Made by a program: the position numbers and the translations under genes | Source of the DNA: Piromyces finnis finn | Lineage: Eukaryota; Fungi; Neocallimastigomycota | Length of the DNA stretch: 64,000 nucleotides | Assembly: GCA_002104945.1 (NCBI GenBank) | Contig: MCFH01000037.1 | Location: 434,001-498,000 of the forward strand | Direction: 5' to 3' | Shown here: piece by piece, positions 1 through 64,000 of the stretch | Position numbering within the stretch: position 1 is the first letter of the stretch | Layout: each line of letters starts with the position of its first letter | Notes under the pieces: model-generated | The model's input: the letters and a program-made list of their open reading frames with translations, nothing else | Database searches by the model: none | What the model was told of the DNA's origin: nothing

Positions 1-1443
1 AATAAAAAACGTTAATATAACATGTAATTATATTGAATAAGCTTCAAAACTATATATTTGATAAAAAAAAAAAATATTATATATTAATTAGATATATAAT
101 ATATAATAGTTAATGTATCTTTTATGTAAAAGTCCAAATAATCATAGTAGTTCTTATAGATAAATTTCTTTTTAATTTTTCAATAAAGTTTCAAAAAATA
201 AAGATTTTAACTTATAATTAATCTATCTAGTATAAAAACAATTTATTATTATAGGTGTCTATATATTCTATTTATTATTAAATAGTAATATATTATTAAA
301 ATAATAGACAAAAATGATTATAGTTGATATGGTTTTTTTATCTCTATTGTAAAGCTTACGTTCACATCATATCTATAGTTTAGAAAAATATTATATAATT
401 AATTTTCCTTTATTAAATGTATAGCTTTTTTTTTTTTTTATTCAATTTATCATTCAATATATCATAAATTATTGTAAAGATGTCCTATTTAAGAGATTTA
501 TATTGACATTTATAAACTTTTAATAACAAATTTAATTTAAACAAGTTATATTGAGAAATATAGATAACTTTAGGCTTTATTATTGTTATAATTTGTGAAT
601 GTTTTTTGCATTGCTATTATTGATATTATTTATTAATAATTGTTAGAATATGTGAAACGTTATGTCACATGTATTCAAATGTATTGAAATGTATTAAAAC
701 GTATTTGTATATATTGTATTTGATTATATGTTTAAGCCACAATGTAAATGTATAAATACATGTAGTTTGAGAAGAATGTAACGCAAGTAGTTCTTTATCA
801 TAAAATATATTAATAAAGTTGACATAATTATAAACCTAAATTAAACAACTCTTAATAATAATTAAATATTCCTAATAACCCAGTTTGTCCATTTAAGGAT
901 CATTTTTTAAAAAATGTTTATTAAACTATAAAACATTTACTTTTTAATTTTTATTAATCCATTTTTTTTTTATACTACTTTGGGTGACAATTAGTAAAAA
1001 AAAATTTTTTTTTGACAAAATTAAAATTGTACACTTTGAATTTAATTTATAAATGTTAACTATAAAAAAAAATATATTAAAGGAATAAATCTTGTTAATC
1101 TATTTTTAATTTATTATTTCAATTATATAGCAACAACTAACCATATCATATAATTCAAAAAAAAAAAATTAGATCGAGGTTGTAATAAAAAGAAAATATT
1201 CATGAATTAGAGTAATACATTTCATATTTAATATAGAATGCATAAAATACATTTATCCCTAATAGAAAATAGCTTTATTCTTGATACTATGTACATTTAT
1301 TTAAATATGGATGTATAATGTTAATTGTAGGAAAATTATAATAATAACATTGTTTTTATTACTATTCCCCTTAAAATTTTTTTTGTCTAATTATGGAATA
1401 TTAATTTTTACCATAATCCTTATTTATTCATTTACTCCATCAA

Positions 1444-1444
<1 letters not shown>

Positions 1445-1482
<38 letters not shown>
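1445..1482. repeat. (TAT)n microsatellite
   Basis: Direct reading; produces the poly-Tyr in spurious ORF 1311..1496. Confidence 0.85.
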
Positions 1483-1483
<1 letters not shown>

Positions 1484-2197
1484 TAAAGTAACATAAAAAT
1501 ACCAGAAAAAATGGTAAAAATATTTATAATTATTAATCATATAATATAAAACTCTTTTTTTGATATTAGTATTTGCAGTGAATAATAATAATATTTAACA
1601 ATATTAAAAATGATATTTATAATAATTATTTTAATAATAAGAAATTTTAATATTATTTTACGAATTTTATATTATAAATAAAATATATATAAAAATATAT
1701 ATTAAAAAAATATGTAAAATTTCTATTCATTTGTTTTATTAATTATGTAATAATGAAATAATGAGATAAAAAATCATACGATATTATATGGGATAAGAGC
1801 TAGTTTTGGTTGAAAGAATTTAAATTTAAATGATATAAAATTTTAATATAAACTTCTAATCGCTAACCTCTACAATTATAGACTAAAACAAGAAGCTTTT
1901 ATAATACTAAATATTTTCTAGTTGCTTGTTTATTCAATAATTAATTATTAAGTTATAATATTAAAATTATATAGAATATACATTAATAGAATAATATTTA
2001 TAGTACATGTTTTCCTTTTTAATTATTTATTATTATTATTATTTTTTTTTTTTGTATATTTGATAAAAATTAATGAAACATAAATTTATTTTAATATAAA
2101 TTATTCTATTATGATTAAAGTTTAAATCTTTAACATTGTAATAATAATAAAAAAAATCTTGTCATTATGATTTTATTTTTATTTTATTCTTTATAAT

Positions 2198-4675
2198 TTA
2201 ATTTCTTTTAGTACGTTTTCTTTGCTTAATATGTTCATAATCAATTTCTCTGAATAGTAGTAAAGCTACTAATAAAATGAGATGGCATATTAATAAAAGT
2301 CCAGAACTTTGTTGAGTCGAGGGATAAATATTCCAACAGATCTCAATACAGAATAATAGAACCACCCTTTTATTATTTAAAATAATAATATAATTAATAA
2401 AAGAAAGAATATTATATTTAATATTAAATATATCATTAAATATATATATTTTTTTTGTTTTATGACTTTAAAAAAAAAAATAGAGATAAAATACTTTAAT
2501 GGTAAGATAATATTGGTTCTCCAAAGTAAATATGGAAGAGTCATATAATACCATGAATAGAATTGGTAATGTAAGGATCTAGAAAAAACAATACCAATGA
2601 AATTTGAAATGAAAAAGGCTGAAATAATATCTATTTCCGGTTTATATTATATAATAAATAGGAGTATTAATAGTGCTAATATTATATATCTTTAATTATC
2701 TAAATATTTTGGGGGTACTAACAATCACTAGTTAAAATGGTTTTTTTATTTTTAAGTCCGTGTAATAAAAGTGATTTAATATCATGACGAGGTCTATAGA
2801 TATAAGATTAATAATAAATTTAAGTTTTTATTTTATTAACATTATAAATTTAATAATTATGATATATACCCGCTCCATTTATATACAAGGAAGATTAAAA
2901 GGAATGATATATGCAAGATTAATAGTATTTTATGGAATATTGGATTTAAGAAAATATTTTCATTAACAATTTTCCAATTTACTGTCCATTTATAGAAAAA
3001 TACTCTGGAAAATTCAAAAGCTTTTCCAATATAAGATTTTGGTGCATAGTATAAAAATGGAAGTCCTAATATAACCTAAGTAGAATTAAAGAGTTAAGAA
3101 TTGTTGAAATAAATAAAATTATATAAAATAAAATAAAATAAAATAAAATAAAATAAAATAAAATATTGTTATCATCATCATCATCATCATTATTATTTTC
3201 TTTTAAAATATTACTTGAATAAGAACAAAAATTAATGCATTTATAATAGAATGAGTAATGCCAATAGATCTAAACATCACTAAGGCTAAACCTGGAGCGT
3301 ATAATAAAGTATTCATTTTAATAGATACAGATATACTATTTTTATATTAAGTATAGAATAAATAAAAAAGATATTACATAATAAATATGTAATAGTTTAA
3401 ATAGATTATTGTATTAATAATCATTTATTGTTTGGTAATTGTAATCGTTTAATAATAAAGAGTTAAAATAAAAAAAAAAATACCTAAAAAGAACTGCTGT
3501 TAAATGCCAGTAATGATGTAAGGCTGCTAATAATGCACAAAATATGAAAAAAATAGCTACAGGATCATTGAAACATCTTAAAACATAAATAGAATGTAGT
3601 CTTTTAGATAATAATAAAAGATATATTCCTACAGTTGGAAGCTAACATTTTTTTTTTAAAAAAAATTATATATATATTAATATAATATATTGTCACATTA
3701 AGAACCATTTTTAATATTTTAATAATAATAATAGGAATATAAAAAATAAATGGTATAAAGTGTTTTAATAATAATAATAATTATTAATAAAAAAAAATAC
3801 TAATAATTTTAAATATGAAAATATTACAGTTTTTGATTTTTGGTAAATCTTTAAAATGACAACTAATGTTGCAATGTATAAACCCATAAATATATATTGT
3901 GCTAATCGAATGTTTTCTCCATTATTTGTCATTTTATAAAGAAGAGAAAATATATAAACAAAACCAGCAGGATAGCTTTATTTTTCATTAATAATTTAAA
4001 TTATAGAAAAATGAAATAATAGAAAGTTTAGAAAATAATAAATAAATTAAAAATTGAAGGGAAATGAAAATGCATTCATTTTTAATCATTGGAAATGTAA
4101 TTTCAAATGTTAAATGTTTTATTCTAATTACAATAAAAACACTTTTTTTTTTTTTGAATTGAAAATGAAAAGAATCTTACACTAAAGGCCCTGTATCTCC
4201 TTTTAATTTCATATAATCTAATTCCCCATTTAAAAACCCTGAAACTTCTTGCATATATGCAATCCAATCAATTTCTGTGTCTATTTTTTAATTTTTTAAA
4301 AATGGTTTAAATTATAAAATTCAATAATGATAGTAATAATATCAAAATAATAATAAAAAAAAAAGTTATTCATTCATTCATTCAAAATATATATATATAT
4401 ATATATAACATTTAAGTATTGAAATGCAATAACATAAAAAATTTATAAAGAAATTAATATAAAAGATTTATGATAAATTTTCATATTTTTTTCTTATTCA
4501 TATAATAATATATAATAGTAATTTTCTTACAATTTATCTTCTTTATAATGACAAAATTGAAAACGACTTCAAGAAATATCAAGAAAGAAGCATGATACCA
4601 ATAATATTTTCTGCTTACGAGTAAAGTTTTTAGGGTATGGATTAAATCATTATTCTCAAGAAATTTATTAAACAT
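2198..4675 (-). CDS. ALG3: Dol-P-Man:Man5GlcNAc2-PP-Dol alpha-1,3-mannosyltransferase, about 9 exons
   Basis: Manually spliced exons give [98 protein letters not shown] and [11 protein letters not shown], all recognisable ALG3 motifs. GT-AG introns; ATG at 4675, TAA at 2200-2198. Confidence 0.93.
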
Positions 4676-4954
4676 TTTTAATTTTAATTTTTTATTTTAG
4701 TTTTTTTTTTAATCTTTATTAATTTATCCTATTTAACATATCATTTATTTACTACATATATATATACTGTTTTATTATTTTTTTTTTTCTATAAATCTTT
4801 CATTTATTTTTTTATTTTTTTACTATTTTATTACTATTTTATTTAAATAAAAAGTTATGAATTTTTTAATTTGATATTTTAATTTATATCCACACGATTA
4901 TTTTAATTAAAATCTTTATTGATTTTTATGGATAAAATATTAAAATATACACTA

Positions 4955-5134
<180 letters not shown>

Positions 5135-5423
5135 TTTTATTAGTTAAAATATTTTATTAAAAATATAGTTTAATTTTATTATTAATATTAAGATTATGGT
5201 AATTACAAAGAATTAATTAAATGAGAAATTGAATAAATTTATACTATAAAATGTGGCTAGTTATAAAACTAAAAACTATTGCTAATAAATGTTCTTAGAA
5301 CATGTGAATTACTAATACACTACTAATTATTATTAATACATTTACTAATACATTATTAATTATTTTAAACAGAAAATAAAATTATTTTAACACATATTTA
5401 ATTTATTCTAAGATATTCTAACA
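5135..5423 (-). repeat. copia 3' LTR (289 bp)
   Basis: Matches 10037-10158 plus 11048-11216 except one 2-nt indel; starts TGTTAG on the minus strand. Confidence 0.95.
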
Positions 5424-8240
5424 TTCCCCCTCAGACCAGAATGTTTTCTTGTTAAAAATTTGGTCTGTAAATTTTGTCATTTTCGGTCCATTGAAATTTT
5501 TGGTAAGTGGGTCGGCCAGCATTTTTTCTGAATTAATATATTCTAACTTTACTTTTTTATTTTTAATATTGTCCTTATTGAAAAAGAATTTTATTTCTAT
5601 ATGTTTTAATTTGTTATTAAGTTCCCCGTTTTCAATGATAGTTTTGCTTGCTAAATTATCTGTATGAATTGTAATTGATTTTTTGTAATTGAACAATTCT
5701 TTTAAAATATTCTTTATCCATAATACTTTTTTAGTACATTCAGCCATTGCTATATATTCAGCTTCGGCAGTAGATGTGGCAACTACAGATTGCTTTTTAG
5801 ATTGCCAGCATATAGGATCATTGTTCATAAGAATTATGTATCCGGAAGTAGATTTTCTATCTTTAGGGTCACCTCCAAAGTCTGCATCAGTATATGCTAC
5901 AATTTCCCCCTGTCCTTTATATTCAATTTTATAACTTTTAGTATAATTTAAATATTTTAATATATTTAATACCTTTTTCCAGTCAGCTTTAGTTGGATGT
6001 TCTGAATTCCTTGCTACTTTATTGACTGCGAATGTTATGTCAGGTCTAGTGCATCTGGATAAATAGATTAAAGATCCGACAGCGCTTTTATATACTGTTT
6101 TGTCAAAATTTTCTTCTTCATATTTTGTTGAATAATCATCAGTACATGGAGTCTTTGCTTTTCGGATATTTTTAACTTTGAATTTTTTTAATATATCTTT
6201 AATGAATTGAATTTGATTAATAGAATATTTAAAATTGTTGCGTTCAATACTTATTCCTAGAATATACTCAGCAGGACTGCATTTTGAAATTTTAAATTTT
6301 TTCTTTATTTTGTTTATTATTTCTTGAACATTTTTATTTATTCCTGTTATTAATAAGTCATCTACATAAACACCTATAATGCAAACTAATTTATCCCCCA
6401 TCATTTTCTTAAAAATACACGGTTCAGAAATTAATTGATTGAATTGGTTATTTTTAAGGAAATTACTAAGTAAAAGATTCCATTGGCGACCAGATTGTTT
6501 GAGACCATAGAGAGCTCTATTAAGAAGCCAATAACCACGTCCGTAGTTAACGTCTCCTGGAGGGATAGAAACATATATTTCTTTGTCAAGTGGTGCATTA
6601 AGATAAGCGGCTTTAATATCAAGTTGCATAATAGGCCAATTAGATTTTGCAGCTATAGCTATAATAAACTTTAAACTATCAATGTTTAAAGTAGGAGAAA
6701 AAGTGAGTTCAAAATCTATACCTTTTCTTTGGGTAAAACCTCTTGCAACAAGTCGAGCTTTATATTTATTAATATTACCATATTGATCCCTTTTAATGGT
6801 AAAAATCCATTTGGTAGAAATAGCTGATTTTCCAGTAGGGAGTTTTTTAACAAAGGTCATAATATTATTGTCATAAAAATTTTTGATTTCTGAATTGATA
6901 GCAATGAGCCAAGATTCACGTTCTTTACAATTGATCGCTTGTTTGAAAGATAAAGGTGTATCAGTTGCAAGGTTTTGATTAGATGGTTCAATATAGTCTA
7001 ATGAGATTTTATTTTTCTTGTTATCATTAAAAAATATAGGACTGCCTGGTCTTTTAATTGACTCATTAAAAGAAGGTTTTAATTTTTTATTAAAATTAGA
7101 AGATAAAATGCATCCACGTCGTTTTACTGAATCATTAAATGAGGATTTTAATTTTTTATTGTTGAAAGAATTAGTATTATTTAATTTATGTTTTAAAGGA
7201 TTAATATTCGAGTTATTAAATACTAAATCATTTGTTTTGTTAATATCATTATTAGATGTTAAATTTTTATTTATAGTGGAATTATTTGAATTATCAATAT
7301 CTGATATATTTGATGACTGAATGTAATCGTCATCACTGGAAACACTAAGAGATTTAAAACTTGAAGCAATTTCATTAATAATATTATCAGTATTTTTATT
7401 TAATTTATCTTCTTCATTATTATTAGACATATTTGAATTATTCACATTATTATTATTTGTGTCATTTATTTCATTGTATATAATGCCTGATTTATCCTTA
7501 TTATTTGATTCTTCATTTGTATTAATTATCGAGGATTCAAATATATAATTATCATTATTAAAAATGTTAGTTGGAAGTTTTACATTGTTTTTGTTGACAG
7601 ATAAACTAGAAGGGGTTTCTTCATCAAATATAACTTCCCTTACTAAGTGAATATTATAATTTTTTAAGTCTAAAATCATATAACAATTAGATTCCATATT
7701 AAATCCAACAAAAACTCCTTTAATTGCATTACTTTTAAATTTTATTTTATCTTGAGAAAAATCTTTATAGTAAGCTATACATCCAAAAACTTTAATGTAT
7801 TTAAGATTAACCTTTTTACTATAAAATACTTCATTTGGAATTTTATTTTTAATACCTTTATGTGGTGTTATATTATATAAAAGATTAGCATACTTAATAG
7901 CATAATCCCAAAATTCAGTCCCCATTTTACTTGATTGTAATAAAGATTTTGTACAACTGATTAATGTATAGTTAAAACGTTCAGCAATTCCATTATTTTG
8001 AGGATTATATGGAGGAGAAAAAGTTTTGATAATACCACTTTCTTTACAGTAATTAAGAATTTTCTTATTATTATATTCAGTACCCTGATCAGAATGAAAT
8101 GTTTTAATTTTATACTTAAATTGATTTGTTAAATATGTAAAAAAGTTAATAATTGTCCTAGGAATTTCCGACTTTCCTTCAAGTAGAAAAATCCAACTTT
8201 TTCTAGTAAATTCATCAATAAAGGTTAATACATATGTTTT
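5418..8240 (-). CDS. copia pol, C-terminal part (integrase core, RT, RNase H)
   Basis: Frame is open upstream of the listed ATG at 7925: SFTGKTYVLTFIDEFTRKSW, FHSDQGTEY, NGIAERFN (integrase); LDIKAAYLNA, YVDDLL (RT); YTDADF, STAEAEYIA, KHIEIK, LADPLTK (RNase H). Confidence 0.92.
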   Translation of the reverse strand, partial: KTYVLTFIDEFTRKSWIFLLEGKSEIPRTIINFFTYLTNQFKYKIKTFHSDQGTEYNNKKILNYCKESGIIKTFSPPYNPQNNGIAERFNYTLISCTKSLLQSSKMGTEFWDYAIKYANLLYNITPHKGIKNKIPNEVFYSKKVNLKYIKVFGCIAYYKDFSQDKIKFKSNAIKGVFVGFNMESNCYMILDLKNYNIHLVREVIFDEETPSSLSVNKNNVKLPTNIFNNDNYIFESSIINTNEESNNKDKSGIIYNEINDTNNNNVNNSNMSNNNEEDKLNKNTDNIINEIASSFKSLSVSSDDDYIQSSNISDIDNSNNSTINKNLTSNNDINKTNDLVFNNSNINPLKHKLNNTNSFNNKKLKSSFNDSVKRRGCILSSNFNKKLKPSFNESIKRPGSPIFFNDNKKNKISLDYIEPSNQNLATDTPLSFKQAINCKERESWLIAINSEIKNFYDNNIMTFVKKLPTGKSAISTKWIFTIKRDQYGNINKYKARLVARGFTQRKGIDFELTFSPTLNIDSLKFIIAIAAKSNWPIMQLDIKAAYLNAPLDKEIYVSIPPGDVNYGRGYWLLNRALYGLKQSGRQWNLLLSNFLKNNQFNQLISEPCIFKKMMGDKLVCIIGVYVDDLLITGINKNVQEIINKIKKKFKISKCSPAEYILGISIERNNFKYSINQIQFIKDILKKFKVKNIRKAKTPCTDDYSTKYEEENFDKTVYKSAVGSLIYLSRCTRPDITFAVNKVARNSEHPTKADWKKVLNILKYLNYTKSYKIEYKGQGEIVAYTDADFGGDPKDRKSTSGYIILMNNDPICWQSKKQSVVATSTAEAEYIAMAECTKKVLWIKNILKELFNYKKSITIHTDNLASKTIIENGELNNKLKHIEIKFFFNKDNIKNKKVKLEYINSEKMLADPLTKNFNGPKMTKFTDQIFNKKTFWSEGEC
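5424..5432 (-). other. polypurine tract GAGGGGGAA
   Basis: Directly precedes the TG of the 3' LTR on the minus strand. Confidence 0.9.
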
Positions 8241-10003
8241 ACCAGTAAATGATTTTGGATTGGACCAATTACATCTGAATGTATTACTTCCAAAATTTCA
8301 GTAGCTTTTGGAGTTTCCGAGTTATGGGGTTTACGGTTTAATTTTGCTATTTTACAGTCATTACATTCAACTTCTTTAATATTGTGTAATTTTAAGTATC
8401 TGTTTAAATTATCATGGTAGAAGTGTCCAAGCCTTTTATGCCATAATAGTCTTGAATGTTCATTAAGTTTAAATTTATTTTCATAAGATATTGTGTCAAT
8501 GTAAGTATCAGTTTTTATTTTATTATATATAGGTATGCGTATGATATTATTTTTATCTGCCATAAATGTTCCTATATTGACAGTTTTATTCTTTTCATTT
8601 TTTATTTTTAGGTTAAGATATACATTTTCTTTCTTTGGCTTCATATTACAAATTATACCATTTTGTGAAAGCTTTATACCACTTAATAAATTTTTACTAA
8701 CTTGTTTTGAGTATAAGACGTTTTCAAGTATTATATTATATCCGTTTATACAGCCTTTATATGTACCAATACCACTGAATTCACATAATGAGTTATTTGC
8801 ACATTTTAATGTTATTTTTTCTTCTCGAAAATTAGTAAGTATTTCTTTATTGTTGGTGATGTGCTCTGATGCACCAGTATCAAATGTCCATATAGTCTTA
8901 TTATCATATTCATTTTTATTTATATTTAAAATTAATTGATCTTGATATTCATTATTATCAGTGTGAGTGTTATCTTCAATTATTTCAATACTATTAGCTT
9001 CATGATCATACATTGTTTTTAGTTCATCAAAAGAGAGTTCGGTGTCAGAATACTGATCATTATATTCCATATTTGAAATAGATTTATATCTATATTTACT
9101 ATTTTTCTTTTTGTTATTTTTATCAAACTTCTTTTTGTTATTATTATTATTATTTTCAGTTATCTTATTTTTATTTTCTTTATTTATATTAGTTAGTTGA
9201 TTATATTTGCATTCTTTGGTAGAATGACCATTAACTTCGCATATATGGCAAAATTTTGGTTTATAATTTTTATTCTTATTTTTAGATATATAAGAAATAT
9301 CCTTCTCGCTTCTATTAATGAAGTCGATGTCCATTAGATCATCATTTGCATTGATACTTCTGTTATAATCAATACTGCTGTTAAGATAAATGAGAAAGTT
9401 TATTTTATTTATTGCTTGGTTCAGAAAATCTTCGACAGTTTCAGTACCATCAGGATGAATATAGTTTCTGAGGGTTTTAGGGAATGATAAGTATAAAACT
9501 CTAATCTTTTCCCAATCTCCAAGATTTGCATTACTTCTTGACATAATATCAAAAATCTCTTTAATTTGATTTATTACATCTTTGCATTCGGAAAGATCCG
9601 TAGCCTTTAAAGAGTACATCTTCTTCATCCAATATTGAATATCAGCAGATTTCTTTTTGCCATACATAGATTTCAGCTTTTTCATAATATCATAAGCTGA
9701 TGATAATCTCTTGATATAATCTAGCACTTCCTTTGAAACGTTGGTGCTAATGATCGTGCAAGCTAGTGCATCCATTGCTTCTGCTTCATCGATCTCTTCT
9801 TCCATTTCTTTTATAGCCTGTTTGTTTTGGATGGTATTCCCTTTTTCAGTTTCAAGCTTTTTCTTAAGTTCTTCAATTTTATTAGTTTTAACATAGCTTA
9901 AGATTTTCTTGGATTTGAGAATGTTGTTGATAAGGAATTCCCATTCTTCAAAATTATCTTTGTTAAGACGTTCTTCAGGTTGGAGTTTTAATTCTTGAGA
10001 CAT
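8225..10003 (-). CDS. copia gag-protease-integrase N-terminus; frameshifted relative to the rest of pol near 8245
   Basis: CHICEVNGHSTKEC zinc knuckle, WTFDTGA protease, LWHKRLGH...CNDC integrase HHCC, EVIHSDVIGPI. Confidence 0.92.
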   Translation of the reverse strand: MSQELKLQPEERLNKDNFEEWEFLINNILKSKKILSYVKTNKIEELKKKLETEKGNTIQNKQAIKEMEEEIDEAEAMDALACTIISTNVSKEVLDYIKRLSSAYDIMKKLKSMYGKKKSADIQYWMKKMYSLKATDLSECKDVINQIKEIFDIMSRSNANLGDWEKIRVLYLSFPKTLRNYIHPDGTETVEDFLNQAINKINFLIYLNSSIDYNRSINANDDLMDIDFINRSEKDISYISKNKNKNYKPKFCHICEVNGHSTKECKYNQLTNINKENKNKITENNNNNNKKKFDKNNKKKNSKYRYKSISNMEYNDQYSDTELSFDELKTMYDHEANSIEIIEDNTHTDNNEYQDQLILNINKNEYDNKTIWTFDTGASEHITNNKEILTNFREEKITLKCANNSLCEFSGIGTYKGCINGYNIILENVLYSKQVSKNLLSGIKLSQNGIICNMKPKKENVYLNLKIKNEKNKTVNIGTFMADKNNIIRIPIYNKIKTDTYIDTISYENKFKLNEHSRLLWHKRLGHFYHDNLNRYLKLHNIKEVECNDCKIAKLNRKPHNSETPKATEILEVIHSDVIGPIQNHLLVKHMY

Positions 10004-10022
10004 GTCGTAAATAAAGAGGAAT

Positions 10023-10036
10023 TGAGACTCTTAATC
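10023..10036 (-). other. primer binding site GATTAAGAGTCTCA, complementary to the anticodon arm of tRNA-Lys(CUU)
   Basis: Abuts the 5' LTR; plus strand reads TGAGACTCTTAATC, the anticodon stem-loop sequence I recall for eukaryotic tRNA-Lys(CUU). Confidence 0.8.
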
Positions 10037-10156
10037 TTTTATTAGTTAAAATATTTTATTAAAAATATAGTTTAATTTTATTATTAATATTAATAGATTA
10101 TGGTAATTACAAAGAATTAATTAAATGAGAAATTGAATAAATTTATACTATAAAAT

Positions 10157-10206
<50 letters not shown>

Positions 10207-11216
10207 GGCATCAAATATTTTAAACTTTATTATTAATTTAATTAAAATTATAATACATGTAATAAAAAAATTAAAAATAAAAATAAAAATAAAAAAAAAT
10301 ATGTTTAATTAAACACAAATGAATAAAAATTGGGTATAATGTATTCTAGTAATTTTAATTAAAGTAAGAAAGCCACTATCATACTAAAGTATAATAATTG
10401 TATTTGACTTCCAATGGGACACCGAGCCAAAGATCGAAATTTTGTCATGGAACAAAATTATGATCTCCATTGGTTGCGCTGGCCCTCCTGGCCTGTCTTA
10501 CTGTTTCTTCAGCATTGACGCTCTTGGATGTTGCTTCAAACCTTTTGAACATTGACCATTGCTGGCCAATAGCAAAAGGCATGATTTTGGTTAGAAGTTC
10601 CGCGGTTACCGTCAAGAATGGTGTTCCTTCGTTAGTACCAGATTGAATCTGACGCTTACAAAGTTCTTTCCATTCCCTTGAATTGTAATTAATATTGTTA
10701 AAACTTCTTCCCCCAAGAAGGAATTTAAATATTTTACTGCACACACTAGAATAATCATACACATTAATATTCACCGGATTATTAGAACTATTACTATCAT
10801 TAACTAAATTACTATCTAAATTAGAATTATTATCTTCACTATTGCTATCATTACTAATATCATTACTAATATTATTATTTCTATTACTACTATTGTTATT
10901 ATTACTATTGTTATTATTAATATTATTACTATTACTATTACTGTTATTGCTATCTCTGCTGATATTAACATTTTCATTATTATTGATAGGACTATTGGAA
11001 TTACGTTGACTGAAAAAATTTAATAGCTGTGACATACTATAAAATGTGGCTAGTTATAAAACTAAAAACTATTGCTAATAAATGTTCTTAGAACATGTGA
11101 ATTACTAATACACTACTAATTATTATTAATACATTTACTAATACATTATTAATTATTTTAAACAGAAAATAAAATTATTTTAACACATATTTAATTTATT
11201 CTAAGATATTCTAACA
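10037..11216 (-). repeat. copia 5' LTR interrupted by a LINE 3' fragment
   Basis: LTR halves 10037-10158 and 11034-11216 share the duplicated 14-mer ATACTATAAAATGT. Confidence 0.93.
10159..11033 (-). mobile_element. 5'-truncated LINE copy (about 870 bp) with poly(A) tail and 14-bp TSD
   Basis: Poly-T 10159-10203; 3'UTR and ORF end near-identical to 15880-16728; TSD 10145-10158 / 11034-11047; 4 extra nt at the 5' junction. Confidence 0.95.
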
Positions 11217-11516
11217 ATAAATAAATAAATAAATAAACAAACAAACAAACAAATAGATAATTAAATATATATATATATAAATAAATAAATAAATAATGCT
11301 TTTAGGAAATAATAAAAAAAAAAGACTATTGTAGATTTTTTTCTTTTTCCTTTTCTACATATATTATTGTATTCTAATATAAAGTTTATTTAAATCTAGT
11401 AAAAAAAAAATTTAAAAATCTAAACATATAGATAAAGATAAAACTTTTTTTTTTTTTTAGTCTAAAACAACAAATTAACAAGAAATTCAAGAAATTTTTA
11501 TATACAACTATATAAA

Positions 11517-14225
11517 TTATTCTTTAGCCTTATTTTCTATGTAACCATTTAATCCAATAACTTCCATATCAACAACTTCAAAGTTAATAACCCAATCTTT
11601 TGTTGAGGAACCACGAGTCATTGATGGTGTAAAGGATTCTTTCATATTTTGTTTAGTTGGGTGGAATTGATAGACACCATAATGAAGAGATTTATCAAGG
11701 GAAAGTCTAGCTGTTTCACCAATACCACCAAAACTAATACCATGGGTTTGATGGTAGTGTATATAATTATTATTGAAAACAATACTATTATAAACTTCAA
11801 AGTAAGGAGTTAATTCAAAGAGAAGAGTTTCTTCATTACCAAAATAGTTTCTAGATTCATGCCAACGTTCGGGAATGTAGGCACCTAGAATTATATTACT
11901 TTTTGTAATATGAGTACCAGAACAATTTTCGACAATAGGACGAGCATTAATTAAAAGAATGGTTGGTCCGGAATAATAAAAAATGTTACTTTCAAAGGAA
12001 TAAAGACTGTAACCATCTTGACTACCAGCGTAAAGAACATACCATGTACTTTGTTCCATATCGGATTCGGAAGGTATAGTATTATCTTCTTCATTATCAA
12101 GAAGATTTCCAAATAATTGTCTATTCTTTTCATCATCAAGTTTCTTTTGATCACTTGAGAAAAGTACGGATTCTAATGGTAAAATGTTACTTAAAAGCCA
12201 CATTTGATAAGGTGATAAAATTTTACTTTGACGAGACTTTTCACTATAGAGTGGAATGGTTTTTTCTTTAGTGAGAGAAGTGATATAAGGGGATATATCT
12301 GGTCCTAAAACTTCATCTTTTTCTAAAGTTGGTGTTTCAGGAATAGTAATTTTTTTATCCAAGGATATAATACTCACAAATTTATCACGAATAAATCCTT
12401 CAAAAGAATTAAAGATTCTTGGGAATTGCGATTTAATCCAATATTGAAGTTCAGCTAAAGTTAATCTTTCATCTTCAGGGAATACATCATTCTTTCCATT
12501 TTCTAAAATTTCACCTTTATCTAAGTAACGGTAAATTTGATCAATTAATGTCTTTAACATTTTACGATCAACGGCCATACGTTGTTGAGATTTTTTAGTT
12601 GTACCATTTTCGGTTAAGAAATTCTTATTTAAAAGAAGGAATTTTGAAATAGCAATATAAGCCATACCCTCAAAAATTTCAACCATATCATAATAGGTGA
12701 TATAGGATTTAAGATCTTGTTCATTAATTTCATAGATGGGTAAAGAATTTTTTTCAGCAAAACTGAAACTATTACCGACAGGTTCTTTAATTAAATATTT
12801 TTTTCTTTCTGGCATTATATCATAAACATGATAACCTTTTTCTGTGTAGGCTTCACTCATAGAAATTTCATTTAAAAGACGTCTTTCTTTCATGACTTTT
12901 TCAATTTCTTTTCTATCAATTTTATATTCATTCTTTTTAACAGTACCATCAAAGACAGAATGTGCCCAAATATCAATAATTCTATACATGGCAGAACCAA
13001 TATTAATATGAGATTCTAAACCATAAGAAGCAATACAATGTAAAAAGGCATGGAAACTAATTTCATTAATAGCAACACCAATTTTACTTTGATCTCTTTC
13101 ATGATAATGATACATATGTTGAGCAAAAGCTTCAAAAAAGTGATCAGCAACTTTTTGGTTTACCCCTAAATGTTCCTACATTAATGTATATATAATTTAA
13201 TAATAATATACGTAGATAATAAAAAAATTATTTCAATTATTATTTATTTTTATTTTTTTTTTAATTGTTAATATCTAATATGTTATTGCTTTTTTTATAT
13301 TAATATTAAACTACACATTACTAATTAATTATAATATAAATATATATATATATATATATAATTACATAAAAAGCATCTCTATCGAATTTTAATGTATTAA
13401 TTTCGTCATGTGTAATTTTATCATTAACTTCAACATTTTGATCAATACTTTTTGATCTTTTACATAAACCCTATATTTATAATCAATTAATATAATGAAT
13501 AAATATATAAGAAAAAATAAAAAAAATATTAGTATTAATGTATTTATTAATAATTAAAGAAATTCTTTTATATATATAATATTATTAAAATGAAAGTTAT
13601 ATCTATTTATGTTGATAATATATTCGATTTTTCTTTCTTTTTTTTTTTTTTTTTATTTTCATATTAATATTTTAAACTTTATTTGAATTTCTGTTATAGA
13701 TATAATATTAATTATTGATAAAATAGATCCAACATATTACTTTTTTTTTTTTTATCAATTTGAAGATTTATAATATTACTTAATTTGAATTTTTAAGTTA
13801 ATAAATAATGAATGAATTATATGTAAAATGTTTAATTTATAGAATTTAGCACTATGAAACAAAGTGATATTTGAAAATAAGTTCTAAATATTATAATTTC
13901 ATTAAACATTTTCTAAAAATAATAGTGTTCTTATTAATATTTATTATCTATCACAGAGTTATTTATTAATTGTAATTATTATAATATTTTTCTAGTAATG
14001 AAGTGATAACCTGTATAAAAAAATAGAAATGTTTATATTAATATATACTTTAAATAATAAGATAACAGTTCTTTTTTCTTTTGGATTAAAGCAAGATAAT
14101 AATGCCTTTACACAACTTGATTCAGAAGAACAATATTCTTCAATTTCTTCCGTCTCTTTATTCTTATTAAAATGTAAAAATCCTGTTTTCTTTTTTGCTG
14201 TATAACCAGAAATGATGGTTGCCAT
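11517..14225 (-). CDS. TLDc-domain protein (Rtc5/MEAK7-like), 3 exons, about 646 aa
   Basis: Exons 14225-14049, 13470-13366 and 13175-11517 splice in phase at GT-AG. C-terminal TLDc motifs: WYVLYAGSQDGYSLYSF, YSGPTILLI, ILGAYIPERW, YFGNEETLLFEL, GISFGG, FEVVDMEVIGL. Confidence 0.85.
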
Positions 14226-15423
14226 TATAAATACACTTTTAATTTATTCTTTATTAAAAAATATTTATAGTAATAAAATTATGGAAAAATTTTTATTAAT
14301 CTATATAAATCATGTTACAATATATATATATAAAGGATAATTGATAAAATACTATTACAAATCTTTGGAATAGCTGAATATAAAATTTTTTTTTTCTTTC
14401 TTTTTTTTTTTTGCTTTGTTTATTATATTTATTATTATTAAATGTTTATTATAATAGTTTTTCTTTTTTTCTTTTTTTTTTTTTTTAATTTTATTTTGAA
14501 AGAAGAATATATTTTAAATATAAGAAAAATATTTTTCGCCAACCCATAAAAAAATGGATGTAATATAAATTATTAATTTAGTTAATTTATAATTTCTCCC
14601 TAATGAAAATCTCGATAAAAATTTTAATATCATAAATGTTATAAGAATTATAAAGTGCATTAATTTCATTTAAAGTAAATGTAAACTTTATTTTTTATTG
14701 TTCCATACCAAAGAATTAATTATATGAAATTTATAATTTATTATAATAATCCTTCTTTTAAGTATTCTTTCTTTCTTTTTTTTTTTATTTATTTATTTCT
14801 ATATAACCTAATTTTACATAAATAAAACTTGTTAATTTTAATTTGATAATATTTGTATATAACAGTATAAATATGATTACTATATTACTATTATTTTTAA
14901 AAATTTAATAAAAAAGTTGACAAAAAAAAAAAAAAAAGTGTAACCAATTTATTGTAAAATTTTTTGAATTAACTATTACAAATTACAGCACTTGTCAGGA
15001 GACAAATTTATGATTTTTATTAATTATTCAAATCTTCTGACTTTTATTATTAATTCATCTATACTATATATATATATATTTTATTGATTGATTATTTTAA
15101 TTTGTCTTTATATTATTGAATATTACAGGATAATAAAGGAATTATTTATATATTTTAAACAAAAGTTATTGTGTTTAATTTGTCAGCATTTTCAAAAGTT
15201 AATTTTTTTCCCTTTTTATTTAGTTACTTTTTAATAATAATGAAATAAAAAAAAAAAAAAAAAAACAAACTTTAAAGTTGTATGATAAGTAAAATGAGTA
15301 TATAATAATAATATTTTTTTCATTTAAAAATTTCAATTAAATTCATAAAAATTTAGATTGCATTTTAAATAGTAGTAAAGAGAGACAAATGGACTTTTAA
15401 CTTTCCTTATTTTTGATGATGCT

Positions 15424-15497
15424 TCTTTGTGAATTATCATTTAATTCTGTATTGTATTAAAATTCCTTATTTTTTTAACATCAACACTTGTAGTAAA
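15424..15497. repeat. 74-bp host segment X, duplicated at 17847-17920
   Basis: Ungapped alignment with 5 mismatches in 74 nt; each copy is directly followed by a LINE poly-T. Confidence 0.9.
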
Positions 15498-15874
15498 TTT
15501 TTTTTTTTTTTTAACAGCATCAAATATTTTTAAACTTTATTATTAATTTAATTAAAATTATAATACATATAATATAAAAAATTAAAAAATAAAAATAAAA
15601 ATAAAAAAAAATGGTTTAAATAAACATAAATGAATAAAAAATTGTGTATAATGTATTCTACTAAAGTATAATAATTGTATTTGACTTCCAATGGGACACC
15701 GAGTCAAAGATCAAAATTTTATCATGGGACAAAATTATGATCTCCATTGGTTGCTGGCCAATAGCAAAAAGCATGATTTTGGTCAGTTGTTCCGCGGTTA
15801 TCGTCAAGAATGGTGTTCCTTCGTTAGTGTAAGATTGAATCTGACACTTGCAAAATTCTTTCCATTCCTTTGAA

Positions 15875-15879
<5 letters not shown>
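15498..15879 (-). mobile_element. LINE copy A: old, decayed 3' fragment
   Basis: Short poly-T, many transitions relative to the other copies, two internal deletions (one between GCTGGCC direct repeats). Confidence 0.9.
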
Positions 15880-15916
<37 letters not shown>

Positions 15917-17846
15917 GGCATCAAATATTTTAAACTTTATTATTAATTTAATTAAAATTATAATACATGTAATAAAAAAATTAAAAATAAAAATAAAAAT
16001 AAAAAAAAATATGTTTAATTAAACACAAATGAATAAAAATTGGGTATAATGTATTCTAGTAATTTTAATTAAAGTAAGAAAGCCACTATCATACTAAAGT
16101 ATAATAATTGTATTTGACTTCCAATGGGACACCGAGCCAAAGATCGAAATTTTGTCATGGAACAAAATTATGATCTCCATTGGTTGCGCTGGCCCTCCTG
16201 GCCTGTCTTACTGTTTCTTCAGCATTGACGCTCTTGGATGTTGCTTCAAACCTTTTGAACATTGACCATTGCTGGCCAATAGCAAAAGGCATGATTTTGG
16301 TTAGAAGTTCCGCGGTTACCGTCAAGAATGGTGTTCCTTCGTTAGTACCAGATTGAATCTGACGCTTACAAAGTTCTTTCCATTCCCTTGAATTGTAATT
16401 AATATTGTTAAAACTTCTTCCCCCAAGAAGGAATTTAAATATTTTACTGCACACACTAGAATAATCATACACATTAATATTCACCGGATTATTAGAACTA
16501 TTACTATCATTAACTAAATTACTATCTAAATTAGAATTATTATCTTCACTATTGCTATCATTACTAATATCATTACTAATATTATTATTTCTATTACTAC
16601 TATTGTTATTATTACTATTGTTATTATTAATATTATTACTATTACTATTACTGTTATTGCTATCTCTGCTGATATTAACATTTTCATTATTATTGATAGG
16701 ACTATTGGAATTACGTTGACTGAAAAAATTTAATAGATGGACTATAGAATCATAATGTTTAATACGGATATCTCTAAATGTTGGACAATCTAATAACCAA
16801 TGTTTAATACTTTGATCTCCACACTTGCAACATGGACAGTAGTTAGGACAAACTGGATCAACAAATTTAGCAGCTTTGGCAACTCTAGCATCCAACTTGT
16901 ATCCGCTTCTTGCTTTCAATAGCCAGTAGAAGCCATAGGCAAACTCTGGGTACTCATAACATAATTTAATAAAATCTTTAGTTTCAATAAACTTATTATC
17001 ATCATAATATTGCGCTTTGATTGAATTCCCTTTGAGATCTTTCCAATAAAAGTTTTTAACTGCTTTAACATCTCCATGTTTCTTTAATTTTTTATCAAGT
17101 GTCCTATTTGATTTGCACCACGTGTATTTTCTAAATTTAGGAATGTAATTGACAAGGTGTGAGATAATACAATTTGAGTTTTTCCATTTGTTAAAACATC
17201 TAACCTGAGCTAATGCACATTTGGCTGACAATGGAGGAATATTCAAATCTTTTGAGATAGAGTATAAAGATATAAACGATACAGCTTTATGAACTCCGGC
17301 AACCCATCGTAATCCTTTGTTAACATGCTTCTGAGCAATCCTAGACCTAGCTTTGTTGGATCCAAGTAATGGTGCAAAGTATGAAACTCTGCTAATCACT
17401 TGTGAGTTAAGTACTAGTTTTTTGAAAGGAATAGGAATATTAGGATTTCTTAAGAATTTACTGACTGAGAAAAGCCCTTTCAAAACCTTGTTATTAAGAG
17501 CTTTAATTACTGGTTTAAGGGACAGATTCTTATCAAATGGAACACCAAGATAAGTATAGCAATCAGTAGTTGGAATGGGTTGTCCTGCTAAGTAAAATGT
17601 TGGATCTCTCTTGATCTGATTTTCTATTGATTCAGGACGAATCACCATCGTTGAACATTTCTGAATACCAAATTCCATTTCATTATACAATGCCCATTCA
17701 TTAACTCTTCTAAGCATCTTTTTTAAGCATCCTCTTGTTGGAGCACAAATAACTATATCATCTGCAAAAAGTCCACCACAGCATCGAGTGTCACCTAAAC
17801 TGACTCCTAGATCTTCGCACTCTTTAAATATATTTTACTGCACACA
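15880..17846 (-). mobile_element. LINE copy B: 5'-truncated within the RT domain
   Basis: Poly-T 15880-15913, 3'UTR, ORF end (16155) to truncation at 17833; junction filler 17831-17846. Confidence 0.95.
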
Positions 17847-17917
17847 TCTTTTTGAATTATCATTTAATTCTGTATTGTATTGAAATTTCTTATTCTTTTA
17901 ACATCAACACTTTTAGT

Positions 17918-17920
<3 letters not shown>

Positions 17921-17956
<36 letters not shown>

Positions 17957-20900
17957 GGCATCAAATATTTTAAACTTTATTATTAATTTAATTAAAATTA
18001 TAATACATGTAATATAAAAATTAAAATAAAATAAAAATAAAAAAAAATATGTTTAAATAAACACAAATGAATAAAAATTGGGTATAATGTATTCTAGTAA
18101 TTTTAATTAAAGTAAGAAAGCCACTATCATACTAAAGTATAATAATTGTATTTGACTTCCAATGGGACACCGAGCCAAAGATCAAAATTTTATCATGGGA
18201 CAAAATTATGATCTCCATTGGTTGCGCTGGCCCTCCTGGCCTGTCTTACTGTTTCTTCAGCATTGACGCTCTTGGATGTTGCTTCAAACCTTTTGAACAT
18301 TGACCATTGCTGGCCAATAGCAAAAGGCATGATTTTGGTTAGAAGTTCCGCGGTTACCGTCAAGAATGGTGTTCCTTCGTTAGTACCAGATTGAATCTGA
18401 CGCTTACAAAGTTCTTTCCATTCCCTTGAATTGTAATTAATATTGTTAAAACTTCTTCCCCCAAGAAGGAATTTAAATATTTTACTGCACACACTAGAAT
18501 AATCATACACATTAATATTCACCGGATTATTAGAACTATTACTATCATTAACTAAATTACTATCTAAATTAGAATTATTATCTTCACTATTGCTATCATT
18601 ACTAATATCATTACTAATATTATTATTTCTATTACTACTATTGTTATTATTACTATTGTTATTATTAATATTATTACTATTACTATTACTGTTATTGCTA
18701 TCTCTGCTGATATTAACATTTTCATTATTATTGATAGGACTATTGGAATTACGTTGACTGAAAAAATTTAATAGATGGACTATAGAATCATAATGTTTAA
18801 TACGGATATCTCTAAATGTTGGACAATCTAATAACCAATGTTTAATACTTTGATCTCCACACTTGCAACATGGACAGTAGTTAGGACAAACTGGATCAAC
18901 AAATTTAGCAGCTTTGGCAACTCTAGCATCCAACTTGTATCCGCTTCTTGCTTTCAATAGCCAGTAGAAGCCATAGGCAAACTCTGGGTACTCATAACAT
19001 AATTTAATAAAATCTTTAGTTTCAATAAACTTATTATCATCATAATATTGCGCTTTGATTGAATTCCCTTTGAGATCTTTCCAATAAAAGTTTTTAACTG
19101 CTTTAACATCTCCATGTTTCTTTAATTTTTTATCAAGTGTCCTATTTGATTTGCACCACGTGTATTTTCTAAATTTAGGAATGTAATTGACAAGGTATGA
19201 GATAATACAATTTGAGTTTTTCCATTTGTTAAAACATCTAACCTGAGCTAATGCACATTTGGCTGACAATGGAGGAATATTCAAATCTTTTGAGATAGAG
19301 TATAAAGATATAAACGATACAGCTTTATGAGCAACCCATCGTATTCCTTTGTTAACATGCTTCTGTGCAATCCTAGACCTGGCTTTGTTGGATCCAAGTA
19401 ATGGTGCAAAGTATGAAACTCTGCTAATCACTTGTGAGTTAAGTACTAGCTTTTTGAAGGGAATAGGAATATTAGGATTTCTTAAGAATTTACTGACTGA
19501 GAAAAGTCCTTTCAAAACCTTGTTATTAAGAGCTTTAATAACTGGTTTAAGGGACAGATTCTTATCAAATGGAACACCAAGATAAGTATAACAATCAGTA
19601 GTTGGAATGGGTTGTCCTGCTAAGTAAAATGTTGGATCTCTCTTGTTCTGATTTTCTATTGATTCAGGACGAATCACCATCGTTGAACATTTCTGGATAC
19701 CAAATTCCATTTCATTATACAAGGCCCATTCATTAACTCTTCTAAGCATCTTTTTTAAGCATCCTCTTGTTGGAGCACAAATAACTATATCATCTGCAAA
19801 AAGTCCACCACAGCATCGAGTGTCACCTAAACTGACTCCGAGATCTTCGCACTCTTTAAATATATCATTAATAAAGAGATTAAAGAGAATAGGAGAAAGA
19901 GGGCATCCTTGACGGACTCCTTTCTTCACATCAAAAGATTTCGAGAATTGTCCATCTAATTTGACATTAGCCTTAGATGTTAAATATAAATTTTTGATGA
20001 ATTGTAAACTCTTACCTCGGATTCCTAAACAATCTAATTTATGGAGAATATTACCGATTGGGACTGAATCGTATGCTTTCCTGAGATCTAAAAAGGCCAA
20101 ATATGTCTCTTTATTATCTAATTGACGTCTACGGCATATTTCTTGGATTGAAATGAAAAGACTGATACTTTCTTCCTTTTTTCGAAAACCAAATTGTTCA
20201 GGTCTAATGAAATTATTCTTTAGACCATATTCTGAGATTCTAGTGGTGACAATTTTGGAAATCAACTTAATACCATTATTGATAAGTGATATACCTCGAT
20301 AGTTATCACAATCTGTCAAATCACCCTTCTTAGGAATAGAAACAATACTGGATTCATTCCATGAGTTGGGGAAGTCTCCATCCCAAATACGGTTGTATAA
20401 TTTAAGAATAAAATTTAAACCATAAGCATCATTATCTGAAGTGGTATTACCGGAAGAATTATTATCTGTAGCATTATTAGAATCATTACTTGATGGAATT
20501 AATGCTTTGTAAAATTCAATTGGAATACCATCCGGACCTGATGCTTTATAATTCGGAGTAGAGAGGATAGCTGACTTGATTTCATCAATACTAATATCTT
20601 GGTTGATATCCCATTCATCAAGCATAGGGAGTGAAAAACGTTTATTCGTTGGTTCTTCATACCAATGCTCCAAATCAAGACTTACGCCACTTGGATCTGA
20701 TGCAAGATTTTCGAAATGATCATGCCACACATCTAGTTGTTCTTCCGTAGCAACAACTAATTCTCCATTTTTATTTTTAATTGGTTGAGCAATAAAGAAA
20801 GAATCTTTTCCAATTTTTGCAGTTTTCTTGATCCATTTCCAGGCCTTCTTAGGATTATGACTCTTCATATACTCACATCCTGTTTTAATCCAATGAAGAT

Positions 20901-23472
20901 ATTCTTGCTTCCTAAATTCATTACATCTTTTGTGGATGTAATCAATGAGCTTACGGTAGATTTTAATTCTTTTAATAAATTCATCTATATCATAAATTCT
21001 TTCTTTTTTAAATCTCTTATACAACTTCATTTTGATTTTTTGGAGATTAAAAATTTGTTGTGAAATATGAAATGAAGACTTTATAACATTATTTGCTGAG
21101 GTAATACTGAGCTCGTCTGCAATTGAAAAAGCAGTTGAAGTAAATTCTTTGGAAAGATCATCTGTAGAAACATTAGGATCGTTGAATTTTGCTGAAAGTA
21201 TTTGGAATTTATTATGACTGAGAATAGATTCCTTTTCCTCAATACATTTTAATCTATTCCATTTCAGAATTTTCTTAGGAACGTTAAAGTCATTAGAAAA
21301 ATCTTCCATAGGAATAATTTTACCATTAATAAGAAGTGGCTTATGGTCTGATACAGGATAAAAATTATTTATAAATGATCCTGAGTGAATAAGATCTTTC
21401 ATCTTCGAATTGATAAGAGCATGGTCAATGTCGGAAGATTGTTCACCTCGAGTCCAAGAGATAGTAGACCCTCTAAGCGGAAGAATTTCCCAATCTCCTA
21501 ATCCATTAGTTGATAACCAGTTGGATAATTTTACTTTAGACATATTAAAATCACCAACAAGAATCGATGGATGGGATGAATGAGTTTGTAACCACAAGCG
21601 AACTTCTAACTTTGCATGATCAACATAGATGTTGTGATGACTATGAGGCATATAAACATTTCCAATCGAGCATTTGAATCTATTCCAGAGACTAAAAGTA
21701 TAAATAGAAATAATATACTTTCCAGAGAAGTTTTCAAGTGAGGCTTGACACGAATTGTGAAAACCTAAATATAAACCTCTCATTCCAGGAACTGATTCGT
21801 CAGCTTTCTTGAAAAAGTGTCTATAGTTTCGCAAAGTAACACGACAAGGATAATCTGTATTCGATCCAGAACCATTACCAATTTCTTGGAAACATAAGAA
21901 TAATGGTTTGAAAATAGCTGTGAAATAGCTAATACTATCTCTCTTTTCATGATTCCACCCATTGGTGTTCCAACTAAGACAAAAAGAAAAGTTATCAGGC
22001 TTGTTGGATGAGGAAGAATCGTTGCTATTATTATTATTATTAAAGTCATCGTTATTAATGGATGATGCATCAGAGGAATAAGTAGAACTATTACTAGATG
22101 GCTGTGAAACTGAAGAACTATCAACTATTGAACTGTTATCAGAGTTGATAGAACTATTAGAATTAATTGTTGAATGTTGAGATTGAAATTGTGTTTGCTG
22201 TAGATCTGGAATATTTTCATGATGGGAAACTTGTTGAAGATCCTGTTGAAGATCTTGTTGAAGATCGGATTGTTGATGAGATTGTTGAACTGATTGTTGA
22301 ACTGATTGTTGAAATGATTGTTGAATAGAATGTTGATGTTTATTAGAAACTAAAATTTTACGTTTGAGAGTGGAAAAAGTGTATTTGTGATTCCTTCTAC
22401 TACGAGCTGAAAAGGAAATTGAGGTAACTGAAAGTTTCTTCTTTAACATGTGTAAGATTTTAATACAATCTTTTGATGAACCATGAACCTTGACTAAGAA
22501 AAAGTGATCATTGAAAGTTTGAAAATATTTAACACTAATAACTGAATTAAGTTTATCTTCTAGAATAACCTCGAGTTTTTCCCATAGCATATTTACTGAC
22601 CATGATCGAATACCACGGATAAAGAAGGAGCGAATATCATCTAAGGGGATACCATAAGACCGGGTACCACGTCTGATATAATTCTTATCTTTAATATAAA
22701 GGACTGACATGATAATAAATTCTAATTAAAAAATATTGAATATAAAATAAATACTAATAAAAATTACAAATATAACGTATATGGAAAAAAATCTGTCTCT
22801 CTCTCTCTTCTTAAAAGTACTGGATAGTACAAAAATTGTTACGATGCTTTGTTTAAAGTTTCTTTTTTTGAATTCTAGTTGTAAATTTTCTTTAAAAATT
22901 CTAGTTTTGGTTTGTTGTTAGTAAATTCGATTCGCTTTTTGACACTAAACTTGTTTGACTTTACTTTTCATTAAATATTTAAATTGGTAAAAAATTTGAA
23001 TCAAGAATGTCGACACCAGAAAGCTTGTGAATAGTATTTTTACATGATGTAGAGTGAATCAGTCTCTTACAAGAAACAATACAACAATAGCTACATGAAT
23101 ATAAAAGTACAATGCAAATGCTAAAGTTGACTACATTGGATTCTTACAAGAGAAGAGTAGTACTACATGAATACATGAATAAAAGAAAAAATACAGCAAC
23201 AAAATGTATTACTCTTCTAATTAAATACTATACAAACTTACCTGAAAAATCAAACATTCACTTATTCATCAAATACTTAAATTTGATGAATAAAATGTTT
23301 TTTAATCGCTCAGTACCATGAGCTTAGTCCTAATAATTTTCCCTTGAAGACTAACCAAGCATCCATTGCGCAATACTTGGATTTAATTCTTTCTACTCTC
23401 TCAGTACCATGAGCATGAGTAGACCCCCTTGAGAAACTACATTTATTAAATAAATGAAGGCACGTTCCCAAG

Positions 23473-23477
<5 letters not shown>
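17921..23477 (-). mobile_element. LINE copy C: full length (about 5.55 kb), intact ORF, potentially active
   Basis: Poly-T 17921-17953, 3'UTR of about 240 nt, 1505-aa ORF, 767-nt 5' leader starting TCCCTCTTGGGAA. Confidence 0.96.
18193..22710 (-). CDS. LINE polyprotein: N-terminal RRM-like region, Q/S/N linker, APE endonuclease, reverse transcriptase, CCHC knuckle
   Basis: APE: SWNTNG, FQE, LVGDFN, SDIDH, SDHKP. RT: IPKKGD, NYRGISL, QFGFR, FLDLRKAYDSV, GVRQGCPLSPILF, LFADD, YLGV. Knuckle: CPCCKCGDQSIKHWLLDC. Confidence 0.96.
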   Translation of the reverse strand: MSVLYIKDKNYIRRGTRSYGIPLDDIRSFFIRGIRSWSVNMLWEKLEVILEDKLNSVISVKYFQTFNDHFFLVKVHGSSKDCIKILHMLKKKLSVTSISFSARSRRNHKYTFSTLKRKILVSNKHQHSIQQSFQQSVQQSVQQSHQQSDLQQDLQQDLQQVSHHENIPDLQQTQFQSQHSTINSNSSINSDNSSIVDSSSVSQPSSNSSTYSSDASSINNDDFNNNNNSNDSSSSNKPDNFSFCLSWNTNGWNHEKRDSISYFTAIFKPLFLCFQEIGNGSGSNTDYPCRVTLRNYRHFFKKADESVPGMRGLYLGFHNSCQASLENFSGKYIISIYTFSLWNRFKCSIGNVYMPHSHHNIYVDHAKLEVRLWLQTHSSHPSILVGDFNMSKVKLSNWLSTNGLGDWEILPLRGSTISWTRGEQSSDIDHALINSKMKDLIHSGSFINNFYPVSDHKPLLINGKIIPMEDFSNDFNVPKKILKWNRLKCIEEKESILSHNKFQILSAKFNDPNVSTDDLSKEFTSTAFSIADELSITSANNVIKSSFHISQQIFNLQKIKMKLYKRFKKERIYDIDEFIKRIKIYRKLIDYIHKRCNEFRKQEYLHWIKTGCEYMKSHNPKKAWKWIKKTAKIGKDSFFIAQPIKNKNGELVVATEEQLDVWHDHFENLASDPSGVSLDLEHWYEEPTNKRFSLPMLDEWDINQDISIDEIKSAILSTPNYKASGPDGIPIEFYKALIPSSNDSNNATDNNSSGNTTSDNDAYGLNFILKLYNRIWDGDFPNSWNESSIVSIPKKGDLTDCDNYRGISLINNGIKLISKIVTTRISEYGLKNNFIRPEQFGFRKKEESISLFISIQEICRRRQLDNKETYLAFLDLRKAYDSVPIGNILHKLDCLGIRGKSLQFIKNLYLTSKANVKLDGQFSKSFDVKKGVRQGCPLSPILFNLFINDIFKECEDLGVSLGDTRCCGGLFADDIVICAPTRGCLKKMLRRVNEWALYNEMEFGIQKCSTMVIRPESIENQNKRDPTFYLAGQPIPTTDCYTYLGVPFDKNLSLKPVIKALNNKVLKGLFSVSKFLRNPNIPIPFKKLVLNSQVISRVSYFAPLLGSNKARSRIAQKHVNKGIRWVAHKAVSFISLYSISKDLNIPPLSAKCALAQVRCFNKWKNSNCIISYLVNYIPKFRKYTWCKSNRTLDKKLKKHGDVKAVKNFYWKDLKGNSIKAQYYDDNKFIETKDFIKLCYEYPEFAYGFYWLLKARSGYKLDARVAKAAKFVDPVCPNYCPCCKCGDQSIKHWLLDCPTFRDIRIKHYDSIVHLLNFFSQRNSNSPINNNENVNISRDSNNSNSNSNNINNNNSNNNNSSNRNNNISNDISNDSNSEDNNSNLDSNLVNDSNSSNNPVNINVYDYSSVCSKIFKFLLGGRSFNNINYNSREWKELCKRQIQSGTNEGTPFLTVTAELLTKIMPFAIGQQWSMFKRFEATSKSVNAEETVRQARRASATNGDHNFVP

Positions 23478-23512
<35 letters not shown>

Positions 23513-25220
23513 GGCATCAAATATTTTAAACTTTATTATTAATTTAATTAAAATTATAATACATGAAATATAAAAATTAAAATAAAATAAAAATAAAAAA
23601 AATATGTTTAAATAAACACAAATGAATAAAAATTGGGTATAATGTATTCTAGTAATTTTAATTAAAGTAAGAAAGCCACTATCATACTAAAGTATAATAA
23701 TTGTATTTGACTTCCAATGGGACACCGAGCCAAAGATCAAAATTTTATCATGGGACAAAATTATGATCTCCATTGGTTGCGCTGGCCCTCCTGGCCTGTC
23801 TTACTGTTTCTTCAGCATTGACGCTCTTGGATGTTGCTTCAAACCTTTTGAACATTGACCATTGCTGGCCAATAGCAAAAGGCATGATTTTGGTTAGAAG
23901 TTCCGCGGTTACCGTCAAGAATGGTGTTCCTTCATTAGTACCAGATTGAATCTGACGCTTACAAAGTTCTTTCCATTCCCTTGAATTGTAATTGATATTG
24001 TTAAAACTTCTTCCCCCAAGAAGGAATTTAAATATTTTACTGCACACACTAGAATAATCATACACATTAATATTCACCGGATTATTAGAACTATTACTAT
24101 CATTAACTAAATTACTATCTAAATTAGAATTATTATCTTCACTATTGCTATCATTACTAATATTATTATTTCTATTACTACTATTGTTATTATTACTATT
24201 GTTACTATTACTATTGTTATTATTACTATTGTTACTATTACTATTAATATTATTACTATCTCTACTGATATTATCAATTTCATTATTATTGATAGGACTA
24301 TTGGAATTACGTTGACTGAAAAAATTTAATAGCTGGACTATGGAATCATAATGTTTAATACGGATATCTCTAAATGTTGGACAATCTAATAACCAATGTT
24401 TAATACTTTGATCTCCACACTTGCAACATGGACAGTAGTTAGGACAAACTGGATCAACAAATTTGGCAGCTTTGGCAACTCTAGCATCCAACTTGTATCC
24501 GCTTCTTGCTTTCAATAGCCAGTAGAAGCCATAGGCAAACTCTGGGTACTCATAACATAATTTAATAAAATCTTTAGTTTCAATAAACTTATTATCATCA
24601 TAATATTGCGCTTTGATTGAATTCCCTTTGAGATCTTTCCAATAAAAGTTTTTAACTGCTTTAACATCTCCATGTTTCTTTAGTTTTTTATCAAGTGTCC
24701 TACTTGATTTGCACCACGTGTATTTTCTAAATTTAGGAATGTAATTGACAAGGTATGAGATAATACAATTTGAGTTTTTCCATTTGTTAAAACATCTAAC
24801 CTGAGCTAATGCACATTTGGCTGACAATGGAGGAATATTCAAATCTTTTGAAATAGAGTATAAAGATATAAACGATACAGCTTTATGAACTCCGGCAACC
24901 CATCGTATTCCTTTGTTAACATGCTTCTGTGCAATACTAGACCTGGCTTTGTTGGATCCAAGTAATGGTGCAAAGTATGAAACTCTGCTAATCACTTGTG
25001 AGTTAAGTACTAGCTTTTTGAAGGGAATAGGAATATTAGGATTTCTTAAGAATTTACTGACTGAAAAAAGCCCTTTCAAAACCTTGTTATTAAGAGCTTT
25101 AATAACTGGTTTAAGGGACAGATTCTTATCAAATGGAACACCAAGATAAGTATAACAATCAGTAGTTGGAATGGGTTGTCCTGCTAAGTAAAATGTTGGA
25201 TCTCTCTTGTTCTGATTTTC

Positions 25221-25223
<3 letters not shown>
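23478..25223 (-). mobile_element. LINE copy D, 3' part (interrupted by copy E)
   Basis: Poly-T 23478-23509; body ends at TCTGATTTTCTAT, which reappears at 30949-30961 where the same LINE sequence continues. Confidence 0.93.
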
Positions 25224-25284
<61 letters not shown>

Positions 25285-28200
25285 GGCATCAAATATTTTA
25301 AACTTTATTATTAATTTAATTAAAATTATAATACATGTAATAAAAAATTAAAAATAAATAAAAATAAAAAAAAATATGTTTAATAAACACAAATGAATAA
25401 AAATTGGGTATAATGTATTCTAGTAATTTTAATTAAAGTAAGAAAGCCACTATCATACTAAAGTATAATAATTGTATTTGACTTCCAATGGGACACCGAG
25501 CCAAAGATCAAAATTTTGTCATGGAACAAAATTATGATCTCCATTGGTTGCGCTGGCCCTCCTGGCCTGTCTTACTGTTTCTTCAGCATTGACGCTCTTG
25601 GATGTTGCTTCAAACCTTTTGAACATTGACCATTGCTGGCCAATAGCAAAAGGCATGATTTTGGTTAGAAGTTCCGCGGTTACCGTCAAGAATGGTGTTC
25701 CTTCATTAGTACCAGATTGAATCTGACGCTTACAAAGTTCTTTCCATTCCCTTGAATTGTAATTAATATTGTTAAAACTTCTTCCCCCAAGAAGGAATTT
25801 AAATATTTTACTGCACACACTAGAATAATCATACACATTAATATTCACCGGATTATTAGAACTATTACTATCATTAACTAAATTACTATCTAAATTAGAA
25901 TTATTATCTTCACTATTGCTATCATTATTAATATTATTATTTCTATTACTACTATTGTTATTATTACTATTTCTATTATTACTATTACTACTATTGTTAT
26001 TATTACTATTGTTATAATTATTATTGTTACTATTACTATTACTGTTATTGCTATCTCTACTGATATTATCAATTTCATTATTATTGATAGGACTATTGGA
26101 ATTACGTTGACTGAAAAAATTTAATAGCTGGACTATGGAATCATAATGTTTAATACGGATATCTCTAAATGTTGGACAATCTAATAACCAATGTTTAATA
26201 CTTTGATCTCCACACTTGCAACATGGACAGTAGTTAGGACAAACTGGATCAACAAATTTAGCAGCTTTGGCAACTCTAGCATCCAACTTATATCCGCTTC
26301 TTGCTTTCAATAGCCAGTAGAAGCCATAGGCAAACTCTGGGTACTCATAACATAATTTAATAAAATCTTTAGTTTCAATAAATTTATTATCATCATAATA
26401 TTGCGCTTTGATTGAATTCCCTTTGAGATCTTTCCAATAAAAGTTTTTAACTGCTTTAACATCTCCATGCTTCTTTAGTTTTTTTCAAGTGTCCTACTTG
26501 ATTTGCACCACGTGTATTTTCTAAATTTAGGAATGTAATTGACAAGGTGTGAGATAATACAATTTGAGTTTTTCCATTTGTTAAAACATCTAACCTGAGC
26601 TAACGCACATTTGGCTGACAATGGAGGAATATTCAAATCTTTTGAGATAGAGTATAAAGATATAAACGATACGGCTTTATGAACTCCGGCAACCCATCGT
26701 ATTACTTTGTTAACATGCTTCTGAGCAATCCTAGACCTAGCTTTGTTGGATCCAAGTAATGGTGCAAAGTATGAAACTCTGCTAATCACTTGAGAGTTAA
26801 GTACTAGTTTTTTGAAAGGAATAGGAATATTAGGATTTCTTAAGAATTTACTGACTGAGAAAAGTCCTTTCAAAACCTTGTTATTAAGAACTTTAATTAC
26901 TGGTTTAAGGGACAAATTCTTATCAAATGGAACACCAAGATAAGTATAACAATCAGTAGTTGGAATGGGTTGTCCTGCTAAGTAAAATGTTGGATCTCTC
27001 TTGTTCTGATTTTCTATTGATTCAGGACGAATCACCATCGTTGAACATTTCTGGATACCAAATTCCATTTCATTATACAAGGCCCATTCATTAACTCTTC
27101 TAAGCATCTTTTTTAAGCATCCTCTTGTTGGAGCACAAATAACTATATCATCTGCAAAAAGTCCACCACAGCATCGAGTGTCACCTTAACTAACTCCGAG
27201 ATCTTCACACTCTTTAAATATATCATTAATAAAGAGATTAAAGAGAATAGGAGAAAGAGGGCAACCTTGACGGACTCCTTTCTTCACATCAAAAGATTTC
27301 GAGAATTGTCCATCTAATTTGACATTAGCCTTAGATGTTAAATATAAATTTTTGATAAATTGTAAACTCTTACCTCGGATTCCTAAACAATCTAATTTAT
27401 GGAGAATATTACCGATTGGGACTGAATCGTATGCTTTCCTGAGATCTAAAAAGGCCAAATATGTCTCTTTATTATCTAATTGACGTCTACGGCATATTTC
27501 TTGGATTGAAATGAAAAGACTGATACTTTCTTCCTTTTTTCGAAAACCAAATTGTTCAGGTCTAATGAAATTATTCTTTAGACCATATTCTGAGATTCTA
27601 GTGGTGACAATTTTGGAGATCAACTTAATACCATTATTGATAAGTGATATACCTCGATAGTTATCACAATCTGTCAAATCTCCCTTCTTAGGAATAGAAA
27701 CAATACTGGATTCATTCCATGAGTTGGGGAAATCTCCATCCCAAATACGGTTAAATAATTTAAGAATAAAATTTAAACCATGAGCGTCATTATCTGAAGT
27801 AGTATTACCAGAAGAATTATTACCTGTAGCATTATTAGAATCATTACTTGATGGAATTAATGCTTTGTAAAATTCAATTGGAATACCATCTGGACCTGAT
27901 GCTTTATAATTTGGAGTAGAGAGGATAGCTGACTTGACTTCATCAATACTAATATCTTGGTTGATATCCCACTCATCAAGCATAGGAAGTGAAAAACGTT
28001 TATTCATTGGTTCTTCATACCAATGCTCCAAATCAAGACTTACACCACTTGGGTCTGATGCAAGATTTTCGAAATGATCATGCCACACTTCTAGTTGTTC
28101 TTCCGTAGCAACAACTAATTCTCCATTTTTATTTTTAATTGGTTGAGCAATAAAGAAAGAATCTTTTCCAATTTTTGCAGTTTTCTTGATCCATTTCCAG

Positions 28201-30948
28201 GCCTTCTTAGGATTATGACTCTTCATATACTCACATCCTGTTTTAATCCAATGAAGATATTCTTGCTTCCTAAATTCATTACATCTTTTGTGGATGTAAT
28301 CAATGAGCTTACGGTAGATTTTAATTCTTTTAATAAATTCATCTATATCATAAATTCTTTCTTTTTTAAATCTCTTATACAACTTCATTTTGATTTTTTG
28401 AAGATTAAAAATTTGTTGTGAAATATGAAATGAAGACTTTATAACATTATTTGCTGAAGTAATACTGAGCTCGTCTGCAATTGAAAAAGCAGTTGAAGTA
28501 AACTCTTTGGAAAGTTCATCTGTTGAAACATTAGGATCGTTGAATTTTGCTGAAAGTATTTGGAATTTATTATGACTGAGAATAGATTCCTTTTCCTCAA
28601 TACATTTTAATCTATTCCATTTCAGAATTTTCTTAGGAACATTAAAGTCATTAGAAAAATCTTCCATAGGAATAATTTTACCATTAATAAGAAGTGGCTT
28701 ATGGTCTGATACAGGATAAAAATTATTTATAAATGATCCTGAGTGAATAAGATCTTTCATCTTCGAATTGATAAGAGCATGGTCAATGTCGGAAGATTGA
28801 TCACCTCGAGTCCAAGAGATAGTAGACCCTCTAAGCGGAAGAATTTCCCAATCTCCTAATCCATTAGTTGATAACCAGTTGGATAATTTTACTTTAGACA
28901 TATTAAAATCACCAACAAGAATCGATGGATGGGATGAATGAGTTTGTAACCACAAGCGAACTTCTAACTTTGCATGATCAACATAGATGTTGTGATGACT
29001 ATGAGGCATATAAACATTTCCAATCGAGCATTTGAATCTATTCCAGAGACTAAAAGTATAAATAGAAATAATATACTTTCCAGAGAAGTTTTCAAGTGAG
29101 GCTTGACACGAATTGTGAAAACCTAAATATAAACCTCTCATTCCAGGAACTGATTCATCAGCTTTCTTGAAAAAGTGTCTATAGTTTCGCAAAGTAACAC
29201 GACAAGGATAATCTGTATTCGATCCAGAACCATTACCAGTTTCTTGGAAACATAAAAATAATGGTTTGAAAATAGCTGTGAAATAGCTAATACTATCTCT
29301 CTTTTCATGATTCCACCCATTAGTGTTCCAACTAAGACAAAAAGAAAAGTTATCAGGCTTGATGGATGAGGAAGAATCGTTGCTGTTATTATTATTATCA
29401 AGGTCATCATTATTAATGGATGATGCATCAGAGGAATAAGTAGAACTATTACTAGATGGCTGTGAAACTGAAGAACTATCAACTATTGAACTGTTAGCAG
29501 AGTTGATAGAGCTATTAGAATTAATTGTTGAATGTTGAGATTGAAATTGTGTTTGCTGTAGATCTGGAATATTTTCATGATGGGAAACTTGTTGAAGATC
29601 TTGTTGAAGATCTTGTTGAAGATCGGATTGTTGATGAGATTGTTGAACTGATTGTTGAAATAATTGTTGAATAGAATGTTGATGTTTATTAGAAACTAAA
29701 ATTTTACGTTTGAGAGTGGAAAAAGTGTATTTGTGATTCCTTCTACTACGAGCTGAAAAGGAAATTGAGGTAACTGAAAGTTTCTTCTTTAACATGTGTA
29801 AGATTTTAATACAATCTTTTGATGAACCATGAACCTTGACTAAGAAAAAGTGATCATTGAAAGTCTGAAAATATTTAACACTAATAACTGAATTAAATTT
29901 ATCTTCTAGAATAACCTCGAGTTTTTCCCATAGCATATTTACTGACCATGATCGAATACCACGGATAAAGAAGGAGCGAATATCATCTAAGGGGATACCA
30001 TAAGACCGGGTACCACGTCTGATATAATTCTTATCTTTAATATAAAGGACTGACATGATAATAAATTCTAATTAAAAAATATTGAATATAAAATAAATAC
30101 TAATAAAAATTACAAATATAACGTATATGGAAAAAATCTGTCTCTCTCTCTCTTCTTAAAAGTACTGGATAGTACAAAAATTGTTACGATGCTTTGTTTA
30201 AAGTTTCTTTTTTTTTGAATTCTAGTTGTAAATTTTCTTTAAAAATTCTAGTTTTGGTTTGTTGTTAGTAAATTCGATTCGCTTTTTGACACTAAAATTG
30301 TTTGACTTTACTTTTCATTAAATATTTAAATTGGTAAAAAATTTGAATCAAGAATGTCGACACCAGAAAGCTTGTGAATAGTATTTTTACATGATGTAGA
30401 GTGAATCAGTCTCTTACAAGAAACAATACAACAATAGCTACATGAATATAAAAGTACAATGCAAATGCTAAAGTTGACTACATTGGATTCTTACAAGAGA
30501 AGAGTAGTACTACATGAATACATGAATAAAAGAAAAAATACAGCAACAAAATGTATTACTCTTCTAATTAAATACTATACAAACTTACCTGAAAAATCAA
30601 ACATTCACTTATTCATCAAATACTTAAATTTGATGAATAAAATGTTTTTTAATCGCTCAGTACCATGAGCTTAGTCCTAATAATTTTCCCTTGAAGACTA
30701 ACCAAGCATCCATTGCGCAATGCTTGGATTTAATTCTTTCTACTCTCTCAGTACCATGAGCATGAGTAGACCCCCTTGAGAAATTACATTTATTAAATAA
30801 ATGAAGGCACATTCCTAAGAGGGCACCAAGCATCCATTGCGCAATACTTGGATTTAATTCTTTCTACTCTCTCAGTACCATGAGCATGAGTAGACCCCCT
30901 TGAGAAACTACATTTATTAAATAAATGAAGGCACGTTCCCAAGAGGGG
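25224..30948 (-). mobile_element. LINE copy E: full length, defective, inserted in D with a 12-13 bp TSD
   Basis: Poly-T to 25281; complete 5' leader with a duplicated terminal 123 nt; TSD 25211-25223 / 30949-30961. Confidence 0.95.
25519..30056 (-). pseudogene. disrupted LINE polyprotein of copy E
   Basis: TTA to TAA nonsense at 27186-27188 (GVSL becomes GVS*) and a 1-nt deletion near 26480; otherwise colinear with copy C. Confidence 0.92.
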
Positions 30949-31080
30949 TCTGATTTTCTATTGATTCAGGACGAATCACCATCGTTGAACACTTCTGGAT
31001 ACCAAATTCCATTTCATTATACAAGGCCCATTCATTAACTCTTCTAAGCATCTTTTTTAAGCATCCTTTCCCAAGAGGGA
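30949..31080 (-). mobile_element. LINE copy D, 5' remnant: RT-region piece joined to the first 13 nt of the element
   Basis: 30949-31067 matches the RT region of C (to 19765); 31068-31080 matches C 23465-23477; followed by the TSD of 17906-17920. Confidence 0.9.
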
Positions 31081-31719
31081 ACACTTTTAGTAAAAGTTGG
31101 TTTCTATTATTATTATTTTTTTTTTTCTATTTATTTTTCTATTATCCACTTTATAAAAAATAACAATATATATATTTAAAGTTTAAAACCCACACTTTAC
31201 AAAGTCTAAATGATACACAATTGATTAAATTATGAAACGCCTGTTAATTAAGAAATATATTTTTTTTTTAAATTTTTTTTTATTTTATTTATTATGTTTT
31301 AAATTTTTTAAAAAAATTTTATAAAAAAAAAAAAAGGTCGTAATTTTAATAAAAACTATTTTTATTTTGTTTAATAATCTATCTATAAATTATGTAATAT
31401 AAACAATAGTTTCTTTTTTAATTCATTATTTTATATCAAAACCTTTTAATATTTTTAATTTCTTATAATTTCTCAATTTTTTTAGTTAAGAAATTATAAT
31501 ATTATTTTAACGATAATTACAATGGATTCATCGACTTTATAATAGAGGAATGAATTAATAAGTTTTTCCGCTTTTTGTATATATTTTGATTTGTGCTTTT
31601 ATATTTACGTTTATAATTTGTATGTGTGATTAATTTATATATTGTATTTTTAAATACAACTAGGATCTAATTTATTTTAGATTATAATATAATTTAGGCT
31701 ACTATTTATTGAATTACAT

Positions 31720-34076
31720 TTAGTTCTTAGCGGCAGCAGCTAATAAGTTTAAGGCAGAACCGGCCTTGAACCATTCAATTTGACCTTCGTTTAAGGTGTG
31801 GTTAAGCTTAATTTCGAAGCTAGAACCGTCAGCCTTAGTGAACTTAGCGGTTAATGGAACACCTGGAGTAAGAGTCTTAAGACCAAGAATGGAGACCTTG
31901 TCAGTTGGGTCAATCTTATCGTAATCAGCAGTGTTAGCGAAAGTAAGTGGAAGAACACCTTGTTTCTTAAGGTTAGTTTCGTGAATTCTAGCGAAACTCT
32001 TGACAATAACAGCAACACCACCTAAGTGTCTTGGTTCTAAGGCAGCGTGTTCACGAGAACTACCTTCACCATAGTTTTCGTCAGCGATAACAACCCATGG
32101 CATACCGTGAGCCTTGTAGTCTCTGGCAACAGCTGGAACAGCATCGTATTCACCAGTTAAGGCGTTACGAATCTTGTTAGCTTCACCATTTTCAGAGTTG
32201 ATAGCACCAATTAACATGTTGTTGGAGATGTTGTCTAAGTGACCACGGTACTTAAGCCATGGACCGGCCATACTGATGTGATCAGTAGTACACTTACCCT
32301 TAACCTTGATAAGAATGTTAAGGTTTTCGTAATCTTCACCATTCCACTTGTTGAATGGAGTTAAGAGTTGTAATCTTTGACTAGTTGGGCTAACAATAAC
32401 TTCAACGTTGGAACGATCTTCTGGTGGAGCTTGGTAAACCATTTCTCCCTTATCGTAACCAGTTGGTGGAAGAGCATCACCACTTGGTGGTTGGAACTTG
32501 AACTTAGAACCATCTGGCTTAGTGATTTCATCCTTCATTGGGTTGAACTTAAGAGAACCACCAAAGACCATAGCGGTAACAATTTCTGGAGAAGCAACGA
32601 AAGCGTGAGTTTGTGGGTTAGCATCGTTTCTAGCAGTGAAGTTACGGTTGTAGGAAGTAATGATACTGTTAAGATCACCCTTCTTGATGTCCTTACGGTC
32701 CCATTGACCAATACATGGACCACAAGCATTGGCTAAAACGGTACCACCAACCTTCTTCATTAATTCCATTTGACCATCCTTAGCAATAGTAGCTCTAATT
32801 TGTTCACTACCTGGGGTAATAATGAACTTAGACTTGGCTGGAACGCCATTGTCAAGAGCTTGCTTAATTAAGGAAGAGACACGGCACATATCTTCGTAGG
32901 AAGAGTTAGTACAGGAACCAATAAGACCAACCTTTAATTCTTCTGGCCATCCGTTCTTTTCAACGGCATTCTTGAATTCACTTAATGGAGTAGCTAAATC
33001 TGGAGTGAATGGACCGTTGATGTGTGGTTCTAATTCACTGAGGTTGATTTCAATAACTTGGTCGTATTTACAACCTTCATCAGCCTTTAATAAGTCCTTA
33101 TATTGCTTAGCTAATTCAGCAATATCAGCACGACCAGTGGCCTTTAAGTATTCTTCCATACGTTCATTGAATGGGAAAATAGAGGTAGTGGCACCAATTT
33201 CAGCACCCATGTTACAGATGGTAGCCATACCAGTACAAGAGATAGATTCAACACCTTCACCGAAGTATTCAACAATAGCACCTGTACCACCCTTGACAGT
33301 AAGGATACCGGCAACCTTTAAGATAATATCCTTTGGAGAAGTCCAACCGTTACGCTTACCAGTTAACTTAACACCAATGATCTTTGGGCACTTTAATTCC
33401 CATGGAATACCAGCCATAACATCGACAGCATCAGCACCACCAACACCAACGGCGATCATACCGAGACCACCAGCGTTTGGAGTGTGAGAATCAGTACCGA
33501 TCATCATACCACCTGGGTAGGCGTAGTTTTCAAGAACAATTTGGTGGATGATACCACTTCCTGGCTTCCAGAAACCAATACCGTACTTAGCAGAGCAGGA
33601 AGAAAGGAAATCGTAAACTTCCTTGTTAATTTCCTTAGCACGTGGTAAATCACTTTCAGCACCAACTTGGGCTTGAATTAAGTGATCACAGTGGACAGTA
33701 GTTGGAACAGCGACAGTTGGAAGACCAGCAGACATGAATTGAAGAAGAGCCATTTGAGCAGTAGCATCTTGACAAGCAACACGGTCTGGGTGTAAGTTAA
33801 GGTAACTGTTACCACGTTCAATAACTTGGTTCTTTGGATCAGCTAAGTGACCATAGACAATCTTTTCAGCATAAGTTAATGGACGGTTTAATCTTTATAA
33901 ATTATTTATATTATATAAAAATTAATAAAAAATTTATTTGAAGATTTATTATTTATAATATTGTTGATTATTATTTTTATAAACCTTTCACGAACGAGTT
34001 TGACGTTTTCGGCCATTTTTTCATATTGAATGAAATTGTTTTGGTCGAAAGCGGACATAGCAACCTTGGTAGCCAT
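31720..34076 (-). CDS. ACO1: mitochondrial-type aconitate hydratase, 2 exons, 754 aa, no N-terminal presequence
   Basis: Exons 34076-33985 and 33892-31720; [78 protein letters not shown]. Confidence 0.97.
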
Positions 34077-36026
34077 TTTTTTTACTTTAATATAAAAATA
34101 ATTAACATATTAATATTATATTTATATAATACTTTTATTTTATTTCATCTTTTATTTTAATAAACAAAATTTCTCTTTTTTTGTATTAATCCAAACTTTA
34201 TATACTTTTTATATTTTAACATAAAAATTGTTTTAACTTTAACATATAATATATTTTAAATATCTTTGAATATTAATAATTTTCTTCTTTATTTTATGTT
34301 AATAATTAATTCATTATTGAATTATTTCATTTTTTGTGAATAATCTTTTTTTATTATATCATCCCTATTTACTACTTTTTATTTCGTACCAGACCAAACA
34401 TTATTCAAAAATAAAAAGCTTTTTTTTATTAACGACATATACCTAATACTTCTGAAAAAAAATATTTAAAAATTTAAAACAAAAAAGATCCTAAAGTTTT
34501 ATAGATAGTTATTTTTTTCCTGTGTAGTGAGTAAAAAAAAAAAAAAAAAAAAGTTTTTTTTTTGTCTTTTTATAATTATTTTATAGGTATAATAATTTTA
34601 AAAAAATATATTAGTATATATTATAATATATGGGAGTATTATATTAAAAACTAATAAATATTATATTTATATAGAGAAAATAAAAATATTAAATTATTAA
34701 TTTATTCAAGTATATTATAATATATGTACCTAATATATATTGTTAAGATGTATATTATATATTTTAACTTTAATGAAATCAAAAAAAAATTGATAATATT
34801 TAATTTTAGTATCTTTAAAATGTGGGGAATAAATATTAATATATATTATTATTACTATTAAACAATATATTATATCTTATAATATTTTATATTGATTTAA
34901 TAAGATTTAATTGGCTCTTTCTATCAAAGCCTGGCAAAATATGTTTTTTTTTAATTTTTTTTTCTATAGAGTAATAGTTAGAAGTTTCATTAAAAAAAGT
35001 AATATAAGCATAATAATACCATAAAAATAAACATTCAATGAATAAATGAGGGGAAATTTTAGCTAACATATTAAATTTTGACAGTCAATTTTATTTATAT
35101 TTTTTAAAAAAATTGGAATTCTTTTGTTGAGATAAACCAAAAAAAAGTTCAACAATTAATGTATGCATTTTTACTATTTCTAATGTACATAAGAACGTGT
35201 ATATGTTTTTTTTTTTAATGAAATAGAAAATATTATAGTTTAATAAAAAAATTAATTTATAGTACAATTCAACAAATATTTTTATAAATATATATGTTAT
35301 ATTTTTATGAGATTAATAAGCTTACTATTTTATTTCTACAATATTAAAATTTACACATGAAGAAGAAGAAGAAAATGTTTTTTTTATAAAAGTATATGTC
35401 ATAAGAAGTTTGTGGTGGTAATTTTATTTTTGCTTTATTTTTTAAATATACTGCTACGTATACAATATTTTTTATTATTGTATTCTGTATATGTAGTAAA
35501 AATGTATTTTTTAGAAATTTTAGATAGTTTATCTTTAAAAAAAAAAATCTCCATTCAACTATTAAAAAAATATTAAAAAAAAATATTTGTACTATCAACT
35601 TATTGATGATTTGAAATTACAGTTAAAAATTTTTTTGATTAATTTAAATATTATAATAATGAAAAGTGAAAAAAAAAAAAAAAAAACACGAAAAACAAAC
35701 AAAATGCATGTTTTATGGGATAAATTAGTATTTTTATTAATGATTATAATTATTATTTTAATAATAAAAAATTGGTGGTGGAGATGTTTTTTTTTTCAAG
35801 TTTTTCCAAATGTTTAAATCATCATTATATCACATGATTTATATATATTAAAAGATAAACCATTCGTTTGATAATAGATAATGTTTATCAGAAATAAAAA
35901 AAATTAATTTATATAGAAATGTATCTATAAATGTTTTTTTTTTAAATTTTTACTTATTTAGAATAAGATATTTATTGGGTTTTATTTTGTTGTATTTTCT
36001 GTTGTAGTAGTTATGGATGGTTATAG

Positions 36027-36103
36027 AAAACTTGTAGTTATGGATAGTTTAAAGAAATAAAAAAAAAAAGTATTTCTTTAAACTATCCATAACTACAAGT
36101 TTT
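36027..36103. repeat. perfect 33-bp inverted repeat with 11-nt spacer
   Basis: 36027-36059 is the exact reverse complement of 36071-36103. Confidence 0.95.
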
Positions 36104-37716
36104 TATTATCATTATAACTATATATATTATATATATATTATTTTTGGAGGTGTATTACTTGCTTTTTAATATAATAAAAATAGGATGACTATCATAAAGG
36201 TGTTTAAAGTAGTTTTATTACATAATCTTCAAACCTTTCTAATACTTTTAAATATCTTTATATAAAATGAAAATACATCTATCCCTTTTTTTTTTTTTTT
36301 AAATATTGGGTACTTTTAACAGTATTTTTAAAGTCTTTACAAATTATTTTCTAGATATGAGAGAATAAATGTTTATAATTTATGTAGTTTTATATTTATC
36401 TACTGTAAGGTTTAACTATATATTTTTATATAATCATTATTATTTTAATAAATTATACTATCTATACACAGAATTAGAGGGAATGTTTTAGTAAATTAGT
36501 ATCATAATAGTTATTTTTTTTATTACTAAACGTAATACTTTACTAATTTTTAAATATACTTTTTTATATTGAAAAATTACTTTTAAAGCTATCTTTTCTT
36601 AATAAAAAATTTCTTTATAAAAAAATCCTAAAAATTTTTTTGTGTTACATTCTTTATAAAGTTTAAATTTTAATGAATCTAATGGAATACATGTATTTTA
36701 TAATTAAGAAATAACCTATTTTTATTTTTCACTTTTTCATAATAAAATATTTATGTTGTAAATATTATTGTAGTATTTCAAAGTATTTGATAATTATATA
36801 GATAGAAATAGTAAAAATACACAATTAATAAGTGAGTATTCATAAAAATAAACCCTTCCAATTATAAATTATATAATGCAATTTTCTAAAAAGAAGAAAT
36901 TTAGTATAAAAAATAAATTTCAAATTTAAAGTAATTTATGGTTTTTTATCATCATCACACACCTGAAACCTGAAATTATCGTTGCTTATATTCATGGATT
37001 TAAAATAAAATAAAAAAAAAAAATTGATTAAATTGTTTTTTTTTCTTCCTTAACACATTCTATTATCTATCCATCTATAATTATGTATATTTAAAAAATA
37101 CACACAATTAGAATGAGTTTAATCTATTTTTATTATTCAATTCAAATTAATAGATGAAATAAAATATAAATTCCACCCTTTTTTTATTGAATTAATAATA
37201 TTTATAAAAATCAATCTATTTAACAAAAAAGAGAAAAATAACATGTATTTATTGAATCATATTTAATAATTCTTATGCATTATTTAATAAAAGATATATT
37301 AGAAATTTATAATCAATACAAAATTAATAAAAAAGTATAAAAATCAAACTTATCACACCAAAATTCAAGATTAATATGAAAATGTATAAAAATCCAAAAT
37401 TTCAAAATTAATTACATTATAGTATGAAAAATATATAAATTTAATCTATTCAAAACACTTGTATCAAAATTTGTTATACCTATTTATATATACACCACAC
37501 AAAAATATATATACATTTTGTTTCGTCAATTTCTTCCTTTTTTTTTTTTTTAAATCATTCTTGAATATTAAATTTCTTTATTTTTTTTTTATAAATACAT
37601 TATAATTAAAATTATATATATAAATGAAAATAAGTTATAATATTAACAAATTTTATATATTAAAAATCAACATTAAAAAATTGTAAAATTAGATATATTT
37701 ATGAAAATACAATAAA

Positions 37717-38823
37717 ATGTCTTTTTCAATAAGTGATTTATTAGCAGATGCTGATTTTGAGCAACCACAAATAGCTATTGCTCAAGCAAGTCAAAATGAA
37801 GATCAAGTTGCTCTTTTTGATTCAGATACAGATTTAAGTGAAGATGAAATGGAAGAATTGACCCATTCCAATAAAAACTCAGCTGAAAATCAATTTTATA
37901 TACAAGATAAGATAGACCATCCTCAATTAAATATAGTAAAGGATTCAACAATGGATTCTCTTATAGAATTACTTCAAAAGAAAGAATTTAAAAATATAAT
38001 TGTAATGACTGGTGCTGGAGTATCAACAGCTGTAGGCATTCCAGATTTTCGTTCTCCTGAAACAGGTATATACAGTAATTTAGGAAAGTTTGATCTTCCT
38101 CATCCGGAAGATATGTTTGATATTGAATATTTTCTTTATAATCCACAACCATTTTATACTGTAATGAAGGATTTATTACCAAAAAAAGTAAAACCTTCCA
38201 AAACTCATTATTTTATTCGTCTTTTAGCCGATAAAGGTATTCTTCTTCGTCATTACACTCAAAATATTGATACATTGGAAAGAGTAGCAGGTGTACCTGA
38301 AGAATTATTAGTAGAATCTCATGGTTCTTTCCATACAGCTCATTGTGTTGGTATTAAAGATAAACCAGGTTGTCGTAAAGAATATTCTAGAGAATTCATT
38401 AGAGAAAAAGTTGCTGCCCAAGAAGTACCTTATTGTACTGAATGTGGTGGTTTAGTTAAACCTGATATTGTTTTCTTTGGTGAAGAACTTCCACAAAAAT
38501 TCTTTGATTGTTATTACGAAGATTTCCAAAAATGTGATTTACTTTTAGTTTTTGGTACTTCATTAAAGGTTCAACCTTTTTGTAATTTGATCGACTTTGC
38601 TAAAATTGATACCCCTCGTTGTTTAATAAATAATAAGTTAGCAGGTGTTACTGGTCATCCAAGAAAAGGTTTTGATTTTTCAGGTTCATTTCAAAAATAC
38701 AGAAGAGATGTATTTTATAAAGGAAATTGCGATGATGGTGCTGTAATTTTAGCAAAACATATGGGATTAGAAGAGGAATTAAATGAATTGGTTAATACAA
38801 GTGAACAAGAATTATCATTTTAA
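37717..38823 (+). CDS. NAD-dependent deacylase, class I sirtuin (Hst2/SIRT2-like), intronless
   Basis: GAGVSTAVGIPDFRS, YTQNIDTLER, HGSF, Cys4 zinc site, KPDIVFFGE, GTSLKVQPF. Confidence 0.95.
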   Translation: MSFSISDLLADADFEQPQIAIAQASQNEDQVALFDSDTDLSEDEMEELTHSNKNSAENQFYIQDKIDHPQLNIVKDSTMDSLIELLQKKEFKNIIVMTGAGVSTAVGIPDFRSPETGIYSNLGKFDLPHPEDMFDIEYFLYNPQPFYTVMKDLLPKKVKPSKTHYFIRLLADKGILLRHYTQNIDTLERVAGVPEELLVESHGSFHTAHCVGIKDKPGCRKEYSREFIREKVAAQEVPYCTECGGLVKPDIVFFGEELPQKFFDCYYEDFQKCDLLLVFGTSLKVQPFCNLIDFAKIDTPRCLINNKLAGVTGHPRKGFDFSGSFQKYRRDVFYKGNCDDGAVILAKHMGLEEELNELVNTSEQELSF

Positions 38824-39146
38824 AATGAAGAAAAAAAAAATTAAAACAAAAATACAATTATTAAAAAAAACTATTGAAAGAATAATATATAACATGCAAT
38901 TAAAATTAAAAAAAAAAAAAAAAAAAAAAAAATTAATTTCAATAGATTATTTTTTCCTTTTCTTATTAATTTCAATCTCTATGTCTATACCGCAGTATTA
39001 TAAAATATTACAGAATATTGATTATTATCAGAATCTATCTATATAAAAAAAATAATAATAAAAAAATAATAATATCAAAAAAAAAAAAATAAATACAAAA
39101 AATTCAAAAATTCAAAAAAAAAAAAAAATAAAGAAATGAGAATTAA

Positions 39147-39179
<33 letters not shown>

Positions 39180-39633
39180 TTGTATAAAAAAAAACTCTTG
39201 GTAAATTTTTTAATTTTGATGATTATATAGTTGCATTTTTATTATTTTTAAATTTGTTATTTTATAATTTTTTACTTAACAATTTAGTAAAAAAAAAAAA
39301 AAAAAAAAAATTTTTTTAATAGAATTATATAATTAAAATATAATTTAGATTTCTGTTGTATTATATAAACAGGTATTCTTGGCTTATTTTGATTTTTTAT
39401 GAATAATAGAAGTGATGATTAATTATTATATTTATGATAAAAAAAGATATTAATTTTCTTTCTTTCTTTTTTTTTTTTTTTTTTTTTAATATACAGTTGA
39501 ATAGATGTTTTATTGTTGACACGATTTGTTGTTGCTTTTTTTTTTATAATTGTAATTTTAAAACTTTTAGAAATGAAATGTATTTTGTATATTTATTGGT
39601 AAATATATTTATCTATTTTGAATATTAATAGGA

Positions 39634-39738
39634 TTAATAGGAAGCTAATTCATCAATTTCATCATCAGTATAACCTAATAAATAAAGAACATTCTTTAAA
39701 CTTCTTTGGTTAATACGTGCTGGGGCCTATTGATGTTA

Positions 39739-39770
<32 letters not shown>

Positions 39771-41982
39771 AAATATTTTAATATATTATTTATTTCAAAC
39801 TATTTATTCATAATAATTCAAAATTCATCTTACTTGTTGTTGAACACGTGGTTTTGCATTAAAAGCAATACCAAGACCAGCCTTTGATAACATGAATAAA
39901 TCATTAGCACCATCACCAACAGCAATAACTTGTTCAGAAGTAACGGATTCAGCTTGAGCAATAACATCTAATAATTCGGCCTTTCTAATACCATCAACAA
40001 TTGGACCATAGGTTTCACCAGTTAAAGTTAAGCCATCCTTTGAAACTCTTAACTATAAATTAGGATAAAATATAATGTTTTGATTAATAATAATAATGAT
40101 TTAATTTTAAAACTAATAGAAATCGACTATGGTAGAATTTTTTGTACTATCCTTATTAATTATTATTATTTTTTTATCATAAAAAACTTACTTGATTAGC
40201 GAAAGCGTAATCTAAACCTAATTCATGTTTAACATAAGTAGCTAATGGCATAAAACCACCAGAAATAACAGCAAGCTTGTAACCAAGACGTTTAAGGGAT
40301 TTACAAAGGAAATGAGCACCTTCAGTAAATGTTAATACCTTTTTAATATCATCTAAAACAGAAACTGGTGTTCCCTTTAAGAGAGCTACTCTTCTTCTTA
40401 AAGATTCCTTAAAGTCAATTTCACCATTCATTGCACTAGCAGTAATTTTCTATTTTGATTCATTATTTTTATAGTTATTATATACATATTAATAATATTG
40501 ACAAATGAATAGAAAATTAAAAAAAAATAAAAAGTGTATATTATTTTGTATGTATTTTTTAGATAAAAGTAGATTATTTCTATTAAATTAATTCCATCCC
40601 CAAATTACCTATTATTATCTTTTTTTTTTTTTTTTTAATTTTATTTATAATTCTTAGTTAAAATTCTATTTACTTACAGCAACTTCATCAACGACACCAG
40701 CGTGTTTAGCAATTTCATCAATAACTTCTTGTCTAATAAGGGTTGAATCCATATCAAATACAACAAGACGCTTATTCTTACGGAAGACATTCAAGTTTTG
40801 AAGAGCGACATCGGTACCATGTTGAGCACTTAATTGGAAAAGTCTTTGACGAAGATCGTCGAAATCAAGATCATTTGGAACACTTAAACTGAAATCAATA
40901 GAGTTAAGATGTTTATCCTTACTTAAACGATTCATCTTTTCAACAGAAATCTTAGTTTCTAATAAAAGTTTAGTCCAGTCATTGAGGAATTGAGAAGTAA
41001 GTCCGTTTTGGTTGAGAACAGTAGCAGTGTATTTCAAACGATTATCATATGGAGCTTCGTCTAATAAATGTTTAATTTTTTCTCTTTCATCTTGAATTTG
41101 GAATGAAAGAACGGCATCCCATTTTCTTGCATTTTCACTTAAATGGTTGAAAATGTCAACACTTTCATCAGAAAGGCGTACTAAAACACCAAATGTAACA
41201 TTGTGATAAAGACGAGATAACATGAAATCTATAATAGTACAATTGAATTTTGCCATTGATTCTAAAACACAACCAATAATATCAGTACCATGCTTACCGG
41301 AAAGTTGAATAAGAATATTATGTTGGGGCATGATAGATGAAGGTGGAATAAAAACTTGATCTAATTTTGTAAGAATGGAAGGCATAGTGAGAAGTGGGGC
41401 ACTTTTTTCTTCTGGAGTGGTGGTAGTGTCAGTACCACTAAGTTTGTCCATTAAATTATGCTTAATAGTACTTAATTCTTCTGAATGATAAAATGGAAGA
41501 TAAACTAAACGGAACATGTAAGGTTCTGAAAGTTTTAAACCAGAATGTCTATCTAACTTTTTCATAATTTTAACAATACCAGTGTAATTTAACATAATGA
41601 ATTGTTCCAAAGTAATAATTTTCTTGAGTAAACTTTTACAAGTAACTAGATCATTTGTTTTATTAATATTTTGGTATTCTTCTGTAATACTTTTAACATT
41701 TCTATCAAAGAATCCAGAAAGTTTTTCAACTTCCTCATCCAATGTTTTTATAAAAATAGATGTATTATTTTGAAGTTTACCAAGTCTAAAACTAAGGTCA
41801 CTAGCAAAATCAAGTTCGTTATTTTCTGGTTTCCATTTCATTTTTTCTGGTGAAAAATGAATAGAATATGAAGCAATATCAGTTTTAATGTATTGTTTTA
41901 ATTTATTATAATTAATAAAATATTCCTTCCATTCTGCTGATGCTTCCTTTTGTTTTTGCAATAAATGATTACCGAATTTCAT
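39634..41982 (-). CDS. SPX-ACT-ACT-phosphoserine phosphatase (SerB-type) fusion, 4 exons, 624 aa
   Basis: Exons 41982-40678, 40449-40192, 40052-39834 and 39726-39634, all phase 0. SPX: MKFG, YFINYNKLKQYIK, NYTGIVKIMKKLD. HAD/PSP: FDMDSTL, ISGGF, AVGDGANDL, GIAFNAKP. Confidence 0.92.
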
Positions 41983-42903
41983 TTTGTTTTATATATTTTA
42001 CTTTTTCAATAAAATAAAATATATATAATAATATTTTTTTTTTAAAAAAAATAATAAAAAAAAAAAATTATTTTTAAAACTTTAGTTAATATTTAAAATA
42101 AAAAAAATGCTTTTTTAAATATAATAAAATGGTAATAAATTAAATGGTATTAATTTATGTGAAATCAACAATAATTTTAATCGATAATAAATAAAAAATA
42201 GTTTTGAAATATTTTTTTTTACGTAATTTAAGCCATAAAAGTTAGGATTCATAACTAATAAATTGATGTTAAAAATAGTATTATTATTATTATTATTATT
42301 ATTTAAAACTTATTATTTTAAAACTAATTTTTATGTAATTCTTCTTTTTCTTATTATTATTATATTAATTCTCTTATGTAATTCTTCTTATTATTATATA
42401 TACTCTTTCTATATTATATTCTTTATAATTATTTATTAATGTTCAATCAGTACAATCATGGATGATTAACATAATATTCATATTTTGAACTTTTTTAAAT
42501 TTATTCCACTTAACTAAATTTATTGATTTAATACTTCATAATCACATGTTAATTTCATATTTCAATTTATTGTGGGTTATTTTTTTTGGTATAACAAAAA
42601 ATAAAAAAAAAAATAAAATTTTATCTATAACCGTAAGCAATAACAACTATTATAACAATAATTAAAGTAAAAAAAAAAAAAAAAAAGAATTAAAACAAAC
42701 GTAGAAATAATAAACTTTTATATATAAAATAATTTATTTATAACTATGTTTTTACAAAATATTATAGATCAATATATTGGTTTCACAAATATAAATTAGA
42801 TAAAATACCAAAATTTTTATCGTCTAGTTTGTGAATGAGAAATATACATATAAAAAATAAGCTTATTATTCATATAGTCATTATTTTTTCTTCTTTCAAA
42901 TCA

Positions 42904-46364
<3,461 letters not shown>

Positions 46365-47146
46365 TGTTATTATTTTAAGTATTTAAAATGATTTCTTTTA
46401 TTGTTTCCAATATAGGTAGTTAAATTATTATTTTTCTATTATATATAATGTTTTCTTTTTTATATGTTACTTTTGATTTGTAATAATTTATTATTCTTTT
46501 TTATTTTTTTGTTAAAAAAAGTAAAATGGTTTCTTTCTTTTTTTTTTTTTTTTTTACTCGATTATTATATCCTAGGAGATTTATAAAAAATTAAAATTAT
46601 TATAAAATGTATTCAATATAAGACGTTTCTTTCTCTCTCTTTTTTTTCTTTCTTTATACTGGACTAATGAAAAATTTATTTCCCATTCATTCATTAATTA
46701 AACTTTATAAAATTTGAATTATTTAAATTTAAATAATTATATAAATATATATAAAGTAATTTGTATACCAACTATGTGTTCAAATTTAATACTATTCTAT
46801 AAGTAATTCTATATAGTTTATTTTATTTTCATGAATTATCTAATAAACCTAATTATTAATTAACACTAATAATCTTATTTAGTATTTTAAGTAAGATAAT
46901 TAATTTAATATATATTATTTAATAATAATTTAATATTAATTTTAACTTTTTATTCAATTTCAAAAAAAAAAAAAATTCTAAATTAAAATTTTAGTACTAC
47001 CTTTCTAATGAATAATATTTTCAATTTATTTTTTTTTAATTTTTTTTTTCCCTAAATTGATGTTAAATTATTGGTATCAAAAGATGTTTATAAAAAGTTT
47101 TTAATAAAAAAAAATAAAACCAAGATTTCTAAATATATAATAAATA

Positions 47147-48784
47147 ATGTCAAATATAGTAGAATTATTTCATAAACTAGAGTGTATTCCTTGGGAATAT
47201 ATTGAAGTTGAAAATGAAAATGAATACAAGGAAATTTCATCCGTAAAGATAAAACAGGAAAATGATATAGAATTTCAAGAAAGTAATGAAAATATAAAGG
47301 ATGATAAAAAACCGACAATAGTTAATTCCGTAAACGAATGTCAAAATAAAAAACCAAAAAAGAATAATTCTTTTGAAGAAAAAATAAAATCAATTAAAAC
47401 AATAACAAATTTCTCAAATTCATTAAATTTCAAAAATAATTCTAATTCCAATATAGTAAATAACAACAACAACAACAACAATAATAACAATTCAAATTTA
47501 AATTTAACTATATTACCTCTAACATTATTATCACAAAATATTCCAAATACTACTTTCAATGATAATGATAATAATCTAGAATTTTCAAATTCCAAAATTT
47601 CAATTCCAAATTCTAATTCCAATGTAAAACTTGAATCAATTTCAAAAAATAATTTTATAAGAAATGTCAACAACAAAAGTTTTTATATAAAATACCATTT
47701 TAACGGCGATAATAATACTTATTTATTTATGATAACAGATATGAAGAATATTTGGTATGAATATATAGATAGTGAAGAGGCTATAAATATTAAAAAAAAG
47801 GTTAGTTTTTTTGTTATAGGAATAAAGGAAGGAAATAAATGGAAAACATGTTATATCTCAAAATTAATTAATAATATTAATATGTAAATGAAAAAGGTAG
47901 ATATATTAATTATTATATATTATAATATATAATACTAATAGAAAAATGCAGTTAATTTTGAAACCCAAAACAATTTAATAGATTTAATACATAATAGTAT
48001 TAAAAGTAAAGATGTAAATTCATTCTTCAAAATAAGTCAATATAATAATGACAAACAATATCTATGTGTAAGATTAAGTGTTCCATATATGTATGTTACT
48101 TTTAATTGGGATTTTGAATGTTCTTTGTTATCAGGAAAAATGACTTTGCCAGTAATTAAAAAAGAAAACCAGGAAAGAAAAAGTATATATTATTGATATA
48201 AATAAAAAGAGCATATACTTTTAGTTAAAAAAAATAGTATTTATAAAAAAACCCATCTATATTATTTATAAAAAATATAAAGTTTTTTTTTAATAATATA
48301 AAATAATTAATAATAAATATTTAATTTTAGATGATTTGGTGGCAAAGTTAGATGGATCAAAAATTTTTTATGAACATCTTACATTACCCATGACTTTAAT
48401 GATTTCCGAGTTACATCGTAGAATTCAAAGATATGAAGAAGTAATTATGAAAAAAGAAAAGAATATTAAAATACTATATGACCAATTACTATTATTAGAA
48501 GAAACACCTCCAAAAAGTAAATATTATGATATAAGTTGAAAAATTCAATAATCGTTTAATATTTATATTATATTATTTTATTATAAAGGATTTAAAATGG
48601 AAGAGTTTAATAAAAAAATATTTGATGATGAACTACGATATTCGATGGATATAAATTCAAGTGAGCAAACAGTTTTTACACAAGAAGATTTAGTAGATAT
48701 ATATAAGCAAGTTACAACTACAGTTTTATCTAAGACATACCCTAATTTATTAAATGGTAATTTATATAATAATTAAAAATAATC

Positions 48785-48815
<31 letters not shown>

Positions 48816-49313
48816 CATTTTAAATATATATTGATTTTATGTTAATATTAATAAATAAAACATATTAAATATAGATGAAAATAATAATATAACAAATAAT
48901 GAAAGATTATCACTTATACCAACATTATTAACCGAATCGAATGAACTTAAAGCGAAAGAAACAATACCAAATAATTTACAATCAAATAATATAAATTCAT
49001 TTTCATCCCTTTCATATAACGATTCAAATGAAATACCACCTCAAGATGATGAAGATAATAACAATCAAAGTTTATTGGAAGAGTTAGAAAAAGAAAAAAA
49101 TCAAGAGGTAATTATATATATATATATATACATATATTATTGAAGAAATTTTAATTATTAATCCATTTCATTTTATTTATATTACTTTAATAAATGTTTA
49201 AAAATAAATGATAGGCAATTAATAATATAATGAAAAATAAAAGAAATAAAATTGAGACTATAATAAATAAGAAAAAAGATAAAAAGAAAGTAAAAAAGAG
49301 AAAATTAGTTTAG
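47147..49313 (+). CDS. XLF/Cernunnos (NHEJ1/Nej1)-like protein, about 6 exons
   Basis: LECIPWEYI (cf. XLF LMQPWAWL), YLFMITDMKNIWYEYID, FNWDFEC, FYEHLTLPMTLMISELHRRIQRYEEVIMKKEKNI, FKMEEFN, basic C-terminus KKVKKRKLV*. Confidence 0.75.
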
Positions 49314-49996
49314 TCATTATATATATATATATGAAAAACAGTAATATTAATAACCTTTTTAATACAATCATCAAAATAAAAAAAAAAAAAGTTAAAATGA
49401 AAAGCAACAAAGCTTAAATAAAGATAAAAAAAAAAAAAAAATAAAACTAATTAAATAAAAAGAAACATTACAATTTTCCATAAAACTAATAAACAAAAGG
49501 GAATAATTATTCATTCATTTATGTATTTGTTTATCCATTATATAGAGATCTGCAAAAAATCTCATATATACTTAATAGTTTAATTTGAATAAATATTATA
49601 ATTATTATTATTATTTTTTATAATTTAATTTTAAATGTGATTTTTTTTTTTATTTTAAATTTTATTTATTCATTATTATTTTAAAGTAACAACAATGACA
49701 AAAACAAATTACATAAAACAAAAAAGGATAGATTAGTTTAAAGACTAAGTAATTAATAAAATGAATTAAATTGAATAAAATATTTTAAATGTAATAACAC
49801 CATAAATATATTAATGTGATGATAATTATTATAAAAAAAAAAAAGAGTGTAACAAAACTGATTGAAGAATTATTTTTCATGATTTGATTTTTTTTTTTTT
49901 TAAAAGATATTTTATCTTTTCATTCATACATTTATATAGAATTTTTTATAACCCCTATCTATTTTATTTTTTAATATCTAATTTTTTTTTTTTATT

Positions 49997-51916
49997 TTAA
50001 TTTGTTTTATTGAGTTCCATATCTAACAATTTACTCATTCTTAATCTTTCTAAACATTTCTTATAATAATCTCTTTCTTCCATAGGTACACTACTATTGT
50101 AAACATTTCCTCTAAGAAAATCAAATACTTCTTGTAAATCCTTTTCAGAAGTTAATTTATTATTAAATTTTTCTTCTTCTAACATTCCGTTGATTATGTT
50201 TTTCATATTTTGTGGGTCAAATAAAGAAGTTCTATCAATGCTAGAGGATTGAGATAATGATGTTGTAAAAGAAGAAACTAACAATGAATTATTGTTAATT
50301 ATTTGGGTATTTTTATTTTCCTTGTTACTGCAATAACCAATATTATTAGAGCTTTGCTTATCATTTGCATTAATATTAATATTGATGCTTATATTATTTA
50401 AAGAATTACTAACACCACTATTATTTTGGAATATATTAATATTATTGTTTATATTTATAATAGATGGTGAGTCTGTACTAGATGAAGATACGGGTTCTTG
50501 TGTATGAATAGTAGAAGAGGAAGATAATGCTATCATAGAAACTTGTCTATTTTTAGTTTTATTTGATTTTACATTTGAATTTATAATGAAGTTTGAGAAT
50601 GATGTTGAATTTACAAATGAAGAATTTGTATTTGATATGTTGGAGTTAATGCGAGTAATTGGTGGTGTTAATGGGGTTGGTATCATAAATTCATTGATAT
50701 TTTCATCGAATATTTCTGGTTCACTAGCATGTGCTAGTGGGAAATAACCAGTTTTATTTTTATTTTCTTCATCAGAAATAACCTTACCAGTTGCCCAACC
50801 ATCTTTGTATACATTAATAATTTCAACTTTATCACCTAGATGTAATTTTAATTCATCTGAACGAACTGGTATATAGTTTTTTACAATAGTACAAATCATT
50901 TTAATAGGTGGCATAGCAATATTTTTGGTATTAATAGATAATCTTTTTTTATTTAAATTCATTATCGAAAGATTACTTGGTTTTTTATTTTGATTTCTAG
51001 TATTAGTACTAATTTCATTATTTTTTCTAAATTTCTTAATATCGTTGTTTGATTCTCTGCTTGATGAATCACAAAGTAAATTATTTTTACTTGGTTTGAT
51101 ATTTAAAGAAATACGTCTTGGCGCTATAACGCTTGTACTATTGATTCTTACATTACTAGAAAGTCGTTTATCCAATTTTCTGTGTCTAAGTTGACATTCT
51201 TCATCATCAGAAGCTGCCCATCCATTATTTTTACGAATTTCTAATATTTCTTCTTCTGTAAGCTCATAAAAATTCCTTGTATTATTTTTGTTATGTTTTC
51301 TTTTATTAATTTTGTGAAGAAATTGCTTTTCTTCTTCAGTTAATGAAGTATATGAATTATTCAATTTTTCATTTTTATTTATTGCTTCTAATTCTTCTTT
51401 AGTTAAATTGAAAATACTATTTCTTTTTCTTTGGTAAACATTGAAAAAGCCCACACCAACTAAAGCAATTGATACAATACCACCACCATACATATAATAA
51501 CTATTTTCACTTTTACTATTTTCATTATTATTATTGGCTTCATTAGTATTATTATTTGAATTCTTTGCTTTTTCAACTATAATAGAATTCTTACTTTCTT
51601 TTTTAGTATTGGATTCTTTAGTATTTTCTTTGCTTATATCATCGTTAGTGTGAATATTTATTTTTGACTTTAAATTGAAAGATTCATGTTCCTTCTCTAT
51701 AAATTTTTTTCTATATTCAAAAGAAAATTCAGGGTTTAATAATTTTATTGGATCTTTTTTTGATAAGACATGTTTATGATGTTTTTTCTTTTGATTTTTA
51801 TTTATTATACCATTACCATGAACTATTTGGGTAATACATAAATAAAGAATAACAAGTTTAATAAATAATTTATGATTAGCCATGTTTGTCATTTTCATAT
51901 TTATGAAGTAATTCAA
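49997..51916 (-). CDS. single-pass membrane protein with signal peptide and cytoplasmic SH3 domain
   Basis: Hydrophobic N-terminus, TM segment YGGGIVSIALVGVGFFNVY, SH3 (VKNYIPVRSDELKLHLGDKVEI...DGWATG...GYFPL). Confidence 0.8.
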   Translation of the reverse strand: MNYFINMKMTNMANHKLFIKLVILYLCITQIVHGNGIINKNQKKKHHKHVLSKKDPIKLLNPEFSFEYRKKFIEKEHESFNLKSKINIHTNDDISKENTKESNTKKESKNSIIVEKAKNSNNNTNEANNNNENSKSENSYYMYGGGIVSIALVGVGFFNVYQRKRNSIFNLTKEELEAINKNEKLNNSYTSLTEEEKQFLHKINKRKHNKNNTRNFYELTEEEILEIRKNNGWAASDDEECQLRHRKLDKRLSSNVRINSTSVIAPRRISLNIKPSKNNLLCDSSSRESNNDIKKFRKNNEISTNTRNQNKKPSNLSIMNLNKKRLSINTKNIAMPPIKMICTIVKNYIPVRSDELKLHLGDKVEIINVYKDGWATGKVISDEENKNKTGYFPLAHASEPEIFDENINEFMIPTPLTPPITRINSNISNTNSSFVNSTSFSNFIINSNVKSNKTKNRQVSMIALSSSSTIHTQEPVSSSSTDSPSIININNNINIFQNNSGVSNSLNNISINININANDKQSSNNIGYCSNKENKNTQIINNNSLLVSSFTTSLSQSSSIDRTSLFDPQNMKNIINGMLEEEKFNNKLTSEKDLQEVFDFLRGNVYNSSVPMEERDYYKKCLERLRMSKLLDMELNKTN

Positions 51917-53553
51917 AAATTTATTTATAGTTATGTATGTTTATTCTGAATTGGTTTAAACAACTTTAAATATAATGTTTAATATATTAAATTATAACTT
52001 TATTTTCATATATATTTAATATTGTTGTTTATATAAAAAGTATTATTACAGTTATAACTCTATAATGATATTTTTTTAAACTTTTGAATTGGTTTTATTT
52101 ATTGAAATTATGATAAAATTGATGATTAATAAATTTATTTATAAAAATTTTATTAATTATATTCAAAGTGGGTTAATTTATGATAATTGTTTATTTATCA
52201 ATATTTATTGTTGATATATATTTATTAATTATATTTAATTAATTAATAAAATTGAGATTACTTTTTAATACTGAAATCTAATAAAAAGGTTTCAGAAATA
52301 ATGTATTTAGTATATATATAGTTAAATATTTTATAATCTCTTTTATAAATAAGAATTGTTAATAATAATTCTTTTCTATTTTAATTATTTTTTTTAAATA
52401 AAAAAAAAACAATTATATTATTTCGTAGGTTTTAACATTAATGTATAAAAGAGAGAAATAAATAAATAATTATAAATTTAAAAAAAAAAACCTATAAATT
52501 ATATATTTATTTTTCTCTTTTATTTTATTTTTTATATCCTCTTATTTTTAAAATTAAATAAGAAAAAAAATTTTTTTTTTGTGAATTTTAAAATTTTTTG
52601 TGTTAAATTAAAAGAAAATAATACATATATTATTTTATATTAGAATATATATTAACAATATAACTTAATATAAATAAAATTTAATACCAGAAAATAAAGT
52701 TATTTAAATGTTACACAAAATATTATAATAAAATAACTATTTATCAGTAACATTTAATAATATATAATATAATATACTATATTATTATAATATATTATTT
52801 AAATTGAATATATTTCAATTATTTGAATTTATATAAATATTTATTAAATAATATTGAATAAATATTAATAAATAATAGACGAAATATTAAAATATTCCTT
52901 TTATAATTATTAAAGTTTGAAAAATAATAGATAATATATTATTATCGATTATTATATTCAAAAAAAAAATACTATAAAAGGAGAGATAATAATGTAATAA
53001 TTATCAATAATAACAATATCAACGGAAACATTAAGAGTACTAAATAATTCTTTTTAAATATGTTACAGTTTTAACGAAATTATTTTCAGATGTTATATTT
53101 TTTTAAAAAAAGTACTTATTTTCAACTTTTTAATATTTTCTTTTCTTTTTTTTTGCATTATCTAATTTTACATTTCTTTATAATCATTTTCTAATAATTA
53201 ATGTAACATAAAATATTAAAAGATTTATTGATTTTCAAAATTCTATTTCGTGTAACATATACCAAATTTTCTTTTTCTTTTTTTATTTTATTATTTTAAA
53301 ATGGTTTAATATAAAAACTCTTTGAATGTATTGTTGTAATTTAATTATTATATAAAAAGTTAAATTATATTTAATTTGGATAAAATAATAATTAATTTTA
53401 TATAAATATATTGGATATAAATTTTAATATATTTATTTTAAATTAAAATGGTAAATTATATTTAGTATTAAATAAATAAATTAAAAAAAAAAAAGTTGGG
53501 TAAATTGATAAAAGAATGCTTTTTATGAATTAGATTACATTATAAATACTATA

Positions 53554-55566
53554 TTACTGCATATCCCATTTACTTTTTTTAACATATCCTATAAAATATA
53601 AAATATCAATTTTAATGATAATTAGCATTTTTAAATTACAATTTATTTTATATTTATATTGTATTTTATATGGTATACCTGTTGACGTTGATGAGGTAGT
53701 TGTCGAATTTTTAGAATTGGCTATGGTTACAGGAATATTATTAGGTTTTGAAGAAAATGATAATGAAGCTGATATTTTATTTATATTGGTATTAGCTGCT
53801 GCAGCTTTGGCGGCAGCATCTTTAATTTGTTTTTGAATTTTTGCTGAAACTTCAGCAAGGTCAATTCCACTTGTTTTTGGCATACTAGATTGTACAAATT
53901 GTATACTTGGTAAAACACCAATACCTCCTTGATTTGGTAATTGAACTGGAACTGGAACTGTTTGTATTTGTACTTTAGTTGTGTTTTGTTTATCTAATAA
54001 AAATATAAATAATAAAATAATAATTGAGTCAATAATCTATATATTTACAACAACAAAATATAATCTTTTTTATATATTTCCATCAAATAAGCTTTGAAAT
54101 AAAATGTATTATTTACATAATTCTTTGTAATGTGCTTTTTTTGGTAGCATTAATGGATTAAATTTATCTTTTGCAAAATTTGAACCTATTTCTTTAATTC
54201 CCAAAGTATCTATTAAATTTCTTATAATAAATGGATCTTCTAATGCACTGTTCTTGTCAAAATTTTTATCAAATACTAAACCCTTCGCTTTTTTATATCT
54301 CCACTCACTAAATCTATTCTAAAATTCATTGGGAAATTTTGATTAAAATAATTAATAACTTTCAATATTAAGATTAAAATTGAATTTTACAAAATAATTA
54401 ATAATTACTTGTAACTCGGGATCACATTTATCATTTGTTTCAATAGGTAAACCATAGTCTTCTAAAATTAATTTTATATCTTCCATATTACTATCATTAT
54501 CATTTTTATCTACTACATTTATTTCTACTGTACTTTTATTCTCACTTTCCTTATTTTCTTTATCATTTTCACTTGTTGACGATTTATTCTGTTGAGAATT
54601 TTCATTATTTGGATTCAATAAACCATAAATTCTTTTTTTTAATGCATATGTACGTTCTTTATCATGTAAATTTATAACTTTTAACGATGAATTATCGTTA
54701 TTCAATGTATTATTAATCAACTGAGATATTGCTTGTGAAGGATTAGCTCCTGATTCTGTATCTGATGTTGTATTATCTGAATTTATAATTTTTGAAGAAG
54801 CTTCATTTTAAAATATATAAAATTTAAAAAAAAAAAAAAAATCAATATTCAAAATCTTTTATATTTTTAATATTAAATATCTGGATTATATATACTTTTT
54901 TGTTTTTGAGAACTACTTGCTTTTCTTCGGATTAATGATGCAAATAATGAATTAGATTTTTTTGGTCTTGGAGAATTTCCTAGAAATTTTAAAAAATTTT
55001 AATATTATTTTATAATAATTATGTTTTTTATTTTAATTATCATTATTATTAAATAATACCATTGAGTTTATCTATTGAATTATCTGACATCTGAAATTTA
55101 TTTAATAGTAATTATTCATATTATTAGTCAGTATTTAAATAATAATAGATCTTTAATATTTATTAAAAAAATTTTTTTTCTTTTTACCTTTCTTTTTTTA
55201 TTAGAAATGTTATTTGAATATATAATTACATCTCCATTATTATTTGAATCGGTTGTATCATCATCACTATCATCATCATTATTATAATTGACTAAACTAA
55301 GTAAACCTAAAGATATTAAATAAAATATTTATATATTTTATTCATTAAATACATTAATAATTATTATAAAATATCTCAATTGAGCATTTATAATTATTAT
55401 TTAATAACTGATAGTTTTAGTATATTAATTAAATAAAAAACAATTTACCATGACTATCTGTATTTAATGTACTGTTTGTGGTGTTTGGAGATTTATTACT
55501 TGTTTGATTATTGTCATTATCACTATCATCATCACTATAATAATTCAAATTTAATAATCCGTTCAT
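53554..55566 (-). CDS. HCNGP / SAP30BP-like protein, multi-exon
   Basis: Start MNGLLNLNYYSDDDSD; CDPELQ|NRFSEW; DPFIIRNLIDTLGIKEIGSNFAKDKFNP...HYKEL; terminal KKSKWD. Confidence 0.72.
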
Positions 55567-56860
55567 GCTTTGGTTACGATTTATTTGTTTAGTATTGCCG
55601 ATTCTTTGATGTTTTATTAAATTGCTTATTTATACAATCCTTTGTATATTTTCCTTTAATTATTATATAATATTAAAAAAATTTAAAATAAAAGATTAAA
55701 AGATATATTTTAAAAAGATTTTAAAATTTAATGAAATTCAAATTTAATAAATTTTATTTTAATTAATTTCAGTAGCATTTCATATTTAATATTAAACATA
55801 TATATAACTTACTTTTTACTAAATTAAAATCTTTAAATGGCTTATTATTTTTTTATTTTTATTTTTATTATTATTATTATTTTTCTAATAAATTCTTACT
55901 ATACAATTAATTAAATTAATTTGACATTCTTAAAATTTGATTTACTTTATTTTCATTTATATAATTAAATTAACATAAATAATGAAGCCTATAATTAAAG
56001 GTTAAAAATCTATTTTACCTTTTATCTTATAATATATTAATATTCAAGTTAAATATAAATAAAACAAATTGGAAATTTCAATAAAGCAATTTTCAAATGT
56101 AGAAGTTGAATGTGTCAGTTTTGAAAATTTTATATGATTTAATTTTCAAAAAATAGTGTATTATAAATGTAATTAAAAATGTAATTAAAAATGTAATAAA
56201 AATGTTTTTCTTTTTTTTTACATAAAATTTAAAATAATTTACATTTATCATAGGCAATAAACTTTATAAATATTAGAAATTTATAAATTTAGAAAATTAT
56301 TACATTAAAAGAAATTAATTTTTAAATAATAAAACCAAAACAAAATACTAGGTAAACTAAACCCAAGGAATTTATTTAAAAATAAAAAGTAAAAATAAAA
56401 TCAATATATATAAAATTATTAAATTTGGAATTAAACAATAAAAACAAAAGGAATAAAATAAATACAAAAATATATAAAACATTAAGCTTATTATATTATC
56501 TAATATTATCTTTTATGGATAAAAATAAATTTCATTTTAATTTTTACATAAATTATAAATCTTTTCAAAGAAAATTAATATAATTAATTTTAAATAATAA
56601 AAAGCAATATATAGATAATTAAACAAACAAATTAATAGAAACAATTAAATTATAAATATTCTGTTCAAAATTATTTATATTTATTCTAATATTCTTTCAT
56701 ATAATATATATTTAAATATCATATTTATAAGAATTAAAAATATTATTAACCCAAAAGTGAGAATCTTCAAATCATTTATATACCTTTATATCAAACTAAG
56801 AAAGAGGAAAAAAAAAAAAAAAAAAAAAAAAAAAAACGAAGTTTATATAAATATATACAA

Positions 56861-59800
56861 ATGAAGAATTGCGATAATTTTCATTTTAATTCCTTACTAT
56901 GTCAGCTTTTATACACATTATTATTTATTAATGTTATAACAAAAGTATTAGCTAACGAAAAAAATCATAAAGTATTTTTCATTATATTTTTTAATATTAA
57001 ACATAATATCAATTTATATTTAATAATACAATTTTTAAATTTATTTTTAAAAAATGTTAAAAATATATTGAATTTAAAATATAAAATAGTACGAGGATGG
57101 AGAGAAAGTTATTCTCTGGGCCAATACAGTAGGACCATATAGCAATCGTCAAGAAACATATGATTTTGATACATTACCTTTTTGTTTATCTCAAAAAGAC
57201 AATATTGAGCACCGTGAAACTTTAGGTATGTATAATTTACAATAAAAAATTTAGGGATATTAATAATTAAGAAATTTAATTATTTATAATTTTAACTATT
57301 AAAATTAAAGGTGAAGCTCTACTTGGATATGATTACAAAAATACTGGTTTAGAAATTAACTTTAAAGGTAAGATATAGGAATTTTATTTTATTACTAAAA
57401 TAAATAATCAATATAAAAAAAAAATTATATATTTAATATTATTTGTAATATAAATATTTAGTTGATATGGAAAATAAGAGTATTTGTAAAAAAATTTTGA
57501 ATGCCTCGGAACTTGAAAAATTTATATATGCTATTAAAAACAATTATTGGTTCGAAATGTATATGGATGATTTACCAATACATGGTAATTTAACAATGAA
57601 AACAACGTAATAATTTATCAATTAAACTTTGCATTCTTTCTAACCTATTTCTAATATAGGGCTTGTTGGAGAATTGAAAGATAAAGATGTTTATTTGTAT
57701 ACTCATTATGAAATAATAGTAAAATATAATGAAGAAAGAGTGAGTAAAAAATTAATATTTAAAAAAGAAAATAAATAACAACTCTGTTATAAACTTATAA
57801 TAATATAATTTATATTATTAATTTTTTTTTCTTTTTCTTTTCATTTTTTAATCTTATAAAATTTAAATAAAGATCATTCAAGTCGATTTTAATAAGTAAA
57901 TATTAATATACAAGCATTTCTCTTATCGAAACCATTTTCTCTATTGTTTTAAATAATTAAATTTACTAAATATATTATTTTTAAAAATCATAGTGATAAT
58001 CGTAAACCAATAAAGTTACCAGAACTTCCATCATATGAAGAAATTAAAAAAAATAAAAATGCATTGTCAAAAATAATAAGCAATATTGAATTTTCATATT
58101 CAGTTAAATGGGAAAAAACAAACATTCAATTTAGAGACAGGTTTGATCGTTATTTAGAATCATCCGCTTTAGAATTTAAAGTAAAAATTTTTTTAGTAAA
58201 ATATATGATTTTCATTACTCTAAAAAGTACTAAATTAATAACAAAAAATTATAATTTTTATTTTTAGATCCACATTATAGCTGTTATAAATTCTATAATT
58301 ATTGCTTTCCTTTTAATTGCAATTGTAATTACAATTCTTTATAAAACTTTAAAAACGGATTCAAAGAGTTCAAATGATTTAGAAGCTGGTTTATTAAATT
58401 TTGTAAGTTAGATGTATAAATTATTAATGCAACATTAAATCCTTTTTTTTTTATTAATCAATTAATAAATATGTTTAAACCTAACAGGATACTGATTTTG
58501 GAGATGATTATGGTTGGAAATTAGTTCATGGTGATATTTTCCGTCGTCCACCACACTGTGCAATTTTATCAACTTTATTAGGTTCTGGTATTCAATTAAT
58601 TATCCTTTCATTCATTGTTATAGTATATACCATGCTTAGAGATCTTTATATAGAGTATGCTTATTTAATTATTAATTTTATAAAAATAATAATTTTTATA
58701 TTCCTTATTCTAAATAATAAATAATTATTTTTTACTCAATTTTATTAAATAGGCAGGCAACAATATTAAGTTCTATTATATTTATCTATGCTATTACATC
58801 CATGATTGGTGGTTACTACAGTGGTAGTTTTTTCGCCAAATATGGAGGAAGAAGTTGGATTAAAAATATGTTCTTAACAGCATGCCTTTTTCCATGTATC
58901 ATTGGAGGCGTTACCCTTATAATAAATTTTATTGCTATATATTATCAAAGTTCAAGAGCAATTCCATTTAAATCAATGGTAAATTAAAATTATATATATT
59001 ATAAGATTTAATATCTTATCAACATTAAATAATAAAAAAAAAATAATATCGATAATAATATATTATTAAAAAAATATTATTTATATAATTTTTTTTTTTT
59101 AAATATGTAATATCAAACAGTTAAGTATATTTGCTATATGGTTATTTATAATTTTCCCATTAACTTTATTTGGTTCTATTATTGGTAAAAACTTTGCAGG
59201 AGATTCAAATAATCCATGTAGAACCAATTTAATTCCAAGACCAATACCAGAAAAACCATTGTAAGTAATAGTAACGTAATTTTTTTAAATATAATTATTT
59301 AAAGAGTATCATATAGATACTAAATTAATATATATTGTTGATTTAGTTATTACCAACCAGTAATATTAATTTTAATGTCAGGAATTTTACCATTTGCCTC
59401 AATTTTAATTGAAGTATTTTTCCTTTATTCTTCTTTCTGGGCATACAAAATTTACTCCGTCTATGGCATTATGCTTATAATGTTATTTATTTTAGCAATT
59501 TTAACTGCATGTGTTTCAATTATATCAACATTTATATTATTAAATGCTGAAGATCACAGATGGTATAATAATACATTTAATAATATATCTATGTTTTGTA
59601 ATAATTTTAATATTTTTATTAATTAAATTATCTATCATTTTATATTTTATTAAAAACTATTAGGCCATGGACATCTTTCTTCTCAGGTGCTTCTACTGTT
59701 ATATACATATTTTTATTCTCAGTATACTATTTCTTTAATAAGACAAAGTAATTTTCTTTATATATATTAAATATAAAAAGTATAATAAATAAAAAAGGAC

Positions 59801-60096
59801 AGAATAATATTAAATATCTATTAAATTAATTAATAATAATTGAATAAATATTTAGATCAATTAAAAAAAAGTTATTGATATAAAAATATCACTAAATTTT
59901 AATTTTATAATTAACCTAACTTATATATCATCGAATTTTATTAATTTTTAGAATGCATGGTCTTTTCCAAATAATATTTTACTTTGGTAATACTACAATA
60001 ATATGTCTTTTACTAACATCAATTTTGGGTACCATTGGATATACAGCATCCAATTGGTTTGTAAGGAAAATCTATACAAATGTTAAAATTGATTAA
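56861..60096 (+). CDS. transmembrane 9 superfamily (nonaspanin/EMP70) protein, TM9SF3-like, many exons
   Basis: [22 protein letters not shown]...[67 protein letters not shown]-terminal IYTNVKID*. Confidence 0.93.
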
Positions 60097-60727
60097 GTGT
60101 ATTTAGTCAATTAAATAGAGTTAACATCTATTTACAAAAAAAAAAAAAAATTATAAATAATAGAATAAATCTAAAATATTATAGATATAAATAATAATAA
60201 ATAGTATTTAAGTAGATAGTTATAATTAACAACAACTAATCATATAAAAAAACAATAACTAAAAACTAGAAAAAAAAATAATATTAAATAAATAAATAAA
60301 ATAAAATAAATATATAATATAATAAAATATAAAACATTAAAAAAGAAAAATTATAATAAGTATTTATAGAATATCCTTTTTAATTTAGCTTTTTTAAATT
60401 TACAATCTGTTAATTTTATTATAAGGATTCATTTTTATATGCTTTTTTCTTTGATTTATTATTATTTTTTTTTTTTTTTTAATATCCAATGTAATTTTAA
60501 TCAATTAAAAAAAAAAAATGAAATGAAATTAAATATAAGAAATTAAGTGATGAAATAATAATAAATAAATGATGGCTTTGTTATTAATATTTTTTAAAAT
60601 TTTTTTTATTTTTATTATTTATTTATTTGTATAACGAAAAAAATATTTTGCTATTATAATTATATGTATAATTTATTGATTAGCTGATATATAATTTTTA
60701 TTGTTGTTTTTACTGTTGTTATTATTA

Positions 60728-63700
60728 TTAATTCAATTTTCCTTTTTCTTTTAATCTTTTTTCTCTATATGTTTCTTTGGTTTTTCCTACAGTATACGAT
60801 CTTACTAATTTCTTTCTAAGTTGGACTGTATTACGAGATTTTATATCTGTTTTTAATATGTAGATATCATCCATAAATGATTTTGGTGTTAAAATACCAG
60901 TTGAACCTTTTTTTTTTTTTTTTAAATATATATATAGTGTAAATTTTAATAATTAAATATTGAAAATACATATTTTATGTATAATAAATTTTTATAAAAT
61001 ATAAAAAATAAAATAAATACCAATGATAATATCACGATTATGTTCTTTAACCATATCGTACACTTCACGCATTTCTGCATAAGTCATTCCACCTAATATA
61101 AATATTATAATTCTTGCTCCATAAGTTCTTAAATCATAAATATTTTTATCATTAGTTCTTCTAGCCCAAGTTGGCTTATAGTTTTGTAAAGACACATCAT
61201 CATATAAAACTTTGTGTGATTTTGGTTTTTTTATTTCATTTAATGTTTCATTAGCTATTGCAAGATTAGTATGTTTAAAAAATTTTTGTTTTGTTTTTTC
61301 TTTTATTATATCCTAAATAATTTAAATAAATTAGAAAAAAAAAAAATTTTTTTAATAAGATATAATATCTTGACTAAAAAATGTTGTATTTTATCTAATT
61401 ATTTAAAAATATTACTTACCCTTATTAAAATTTTTATTGGAGTAATATAACGACTTAAATCTGAAATTTCATATCTTTGATTCTTACTTAATTTTTTCCT
61501 TTTTTCAGCAAGATAACTCTTGAATTCAGTTGATTTTATATTAATGATATCATCAGATATTGTTACATTATTATTTTGTTTTTCAACATCTAATAAATCA
61601 TAGATTTTTTGTTCGTCAATTGCTGCATCAGAACAAAGGTTTGAAATAGTAGATTTCATTATTGATTTACTACATAAAACATACAACATTATTAATTGCA
61701 TTTTTTCCCTTGAACTATTAATATAATATATATATCAAAAAAAAATAAAAGTCAATTAATCAATTAAATATCTATTTGTTTTTATTATTATTACAAAAAT
61801 ATATATACATTAATAAAAATATCTTACTTTAAATTTCTATCTTGAACAAATGTTCTTATTTGAGATAATAGTTTATTATCTACAAAAGATTCATCAGCAA
61901 GATCCTATTTAATTATTTATAAATTTAATGATAAATAATAATATATACGAAAATAATTTTTTTTAATAATAATTTAATTCATTTTAGTTTTATACATATA
62001 ATATTTACTTGTTCTATTGTTGCAACATCTCTATTAATTTCTTTCTGTGCAGTATAATAATCCATACATTCTTCAATTAATTTTTGATGCATAGTTGCTT
62101 TATCTTTGATCATTAGCTGTTTTGGAATTTCATAAGTTTGCATTTTTAACTTATTTAATGAAACTCTATAAAGTAAAAATGAAAAAAAAAAAAAAAAAAT
62201 CATTATTATTTGCTTTTTAATAAAATTAATTCATATTATGCAATGATTTTAATACGCACCCTTCTTCATTATTTTGAGCAAATTTAGTGCATTCATCCAC
62301 CTTTTCTTTAACATATTCCATAGCATCAGAAATATACATATGACGAATATCTCTCTATTGAATATTTTTTAATTTAAAGAATGATTATAAATGGTTATAT
62401 AACTATAATAATTAAATTTGAAAAAACATATACGCTAAGTTTATTACCCAAAAATCTTCATTTTCATTTAATTTTTCTTGTTTATTTGTTCCATTACTCA
62501 TTGTATATCTTTAAATTTTTTATAGAGTGAGAGAGTTTATAATAAGAATTTAAAAATATTATTTATTATTATTCTTAAATCTCCTTATTTTTTCATCAAA
62601 TATAAAATTTATTTGCTATTACCTATATATAACACCATCTTCAATGTCTGCAATATCATTAGCCATACCTTGATAATAAAAATCATGAAGTAATGGACCA
62701 ACTAAATCATAAGAACGATCGACAATAATCATATTTGTTCTTTTATAAGGTGTTTTCTTTGGAAAATCACCATCAATATCAGTCAAGTTATCTAATTTTT
62801 CTTGTAATTTATAAGCAAATTTTGAGGCAATATTACTAGTATTACCGTCTGGGTCAAAATATCTAATATCTGGATAATCTCCAAGTGTAGCAAGTAATGA
62901 CACTACCTTTATTTTATTAGAATTTTTGGTATTTAATATTTAATATTTCTAATTGTATTATTAATTTTTTTTTTTTTTTTTTTTTGTTTTTTTTGTTTTG
63001 ATTTTTTGTTTTATAATAATTTGGATAATTTATATATTAATTGATAATATATTTTTGAATTATATTACTTTATTAGATATATCTTCCAGTGTATTGTTTT
63101 GAAGTTTTGAATTATAAAGTCTTTGGAAACATTCCTCGGAACGAATAGTAAAAACTCTTGATTCAAAAACTAATATTTATCATAGTTTAAGGATTTTATT
63201 TTTTAATATATAATTCATTTAAAATTTATAAGAAATTAGTCAATATTATAATACTTTATTTTTACTTTATAAAATATTTAATTTTTTTTTTTTTTTACCG
63301 AAGAAATCAACATATAATTCTTTTAAAATTTCAACAGAATTAGAAATAATTTTTAATTTTCCAATTAAATCATCTGTGACAGCTTTAATAAGAAAAAAAA
63401 ATTATTACATAATTAAAATTATAATTTAAAAATAACAATTTATTATTAATAAATATAATTTTTTAGAAATTTCATTACTTTTTGTAATGTTTTAATAATT
63501 ATATAATAAATATAAGAATAATTACTATTTGTAAAGAATATATTTGCGGTGGAATACATGTTTTTATTTCTAAAATCATTAACAACGAATTGAATAGATT
63601 CATCTGTTGGAGAAATAAAATAAATAGCATCATATGTTGGAAAAGAATCCTTACGGTCAATTCTATAAATTACTTTTTAAATATAATTTTATAATTGATA

Positions 63701-63964
63701 TATATTTAGAAATATTAATATTATTAAATTTATATCTTTGCACTCAAATAATTAATATCAATATATATGATAATAATAATAATTATTTCCAATACATATT
63801 TATATTTATATTAAAATTCACTAAAATTTGAAATTACATTCAACATTCTCATTAGCAAGTTCACTACGGGAAAAAATCGAAAATATAATATCATGTGTAT
63901 AATAATCAACAATTAAAATTTTTGAAGAAGAATTAACTTGTCTTATCATATCCTCAATGATATC
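60728..63964 (-). CDS. SEC1: Sec1/Munc18 family protein, 5'-incomplete (first exon beyond the window)
   Basis: KILIVD, IIVDRSYDLVGPLLHDFYYQGMANDI, IRHMYISDA, LSRYITPIK, IIIFILGGMTYAEMREVY, IGSTGILTPKSF. Confidence 0.9.
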
Positions 63965-64000
63965 TTAATTTGTTTTGTATATTCAGAAAAATATTTGCCA

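Follow-up and report, generated by a model that had tools for sequence, protein, structure and literature searches.

A stretch of 64,000 nucleotides of the Piromyces finnis genome (contig MCFH01000037.1, positions 434,001 to 498,000; hereafter, the window) contains, on the minus strand (41982-39634), a gene that appears to join an SPX domain to a SerB-type phosphoserine phosphatase (PSP). The SPX proteins that have been studied in depth all serve in the transport, storage or sensing of phosphate (transporters, the VTC polyphosphate polymerase, Pho81, Gde1, plant SPX/PHR and NLA), and we know of no SPX-ACT-PSP combination in the yeast and plant SPX inventories. The locus raises the question whether this fusion is real, whether each of its parts is intact, how widely it is distributed, and what an SPX domain would do on an enzyme of amino acid biosynthesis.

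The gene consists of four exons and encodes a 624-aa product that is 100% identical to a P. finnis protein auto-named "phosphoserine phosphatase serb"; all three introns are GT..AG and in phase 0 (Table 1). Of the neighboring genes, one encodes a sirtuin and the other is a C1/SH3 gene, and neither provides functional context. Exon 1 (1305 nt) extends from the ATG start to a GTAAGT donor and encodes, without interruption, the initial MKFG, both ACT domains and the DMDST motif. Spliced transcript contigs from four runs in three studies cover the entire coding sequence and lack all three introns, and the fusion is therefore a single mRNA. Three of these runs each yielded one contig of ~2.1 kb in which 39498-39725, 39833-40052, 40192-40449 and 40678-42015 are contiguous, with 0-2 mismatches, and the 1887-nt contig of the fourth run begins at 39691 and has the same exon joints. 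In related Neocallimastigomycota, intron-less transcript contigs of 1.9-2.3 kb carry the full fusion ORF. These data confirm that the fusion gene exists in P. finnis and gives rise to a single mRNA that encodes one polypeptide. The original prediction had placed the feature exactly from the start codon to the end of the stop codon, had judged the 435-codon exon from SPX through two ACT domains to DMDST to be incompatible with an artefact, and had proposed RNA-seq across exon 1 as a check; the exon and the spliced contigs bear it out on each of these points. The chance that two neighboring genes were joined by an error of the gene model or assembly is negligible, given that SPX through HAD motif I lies in one unbroken exon, that spliced transcripts span the whole gene, and that the same architecture recurs in more than 100 independently assembled genomes; the first two of these observations rule out a gene-model artefact.

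Table 1. Features of the SPX-PSP gene of P. finnis; coordinates are those of the window
Feature	Position	Strand	Basis or remark
Spliced mRNA	39498..42015	-	transcript contigs; 5' UTR 33 nt, 3' UTR 136 nt
Exon 1, 435 codons: SPX, linker, ACT1, ACT2, HAD motif I	40678..41982	-	ORF, Pfam
Intron 1, 228 nt, GT..AG, phase 0	40450..40677	-	joint 40449/40678 in 4/4 runs
Exon 2, 86 codons: HAD cap and motif II	40192..40449	-	serB model positions 46-131
Intron 2, 139 nt, GT..AG, phase 0	40053..40191	-	joint 40052/40192 in 4/4 runs
Exon 3, 73 codons: HAD motifs III and IV (GDGAND)	39834..40052	-	gene model, profile match
Intron 3, 107 nt, GT..AG, phase 0	39727..39833	-	contigs unbroken across intron; joint ambiguous by 1 nt
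Exon 4, 30 codons and TAA stop	39634..39726	-	gene model
SPX domain, aa 1-184	41431..41982	-	Pfam, family profile, AlphaFold, Foldseek
Y25...K29, first two residues of the SPX phosphate-binding cluster	41896..41910	-	conservation; equivalents of Vtc4 Y22, K26
K138-I-M-K141-K142-L-D-R145, SPX helix-4 basic cluster	41548..41571	-	lysine surface cluster and third phosphate-binding residue
Disordered linker, aa 185-215	41338..41430	-	AlphaFold pLDDT <50 at aa 185-211
ACT1, aa 222-297, beta-alpha-beta-beta-alpha-beta	41092..41319	-	Pfam ACT_6, predicted structure, alignment to M. avium SerB
ACT2, aa 316-396	40795..41037	-	phmmer alignment to M. avium SerB, predicted ACT fold, Foldseek
SerB-type HAD phosphatase, aa 401-624, end of exon 1 to exon 4	39637..40782 (introns included)	-	TIGR00338
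HAD motif I, D410-M-D412-S-T414, nucleophile and acid/base aspartates	40741..40755	-	sequence; invariant in 55 relatives

The N-terminal region exceeds the Pfam gathering threshold for SPX (PF03105; 27.8 bits) both in exon 1 alone (49 bits) and in the full protein (47.1 bits), in agreement with its original assignment, and five other members of the family score 36-62 bits. The SPX profile of the family matches OsSPX1 and OsSPX2 at about 3e-21 and also recovers CtVtc4, Vtc4 and XPR1. An AlphaFold model of the SPX domain alone (pLDDT 90.4, pTM 0.84) has a predicted helical SPX fold, with an N-terminal helical hairpin and a long helix bundle, that superposes on solved SPX domains: the best 50 Foldseek matches in the PDB are all SPX domains, and comparison with the XPR1 SPX domain in complex with IP8 (8tyv) gives a TM score of 0.75 by query and 0.83 by target. 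The ligand-binding clusters of the Vtc4 SPX domain comprise Y22, K26, K129, K132, K133 and K136 (PMC9911596). Five of these six residues are identical in the P. finnis protein and one Lys is replaced by Arg, so that the first cluster consists of Y25, K29 and K142 and the second of K138, K141 and R145, in register with the K-x2-K-K-x2-K pattern of Vtc4. The motifs singled out in the original prediction as intact, MKFG (aa 1-4), NYNKLK (Y25-x3-K29) and VKIMKK (K138-x2-K141-K142, followed by R145), are all present. The ligand residues are essentially invariant among 86 full-length family members: K138, K141 and K142 are found in 86/86, and Y25 and K29 in 84, the other two rows being gaps. Together, the profile scores, the ligand residues and the predicted fold support a genuine SPX domain whose basic ligand surface is intact. 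Of the domains of the protein, SPX is conserved least (28-45% identity to the Piromyces domain in relatives outside Neocallimastigomycota), but a degenerate SPX can be rejected for Piromyces and the core of the family because the ligand residues are retained; degeneration is confined to Saitoella (partly), Neolecta and one metagenomic member.

Downstream of the linker, the predicted structure contains two beta-alpha-beta-beta-alpha-beta units N-terminal to the HAD domain. Pfam detects ACT_6 at 27-28.2 bits (cut-off 23) and ACT_PSP_2 at a sub-threshold 14.5 bits, and the loop G229-x-H231-G-T-D-I235 of ACT1 is invariant across the family. From the profile matches and the model, this region is predicted to consist of tandem ACT domains preceding the HAD domain, the SerB2-type architecture. 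The full-length AlphaFold model (pTM 0.57, linker pLDDT <50) shows no confident interface between SPX and the core.

The C-terminal domain matches the complete TIGR00338 serB model of NCBIfam (model positions 1-219 of 219, aa 391-611) with 275.2 bits, far above the equivalog cut-off of 144.15. The HAD motifs I-IV (D410, D412 and T414; S498; K545; G567-D568-G-A-N571-D572) are invariant in 55 relatives, as are E419 and R455, which we take to be the equivalents of E20 and R56 of M. jannaschii PSP (MjPSP), the residues that hold the serine moiety. By family membership, this domain is predicted to hydrolyze O-phospho-L-serine to serine and Pi, which is the last, irreversible step of the phosphorylated serine pathway. 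Pairwise dN/dS values among four Neocallimastigomycota orthologues are 0.10-0.17 for SPX, 0.05-0.06 for ACT and 0.03-0.08 for HAD, showing that each domain is intact and under purifying selection.

The portion of the protein that follows SPX resembles M. avium SerB (3p96/5is2/5jlp) and M. tuberculosis SerB2, which have the same ACT1-ACT2-HAD order and share all HAD catalytic motifs: aa 219-619 align with aa 9-398 of M. avium SerB (phmmer E 5.6e-61), and Foldseek recovers M. avium SerB2 at E 1.7e-33 with 34% identity (408 columns aligned to 5it4). The mycobacterial enzymes, however, lack SPX, and their ACT1 loop reads G-V-D-Q-P-G-V rather than G-x-H-G-T-D-I as in the fungal family, the invariant His231 being aligned with probable D17 of M. 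avium SerB; the ACT ligand need therefore not be serine. Short PSPs (M. jannaschii PSP, human PSPH, yeast Ser2) possess the same catalytic domain but neither the ACT pair nor SPX; the HAD domain is 48% identical to MjPSP (TM 0.91 by target) and 27-28% identical to human PSPH. With respect to SPX, the best profile matches are rice SPX1 and SPX2 (7e40, 7d3y; 2.6e-21 and 3.3e-21), with MKFGK, YK-LK and LNYTG-KILKK-D aligned, but these plant proteins have no other domain and target PHR transcription factors in trans. Closer in organization are Vtc4, an SPX-TTM polyphosphate polymerase, and Gde1, an SPX-glycerophosphodiesterase, in which an N-terminal SPX with the same basic surface is likewise joined to a phosphate-metabolizing enzyme, and the SPX domains of CtVtc4, ScVtc4 and CtGde1 are among the fold and profile matches; the P. 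finnis protein differs in that its output is an amino-acid biosynthetic phosphatase with an ACT pair of its own.

Known SPX classes are distinguished by their partner domains (TTM/VTC, ankyrin, SLC13, EXS, GDPD, MFS, RING, or none), and Pfam searches of the full P. finnis protein fit none of these. Only ACT_6 and HAD-type domains follow SPX, which therefore places the protein outside VTC, Pho81, Pho87/90/91, Syg1/XPR1/PHO1, Gde1, SPX-MFS, SPX-RING and stand-alone SPX. A literature search for a fusion of SPX, ACT domain and phosphoserine phosphatase retrieved no paper on such a fusion, in line with the original prediction, in which no characterized example was known. Based on its domain content, we class the protein as a putative SPX-controlled enzyme with a new output domain, that is, a known kind of protein with a new output.

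The original prediction allowed for uncharacterized homologues in other early-diverging fungi; this proved an understatement, the architecture being the rule there. SPX-ACT-ACT-PSP proteins were found in Aphelida, Blastocladiomycota, Chytridiomycota, Neocallimastigomycota, Zoopagomycota and Mucoromycota, and nearly all early-diverging fungi have kept the fusion, which is the rule in all sampled non-Dikarya fungal phyla and in the aphelid Paraphelidium. Within Dikarya, it was seen only in Saitoella and Neolecta (Taphrinomycotina), in both of which SPX is decaying: Saitoella lacks K29 and K33, and Neolecta lacks the KIxKK segment. Some holomycotan lineages apparently lack SPX, namely, Batrachochytrium, Cladochytrium, Calcarisporiella, Amoeboaphelidium, Sanchytrium and most Dikarya. 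Unless some of these gene models are truncated, it follows that the enzyme can do without SPX control. Proteins of 430-490 aa with SPX and ACT only, some of them named "glycine cleavage system regulatory protein", were considered as a separate architecture and rejected: they are best read as ORFs called in the prokaryotic manner and ending within intron 1, and a comparable 438-aa ORF is present in the window.

Phylogenetic analysis placed the holomycotan sequences in one clade (SH-aLRT 96), apart from a group of ~400-aa, presumably bacterial proteins (SH-aLRT 97) in which the only named bacterium is a Sericytochromatia MAG and most representatives have no taxon label. ACT-ACT-SerB proteins without SPX are also found in eukaryotes, including Galdieria, dinoflagellates and other protists, some with double-HAD forms. 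The description of the enzyme as "bacterial-style" in the original prediction thus holds insofar as it aligns with mycobacterial SerB2, but is imprecise, given that eukaryotes have ACT-ACT-SerB too and the fungal proteins form a clade of their own. In view of the single holomycotan clade and the eukaryotic forms, a recent bacterial origin of the ACT-ACT-SerB part is not supported, as far as a tree with a mostly unlabelled ~400-aa group can tell. The single non-fungal case of an SPX-PSP fusion is a putative 622-aa isoform from the ancyromonad Fabomonas. In the tree it falls outside the holomycotan clade, and its SPX scores 31 bits on the SPX model of the fungal family, compared to 55-240 bits for fungal members; a single clade of Fabomonas and fungi was not rejected by the AU test (p 0.255). 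An independent origin of the Fabomonas fusion would mean that this coupling evolved twice.

We consider it fairly probable that the P. finnis gene belongs to a conserved holomycotan family of SPX-linker-ACT1-ACT2-SerB enzymes under dual control, by PP-InsP through SPX and by an amino acid through ACT. Under the proposed mechanism, SPX would bind InsP7/InsP8, a read-out of cellular phosphate, on the conserved Tyr/Lys surface, and the ligand-bound domain would alter, via the flexible linker, the activity or oligomeric state of the ACT-ACT-PSP core. By analogy with mycobacterial SerB2, the ACT pair would provide amino-acid feedback, probably by serine; in SerB2, L-Ser acts at the ACT1-ACT2 interface and shifts the oligomers (PMC10564941). 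The enzyme would thereby couple Pi release and the serine/one-carbon supply to both phosphate status and serine level. The original prediction, which proposed such a dual sensor, is supported in part, namely, as to the fusion, the SPX domain with its ligand surface, and the SerB2-like remainder. On theoretical grounds, serine synthesis has been described as a Pi-releasing 'source' reaction that would respond to Pi limitation (PMC7864628). A point against the mechanism is that one position of the lysine cluster, 145, is mostly Arg (77/86 members), a conservative change, with Lys kept in 9/86. The divergent ACT1 loop, the low interdomain confidence of the full-length model and the lineages that apparently lack SPX also count against it. 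Whether PP-InsP would activate or inhibit the enzyme cannot be deduced from the sequence.

The same features can be read in other ways. SPX might serve as a PP-InsP-dependent protein-interaction module that recruits the phosphatase to a partner, or the enzyme might double as a component of phosphate-response signaling. The long disordered linker between SPX and the core would suit such a role, as would the best profile matches, the stand-alone rice SPX1 and SPX2, which bind PHR2 (7e40 and 7d3y are SPX-PHR2 complexes). We nevertheless regard this reading as unlikely: no partner is known, the covalent fusion has been kept in all early-diverging fungal phyla, which points to the attached enzyme itself as the target, and other SPX-enzyme fusions, Vtc4 and Gde1, are thought, in part on the basis of PMC9911596, to be regulated in cis. 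Still less probable, in our assessment, is a purely structural SPX that contributes to oligomerization, stability or localization, without ligand sensing, in an ordinary housekeeping PSP with ACT feedback. Such a role would accommodate the weak conservation of SPX, with a dN/dS 2-4 times the HAD value, and its loss or decay in several lineages, such as Saitoella and Neolecta. However, the positions that are invariant across the 86 proteins coincide exactly with the InsP6/PP-InsP contacts of solved SPX domains, and a purely structural role gives no reason for conserving surface Tyr and Lys in particular.

HAD phosphatases are often promiscuous, and the juxtaposition of a phosphatase with an SPX of the PP-InsP-binding type is suggestive, so that the substrate could be an inositol pyrophosphate or another phospho-metabolite bound or presented by SPX. 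This idea appears very improbable, considering the wide margin over the SerB equivalog cut-off (275 vs 144 bits), the 48% identity to MjPSP and the retention of E419 and R455, the presumed serine-moiety residues; no other PSP candidate was found in the part of these fungal genomes that was covered, which likewise counts against a different substrate.

Returning to dual control of a phosphoserine phosphatase, we put forward, tentatively, the possibility that SPX-PSP is an ancestral holomycotan PP-InsP effector, conceivably older given Fabomonas, that served as a valve, gated by PP-InsP, at the Pi-releasing final step of serine synthesis, directly linked serine/one-carbon flux and Pi recycling to phosphate status, and was later lost in animals and almost all Dikarya. 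Loss from almost all Dikarya would account for SPX-PSP having gone unnoticed in the standard model fungi. The family is present in Mucorales pathogens, in arbuscular mycorrhizal fungi, for which phosphate handling is central, and in rumen fungi; animals and plants do not have it. Serine synthesis liberates Pi and supplies one-carbon and nucleotide metabolism, and SPX-PSP offers a simple, purifiable system for testing the link between serine synthesis and phosphate balance. It could also reveal how SPX communicates with a soluble enzyme that is already under ACT-based allostery. An SPX domain joined to an amino-acid biosynthetic enzyme would represent a direct metabolic output of inositol-pyrophosphate signaling.

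The gene on the minus strand at 41982-39634 has four exons, which join into a 1875-nt coding sequence and a 624-aa protein consisting of an SPX domain, a linker, two ACT domains and a SerB-type HAD domain; every intron is GT..AG and in phase 0. The product is 100% identical to a P. finnis database protein (P0001, 624 aa, source name "phosphoserine phosphatase serb"), which assigns the window to this anaerobic gut fungus of the Neocallimastigomycota. The original prediction that a single exon runs from the SPX domain via two ACT-like domains into the catalytic DMDST motif is exact, as judged by the exon 1 reading frame and the domain scores. Exon 1 alone matches Pfam SPX with 49 bits (cut-off 27.8), ACT_6 with 28.2 bits (cut-off 23), ACT_PSP_2 weakly (14.5 bits, under the cut-off) and the first 44 positions of the NCBIfam serB model, the remainder of which is matched by exons 2 and 3.

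Exons (window positions) and modeled domains (amino acid positions) of the SPX-phosphoserine phosphatase (SPX-PSP) gene
Feature	Position	Strand	Description	Basis
Exon 1	41982-40678	-	start ATG (MKFG...) at 41982, 435 codons, GTAAGT donor at 40677	ORF reading
Exon 2	40449-40192	-		GT..AG phase 0 introns
Exon 3	40052-39834	-		GT..AG phase 0 introns
Exon 4	39726-39634	-		GT..AG phase 0 introns
SPX	to aa 182		helical	AlphaFold model
Linker	aa 185-211		disordered, pLDDT <50	AlphaFold model
ACT units	aa 222-297, aa 316-396		beta-alpha-beta-beta-alpha-beta, twice	AlphaFold model
HAD	aa 406-624			AlphaFold model

The surroundings of the gene are very AT-rich (GC 0.11-0.33). Public P. finnis sequencing runs contain 0.72-0.76 of the words sampled from the stretch, a value near its exonic share of 0.80. 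Four of these runs (X1-X4), which come from three studies and are RNA by our guess only, were compared with positions 39400-42200. X1-X3 each yielded a single contig of about 2.1 kb, contiguous over 39498-39725, 39833-40052, 40192-40449 and 40678-42015 with 0-2 mismatches, from which all three introns are exactly absent; X4 yielded a 1887-nt contig starting from 39691 with identical joints. An mRNA is the only possible source of intron-less contigs that have canonical splice joints, and the fusion is thus one transcribed, spliced message, with a 5' UTR of 33 nt and a 3' UTR of 136 nt. Related proteins of Neocallimastigomycota (84-93% identity) are encoded by unbroken ORFs on metatranscriptome-like contigs of 1.9-2.3 kb. 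Convergent with the 3' end of the gene is a single-exon gene for a 368-aa Sir2-family deacetylase (37717-38823, plus strand; Pfam SIR2, 203 bits), with about 670 nt between its stop codon and the mRNA end at 39498. Upstream, two ORF pieces on the minus strand (43340-44266), likely one gene, encode a C1 zinc finger of the phorbol-ester/DAG type (42 bits) and, with a score below threshold, the beginning of an SH3 domain.

The AlphaFold model, built with 55 relatives as input, has a mean pLDDT of 82. In a phmmer search of the PDB, aa 219-619 align to aa 9-398 of Mycobacterium avium SerB (MaSerB; 3p96, E 5.6e-61), and M. avium SerB2 entries rank first in Foldseek (E 1.7e-33; TM 0.74 by target) with a high rmsd, which is consistent with comparison of a closed monomer model to a domain-swapped crystal dimer. 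As a whole, the protein reaches 275 bits with the TIGR00338 serB equivalog (cut-off 144), and the phosphoserine phosphatase of M. jannaschii is 48% identical to it. A profile built from the family's first ~190 residues matches rice SPX1 and SPX2 (about 3e-21) as well as CtVtc4, ScVtc4, XPR1, PHO1 and Pho90. For a model of the SPX domain alone (pLDDT 90.4), the top 50 PDB matches are exclusively SPX domains, the best geometric fit being the XPR1 SPX-IP8 complex (TM 0.75 by query, 0.83 by target).

The ligand site of Vtc4 SPX comprises Y22, K26 and K133, defined as the phosphate-binding cluster, plus K129, K132 and K136, the lysine surface cluster (PMC9911596). The aligned Piromyces residues are Y25, K29 and K142, and K138, K141 and R145, respectively. 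Y25 and K29 are present in 84 of the 86 full-length relatives (with gaps in the remaining two), and K138, K141 and K142 in all 86; at position 145, 77 relatives carry Arg and 9 carry Lys. K2 and K33 are likewise conserved. At its other positions, SPX varies more than any other part of the protein, with 28-45% identity between Piromyces and relatives outside Neocallimastigomycota. That surface Tyr and Lys residues are kept selectively in an otherwise variable domain argues for ligand binding by the putative sensor. Among four Neocallimastigomycota orthologues, pairwise dN/dS values are 0.10-0.17 (SPX), 0.05-0.06 (ACT pair) and 0.03-0.08 (HAD), so all domains are under purifying selection. The most conserved element of the ACT region is the invariant loop between strand 1 and helix 1 of ACT1, G229-x-H231-G-T-D-I235. 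In the phmmer alignment, H231 is paired with the Asp in the G-V-D-Q-P-G loop of mycobacteria, an Asp which is probably MaSerB D17 if the assumed offset between chain and native numbering holds. D17 of MaSerB contacts serine (PMC10564941). The ACT site looks functional, and its ligand need not be serine.

A single polypeptide joins an intact SPX domain and two ACT domains to a SerB domain whose active site is complete. By family membership, the SerB domain would hydrolyze phosphoserine to serine and Pi; HAD activity on another substrate is an unlikely alternative. Serine supplies one-carbon and nucleotide synthesis, which consumes much phosphorus. Among the Pi-releasing reactions that stem from glucose metabolism, the final step in serine production is a major one, and routes of this type have been predicted to respond to Pi limitation (PMC7864628); control by phosphate status would therefore make physiological sense. 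By analogy, inositol pyrophosphates bound to the SPX surface could alter the activity or oligomeric state of the core, and the ACT domains could mediate amino acid feedback of the SerB2 kind, in which L-Ser, acting at the ACT1-ACT2 interface, shifts the oligomers (PMC10564941). Less probably, SPX could be a trans-acting interaction module or a purely structural domain. The sign of any SPX control over the enzyme cannot be read from the sequence.

A word-indexed search detected more than 100 proteins containing SPX, ACT_6 and HAD, with named sources in Neocallimastigomycota, Chytridiomycota (Rhizophlyctis, Spizellomyces, Phlyctochytrium and others), Blastocladiomycota (Paraphysoderma), Glomeromycotina (Rhizophagus, Diversispora, Ambispora, Geosiphon), Mucoromycotina (Mucor, Rhizopus, Umbelopsis, Endogone and others), Mortierellomycotina and Zoopagomycota (Basidiobolus, Syncephalis, Thamnocephalis). 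An exhaustive search of 1.84 billion representatives added Coemansia, Smittium, Catenaria and Sorochytrium, and about ten 50%-identity clusters carry all three parts. The fusion is intact in the aphelid Paraphelidium; proteins of Batrachochytrium salamandrivorans, Cladochytrium, Calcarisporiella, Amoeboaphelidium and Sanchytrium fall in the same holomycotan clade with no SPX seen, and the gene models of some may be truncated. In Dikarya, members were found only in Saitoella (two species) and Neolecta, in which SPX is eroding: in Saitoella (P0126), K29 is replaced by Thr and K33 by Gln, with KILKKHDR retained, and the Neolecta protein (P0341) has neither the N-terminal helices nor the KIxKK segment. 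This looks like stepwise decay of the ligand site, a snapshot of domain loss toward a short Ser2-type enzyme. Many database entries of 430-490 aa contain SPX and ACT_6 only (P0004, P0007, P0011, P0041, P0045 and others), several auto-named "glycine cleavage system regulatory protein"; these look like ORF calls limited to exon 1, made on genomic contigs of fungi within metagenomes, and their annotation is probably wrong.

The ancyromonad Fabomonas tropica encodes a similar fusion, known from a single transcriptome: a 622-aa isoform (P0278) with SPX (46 bits), ACT_6, ACT_PSP_2 and HAD, and with canonical SPX motifs (YIDYKKGK, KKIVKKFDK). The same Trinity gene yields a 410-aa isoform without SPX (P0154), which could reflect alternative start sites making SPX control optional, or an assembly effect. 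The fungal-family SPX model gives the Fabomonas protein 31 bits, compared to 55-240 for fungal members, and its ACT-ACT-HAD part is nearest to protist proteins of ~850 aa with two HAD domains. These belong to a eukaryotic family of 770-1660 aa found in MMETSP/EukProt transcriptomes, among them that of the dinoflagellate Alexandrium monilatum (P0141, P0132, P0136, P0139, P0293, P0313 and about 30 others, none in the window), with the layout ACT_6, weak HAD, ACT_PSP_2 and strong SerB HAD. The arrangement suggests internal duplication of a SerB2-type enzyme, with a probably degenerate first HAD. A quick IQ-TREE analysis of the ACT2 and HAD region (46 rows) places all holomycotan sequences in a single clade (SH-aLRT 96) and the ~400-aa sequences in another (97), with a Sericytochromatia MAG as its only named member. 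Fabomonas lies outside the holomycotan clade, but their union is not rejected by the AU test (p 0.255); the fusion may have arisen twice independently, or it may be old and common to both lineages. The description of the catalytic part as "bacterial-style" holds for its ACT-ACT-SerB architecture, which is shared with mycobacterial SerB2, but is imprecise: SPX-less forms exist in eukaryotes, namely, the red alga Galdieria, the shorter Fabomonas isoform and, in the elaborated double-HAD form, dinoflagellates and other marine protists, and the holomycotan clade is separate. The tree gives no sign of a recent bacterial origin of this part.

As for the proposed dual sensor, its architecture and sensor residues are borne out by domain scores, fold matches and conservation in 86 relatives. 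No paper on an SPX fusion to phosphoserine phosphatase was found among ~8.4 million full texts, a collection outside which most subscription-journal papers, and possibly a mention, lie. Given this result and the purely automatic names of these proteins in public databases, the sequences are not new, but the class of SPX protein appears unstudied. Compared with Vtc4 and Gde1, SPX-PSP would represent a third kind of SPX-enzyme fusion, and is a candidate for a direct, easily testable link between phosphate signaling and amino acid metabolism.
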